Shown in pieces: positions 1 through 22,332 of a stretch of 22,332 nucleotides of DNA; within the stretch, counting starts at the first letter, position 1; every line of letters starts with the position of its first letter. This DNA is from Myxococcota bacterium. GTDB lineage: Bacteria; Myxococcota; JACRCW01. The notes beneath the pieces are model-generated. The model was not told the DNA's origin. It ran no database searches and saw only the letters and a list, made by a program, of their open reading frames with translations. The position numbers were made by a program, and so were the translations under genes. The stretch is taken from the NCBI GenBank assembly GCA_040752415.1, contig JBFMGU010000179.1:1-22332 (forward strand), given 5' to 3'.

Positions 1-104
1 TGGCCGGCCGGCGGCATGACATGCCGGCCGGCCACAACCGATCATGATGGTGCTGTTCTCGTCGTCGTTCCGCGGACATGCGGCCACGGACCTGTATCGC
101 CGCA

Positions 105-188
105 CGCACGACCGCACACGCACGACTGCACGCGTGCGACCGCGTACGCACGACCGCACACGCACGACCTCGCACGCGCGACCACGCA
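105..188. repeat. Degenerate 14-bp tandem repeat, 6 units (consensus ~CGCACGACCGCACA)
   Basis: Units: 105-118 cgcacgaccgcaca, 119-132 cgcacgactgcacg, 133-146 cgtgcgaccgcgta, 147-160 cgcacgaccgcaca, 161-174 cgcacgacctcgca, 175-188 cgcgcgaccacgca. An exact 23-bp direct repeat lies at 104-126 and 146-168. Confidence 0.8.
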
Positions 189-586
189 GGCGGAATCACT
201 CCCAGCAACCCATGCGCTCCTTTGTCCTATGACGTCGTCAGCAAGCTCCCTGAACCCCTCTGCCCAAAGCGTGACCGCACGCAAGAGTTATGCGGCCCAT
301 GCGGCTGCTGGGCCGCCGGAAGCCGAGCTACACAAACCAAACAACGCCTATGCTCCATGAACTACATCGTGAAGGCGAGCCTGTGCCACTTGGCCCTTTT
401 GGGACGCACCCGATTTCGCCCGTCTCCACGAGGCGCCGGCATGCGCTTGCGCGAGGTGAACTCGCCGTGGCGCTGGAGGGGTGGTGCCAGCCCCAGCGGT
501 CGCGTCTCCTGGGCCGAGTTGAAGTCGTGATGGCGCGACCGTTGGGAGCTCCAAGCGCGCTCGCGCGTCTGCTATTTGCTGCTTCC

Positions 587-2791
587 ATGCGGCGCGCGCT
601 TCGGGTGAGCCTGCTCACGGTGTGTTCGGGCGTCCTGCTCCTGGGTGTGGCGGTCCATTGCACGCCGCTGCCCCGTGAAGTGCGGCAACCGCCGCGCTCC
701 ACCCGCGTCACCGCCCGAGACGGCACGCTGCTCCATGAAGCGCTCTCCAGCGCCAACACCCGCGGCGGACCGCTGCCGCTCACGTCCATCAGCCCGCATC
801 TCGTCAACGCGACGCTCGCGAGCGAAGACCACCGCTTCTTCCAACACCTCGGCGTGGATCCCCTCTCGCTCCTGCGCGCGACGTGGTTGAACCTGCGCGC
901 CGGTCGCGTGGCGTATGGCGGTTCCACCATCACCCAGCAGCTCGCGCGGTTGGCCTTTCCCGGTCCCCGCACGCTCACCCAGAAGCTGCGGGAGGCGTGG
1001 TGGGCGCTGGTGATCGAAGCGCACCTCACCAAGGCCGAGATCCTGGAGCAGTACCTGGCGCGCGCGCCCTATGGTGGGCTGCTCGTCGGTGCGGAGGCCG
1101 CGGCGCGGGCGTACTTTGGAAAACCCGCGCTGCAGCTCAGCCTGGCGGAAGCCTCGCTGCTGGCGGCGCTCCCGCGGGCTCCCGACCGCTATGACCTGCG
1201 GAAAGGCGAGGGCCAGGCGCTGCGCCGACGAGACCACATCCTGGACCTCATGGTGGCGCGGGGCATGATCACCTCCGTCGACGCGGAGCTGGCCCGCGCC
1301 GAACCCCTGGCGCGTGGCAACCACGGAAGTCCCATGCGCGCGCCGCACGCGGTGCGGTGGATCCTCTCGCGGACTCCGTCGGACCAGGGTGAGGTGCGCA
1401 CCACGTTGGACCCCGCGTTGCAGGAGCGCGCCGAGACGTTGGTGGCGCAGCTCGTTGAGGAAATGCGGGAACGTGGGGCCACGCAGGCTGCGGCGCTGGT
1501 GGTGGAAGTGCCCACCGGAAGAATCCGGGCCTACGTGGGAAGCGCGGACTTCCTGGACGCGGAGAACCATGGCCAGGTCGACGGCACCCGCGCGCGAAGG
1601 AGCCCCGGCAGCGCGCTCAAGCCGCTCATCTACGGCGCGGCGCTCGACCGCGACGCCACCCCCGCCACGCTGCTGACCGACCTGGCGGTGCCCCAGGCCG
1701 CGGAGCATGGTCAATACCTGCCGCGAAACTTCGACGAGCAGGAGCACGGGCCAGTGCTGCTGCGGTCCGCGCTCGCCAACAGCTACAACCTGGCCGCGGT
1801 GGACCTGGCGTCCCGTCTCGGCGCAAACACGCTGCTCGACATCCTGCGACGCTTCCGGATGGAGCCGCCGGATGTGGCGCCCGCGGAGCTGGGCCTGGGC
1901 GTCATGTTGGGAGGCGTGGACGTGCGCATGCAAGACCTGGCCGCGGCGTACCTGGCCCTGGCGCGCGGAGGATCCTGGGTACCGCTCACCATGACGTCGT
2001 CAGCGGACCCGGCTGGGATCCCGGTCCTCTCACCGCAGGCGGCGTACCTGCTGGCCGACATCCTCGGTGACGACGTGGCACGGAGCCCGAGCTTTGGTCG
2101 CCACGGCGCGCTGCACCTGCCATTTGCGGCCTCGGTCAAGACCGGGACCAGCAAGGACTTCCGGGACAACTGGGCCGTGGGTTTCACCACGCGGTACCTG
2201 GTGGCGACGTGGGCGGGAGATTTCGCCGGTCGGCCCATGCGCGGGGTCAGCGGGGTCACGGGGGCGGGCACGCTGTGGCACCGGCTGATGCGCGCGGTCC
2301 ACGCCGAGGAAGAGCCGCCGCCACGCGCCCGGCCGGGCGGGTTGACCGAGGTGGAGATCTGCGCGCTTTCCGGCGCGTTGCCGGGACGCGCGTGCCCGCA
2401 CCGTCGTCATGAGCTGTTCCGCCAAGGCACCGCGCCCAGGTCCTTGTGCGCGTTCCACACGCCGGGCGGAGTGGTCCTGCCCGCGCCATTCCAGCGCTGG
2501 GCCGAGCAGGTGGGCCTCTCCGACTGCTCCCACAGCGACGAGCTCCGCGTGCTCCATCCCCACGACGGCGCGGTGTTCCGGATCGACCGCGATCGCCCGC
2601 TCGCCGGTCGCGGCCTGACCCTGGCCGTGAGCGGTCCCGCCGACCAGCTCGTCGAGCTCCGGCTCGATTCCCAGCCTCTCGGGCGACAGCGCGGTGGCCT
2701 GCGCGTCGTGTGGACGCCGGTGGCCGGAACGCACCGCGTGGAGGCCGTGGCGGGAGACCAGACCGTCAGCGCCGCCTTCACCGTCCAGTGA
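587..2791 (+). CDS. pbpC: Penicillin-binding protein 1C (bifunctional transglycosylase/transpeptidase)
   Basis: GT51 motifs EDHRFFQHLGVD, GGSTITQQLAR and QKLREA..IEAHLTKAEILEQYL. Transpeptidase motifs SxxK (GSALK), SxN (SYN) and KTG (KTGTS). PBP1C-type C-terminal region CALSGALPGRACP followed by a beta-rich tail. The ORF is open from 290, but the first ~80-100 aa look non-coding. ATG 587 gives a basic N-terminus plus a hydrophobic anchor (MRRALRVSLLTVCSGVLLLGVAV); ATG 530 is an alternative start. Confidence 0.92.
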   Translation: MRRALRVSLLTVCSGVLLLGVAVHCTPLPREVRQPPRSTRVTARDGTLLHEALSSANTRGGPLPLTSISPHLVNATLASEDHRFFQHLGVDPLSLLRATWLNLRAGRVAYGGSTITQQLARLAFPGPRTLTQKLREAWWALVIEAHLTKAEILEQYLARAPYGGLLVGAEAAARAYFGKPALQLSLAEASLLAALPRAPDRYDLRKGEGQALRRRDHILDLMVARGMITSVDAELARAEPLARGNHGSPMRAPHAVRWILSRTPSDQGEVRTTLDPALQERAETLVAQLVEEMRERGATQAAALVVEVPTGRIRAYVGSADFLDAENHGQVDGTRARRSPGSALKPLIYGAALDRDATPATLLTDLAVPQAAEHGQYLPRNFDEQEHGPVLLRSALANSYNLAAVDLASRLGANTLLDILRRFRMEPPDVAPAELGLGVMLGGVDVRMQDLAAAYLALARGGSWVPLTMTSSADPAGIPVLSPQAAYLLADILGDDVARSPSFGRHGALHLPFAASVKTGTSKDFRDNWAVGFTTRYLVATWAGDFAGRPMRGVSGVTGAGTLWHRLMRAVHAEEEPPPRARPGGLTEVEICALSGALPGRACPHRRHELFRQGTAPRSLCAFHTPGGVVLPAPFQRWAEQVGLSDCSHSDELRVLHPHDGAVFRIDRDRPLAGRGLTLAVSGPADQLVELRLDSQPLGRQRGGLRVVWTPVAGTHRVEAVAGDQTVSAAFTVQ

Positions 2792-3002
2792 GCGCCGGTC
2801 GGTCCATGCGGTCCACATCATTAGCCCAAGCACGAAGATCACGCGCCACGCTGCGCATCGTGGTGGTCCGCAAGAGCGAAGGGACATGTCTCTACCGTCG
2901 TCACCGGCCAGCCCTGTGTGCGGGTGGGCCGGACGGGCGCGTTTCACGAAGATTAGGGAACGACAAAGTCGTGGCATTGGGCAGGTGGAGACGGCGGGGC
3001 GC

Positions 3003-3030
3003 TTGCGCGCGGTTCCTCCCCGGGTAGGCT
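3003..3030 (+). promoter_or_regulatory. Candidate sigma70-type promoter of the SWIM/MoxR/vWA operon
   Basis: TTGCGC (3003-3008), 16-bp spacer, TAGGCT (3025-3030). It ends 10 nt before ATG 3041 and there is no Shine-Dalgarno, implying a very short leader. Confidence 0.4.
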
Positions 3031-3040
3031 CGTCGGTGGC

Positions 3041-4345
3041 ATGTGGACCGAGGAACAGATTGTGCCGCTTGCGCTCGACCCTGCGTCGGCGCGGGCGGGT
3101 GCGGAGCTGGCTGTGGCGGCGCGTTGGACCGCGCTGGTGGCCAGCGAGACAGCCATCTCCGGCGTGTGCCAGGGCGGCGGGACGCCGTACCGGGTCGCGG
3201 TGGCGCTGCATGGCCCCCTGATTCTCTGCTCCTGTCCGAGCCGGAAGCGGCCCTGCAAACATGGTCTGGCGCTGTTGCTTCTCCATGTGCGCGACCGGGC
3301 GGCGTTCTCCGACGGAGCGCATCCGTCATGGGCGCTGGAATGGCTGGCGCCGAGCACGGGTCGCAAGGCGGAACGCGGCGACAAGGCCGTCGACACCGAG
3401 GCCAAGGCGAAGCGCGTGGCGGACCGTGAGGCCAAGGTCGCGGCGGGTGTCGGCGAGCTGCAGCGTTGGCTCGCGGACCTGGTGATCCACGGCATCGCCG
3501 ACGCGCCCGCGCGTGAAGGCGCGTTCTGGGAGGGAATGGCCGCACGTCTCGTCGACGCCCAGGCCCCCGGGCTGGCGCGGCGCGTGCGCGACCTTGCCGA
3601 CGTGGCCACCTCCGGCGTGGGATGGCAGGAGCGCATGCTCTTGCGGTTGGGAAGATTGCATCTCCTCGTGGAGGCGTATCCGCGCCAGGATGCGTTGCCG
3701 GCCGACCTGCGAGCAGAGGTGCGCGCGCAGGTGGGCTGGACGCAGAGCCAGGAGGAACTGATGGCGCAGGACGGCGTGCGCGACCAGTGGCAGGTCCTCG
3801 GCACCTCTTTCGATGACGATGGACACCTGCGCACGCGGCGGCAGTGGTTGGCGGGCGTGTCGTCGGGAAGGCATGCGTTGGTGTTGACCTTTGCGGTGGG
3901 AAACCAGCCCTTCATGGCCGCGCCGCCGGTGGGAACCCGGCTGGACGCGGAGCTGGTGTTCTTCCCCGGCGCCAGTCCCATGCGCGCGTTGATCAAGGAG
4001 ATTCTCAGCGCGCCCACGCCGGTGACGACGGTGAAGAGCCTGGCAGGCGTCGCCGGGTTGCACGCGCTCCGCGCGGAGATGCTCGCCAGCAATCCGTGGC
4101 GGGACGTGCTGCCGGCCACCCTTTCCAGCGTGATCCCGGTGCGGGACGGGGAGCGTTGGCTGTTGCGCGACGCCGGGGGTGCGTCGTTGCGGCTACCCAA
4201 CGCCTTCACACGTGGCTGGGAGCTGTTGGCGATCTCCGGCGGACACCCCATCACCATCTTCGGCGAAGCGCGTGACGACGAGATCCTGCCGCTCAGCATC
4301 CTGACGGAAGGAAGGCTCGTCGCGCTGACGCAGGAGCTGGAATGA
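3041..4345 (+). CDS. SWIM zinc finger protein (YehQ-like component)
   Basis: SWIM motif CxC-x(n)-CxH as CSCPSRKRPCKH, preceded by GVCQGGGTPYRV, with downstream FWEGMAARLVDAQAPGLA. The stop overlaps the next start (ATGA, 4342-4345). Confidence 0.88.
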   Translation: MWTEEQIVPLALDPASARAGAELAVAARWTALVASETAISGVCQGGGTPYRVAVALHGPLILCSCPSRKRPCKHGLALLLLHVRDRAAFSDGAHPSWALEWLAPSTGRKAERGDKAVDTEAKAKRVADREAKVAAGVGELQRWLADLVIHGIADAPAREGAFWEGMAARLVDAQAPGLARRVRDLADVATSGVGWQERMLLRLGRLHLLVEAYPRQDALPADLRAEVRAQVGWTQSQEELMAQDGVRDQWQVLGTSFDDDGHLRTRRQWLAGVSSGRHALVLTFAVGNQPFMAAPPVGTRLDAELVFFPGASPMRALIKEILSAPTPVTTVKSLAGVAGLHALRAEMLASNPWRDVLPATLSSVIPVRDGERWLLRDAGGASLRLPNAFTRGWELLAISGGHPITIFGEARDDEILPLSILTEGRLVALTQELE

Positions 4346-5847
4346 CCGCGGACCGCCTCTGGGCCGAGCTCACCCGCGTGGCGTTGATGGGCACCGCGCG
4401 CCAGCCGCCCGCGTGGCCCGCGCTCGAAGGGCCATTGGGCGAGGTGTTGGGCGCGCTCAGGTCGCAGCCCGTCGAGAAGGCGATGTTGTCGGCGTGCGCC
4501 GCGGTGGCGCTCTACCGTCGTGCCGGTGCGCTTCCCACCGTCCTCACCGAGGCGCCGCCGGTTCCCGCGCCCGACGAGCGGCGTCCGGTGTGCAACGCCA
4601 AGGCCGCCCAGCTTCTCCTCACCATGTTGGACGGCCATCACACCGACGTGCTCCCGGAGTGGCTCACCCGGGCGGCGGTGGCCGGGGTTCGCGTGCCCCA
4701 TGCCCAGCTCCCGCGCCTCCTCGATCTCGCGCTCAGCCAGGCAGGCCTGCGTGACGTCGTCACCCAGGTGGCAGGTGCGCGCGGGGCGTGGTTGGCGGAC
4801 CAGAACCCGGCTTGGCGCGCAGCCACGCTGGCTCCACCGGAAGTGGACTGGGACACCGCGTCCCGCGACGAGCGGATGCGTTGGCTGCAGCACCTGCGTC
4901 GCACGGAGGCGGCGCGGGCGCGCGCGCTGGTGCAATCCACCTGGGCCCAGGAGGCCGCGGAGGAGCGGCAGGCGCAGCTCGCGTTGTTCCTCACCGGCCT
5001 CGGTCCCGACGACGAGCCTTTCCTGGAGTCCGCTCTCGACGACCGGAGCAAGAACGTGCGTCGTATTGCGGCGGACCTGCTCTCCCGCCTTCCCTCGTCA
5101 CGGTTGTGCCAGCGGATGACCGCGCGCGTGCTCGCGTTGCTCCAGCACGACCACCAGCGGCTGAACCTGCGCCTGCCCACCACCTGTGATCGGGAGATGC
5201 AACGTGACGGCGTGGAGCCCAAGGCCAGGAGCGGCGTGGGCGAGCGTGCGGGATGGATGATGCAGATGATCACCGCGGTTCCTCCGTCGACGTGGTCGCG
5301 CGAGCTGGGAGCCACCGCCGCCGAGCTGGTGCGCGCCGCGCGGGAAGGTGAGTGGGAAGCGTTGTGGCTGGAATCCTGGGCCGAGGCGGCGGTGCGGCAC
5401 CGGGATGGTGTCTGGGCGGAGGCGTTGTTGGCGTCGTCGCCCAAGCAGCGCGTGGAATTGCCCGCGGAGAGTCTCATCAAGCTGGTGCCCCCGGACCGAC
5501 GGGAGGCGCTGTTCCTCAAGTGGCTGAAGTCGCCCGCCAACGCGCCCAAGGTGCTGCGCGTGATGTTGCACCACCAGGATCCGTGGAGCCCAGAGCTGAC
5601 GCGCGCCACGCTCGAGTCCCTGCGCCATCTCCTCGCCAACGCGGACCGCAACACCGCGTGGGCCATCCGGCCGCTGCTGCAGCGTTTCGCGCTCCACATG
5701 GACCTCAGCGCGCTGGCGTGGCTGGATACGATCCGTCCCGTCGATCCTCGTGCGCTGGCGCAGTGGCTGCAGGTATGGGGCAAGTGCCAGGGGACGCTCT
5801 ATTTCCGCGCTGAAATCCACCGCGCCATCCCGACGGAGAAGCCATGA
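4342..5847 (+). CDS. DUF5691-like alpha-helical protein with a HEAT-like repeat
   Basis: 501 aa, Ala/Leu/Trp-rich. N-terminal WAELTRVALMGT, GARGAWLADQNPAW, and HEAT-like LGPDDEPFLESALDDRSKNVRRIAADLLSRL. ATGA overlaps at both ends. The family name is from recall of motif and context. Confidence 0.8.
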   Translation: MTADRLWAELTRVALMGTARQPPAWPALEGPLGEVLGALRSQPVEKAMLSACAAVALYRRAGALPTVLTEAPPVPAPDERRPVCNAKAAQLLLTMLDGHHTDVLPEWLTRAAVAGVRVPHAQLPRLLDLALSQAGLRDVVTQVAGARGAWLADQNPAWRAATLAPPEVDWDTASRDERMRWLQHLRRTEAARARALVQSTWAQEAAEERQAQLALFLTGLGPDDEPFLESALDDRSKNVRRIAADLLSRLPSSRLCQRMTARVLALLQHDHQRLNLRLPTTCDREMQRDGVEPKARSGVGERAGWMMQMITAVPPSTWSRELGATAAELVRAAREGEWEALWLESWAEAAVRHRDGVWAEALLASSPKQRVELPAESLIKLVPPDRREALFLKWLKSPANAPKVLRVMLHHQDPWSPELTRATLESLRHLLANADRNTAWAIRPLLQRFALHMDLSALAWLDTIRPVDPRALAQWLQVWGKCQGTLYFRAEIHRAIPTEKP

Positions 5848-6926
5848 CGGAAGTCCTGCGCCAACATGCCGAGAAGCTCTTTGCCGACGAGCTCGCCGCC
5901 CTCTCGCGTGCGGATGACAAGCCGCGTCCGCCGCAGTGGAAGCTCTCGCCCTGGGCGGTGACCACGTATCTCATGGGTGGCCGCCTCGACGACGGTACCG
6001 AGATCACGCCGAAGTACATCGGCCACCGGCGGCTCATCGAGATTGCGGTGGCCACGCTGACCACGGACCGCGCGGTGCTGCTGCTCGGCGTTCCCGGTAC
6101 GGCCAAGACGTGGGTGTCCGAGCATCTTGCCGCCGCCATCAGCGGGGATTCCTCGCTCATGGTGCAGGGAACCGCGGGCACGGGGGAGGAAGTCATCCGC
6201 TACGGGTGGAACTACGCGCGGCTGTTGGCGGAGGGCCCGTCGGAGAACGCGTTGGTTCCCAGTCCGGTGATGCGCGCCATGCGGGGAGGCAAGATTGCAC
6301 GCGTGGAGGAGCTCACCCGCATTCCCGCCGACGTGCAGGATGCCCTCATCACCATCCTCTCCGAGAAGGTCCTGCCCATTCCCGAGCTCAACAGCGAGGT
6401 CCTCGCGGTGCAGGGCTTCAACATCATCGCCACCGCCAACAACCGCGACCGTGGCGTCAATGAGCTGTCTAGTGCGCTCCGTCGTCGGTTCAACACCGTG
6501 GTGCTGCCGCTTCCCGACGACATCGCGCAGGAGATCGACATCGTCAGTCGACGGGTGCAGGCGCTGGGGGGTGCGTTGAAGCTGCCCGCGGAGGCACCGC
6601 CGCTGCCGGAGATCCGTCGGGTGGTGACCATCTTCCGGGAGCTGCGCAGTGGAATCACCGAGGACGGGAAGACCAAGGTCAAGACGCCCAGCGGTACCCT
6701 GAGCACCGCCGAGGCCATCTCGGTGGTGAGTCATGGCATGGCCCTCGCCACGCATTTTGGCGACGGACAGCTCAAAGCCTCCGACCTCGCCGCGGGATTG
6801 CTCGGCGCGGTGGTGAAGGACCCGGTGCAGGACCGCGTGGTGTGGAAGGAGTATCTCGAGACGGTGGTGAAGGAGCGCGAGGGTTGGAAGGACATCTACC
6901 GCGCGTGTCGGGACGTCACGGAATGA
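5844..6926 (+). CDS. MoxR-clade AAA+ ATPase (YehL-like, AAA_5)
   Basis: Walker A GVPGTAKT, Walker B IARVEE, sensor-1 IATAN, arginine finger SALRRRF. GGAG precedes the start. ATGA coupling on both sides. Confidence 0.92.
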   Translation: MTEVLRQHAEKLFADELAALSRADDKPRPPQWKLSPWAVTTYLMGGRLDDGTEITPKYIGHRRLIEIAVATLTTDRAVLLLGVPGTAKTWVSEHLAAAISGDSSLMVQGTAGTGEEVIRYGWNYARLLAEGPSENALVPSPVMRAMRGGKIARVEELTRIPADVQDALITILSEKVLPIPELNSEVLAVQGFNIIATANNRDRGVNELSSALRRRFNTVVLPLPDDIAQEIDIVSRRVQALGGALKLPAEAPPLPEIRRVVTIFRELRSGITEDGKTKVKTPSGTLSTAEAISVVSHGMALATHFGDGQLKASDLAAGLLGAVVKDPVQDRVVWKEYLETVVKEREGWKDIYRACRDVTE

Positions 6927-9127
6927 GCATCCACGTCTTTGGCATCCGGCATCATGGACCCGGTTCGGCCCGGAGTCTCCGTCGTGCGCTGGAGGAGCTG
7001 CGCCCGGACTGCGTGCTGGTGGAAGGTCCGCCCGACGCCAACGACGTCATCAAGCTCATCACGCATCCGCAGATGGAGCCGCCGGTGGCGCTGCTCATCC
7101 ACGCCGCCGACAATCCCAAGCGCGCCGTCTACTACCCTTTCGCCGTGTATTCGCCGGAGTGGCAGGCGCTGCACCATGCGCAGACGAACAACGTTCCCGC
7201 GCGCTTCATGGACCTTCCCCAGGCGCTGCGCATGGCCAACCGTCCCAATGAGGACGACGACGACTACCGCGGTCCGCGCGCCGACCCCCTCAAGTTCCTC
7301 GCCGAGGCCGCGGGGTACAGCGACAGCGAGCGCTGGTGGGAGCACATGGTGGAGGAGCGACGGGAAGGGACCGAGATCTTCCACGCCATCCTCGAGGCGA
7401 TGACCGCGTTGCGCGAGGCCATTCCCGAGCCACGTCGGGGATTCGAGCGCGAGCGTGAAGCGTACATGCGACAGACCATCCGCGCGGCGGAGAAGGAGGG
7501 CGCGCAGCGCGTGGCGGTGGTGTGTGGCGCGTGGCATGCGCCCGCGCTGGTCTCTCCCGGGCCCGCCAAGGACGACGCGGCGCTGCTCAAACCGCTGGCC
7601 AAGACCAAAGTGCAGGTGACCTGGGTTCCGTGGACCTACGGACGGCTCACGTTCGAGAGCGGTTACGGCGCGGGTGTGGAGGCGCCGGGCTGGTATCACC
7701 ACCTCTGGACCGAAGAACGGCACGTCACCGTCGGGTGGATGACGTTGGTGGCGCGTCTGCTGCGCGAGAAGGACCTCGACGCTTCCGCGGCGCACGCGGT
7801 GGAGGCGGTGCGGCTCGCCGACAACCTCGCGGCACTCCGTTCCCGGCCCATTCCGGGATTGCCGGAGATGATGGACGCGGCGCTCGCGGTGTTGGCGCAC
7901 GGGAACGAAGTGCCGCTCAAGCTGGTGCGACAGAAGCTGCTCGTCGGGGAACGCCTGGGCCGCGTCCCCGACGATGTCCCGACGGTGCCGCTGCACCAGG
8001 ACCTGGCGCGCCTGCAACGACGCCTGCGCCTCCCTCCCGACCCGGAGCCGCGCGAGATCGACCTGGACCTGCGCAAGCCCAACGACCTCGAGCGCAGCCA
8101 CATGCTGCACCGGTTGGAATTGCTGGGCATCACCTGGGGCGAGGAGCTGGAGGTCACCGGCAAGAGCGGCACCTTCCACGAATACTGGCGTCTCGAGTGG
8201 GAGCCGGAGCTGTCGCTGGCCATCATCGAGGCCAGTCGATTCGGCAATACCGTCGAGGACGCCGCCGCGGCGTACGTGCGCACGCACCAGGTGACGCAAG
8301 CGGACCTGCCCCGACTCACCGAGCTGTTGCAGAAGTCCCTCCTGGCCTCGCTACCCGACGCGGTGCACGCGGTGATGGAACGCCTGGAGAGCGCGGCCGC
8401 TTTGGCCAGCGACGTGTCCCTGCTGATGGATGCGCTGCCGCCGCTGGTGAACGTGCTCCGCTATGGCAACGTGCGGCAGACGGATGTGACGGTGGTGCGG
8501 CACGTTGTCGACGGGATGATGGCGCGCATCACCATCGGAATGCCCGGCGCGTGCACGTCCCTCGACGACGAGTCGGCGGAAGAGATGCTGGAGCGCATGC
8601 TGGCGGTGCACAACGCCGTGGCGCTGCTGAGAGAGGAAACGCATCTCGAAAGCTGGCAGGCGTTGATGCAGACGTTGATGGAGCAGCGCACGTTGCACGG
8701 GCTCATCGCCGGTCGGGCGTGTCGGATCCTGCTGGATGCGCGGCGGATGACGTCGGAGGAGGCGGCGCGCCGGTTGGGTCTTGCGCTTTCCACCGCGTCG
8801 GAGCCGCCTGCCGCCGCGGCGTGGCTCGACGGATTCCTGCGCAACAGCGGGGTGCTCCTGCTGCATGACGTCGAGCTGTGGAACGTCGTGGACGGGTGGC
8901 TGCACGGGCTGCAACCGCAGGCGTTCACCACGCTCCTGCCGCTGCTGCGCCGGACGTTCTCCACGTTCACGCCACCGGAACGTCGACAGATGGGTGAGCG
9001 CGCCAAACACTCCGGACCGGGAGCGCCGCGGCTTCAGGTGGTGGAAGGCGTGGATCCCGCGAGGGCGGAGCTGGTGCTGCCCGTGATCACCACGTTGCTG
9101 GGGTTGGAGGTGCGTCGTGGCGGATGA
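6923..9127 (+). CDS. DUF5682 / YehM-like protein
   Basis: Start placed at ATG 6923 (ATGA overlap with the AAA+ stop), giving MSIHVFGIRHHGPGSA. Motifs VLVEGPPDA, YYPFAVYSPEWQA, REAYM, VVCGAWH and SGYGAG. 734 aa. Confidence 0.87.
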   Translation: MSIHVFGIRHHGPGSARSLRRALEELRPDCVLVEGPPDANDVIKLITHPQMEPPVALLIHAADNPKRAVYYPFAVYSPEWQALHHAQTNNVPARFMDLPQALRMANRPNEDDDDYRGPRADPLKFLAEAAGYSDSERWWEHMVEERREGTEIFHAILEAMTALREAIPEPRRGFEREREAYMRQTIRAAEKEGAQRVAVVCGAWHAPALVSPGPAKDDAALLKPLAKTKVQVTWVPWTYGRLTFESGYGAGVEAPGWYHHLWTEERHVTVGWMTLVARLLREKDLDASAAHAVEAVRLADNLAALRSRPIPGLPEMMDAALAVLAHGNEVPLKLVRQKLLVGERLGRVPDDVPTVPLHQDLARLQRRLRLPPDPEPREIDLDLRKPNDLERSHMLHRLELLGITWGEELEVTGKSGTFHEYWRLEWEPELSLAIIEASRFGNTVEDAAAAYVRTHQVTQADLPRLTELLQKSLLASLPDAVHAVMERLESAAALASDVSLLMDALPPLVNVLRYGNVRQTDVTVVRHVVDGMMARITIGMPGACTSLDDESAEEMLERMLAVHNAVALLREETHLESWQALMQTLMEQRTLHGLIAGRACRILLDARRMTSEEAARRLGLALSTASEPPAAAAWLDGFLRNSGVLLLHDVELWNVVDGWLHGLQPQAFTTLLPLLRRTFSTFTPPERRQMGERAKHSGPGAPRLQVVEGVDPARAELVLPVITTLLGLEVRRGG

Positions 9128-10265
9128 GCGCCTCCGACGATGGCGTCTCGTTCTCGGCGGCGGCGAGGCCGAGGGAACGGGGCAAGGGCTCGAGGGCACG
9201 GACGCAGGCATGGACCGCGCGTTGCAGGCTCTCTATGACTCCGACCGTACCGGCGCGCTGGGCAGCTCCTCCCCCAACGTCCCGCGCTGGCTGGGCGACA
9301 TCCGCACGTACTTTCCGTCGAGCGTGGTGCGGGTCATGCAGCAGGACGCGCTCAACCGGCTGGGCATGAAGCAGATGCTGCTGCAGCCGGAGATGCTCTC
9401 CGCCATGCAGCCCGACGTGAACCTGGTGGCCAACCTGCTCTCGTTGTCCGCGGTGATTCCCACGCGCACGCGGGAGACGGCGCGCATGGTGGTGCGTCGG
9501 GTGGTGGCCGACCTGGAGCAGCGACTGGCGAGCCCGTTGCGTCAGGCGGTGATGGGCACGCTCAACCGGGGAATCCGCAATCGTCGTCCCCGGCTGCACG
9601 AGATGGACTGGCACCGCACCATCCGCGCCAACCTGCGCCACTACCAACCGCAACAGCGCACGGTGATCCCCGAGACGCTCGTCGGGTACGGGCGGAGGCG
9701 GAGCAGTGTGCAGGAGATCATCCTGTGTATTGACCAGAGCGGTTCCATGGCACCCTCGGTGGTGCACGCGGGTGTGTGCGGCGCGGTGCTGGCGTCGTTG
9801 CCGGCGGTGAGCACGCGCATGGTGGTGTTTGACACGTCGGTGGTGGAGCTCACGGAGCATCTCGCCGACCCGGTGGAGCTCCTCTTTGGTGTGCAGTTGG
9901 GTGGTGGCACCGACATCAACCGCGCGCTCGCGTACTGCCAGGGGCTGGTCACGCGGCCCGCGGATACCACGCTGGTGCTGATCAGCGACCTGTTCGAGGG
10001 TGGTGACGTCGGAGAAATGATCGCGCGCGCCGCGGAGCTGGTGCACTCCGGCGTGACCGTGGTGGTGCTGCTGGCGTTGGATGACCAGGGTGCGCCCGCG
10101 TTTGATCACGAGGTGGCGGGGGCGCTGGCGTCCCTGGGGATTCCCGCGTTTGCGTGCACGCCGGACCTCTTTCCCGAGCTCATGGCCGCCGCGCTCCGAC
10201 GGGAGGACCTGGGCATGTGGGCCTCCACGCACGGCATCACGCACAGTGGTTCTTCCGCGGGGTGA
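9117..10265 (+). CDS. von Willebrand factor A domain protein (YehP / VWA_CoxE-like)
   Basis: MIDAS motif DxSxS (IDQSGSM), GGGTDI and LISDLFEG, plus the CoxE-like DWHRTIRANL. GTG start with GGAGG at 9106-9110. Overlaps the previous gene by 11 nt. Confidence 0.9.
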   Translation: MADERLRRWRLVLGGGEAEGTGQGLEGTDAGMDRALQALYDSDRTGALGSSSPNVPRWLGDIRTYFPSSVVRVMQQDALNRLGMKQMLLQPEMLSAMQPDVNLVANLLSLSAVIPTRTRETARMVVRRVVADLEQRLASPLRQAVMGTLNRGIRNRRPRLHEMDWHRTIRANLRHYQPQQRTVIPETLVGYGRRRSSVQEIILCIDQSGSMAPSVVHAGVCGAVLASLPAVSTRMVVFDTSVVELTEHLADPVELLFGVQLGGGTDINRALAYCQGLVTRPADTTLVLISDLFEGGDVGEMIARAAELVHSGVTVVVLLALDDQGAPAFDHEVAGALASLGIPAFACTPDLFPELMAAALRREDLGMWASTHGITHSGSSAG

Positions 10266-10277
10266 GCTCGTTTCCAC

Positions 10278-12695
10278 TCAGGCCAGCGGCGGTCCCTCGA
10301 GCAGCGGGATGATCCGCTTGGCGCGCCAGCTGACGTCGTCGCGGTGGAGCGTCTCCCGGATGGACGACATGGACAGGGCGAAGTGCGCGTCGCCACCCAC
10401 CTGGCTTGCGACGATAAACGTGATGATGCCCACGAGGTGTCCGTCGGCGTGGTAGAGCCCGCCGCCGCTGGAGCCGGGACCCACCGGAGTTTGCGTCTGC
10501 AGCCACTGCAGCTCCAGGCCGGACTTGTTCTCCCAGCGACGGAAAGCGCTCAGCGCACCGGAGCTGTACGACCAGTTGAGCCCCATGGGATTGCCAATGG
10601 CAAACAGCGGAGAGCCCACCAGGCACGCGCCCTGGCCCAGCTCCATCACCGTCACCGCGTCGGGATTGCGGAGCTGACAGGACACCAGCGCCAGGTCCAC
10701 GTCGTGCGGCGCCACCCACTCGATCTGGATGGGAACCTTCTCGCCGGAGAGCGTGAGCGCGCGCAGCTCCGCCGCCTGCCCCTCCTCCTCCACGACGTGA
10801 CGGTTGGTCAGGCACAACACGTGCTCACCATCCCGCGCAATGATCACGCCCGACCCGCACCACACCCGGCCCTCCGCCTTCCCGACGAGGAAGATGTTCG
10901 CCGCCATGGCGCGCGCAATGGGCGGCTCGATGAGCTTGAGGTCGTCGCGGGAGGGTGGGGTGGGCAATGCGTCGTCGAGGGAGCGGGACGCGGGAGACTC
11001 CGACGAGTGCGAGGGCGCGGCGCCCGGTCGCGCCATGTACGCGCCGCCGCTCAGCACGTGCTCCCGACGACACACCGGGCACACCACGCGCTCCCCCTCG
11101 CGCTTGAGCGGACGGATGGACTCACAGTTGCGACACCGTCCCAGCGGATGCTCGCGGAGCAGCTGGGCCTTTCCGTCGACGAGATGCGGCTCACCGGACT
11201 GCGGACAGCGCGGCAGCTCCCGACCCTGGCGGACCAGCGCGCGGGGTCGGGCACAACATTGGCATCCGCCGTGCGGCGTGTCGGCGGCGCGCACGGGCTG
11301 GCCACGCGCGTCCAGGACGTACGCATCACCCGTCGACGCGAGCCGCAGGGATCCCTGACCCACCTCGAGGAGCTCGCCATTGGGAGCGCGGTAGATGGGC
11401 GTGATCTCCGCGGTGCCGTCCGGCTTGAGCTCGAGGCGCGCGGTGGTGGACTGGAAGCTCGTTGCCAACTCGCGCGCCCGGGTCCGCAGCGATTCCACCG
11501 GGTCGGCGAGATAGGAAACCAACTTGCGCGCCGCTTCCTCCGTGGCGCACCGCGCGCACAAGAGCAGAACCGCTTCATGCGCCGCCACACGCGAGCCGCG
11601 TTCCAGTCGACCCAGCAGGCGCATGGGCAACGCATCTCCGGCCTTCACGGTGGACTGCAGCAGTCGCGCGAGCTGGAGATCGTTCTCGTCGGGAGCTCCG
11701 TCGGGCGCGAGGGTCTCCACGAGGCGCAGCGCCAGGTCCTTCACTCGACCACGCGGTCCCTCGCGCAGCTCCGGAATGGCGCGCACCAGGAGCGACACGA
11801 AGCGGGAGGTACGCTCCGGACGCTGGAGCAGCGCCGACGTCAACACGTCCGCGCACGACGCGAGCTCGGCGCCCCGGAGGCGGTCCAGCCGCGCCAGCAG
11901 GGCCTGCGCCAGGTCGTTGTCCTGCTCATGGGCGCGGGTGCACACGCGGGCCAGCGCGTCGCCGGTGGCCACGGTGATGAGCGCCAGGTCCAGCGCTTCG
12001 GTGGCGGCGGGGGAGGTGGTGTGGCGGGTGCGGGCGTCCTCGAGGATGCGCTGCAGCTCCGCGTCGCCGTCGGTGAGGTTGGCGAGTCGTGCGCGGACCA
12101 GGCCCGCGGCCATGCCCGTGGCGCTGGCGTTGCCGCGTTGGATGATGAGCGCCAGCGCCACCGTGAGCGGAGCGTCGTCGAGCGCGCGCAGCGCTTCCAG
12201 CACCTTCAACCGCTCCGTGTCCGACGTGGCGGCAAGCATCTCGTGCGCGAGCGACTCCGCGGCGACGGGAGTTGGCTTGGCAACCGGTGCAGTGGGCGCC
12301 GCGGGCAGCAGATTCTCCGACGACACCGCGGCGAGCAGCGTCCGCGCCTGGATCTGCACGAACTCGTCGGCCTCCCGCGCCCACTGCTGCGCCAGGGAAC
12401 GCAGCGCGGTGTCCCTGGGCGTGGCCAGGCGGGAGAGCGCACGGATGGCAAAGACCCGCTCGTCGCCACGACCGTTCCGCGCCAGCTCGGTGAGCGCGGG
12501 GATGGCGTCGCGGTATGAGGACTGACCCAGGATCTCCACCGCGCCCAGCCGCACCGACGCGTTCTTGTGCGTCAGGAACGTCGCCACGCCAGCCAGGTCC
12601 GACGGGGTGGCCTCTTGCGCGGTCTGTCGGGCCAGGTTCTCCCGCTCCCGGAAGCCCGCGAACTCCAGTTGGATCGCCAGCATCTTCAGGTCCAT
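10278..12695 (-). CDS. HEAT-repeat / zinc-ribbon / trypsin-like (S1) serine protease fusion
   Basis: Catalytic triad motifs LTNRHVV (His), DVDLALV (Asp) and GPGSSGGGL (Ser), plus AIGNPMG. N-terminal HEAT-like repeats (NASVRLGAVEILG, DERVFAIRALSRL). Central Cys clusters CQCC...CPQSGEPH and CRNC...CPVC. The start is either ATG 12695 (MDLKML) or ATG 12752. Confidence 0.85.
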   Translation of the reverse strand: MDLKMLAIQLEFAGFRERENLARQTAQEATPSDLAGVATFLTHKNASVRLGAVEILGQSSYRDAIPALTELARNGRGDERVFAIRALSRLATPRDTALRSLAQQWAREADEFVQIQARTLLAAVSSENLLPAAPTAPVAKPTPVAAESLAHEMLAATSDTERLKVLEALRALDDAPLTVALALIIQRGNASATGMAAGLVRARLANLTDGDAELQRILEDARTRHTTSPAATEALDLALITVATGDALARVCTRAHEQDNDLAQALLARLDRLRGAELASCADVLTSALLQRPERTSRFVSLLVRAIPELREGPRGRVKDLALRLVETLAPDGAPDENDLQLARLLQSTVKAGDALPMRLLGRLERGSRVAAHEAVLLLCARCATEEAARKLVSYLADPVESLRTRARELATSFQSTTARLELKPDGTAEITPIYRAPNGELLEVGQGSLRLASTGDAYVLDARGQPVRAADTPHGGCQCCARPRALVRQGRELPRCPQSGEPHLVDGKAQLLREHPLGRCRNCESIRPLKREGERVVCPVCRREHVLSGGAYMARPGAAPSHSSESPASRSLDDALPTPPSRDDLKLIEPPIARAMAANIFLVGKAEGRVWCGSGVIIARDGEHVLCLTNRHVVEEEGQAAELRALTLSGEKVPIQIEWVAPHDVDLALVSCQLRNPDAVTVMELGQGACLVGSPLFAIGNPMGLNWSYSSGALSAFRRWENKSGLELQWLQTQTPVGPGSSGGGLYHADGHLVGIITFIVASQVGGDAHFALSMSSIRETLHRDDVSWRAKRIIPLLEGPPLA

Positions 12696-12829
12696 GGGCG
12701 CTTGCGTAGCAGTCCCGACGTCACCGGGAAAGGTGGCGTCGGCGGAGCCCATGTTCCGTCGGTGCCACGCAACCGATTCCCAACGTGCTCCGTTGGAGAT
12801 ACGTCAACAAGATTGCCCGGGAGCCCTTC

Positions 12830-13360
12830 ATGTCCACGCCGTCGCAGCTCACGCTCACGCCGTTGTCGTCGTCAGACTTGGCGGAGGTGTTCCCGCTCTG
12901 GTCGGACTACGACACGGTGAAGCTCACCAACTGGACCCACACGCCCACGCGGGAGGAATGCGCGCAGCGACTGGAGAAGGTCCTGGCGCACTACGGCAGG
13001 GAGCCCCGCCACTTCGGTCCGTGGATGGTGCGCGTCGAGCAGCGCTCCATCGGTCTCGTCGGGGCGGACCTGCGGGACGAGGCCACCGGCGAGTACGAGG
13101 TCTGGTACGTCCTCCGACGCGAAGAGTGGGGCAGGGGCCTGGCCACGCGGGCAGTGGGTGCGCTGCTGGAGCGGATGGTGACGTCGGGACGGGTGCGTCG
13201 CGCGGTGGCCACGGTGGTGCCCGAGAACGTGGGAAGCTGGAAGCTGCTGGAGCGACACGGCTTCACGCGACAGGAGCTCCTCCCCGCTGCATTCCAGCGA
13301 CACGGCCTGGTGCGGGATCTCTTCACCTACGCCCGCGTGCTCCACCGCTCGGACAAATAG
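12830..13360 (+). CDS. GNAT N-acetyltransferase, RimJ/RimL family
   Basis: Acetyl-CoA-binding motif EEWGRGLAT, plus N..S..LLE+.GF (ENVGSWKLLERHGF). ATG 12830 is preceded by GGGAG. 176 aa. Confidence 0.9.
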   Translation: MSTPSQLTLTPLSSSDLAEVFPLWSDYDTVKLTNWTHTPTREECAQRLEKVLAHYGREPRHFGPWMVRVEQRSIGLVGADLRDEATGEYEVWYVLRREEWGRGLATRAVGALLERMVTSGRVRRAVATVVPENVGSWKLLERHGFTRQELLPAAFQRHGLVRDLFTYARVLHRSDK

Positions 13361-13380
13361 CCAGTCACACCGACTCAAGG

Positions 13381-13426
13381 TTGGACCGCCACGCCGTCAC
13401 CGCCTATCCTGCGCGTCGCCAGGAGG
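13381..13426 (+). promoter_or_regulatory. Candidate sigma70 promoter and ribosome-binding site for the pseudo-receiver gene
   Basis: TTGGAC (13381-13386), 18-bp spacer, TATCCT (13405-13410). AGGAGG at 13421-13426 lies 6 nt before ATG 13433. Confidence 0.5.
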
Positions 13427-13432
13427 TCGCGC

Positions 13433-14932
13433 ATGTCGGGCTCAAGGACCAACCCCGGGCGGAAACGCATCCGCACCGGGAGCATGCAGCCGTCGAGCGT
13501 CTCGGAGACCACGCTCCAACCGGTCCCCACGCTCTCCGAGACGACGCTGCAGCCCATCCCCAGTCTCTCCGGGACCATGCTGCAGCCGGTGCCCGCCGAG
13601 TCCGGGTTTGACCTCCTCAGCCCCTGGTCCACGCAGGCCGCCTCCACCGACGTCATCAGCGTCTACGCGTCCCTCAAGGTCCTCGTCGTCGACGTGGTGG
13701 ACGGTGATGCCAGCCCGGTGGTGAGCGCGTTTGCCAGCCTGGGGGTGTTCTGCAAGACCGTCACCAGCGCCAACCAGGCCGTGGATGTGCTGGACGCGCA
13801 CCCGTTCCACGCCGTGTTCGTGGTGGTCGACGACGACACTTCGAGCTGGCCACACAAGCTCCTCAAGCTGGCGCGCACCCGCTACACCACCACGCACTTC
13901 CTGGCGCTCATCCCGCAGGGCAAGACCGAGCTGGGCTACACGCTCAAGGACCTGGGCGCCGTCGACGTCATCGAGAGTCCGCTGCCCAGTGCGCTGGGAC
14001 TGCTGGTGCGCGTGTTGACGCTGGTGCCCGACGCGGTGCCGCTGCGCAAGGACCTGCGCGAGATGATGCAGGAGGCGGGGCTGGCGTGGCGTCGGAGTGA
14101 GGCGGCCAACGCGGAGCGCATGCGCAGCGGGCTGGCGGAGCTGAAGACGCTGCGCGCCGAGCGGGTGGAGCTGGAGCGCGCGCTGGTGGAGGCCAAGGAG
14201 GAGAACATTGCGCTCAGCGACGCGTGCGAGGGCCTCCTGGAGCACGAGGAGCGCGTCAAGAAGATCACCAGCCAGCTCAATGAGGCACACCAGCAGCTCA
14301 AGCGCGCGCTGCTCGAGGTGCAGGAGCTCCAGAAGGAGAACGCCGCGCTGCGGGAGGCCGCCCGGGAAGCGCAGGATCACGAGGCGCAGCTGGTGGCGCT
14401 CAACCAGGAGACGCTGGCGCAGGCGGAGGCGCGCACCCGGCAGCTCGACGAGAGGGAGCAGCAACAGAAGGCCCGCGCGGCGGAGCTGGAGGCGGAAGCG
14501 GCCCGTCTGCGCGCGCGTGTCGACGAGCTGGAGAAGGTGGCGCAGGAACGCCAGGAGCGCGTGCAGGAGCTGGGTGACACCGCGGGAGCGCTGGAGAAGG
14601 AACGCGCCGAGGCGGCGTCACTGCGGGAGCAGCTGGCGCACACCAGTGCTGAGCTGGACCACGTGCGCAATGCGCAGCTGGACATCCAGGTGAAGGTGGT
14701 CGACCTCGAGGGAGCGCTGCGTCAGGCCCGTCGGGCGCTGGATGCGCGCAAGGCGGTGGACGGGAACGCCGCGGGCAGCATGAAGGCGTTGGACAAGGTC
14801 ATTGAGTTCCTCACCGGGGTGTTCGCCACCGGCGTGAAGGCGCCGCAGGTGGAAGCCAGCCTGGAGGAGCTGCGCAAGCTGCGCGCGCAGTTGGAGACCG
14901 CCTCGTTCAACTCCCCGACGACGACGGCGTGA
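13433..14932 (+). CDS. Degenerate receiver (pseudo-REC) domain + long coiled-coil protein
   Basis: REC-like pattern KVLVVD...LGVFCKTVTSANQAVDVL...PFHAVFV...LGAVDVIESP (about 13673-14030), followed by ~290 aa of E/Q/L/A/R-rich heptad sequence. Strong Shine-Dalgarno and GC3-biased codons. Confidence 0.85.
   Translation: MSGSRTNPGRKRIRTGSMQPSSVSETTLQPVPTLSETTLQPIPSLSGTMLQPVPAESGFDLLSPWSTQAASTDVISVYASLKVLVVDVVDGDASPVVSAFASLGVFCKTVTSANQAVDVLDAHPFHAVFVVVDDDTSSWPHKLLKLARTRYTTTHFLALIPQGKTELGYTLKDLGAVDVIESPLPSALGLLVRVLTLVPDAVPLRKDLREMMQEAGLAWRRSEAANAERMRSGLAELKTLRAERVELERALVEAKEENIALSDACEGLLEHEERVKKITSQLNEAHQQLKRALLEVQELQKENAALREAAREAQDHEAQLVALNQETLAQAEARTRQLDEREQQQKARAAELEAEAARLRARVDELEKVAQERQERVQELGDTAGALEKERAEAASLREQLAHTSAELDHVRNAQLDIQVKVVDLEGALRQARRALDARKAVDGNAAGSMKALDKVIEFLTGVFATGVKAPQVEASLEELRKLRAQLETASFNSPTTTA
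13502..13600 (+). repeat. Three in-frame 33-bp (11-aa) tandem repeats
   Basis: SETTLQPVPTL (13502-13534), SETTLQPIPSL (13535-13567), SGTMLQPVPAE (13568-13600). Confidence 0.85.
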
Positions 14933-14953
14933 CCCACCGTGGACAACGTGCGA

Positions 14954-17900
14954 TCACGGCTCGATCACGGAGAGGTACAGGCTGCGCTCGAAGGAGGTGT
15001 CCTCGCCGCCGGGGGGCCAAGGTGACGTCGCCAGCCACGCCGCGATGATGCGGCCACCGGCGGTGAAGAGTTTGTGCTCATAGGCACCCTGGGCGTCGTA
15101 GCGCAGTCGAGAGGTGGAGCCCACATCCCACCGGTGCACCGGAATGCCAGTCACTGTTTCGTCGACGAGGCCGCGCGCGGGCGTGCCGCGCAACGCAATG
15201 ACGCCGCGGTTTCCGGTGATCACCGGTCCCAGCACCTGCCCTCGCGGAGCAACCTCTTCCACGCGATCATCGACGGGGTTTCCGTCGGAGGCGAGGCGTC
15301 GCCATTTCACCGCGGCGCCCGCGTTGGTCCACTCGACCCAGAACAGCACCGCGCCGGTTTCCATCCGCGCGAGCCGGAGGTGGCTCCCGACGGGAAGGAC
15401 CACGTACGGCCCGGCCTCCACCGCGCCCGAAGTCCCCGCGTCGGCGAAGATTGGGAACAGCCACACGTGCCCCGTGTACGCCGACGCCGCGATCAGGTAG
15501 CCGCGCTCCGTGGCCACAGCCTGCCACTCCGTCACCGTTCCGCCAGGCATGAGCTCGGCGCGCCACTTCGCGACGCCATCGTCGTCGAGGAGGATGGCCG
15601 CCAAGGCGGAGAACACGCCAGGGAACAGCAGCAACGTGCCGTCATGTCCCGGCGTCAGCGAGAGGTCTGGTGCCACGCCGGTGCCAACGCGTGCGGTGAA
15701 CGTGGGGCCGCGGATGACGTCGCCAGTGCGATCCAGCGTCCGTACCTCCACGGTGTCAGGAGAATCTCCCGAGTGCTCGCGGAAGTCCGAAGCAAGAAGC
15801 CACCCGTCAGATGTAGGCGCCAGCGCCACGCTCAGGGCGTGGTGAATGCCGAGGCATTTCTCGTCGAGGACCTGGAAGGACTCCTTCGTGCGCGCCAGGC
15901 GCAGCGTCGCGGTGTAGTTCGGCCCCTCGCCAATGTAAGACCAGACTGCGGCAATCTCTCCGTCGTCACGGCCCGCCACGGCCAGGGAAACCGCCGCGTT
16001 GGTGTCCACGGGAATTCGTGCACAATCCCGTTCCGCCATGCATCCGTTGCACGCGGAGACGTCCCATCCGCAGCGCTCATTGCACCCGAGCGTGCCCGAG
16101 GCGTAGCCCAGCCCGCCGCAGGTCGTCGGCGCGGTTCCGTCGCAGGACTCGGTCCGCTCCATGCGGCTGCAGCCGACACTGCCCGGGCAGCGTGTGCACC
16201 TGTTGGTGACGCCGTTGCCGCACAGGGCATCGCCGCACGCGGGACCGTGTTTCCAGGGTGGAATGCACGTCTGGGGCGCGGAGGTACGCGATGGCGCCGG
16301 AGCAGCCAGCGCGCCAGGCTCAATCCGCATGAGCTGGATGCGACGCGCGGAGCTGTTGATGTCGTCGGAGATCCATCCCGCCACGGCGCCGTCGGCAACG
16401 GGAACGAGCTGGAAGAACTCCTCGAACGCGGGCTCGCGCGTGAGGCTCTGGGGCGCTCCCACTCCGTCGCCGCGCGTGACCAGCAACGCATCCAGGTGGG
16501 AGCCCACGCCGGCCGCGCCGGTGTAACCCGGGAGGAGCATCAACCAGCCTTCCCTCGTCGACACGACAGGCGAGGGATTGAAGTACAGCGGGAAAGAGCC
16601 CACCAGTGCAGGCGTATCCAGCAGCGCGCCGTCGGGAGTCAGGCGGGTCCACATGACGCCGTGCGTGCCATTGAAGGCCGCGGTGGTCAGCGCCACCTCC
16701 TCGCCGTTCCACGCCAGGCGCGGATAGTCCATTCCCTCCAGGGAGATGTGGACCTCCTCGAGCGTGCCGTCGTGGTTGATGTTCACCACCCACATTCCGT
16801 TGTTGACCCGGAACGCGACGAGGAAGTGGTCCTCCACGTACAGCGCGGAAGGGTTGTTGACGTAGGTGCGGTGCGCCAACGTGTTGCGCCACAGCACCGT
16901 GCCGTCGTCCTGGACCAGCGCGGATTCCATGATGGAATGTTCCGGCTGCCACACCACCAACGTGGTTCCCGGCGCGCCGGGGGTCAGCGCAATGTTGTCC
17001 CGCCACGAGATGGCAATGGGCCCGAGGGACACGGGTTCCGTGACGGGATCGCCGTGGATGTCCAGGGGGTGGAGCAAGAGCTCTTCATTCCCCGTGGCCA
17101 GCATCCAGCCCTGCGTCGTCGCGGACAGCGCCACGTCGACGGCGCCGGTCAGCTCCAGGCACTGCGCGCGGAGCAGCTGCAGCTCGGTGTCCCACGAGGC
17201 GAAATGGACCGTGCCCGCCCCGCGCTCCGTCCATTCCAGCCACACGCCGGCCAGGATCCCGTCGTGGGCGGCCAGGGCAAGGTTGCCCGCGCCGCGCGAC
17301 TTCACGGGCGGTCGCACGCACGCACGGATGGCCGGATGGTCCGTGCACGACGAGCAACCCGCGCTGTCCCAGTGACACGTGTCCGCGCAGGCGAGTGTTC
17401 CTCCCGCGAAACCGAGCTGCACACAGTCCACCGCGCCGAGGTCGACGCCGTCACACGGCTCACGCAGCGAAGGCTCGTAGCAGCAGGCGGGACACTCCAC
17501 GCCGCACGACGACGTGCACGTGGTGCCTTCCGGGCAGTTGGCGCAGGTCTCGCGCACGCCGTTGCCGCACGCGCCTGGGCACGCGGGTTCAGGAAAGAGC
17601 CCCGGCTCCCCCGCGCACCTTCCGTCGACGCAGACCGCGTTGGACGCGCAGCCGAAACCGCAGGGGTATCCGTCGGGAACCGGCGCGGCCACGCACCGAC
17701 CGCCCATGCAGATGGGCATGGTGCTGCAGCTGGTCACCGAGCCGCACGCGGTTCCGTCGGCGGATGGCACGTGGGAACAGCCGGTGGCGTCGCAGATGTC
17801 GTCGGTGCATGGGTCGTCGTCGACGCACTGGGCGGAGTCGGGCACGGCGGTGCAGCCCACGTCGGGATCACACAGGTCCACGGTGCAGGCAACGCCGTCG

Positions 17901-18478
17901 TCGCAGGTGACGGGGAAGCCCAGGCAGCTGCCGGCGGAGCACTGGTCGTGCGCGGTGCAGGGATTTCCGTCGTCGCACGGGCCCGAGATCGGCGCGGCCA
18001 CACAGGTGCCCGAGGCGGGATCCCATTGGTCCATGGTGCAGGCGTTTCCGTCGTCACACGCGGGCGGCTCTCGCGCCACGCCGTGCAGCGCAACGTCCAC
18101 GCCCGGCGCATTGGCGGAAGTGTTGTCCACGCGCAGGCGGCCCACGTGTTCGCGCGCCTCCGTCGGGAGGAACGTGACGTCCACTAACGCGCTCTCCCCG
18201 GGCGCCAGCTCCTCCGGCACCGCACCAACGGAAAACGCCAGCCCGTCCAGCACCGCGGCGCGCGAGATGCGCACGGCGACGTCGCCGGTGTTGCGGAGGG
18301 TGAGCGAGGAAAGCGCCCGCGTCCCGACGATGGTCTCGGACCACGCGAGCTCGGTGGGGGAGACCTCCAGGCGGGAAATCGTCGTCGCCAGGCCACCGCC
18401 GTCGTCACGGCAGCCGGGCAACCAGGCAATCAGACAGACAAGCGCCCCGACGAAGCGGTGCCCACGGGGGTTGCGCAT
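14954..18478 (-). CDS. Large Cys-rich lipoprotein: Ig-like (ASH/choice-of-anchor D-like) domain, CDDGNxCT repeats, and two Cys-rich + beta-rich modules
   Basis: Signal peptide with lipobox-like LPGC (Cys23). Ig-like LTLRNTG...LAPGES..VDVTFLP. Four CDDGNxCTxDxC-type repeats. Two CGNG...ExCDG...CxxLG[FY]AxGTLxC modules typical of myxobacterial disulfide-rich proteins. Confidence 0.87.
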   Translation of the reverse strand: MRNPRGHRFVGALVCLIAWLPGCRDDGGGLATTISRLEVSPTELAWSETIVGTRALSSLTLRNTGDVAVRISRAAVLDGLAFSVGAVPEELAPGESALVDVTFLPTEAREHVGRLRVDNTSANAPGVDVALHGVAREPPACDDGNACTMDQWDPASGTCVAAPISGPCDDGNPCTAHDQCSAGSCLGFPVTCDDGVACTVDLCDPDVGCTAVPDSAQCVDDDPCTDDICDATGCSHVPSADGTACGSVTSCSTMPICMGGRCVAAPVPDGYPCGFGCASNAVCVDGRCAGEPGLFPEPACPGACGNGVRETCANCPEGTTCTSSCGVECPACCYEPSLREPCDGVDLGAVDCVQLGFAGGTLACADTCHWDSAGCSSCTDHPAIRACVRPPVKSRGAGNLALAAHDGILAGVWLEWTERGAGTVHFASWDTELQLLRAQCLELTGAVDVALSATTQGWMLATGNEELLLHPLDIHGDPVTEPVSLGPIAISWRDNIALTPGAPGTTLVVWQPEHSIMESALVQDDGTVLWRNTLAHRTYVNNPSALYVEDHFLVAFRVNNGMWVVNINHDGTLEEVHISLEGMDYPRLAWNGEEVALTTAAFNGTHGVMWTRLTPDGALLDTPALVGSFPLYFNPSPVVSTREGWLMLLPGYTGAAGVGSHLDALLVTRGDGVGAPQSLTREPAFEEFFQLVPVADGAVAGWISDDINSSARRIQLMRIEPGALAAPAPSRTSAPQTCIPPWKHGPACGDALCGNGVTNRCTRCPGSVGCSRMERTESCDGTAPTTCGGLGYASGTLGCNERCGWDVSACNGCMAERDCARIPVDTNAAVSLAVAGRDDGEIAAVWSYIGEGPNYTATLRLARTKESFQVLDEKCLGIHHALSVALAPTSDGWLLASDFREHSGDSPDTVEVRTLDRTGDVIRGPTFTARVGTGVAPDLSLTPGHDGTLLLFPGVFSALAAILLDDDGVAKWRAELMPGGTVTEWQAVATERGYLIAASAYTGHVWLFPIFADAGTSGAVEAGPYVVLPVGSHLRLARMETGAVLFWVEWTNAGAAVKWRRLASDGNPVDDRVEEVAPRGQVLGPVITGNRGVIALRGTPARGLVDETVTGIPVHRWDVGSTSRLRYDAQGAYEHKLFTAGGRIIAAWLATSPWPPGGEDTSFERSLYLSVIEP
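17777..18058 (-). repeat. Four CDDGNxCT-type cysteine repeats within the lipoprotein
   Basis: CDDGNACTMDQWDPASGTC, CDDGNPCTAHDQCSAGSC, CDDGVACTVDLCDPDVGC, CVDDDPCTDDICDATGC. Confidence 0.85.
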
Positions 18479-18587
18479 GCACCCTGGGGTCTAACGTCGG
18501 CGGAAGGAGGTCGCAGTGCGTGGTGGGCGGGGCGTGCCCTCATCGGCCCACTGCGTCGGGACACGTCAGTGCTGCGTCGGAATGCTG

Positions 18588-18854
18588 TAAGGTGCCGATC
18601 GGCGTTGCAGACGTCGTAGGCGGGCCACGACCTGGAGTGCGGCGGGCCCTCGCCGCCCTGGCCAGCGCCGAGTGTGTCCTCAACGACCGCTCGCGGAGCT
18701 GGGGACTCTTCGGCGACGGGGGAATGCACGGCGTTGCGCCTGGTGGACCGTTGGCGGGTGCAGAACCCGCGCGGCGCTGGCCAGGGCGGCGAGGGCCCGC
18801 CGCACTCCAGGTCGTGGCCCGCTTACGATGTCTGCAACGCCAATGGGCACCTTA
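18588..18854. mobile_element. 267-bp non-coding element with 83-bp inverted repeats (MITE-like / long palindrome)
   Basis: Left arm 18588-18670 matches the reverse complement of right arm 18772-18854 at 79 of 83 positions, around a 101-bp spacer. Ends read TAAGGTGCC...GGCACCTTA. The inverted repeat is certain; mobility is inferred. Confidence 0.65.
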
Positions 18855-18976
18855 TCCTGACGCACCCCTCACAATCGCCGGTCGCAATGAAGTCGCGCTC
18901 AACGTGACACCACCAGCCAGCGGTTCGTCAGTCCGGACAGGTTCACGTCGTCGTCGCGTCACACCGGGCGTCACGA

Positions 18977-20020
18977 TCAACCTGGGCGGGAACCGCGCAA
19001 CCTCCCGCCAACCGGATACTCCCGCGTTGCGAGGTACGCGCGGAGTTCCTGCGTGCGCGCGGTGATGGGAAGCCCGCCTTCCTCGAGCCAGTGGCGCACC
19101 TCACGCGCAGCCTCCATCACCAGGATGTGCTTCAGCTCCTCCCAGGTTGCCACGAACTGGATCATGCGCAGGAGGCCCATCAGGGTCCGACGCGCATGGA
19201 GCGACGCTGGTCCCAGCGCGTGGAACGCCGCCAGGATCTCCCGCTCTGCTCGCCACGACGACCGACGGGCGCGGAGGTTGCGCTCCAAGAGGGTGTGGCG
19301 CGCGCGCAGGATGGCGCCCGGACGACGGCGGTGTTGCCGCGCAATCTCCTCGAACCGGCTCCGCATCACTTCGGGATCCGCAAGCTCGGTGGGCTCCAGC
19401 AGGAACCGCGAGTGGTGGGCCGCGGTGTCAATGCAACGTCGCACCAGCTTCTCCCGCGCGCGCGGAGAACGCGCGGAAAGATGGCGGGCCGCAAAGTGCA
19501 GGACCCGCGCTTCAACCTTGTCGTAGTGCGGGAGACAAAGCGGCTGATAGAGCGCCAACAGGTTCTGGTGCAGCACCGTCGTGGGGACGAACGTCTGCAG
19601 CAGGCGGCGCGCATCCTCGGGCTCCAGCGCTTCCTTGATCACCCCCACGCTCAGCACCTGCGCTGCGGCCACCAGCATGGCGTCCAGCAGCTCCGCGGCC
19701 CGCTCCCCACGACGGGAACGCCGGATGAGCCGCAGCAGCTCGCGCGCCCGCAGCCGCACGCGTTGTTGCACCGCTGACGACCATCCCGGAGAGGCCACCA
19801 GCCGGGCCGGGATCTCCTCGAGCAGCAACCGTCGCTCGCGGGCCGGGATGTAGAGCGCATTCTCGAAGACGTAGCGACCGTAACGCTCCGGCTCGCCGCG
19901 GATGAGCCAGGGCTCCCAGCGGTGGGACTCGCAGTAGAGCTCCTTGAGGATGGGTGAATCCGTGAACAGCCAGGACCCGTAGAGGTAGACGACGTCGTCA
20001 CCAAAGCGCATGCCCTGCAT
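18977..20020 (-). CDS. Hypothetical Arg/Leu-rich helical protein, possibly the detached substrate-binding domain of the upstream dikinase-like enzyme
   Basis: 347-aa ORF starting 4 nt after the upstream stop (20025), with AAGGGG upstream of ATG 20020. GC3-biased codons. No clear catalytic motif. The function is inference only. Confidence 0.75.
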   Translation of the reverse strand: MQGMRFGDDVVYLYGSWLFTDSPILKELYCESHRWEPWLIRGEPERYGRYVFENALYIPARERRLLLEEIPARLVASPGWSSAVQQRVRLRARELLRLIRRSRRGERAAELLDAMLVAAAQVLSVGVIKEALEPEDARRLLQTFVPTTVLHQNLLALYQPLCLPHYDKVEARVLHFAARHLSARSPRAREKLVRRCIDTAAHHSRFLLEPTELADPEVMRSRFEEIARQHRRRPGAILRARHTLLERNLRARRSSWRAEREILAAFHALGPASLHARRTLMGLLRMIQFVATWEELKHILVMEAAREVRHWLEEGGLPITARTQELRAYLATREYPVGGRLRGSRPG

Positions 20021-20024
20021 GACG

Positions 20025-21662
20025 TCAGCCCCTTGCTCCCAGCGCATGGCGCAGCGCTGCCAGCAGCGGGTCGGGAGGAACCGACTCCGGCGCGAGATCC
20101 CATTCCACGTGCAATCGGGTCTTCACGCGCCGCTCCAGTTGCCGCAGATGCTGCAGGACGTGCTCCACCCGCAGCGGCCCGGCCAGCTCCCGGGACATGA
20201 CGTCATCCAGCAGCGCGGAGACGGTGATGCGGGTTGGCCGGTCCTCCAGCTCATGCAGGTGTGAAGCGCGCAGGCACAATGCGCGGTGCGTCGGGGACGG
20301 GGAGGAAACCGCGCTGCGTCCCCGCGCCCGCGACCCACGCAGCACCAGTCCGCGGTTGGCGTCCACGGTGACCGTCTCGCCGTTGAGGAAACGGCCGCGC
20401 GTGGCCTTCTCCACGCCCACCAGGCACGGAATGCCAATCTCCCGCGCCACGATGGCGGTATGGGACAGCGGCGAGCCCTCCTCGGAGATGATGCCGGCCG
20501 CCTTGTACAGGGCGGGCAGCCACTCCGGGTCCGTGGCGCTGACGACGAGGATGTCGCCCGCGGAGGCGCGGGACACCTCGGAGACCTCCCGCAGCACACA
20601 CACCGGTCCGGAGGCCACCCCCGGCGAAGCCACGCGCCCGTGCGCCTCCCTGGCCCGGCGTCCCGTCGTCGTGGACCGCGCGGTGATGGGCCGCGCCTGG
20701 AGCAGCGTCAGGTCGCCCTCATCCATGCACCATTCCACGTCCACCTCGTGCCCGTAGCGCTCCCGGATGCGCGCGAGCGCGGCGCCGATCTCCACGATCT
20801 CGTCGTCGCTGAGCGTGCTCTGCCCGGCCAGCGCCTTGGGCACACCGGCCAGCGCGAGCAGGTTGTCGTACGGGAGGTGGAAGGTGCTCTCTCCCAGCGG
20901 CGTCTCGACGGGCTGTCCGGGCAGCAGGTGCTCCAACCGCGGTGCCAGCGTGGTCATCTCCGTCTTGTACGTGAGCTCCGCGGAGGAATGGTGCGCGTGG
21001 ACCACGTAGGTGTCCGTGGGCACGGCCCCGTCGACGACGCCATGGCAGGTCCCGTACGCGGCGGTGACCATCATGGCGCGCGGATGCCAGGGTGAACGGC
21101 TGAACGCCACCCCGGACTTCTCCGCGTTGACCGCCACCTGCACCACCAGCGCCAGCGACGAGGCGGCGGCGGCCAGGCGCTGCTCCGCGGGCGCGTGCAC
21201 GTCGGTGGCGTGGAGGAAGCCCGAGCGCACGCTCTCCCACGTGCAGTGCTGGATCGTCGTGGCCACGTCGTCCCGCCGGCACATCTGCGTCGTGAAATGC
21301 CCGGCAAAGGAGCGTGACGCGCTGTCCTCCATCACCGCCGACGAGCGGACGATGAGCACGTCCCGGTGCCGGAAGAAGCCGGCGAGCGCGCGCATCAGCT
21401 CGACGGGGATGGGCAGCTGGAGGAAGCGGTGGCGCAGCTCCTCGTCGTCATCACCGGCACCCCACGCCGCGGCCAGCTGGCGCAAGGCGCGCGCGCCCTG
21501 GCCCTGGAACAGGCGGGAGACCACTTGCCGCGGGATGATGGCGCCGTGTGGCACGCGAGCCACCTTCATCCCCACCAGCCGGCACAGCGACGCTCCCTTG
21601 CCGCCCACGTCGGAGACCGCCGCGCCCGTCTCCGGGGAGATGGGAAGGAGCACGGACTTCAC
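20025..21662 (-). CDS. PEP synthase/PPDK-family protein: ATP-grasp domain + phospho-His swivel domain, no PEP/pyruvate-binding barrel
   Basis: ATP-grasp motifs VGGKGASL, IVRSSAVMED...SFAGHF, VVQVAV...SGVAFS, DVEWC and LLQARPIT. Swivel domain ASPGVASGPV, GDILV..TDPEW and GSPLSHTAIVAREIGIP (His codon 20460-20462). Only ~70 aa follow. The GTG start overlaps the upstream stop (GTGA). Confidence 0.9.
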   Translation of the reverse strand: MKSVLLPISPETGAAVSDVGGKGASLCRLVGMKVARVPHGAIIPRQVVSRLFQGQGARALRQLAAAWGAGDDDEELRHRFLQLPIPVELMRALAGFFRHRDVLIVRSSAVMEDSASRSFAGHFTTQMCRRDDVATTIQHCTWESVRSGFLHATDVHAPAEQRLAAAASSLALVVQVAVNAEKSGVAFSRSPWHPRAMMVTAAYGTCHGVVDGAVPTDTYVVHAHHSSAELTYKTEMTTLAPRLEHLLPGQPVETPLGESTFHLPYDNLLALAGVPKALAGQSTLSDDEIVEIGAALARIRERYGHEVDVEWCMDEGDLTLLQARPITARSTTTGRRAREAHGRVASPGVASGPVCVLREVSEVSRASAGDILVVSATDPEWLPALYKAAGIISEEGSPLSHTAIVAREIGIPCLVGVEKATRGRFLNGETVTVDANRGLVLRGSRARGRSAVSSPSPTHRALCLRASHLHELEDRPTRITVSALLDDVMSRELAGPLRVEHVLQHLRQLERRVKTRLHVEWDLAPESVPPDPLLAALRHALGARG

Positions 21663-22237
21663 CGGTCCACCCGTCGGGGCTGGCGGCGGTCCAGGAACAG
21701 CAGCGCGGAGGGGCGCCCGGGCAGCGGGCCGACGGTCACGCAGAAATCCACGCGCTCACGGAAGGCGCGCGGCAGGTCATCCCACCCCGTCATGGGCGGA
21801 CGACCGGACACATTCACCGACGTGGACACCAACGGGACTCCTGCGTCGCGGGCCAGCGCGCTGACCCAGTGGCGCGGTTGGCGCAGCCCGATGAGGCCGC
21901 TCTCCACCAGCTCGTCGGCCGGTTGGGGCACGCGCGGGTCCGGCGCATAGGGGAACAGCAGGGTGGTGCCGGGGTGCTGCGACCAGGCCTCGTCGAAGCG
22001 GCTGCGCCAACGGGGATGGATCAGCGCGCGCGCCCAGGTGACGTCGTGCGGGATGACCGTGGCAGGACGGCGTCTCCGCTTCAGTGCGCCAATGCGCCGG
22101 ACCGTGCGCGGCAGCAGCGCGTTTCCGCTCAGCCCATAGATGGTGTCGGTGGGAAGGATGGCCACGTCCCCGCGCGCGAGCCTGGCACACCACAGGGACC
22201 ACGCGTGGCACGCATCCGCGTCGAGGTAGACGTCCAC
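21659..22237 (-). CDS. TsaC/YrdC/Sua5/YciO family protein (threonylcarbamoyl-AMP synthase-like), single domain
   Basis: Motifs ILPTDTIYGL, KxR (LKRR), IGLRQP, PLVSTSVNVSG (SxN) and GRPS. 192 aa. GTG start preceded by AAGG. Confidence 0.9.
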   Translation of the reverse strand: MDVYLDADACHAWSLWCARLARGDVAILPTDTIYGLSGNALLPRTVRRIGALKRRRRPATVIPHDVTWARALIHPRWRSRFDEAWSQHPGTTLLFPYAPDPRVPQPADELVESGLIGLRQPRHWVSALARDAGVPLVSTSVNVSGRPPMTGWDDLPRAFRERVDFCVTVGPLPGRPSALLFLDRRQPRRVDR

Positions 22238-22241
22238 CGCC

Positions 22242-22331
22242 TTACTTGCCGGGACGGCTCACCGGGCGCGACGGCGTGGTCACCGTGCCGCTGCTGCCCT
22301 TGCCGCCGGAAGGACGGGAGGGCGCGGGGGA
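22242..22331 (-). CDS. 3' end of an upstream gene truncated by the window edge (Pro/Ser/Gly-rich tail)
   Basis: Minus-strand frame reads SPAPSRPSGGKGSSGTVTTPSRPVSRPGK-stop with mostly G/C third positions. TAA at 22242-22244 lies 4 nt before the TsaC-family start. It is absent from the ORF track. Confidence 0.6.
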   Translation of the reverse strand, partial: SPAPSRPSGGKGSSGTVTTPSRPVSRPGK

Positions 22332-22332
22332 G

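Follow-up and report, generated by a model that had tools for sequence, protein, structure and literature searches.

The right end of the window, a stretch of 22,332 nucleotides from a Myxococcota bacterium that was analysed as a whole, is occupied by four closely packed genes on the minus strand. In the direction of reading, these are the 3' end of a small gene for a GKGG-repeat protein (22242–22332; the last 29 codons and the stop codon), the gene for a TsaC-like enzyme of the YrdC family (21659–22237; 192 residues), the gene for a dikinase core (20025–21662; 545 residues) and the gene for a helical protein (18977–20020; 347 residues). The TsaC-like enzyme is a divergent, stand-alone member of an operon-specific clade. 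The dikinase core combines an ATP-grasp domain, a phospho-histidine swivel and a tail domain of ∼85 residues, and the helical protein is a probable acceptor-binding dikinase subunit whose predicted fold resembles the rifampin-binding domain of rifampin phosphotransferase (RPH).

The gene order, strand, 4-nt gaps and GTGA overlap described in the original prediction were all borne out by direct reading of the junctions. The small upstream gene terminates at TAA 22244–22242 and is separated by a 4-nt gap (22241–22238) from the TsaC-like gene, which runs from GTG 22237 to TGA 21661–21659. The dikinase gene overlaps the TsaC-like gene in the GTGA tetranucleotide, starting at GTG 21662 and ending at TGA 20027–20025, and a second 4-nt gap (20024–20021) precedes the helical gene. 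The start of the helical gene is assigned to ATG 20020, not to the longer open reading frame from 20047, because aligned helical homologues begin there; 12 of 13 start at this position or within one residue of it, and the remaining one starts three residues later. A consensus scan of positions 18300–19200 detected no promoter-like site, and the single terminator-like site (18457–18443) falls within the next gene. Among the sequencing runs, no RNA run was listed as containing the sequence, and one DNA run contained 0.06 of the sampled words.

The TsaC-like protein, at 75.9 bits, passes the Pfam Sua5_yciO_yrdC cut-off (25.1 bits) and is one of four PF01300 proteins encoded in the genome, which score 193.9, 175.6, 171.4 and 75.7 bits in the genome-wide comparison. 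The window copy scores lowest, and the 193.9-bit paralogue is a Sua5-type gene, so that the paralogue count proposed earlier does not make the window copy the sole TsaC/Sua5 of the genome. Its scores fall below the equivalog thresholds of both TIGR00057 (63.7 versus 123.2) and NF007919 (34.5 versus 175). The same pattern is observed in all five other carrier genomes searched, in which an operon copy of 30–88 bits occurs beside one to three copies of 125–206 bits. The phylogenetic placement, likewise proposed earlier, puts the window copy in a clade of its own. The 18 rows of the operon clade group together (support 99/98), and a 100/98 branch parts this clade from the genome's three other paralogues and from 23 further database matches, which belong to the TsaC family and are not independently established as housekeeping t6A genes. 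The clade comprises 14 clusters at 122 bits or above, followed by a gap down to 77 bits.

The motifs attributed to the TsaC-like protein were found as predicted: PTDTIYGL at residue 29, KRR (KxR) at residues 53–55 and STSVN at residues 138–142. The KxR/SxN tetrad, which is described as the ATP-binding catalytic tetrad (PMC10321239), is represented by K53, R55, S140 and N142. PTDT, KxR and SxN are retained in 20 of 22 TsaC-like sequences, and KxR and SxN are lost in the sub-clade formed by the G314 genome and the metagenome contig L031. Threonine is bound in Pa-Sua5 by T33, S181 and R195 (PMC10321239). At these positions, the Thr of PTDT and S177 align, whereas the C-terminal Arg lines up only if shifted by one residue. 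The retained tetrad is the one feature in favour of a housekeeping tsaC that happens to be followed by unrelated kinase genes, an alternative raised in the original prediction. It is contradicted by the four paralogues including the Sua5-type gene, by scores under both equivalog cut-offs and by the separate clade, and the distribution described below adds further counter-evidence. By sequence criteria, the window gene is a supernumerary TsaC paralogue that very likely stands outside housekeeping t6A synthesis.

A search for the three-gene cluster in other genomes, also suggested at the outset, found the TsaC-like, dikinase and helical genes side by side in 7 of the 401 Myxococcota genomes that were sampled (G000, G003, G034, G314, G135, G348 and G286) and in L031. 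A further metagenome contig, L030, contains the dikinase and helical genes only, as the contig breaks off at the expected place of the TsaC-like gene. Recurrence of the same gene order in eight other loci indicates that the arrangement is not due to chance. The flanks differ from locus to locus, with a heparinase-like gene in G000, PBP1C in G003, LysR in G034, an NRPS gene in L031 and integrase and OTU genes in G314. A pattern scan of genome contigs returned only three loci and missed three that were later found by genome search, so the collection-wide counts are lower bounds; a family-level search identified carriers in 4 of 208, all of them already known. All known instances derive from metagenome-assembled genomes or metagenome contigs, and the family, which is very rare, has so far been seen solely in uncultured Myxococcota and in such contigs. 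Conservation of the linkage across families of the phylum and the presence of the clade in only 7 of 401 genomes, which is at odds with a universal function, make a housekeeping tsaC with chance neighbours barely credible; this candidate was rejected on the paralogue count, the carrier-genome scores and the separate clade. The four genes very likely constitute a dedicated accessory operon instead. None of the three outcomes that were named beforehand as refuting the idea (a sole TsaC/Sua5, grouping with housekeeping orthologues, linkage not conserved) was obtained.

The dikinase core contains a PPDK_N domain (residues 18–339) and a PEP-utilizers domain (residues 368–438) and no third Pfam domain. 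The swivel histidine is His401 in the motif SPLSH, and the GGK motif and this histidine are invariant in all nine dikinase orthologues. Among solved structures, PEP synthase 8a8e is the nearest relative (E 4.3e-47), and the histidine motifs of the two align. An ATP-grasp domain and a swivel histidine are shared with PEP synthase (pyruvate, water dikinase), and His401 aligns with the PpsA histidine. PEP synthase, however, contains a C-terminal PEP/pyruvate-binding barrel, whereas the dikinase core lacks a PEP/pyruvate domain and ends at 545 residues with the ∼85-residue tail. In the predicted model of the G003 orthologue (pLDDT 83.6), the tail adopts an α/β structure (residues 463–544). The core scores 190.3 against TIGR01418 (cut-off 739.75) and 132.7 against the RPH-type family NF041857 (cut-off 999).

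The helical protein matches no family in Pfam. Its predicted model is confident and most closely matches the rifampin-binding domain of RPH. With Foldseek alone, nothing passed E ≤ 0.001, and RPH entries reached the top probabilities (0.69–0.92; E 0.12–0.31). No link to RPH was obtained in a profile search of PDB sequences with the helical family (best E 0.11, ribosomal L7), and an hhalign comparison with the RPH-type protein of this genome itself detected no sequence link (probability 0.05). ESM Atlas provided a weak lead to nucleotidyltransferase/KNTase_C and DUF4037 clusters (0.84–0.88) with few shared features. A conserved patch (E294, E295, K297 and H298) contains an E-x-x-(K/R) pattern that sits approximately where RPH has Glu667 and Lys670, a position interpolated from the aligned ranges and not from a residue-level alignment. 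The family comprises 12 clusters among 5.8 billion proteins and 14 close representatives among 1.84 billion proteins in an exhaustive search, in which 43 of 45 matches are stand-alone proteins of 298–355 residues, the remaining two being fragments (221 and 44 residues). No match was found by tblastn in plasmids and phages. The strongly basic character noted earlier holds for the window protein (net charge +18) and throughout the family (+1 to +22; 21 of 21 members positive).

Given that the helical model most closely matches RPH's rifampin-binding domain in fold, the gene pair has the appearance of a newly split dikinase, and the proposed dikinase pair gains support from this match. Together, the dikinase core and its helical partner are likely to form one RPH-type phosphotransferase of two subunits. 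In this enzyme, ATP would phosphorylate His401, and the phosphate would then pass to an acceptor bound by the helical subunit. RPH (PDB 5fbu and 5hv1) and the prodigiosin ligases PigC, RedH and HapC share the ATP-grasp domain, the phospho-histidine swivel and the helical acceptor-domain fold with the operon. RPH, however, is one polypeptide with ATP-grasp, acceptor domain and swivel in succession, whereas the operon encodes ATP-grasp and swivel together, in this order, and puts the acceptor domain in a protein of its own, and the acceptor domain of RPH and the helical protein have no detectable sequence similarity. HpeHI, CreHI and PpsAB are RPH-type enzymes that, like the proposed pair, are encoded by two genes with both subunits required (PMC12167813). 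Their split places ATP-grasp alone in one protein and swivel plus acceptor in the other, unlike that of the operon; their substrates are phenols, and their catabolic clusters, unlike the operon, include no YrdC enzyme or repeat protein (PMC12167813). Judging from the predicted models, the combination of ATP-grasp and swivel in one protein and the acceptor domain in another may thus represent a new mode of splitting.

The gene cut at the right end of the window continues on contig C85 (22491 nt) of the same assembly, the last 9 nt of which are identical to the first 9 nt of the window's reverse complement. Reading beyond the window, as had been suggested, revealed that the truncated upstream gene encodes a Gly-Lys repeat protein. 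Its head was located by tblastn at C85:22010–22489, and its frame in the window ends with SRPVSRPGK. The small protein consists of a helical head, two to six GKGG repeats and a Gly-Lys C-terminus. A small gene is located immediately upstream of the TsaC-like gene in G000, G003, G034 and G286 and ends with GK in all of them, and the orthologues in G003 and G034 are 151–205 residues long. All four complete close members end with SRPV(S/T)RPGK and vary in repeat number; the G034 and G286 proteins are more distant and still directly upstream with a GK end. The N-terminal domain occurs in only six clusters, three of them on contigs equal in size to TsaC-like family contigs (43685, 9852 and 16188), and the genome's own copy is on C85. 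ESM Atlas scores did not exceed 0.82, with TerB-like folds at TM 0.39 as a weak lead. Elsewhere the small gene is less constant. In G314 and L031, the neighbouring Gly/Lys-rich open reading frame is divergent, with its strand inferred from codon choice only, and G135 and G348 lack a GKGG open reading frame and have a different small gene downstream.

A dedicated small gene with a conserved end beside enzymes, as in a RiPP or carrier-protein pathway, is thus present. In the comparison of neighbouring genes among the loci, no protease, exporter or recognition element was found to be conserved. The small protein may be the substrate of the operon enzymes, at odds slightly short of even. Strong basicity is common to the helical subunit and the small protein, and simple electrostatic binding of one by the other is therefore not favoured.

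To our knowledge, the YrdC/TsaC fold accounts for very few known reactions, namely the formation of threonylcarbamoyl-AMP for t6A and of carbamoyl-AMP by HypF and TobZ/NodU, with the function of YciO unsettled. The TsaC-like enzyme shares the YrdC fold with TsaC/Sua5 (TIGR00057 and NF007919; PDB 1hru, 6f89 and 2eqa) and keeps PTDT, KxR and SxN together with the histidine and the (V/G)xRxP arginine; these motifs suggest that its likely chemistry would be ATP-dependent adenylation of carbamate. It differs from TsaC/Sua5 in lacking the canonical WPGP and DGG motifs, in a short insertion, and in being an extra, separately branching copy of sub-cut-off score with no TsaD partner in the operon. By analogy, HypF, TobZ, NodU and StdF use YrdC-type adenylate chemistry with the carbamoyl ending on a protein or peptide side chain, as would occur here. 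HypF carbamoylates the C-terminal Cys of HypE. In these enzymes, YrdC is fused to a Kae1-like transferase domain, which was not found in the four operon proteins, and none of them is known to be paired with a dikinase, unlike the operon enzyme. StdF of a RiPP pathway provides a precedent: this NodU-like carbamoyltransferase is reported to carbamoylate a peptide lysine ε-amine, the lysine becoming the C-terminal residue (PMC13174530).

The operon probably performs an undescribed modification. Consistent with the claim that a pathway of YrdC/TsaC and a phospho-His dikinase is undescribed, a literature search, with subscription journals outside its scope, found no paper pairing YrdC with a dikinase. 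We propose that the flexible tail of the small protein (two to six GKGG repeats and the C-terminal Gly-Lys) would be the substrate of both the TsaC-like enzyme and the dikinase. In the most speculative steps, the TsaC-like enzyme would convert ATP and bicarbonate to a carbamoyl- or aminoacyl-carbamoyl-adenylate, the carbonyl would be transferred to lysine ε-amines as a ureido group, and the dikinase would phosphorylate this group or a nearby Ser/Thr. A protein-level counterpart of t6A, in which an (aminoacyl)carbamoyl placed on repeat or C-terminal lysines is then phosphorylated or activated by a dikinase of new architecture, is a tentative and rather doubtful proposal, and the specific chemistry, in which the TsaC-like enzyme would install a ureido group on lysine and the dikinase would transfer a phosphoryl group, is more doubtful still. 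The reading as a whole (a dedicated operon, a two-subunit dikinase, a small-protein substrate and ureido/phosphoryl chemistry) is given a probability of roughly 40%. The operon contains no Kae1/TsaD-like transferase, protease or exporter, an observation that counts against this reading, as do the basic charge shared by the helical and small proteins, the KxR/SxN loss and the divergent Gly/Lys-rich frame in G314 and L031, and the missing GKGG frame in G135 and G348.

The three enzymes may instead act on a small molecule in biosynthesis, inactivation or catabolism, as RPH, PigC and HpeHI/CreHI/PpsAB do, with the repeat protein as an accessory chaperone, regulator, immunity protein or scaffold. 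All characterised RPH-type acceptor-domain enzymes use small molecules (RPH, PMC4844700; HpeHI, CreHI and PpsAB, PMC12167813), and the enzyme trio is constant while the small gene is variable or replaced in four of eight loci. The NRPS gene adjoining one locus points in the same direction, as does canonical TsaC, which takes a free amino acid and whose Thr-binding T and S have retained counterparts here. However, no further gene for biosynthesis, transport or regulation accompanies the trio consistently across the compared loci, the N-terminal domain of the small protein is restricted to this operon, and the C-terminal PGK is strictly kept in close members despite drifting repeat number, which fits a recognised substrate end. 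We regard a small-molecule substrate as a serious though unlikely alternative.

Less probable by a clear step is a nucleic-acid-directed system, in which the TsaC-like, helical and small proteins, being basic, would bind RNA or DNA, the enzymes would install or process a carbamoyl-type base modification and the small protein would be a histone-tail-like binder. All 21 helical family members and all five small proteins carry net positive charge, and the small-protein tail resembles Lys/Gly/Pro-rich DNA-binding tails. TsaC chemistry also normally ends on a nucleobase, as in t6A (PMC10321239). Nevertheless, no nucleic-acid-binding or nuclease domain was found in the operon proteins, and the transferase of the Kae1/TsaD type is missing here as well. 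PADLOC assigned no defence model to any of five proteins submitted, an Rfam scan of positions 18000–22332 gave no match, and no tRNA feature lies in the operon region. The charge of the TsaC-like protein also varies across its family from −7 to +14.

The proposed protein-level counterpart of t6A would, if true, amount to a post-translational modification or a carrier-bound biosynthetic intermediate not described before. The operon-defined proteins would add a further YrdC/TsaC clade, tied to a phospho-histidine dikinase and an operon-only protein, and a third arrangement of RPH-type dikinases, in addition to the fused one and the split of the HpeHI type. The match to RPH would also be the first fold assignment for the helical family, which has no Pfam or NCBIfam entry. 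The compact four-gene system may thus allow a direct test of a new use of YrdC/TsaC chemistry.

The operon on the minus strand at the right end of the window, which spans the entire contig C89 in an assembly of 11 Mb and 520 contigs, contains four tightly packed genes. The small-protein gene ends at a TAA codon (22244–22242) and is followed after a 4-nt gap by the TsaC-like gene (GTG start at 22237, TGA stop at 21661–21659). The dikinase-like gene starts at a GTG codon (21662) in a GTGA overlap and ends at a TGA codon (20027–20025), which is separated by a further 4-nt gap from the helical gene (ATG start at 20020). These junctions, read directly, bear out the previously noted four-gene minus-strand row with its 4-nt gaps and GTGA overlap. 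A longer helical ORF starting at 20047 was rejected because 12 of 13 aligned homologues start no more than one residue from the ATG 20020 position; the remaining homologue starts three residues further in. The TsaC-like protein (192 residues; Pfam Sua5_yciO_yrdC, 75.9 bits) retains the expected PTDTIYGL (at 29), KRR (at 53) and STSVN (at 138) motifs. The 545-residue dikinase-like protein contains the Pfam PPDK_N (18–339) and PEP-utilizers (368–438) domains, and the 347-residue helical protein matches no Pfam or NCBIfam family.

A 267-nt palindromic element (18588–18854) with 93-nt arms (91% complementary), an 81-nt spacer and an RNA fold energy of −223.9 kcal/mol lies between the helical-gene stop and the next gene. 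A further 65 contigs of the same genome carry copies of at least 180 nt, many of them at contig ends, and these identify the element as a member of a dispersed MITE/REP-like repeat family. The next gene (14954–18478, minus strand) encodes a predicted 1174-residue lipoprotein with an Ig-like domain and Cys-rich Dicty_CTDC-type repeats and is not kept beside the operon in other genomes. Five plus-strand genes (3041–10265; SWIM zinc-finger, DUF5691, MoxR-type AAA_5 ATPase, DUF5682 and CoxE-like VWA) form an uncharacterised MoxR–VWA-type system that is unrelated to the operon.

The operon is rare and conserved as a unit. Among 61 related genomes, a close match is observed only in two other Myxococcota, G003 (59% identity) and G034 (49%), with the next best match at 55 bits, and both genomes agree with the window in the order of the TsaC-like, dikinase and helical genes. 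Profile searches for the helical protein were positive for 7 of the 401 genomes sampled from the phylum and for 4 of 208 from one family, and the three genes are adjacent in all seven. The linkage to the dikinase genes is found in seven genomes and on the metagenome contig L031, which carries all three genes; a second metagenome contig (L030) carries the dikinase and helical genes and stops where the TsaC-like gene would be. The flanking genes vary between loci, which marks the operon itself as the conserved unit. The helical protein has no match in plasmid or phage collections, and no PADLOC model matched any of five proteins.

The reading that the window gene is the housekeeping tsaC is contradicted by paralogue count, family scores, phylogeny and the pattern in other carriers. 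The genome contains four YrdC-domain genes, and the window copy (75.7 bits) scores lowest; the others are a Sua5-type gene (193.9 bits, C223), a YciO-like gene (175.6 bits, C93) and a third gene (171.4 bits, C52). In all five other carrier genomes searched, the operon copy likewise scores lowest among the YrdC genes (30–88 bits versus one to three copies of 125–206 bits). The window protein also falls far under both NCBIfam equivalog cut-offs (TIGR00057, 63.7 versus 123.2; NF007919, 34.5 versus 175). Searching 5.8 billion protein clusters yielded 14 clusters at 122 bits or more and one at 77, with all remaining TsaC-family matches at 65 or less. The maximum-likelihood tree, rooted at the midpoint only, contains 45 rows after removal of three duplicates: 18 from the operon clade, the sister protein P0027, the three paralogues of the genome and 23 other database hits of the TsaC family. 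All operon-clade rows fall into a single group (99/98), and a 100/98 branch separates this group from the remaining rows. As the best database hits to the query, the comparison rows are a biased sample that may include genes other than housekeeping ones. By these sequence criteria, the window gene is not the housekeeping tsaC.

The ATP-binding tetrad (KxR/SxN), for which residue roles are described in PMC10321239, is kept in 20 of 22 clade members. In the Myxococcota genome G314 (L029 583–1050) and on contig L031 (3741–4304), the TsaC-like protein reads PTDGGYAL, lacks the lysine of KxR as well as the SxN motif and is probably non-catalytic; the dikinase and helical genes of this sub-clade look intact. 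The sister protein P0027 has an AT-rich-type composition and the helical-family member P0054 is richer in Lys than in Arg (K24, R14), and these compositions suggest that the operon or a relative may exist outside high-GC Myxococcota.

The closest solved relatives of the dikinase core are PEP synthases (8a8e, E 4.3e-47). The ATP-grasp and swivel domains are contiguous, as in PpsA. The core lacks a PEP/pyruvate barrel. In all nine orthologues, the GGK motif is invariant, as is the swivel-domain histidine, which is His401 of the window protein. In a model of the G003 dikinase (pLDDT 83.6), a disordered linker leads to a small α/β tail (residues 463–544). The genome contains 13 PPDK_N matches on eight contigs (the window, C201, C506, C477, C65, C191, C214 and C473), including a full-length, 869-residue RPH/PigC-type protein on C506 and two matches with an in-frame TGA.

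The helical family comprises only 12 clusters in a word-indexed search and 45 representatives in an exhaustive search of 1.84 billion. Of the latter, 14 are close; by length, the set consists of 43 stand-alone proteins (298–355 residues) and two fragments (221 and 44 residues). A confident AlphaFold model from 14 sequences (pLDDT 93.8, pTM 0.88) gave no significant Foldseek match, and the highest probabilities were for rifampin phosphotransferase (RPH-Lm). The aligned RPH range lies within the rifampin-binding domain, whose subdomains are placed between residues 314 and 753 in figure legends of PMC4844700. Among 50 family members (21 close, 29 distant), all but one have H165, E294 and E295 are invariant, and position 297 is always basic. 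Interpolation from the aligned ranges, rather than residue-level superposition, suggests that this E-x-x-(K/R) patch would lie approximately at RPH Glu667 and Lys670, residues that hold the phospho-histidine in position (PMC4844700). In the known two-gene relatives HpeHI, CreHI and PpsAB, the ATP-grasp domain alone is split from the acceptor domain plus swivel (PMC12167813), whereas the operon splits ATP-grasp plus swivel from the probable acceptor domain, an arrangement with no example in the papers examined.

The gene truncated at the right end of the window encodes a small GKGG-repeat protein. The window contains 29 codons of this gene (22242–22332), ending in SRPVSRPGK, and its head lies at the extreme end of contig C85 (22010–22491; 12011–12492 in L043). 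C85 ends in the same 9 nt with which the reverse-complemented window begins, which indicates that the assembly broke within tandem GKGG/SRPS repeats. On C85, a 173-nt gap follows an unrelated heparinase-like gene, so the small gene opens the operon. The corresponding proteins directly upstream of the TsaC-like gene in G003 and G034 (153 and 205 residues) consist of a helical head and Gly/Lys/Ser/Pro-rich repeats around GKGG, with a C-terminal GK. Complete small proteins have two to six repeats, and the four close ones all terminate in SRPV(S/T)RPGK. The N-terminal domain is found in only six clusters in 5.8 billion, three of them on contigs equal in size to TsaC-like family contigs (43685, 9852 and 16188); the genome's own copy is on C85. 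The shorter G286 protein (90 residues) is also encoded directly upstream and terminates in GGK. G314 and L031 instead contain a divergently placed Gly/Lys/Ala-rich ORF, whose strand was inferred from codon choice (Lys AAG against rare Leu CTT). The G135 and G348 loci have no GKGG ORF and instead contain a homologous small-gene pair just downstream of the helical gene (L040 5267–5908 and L041 6202–6702, both minus strand), one with a Gly/Ala/Ser/Lys-rich tail and the other ending in APKK. These genes may replace the upstream repeat protein.

In the favoured reading, the operon encodes one pathway acting on the tail of the small protein. The dikinase retains the histidine that carries phosphate, and the helical subunit would present the acceptor to it. 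More speculatively, the TsaC-like adenylate might place a ureido group on lysine ε-amines, and the dikinase might phosphorylate this group or a nearby Ser/Thr. A NodU-like carbamoyltransferase that acts on a peptide lysine provides a recent precedent for enzymatic carbamoylation (PMC13174530). Several features count against tail modification: the helical and small proteins are both basic, the operon lacks a Kae1-like transferase, the TsaC tetrad is lost in the G314/L031 sub-clade, and the small gene is not in every locus. The leading alternative is that the operon serves a small-molecule pathway, with the small protein as an accessory.

The original prediction of a candidate undescribed pathway built on a TsaC-like gene coupled to a split dikinase withstands paralogue counting, tree placement and the search for conserved linkage. 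The operon is real, conserved and very rare, and it brings known folds into an undescribed combination, to which a dedicated repeat protein and a probable new split of an RPH-type dikinase are the new elements added.
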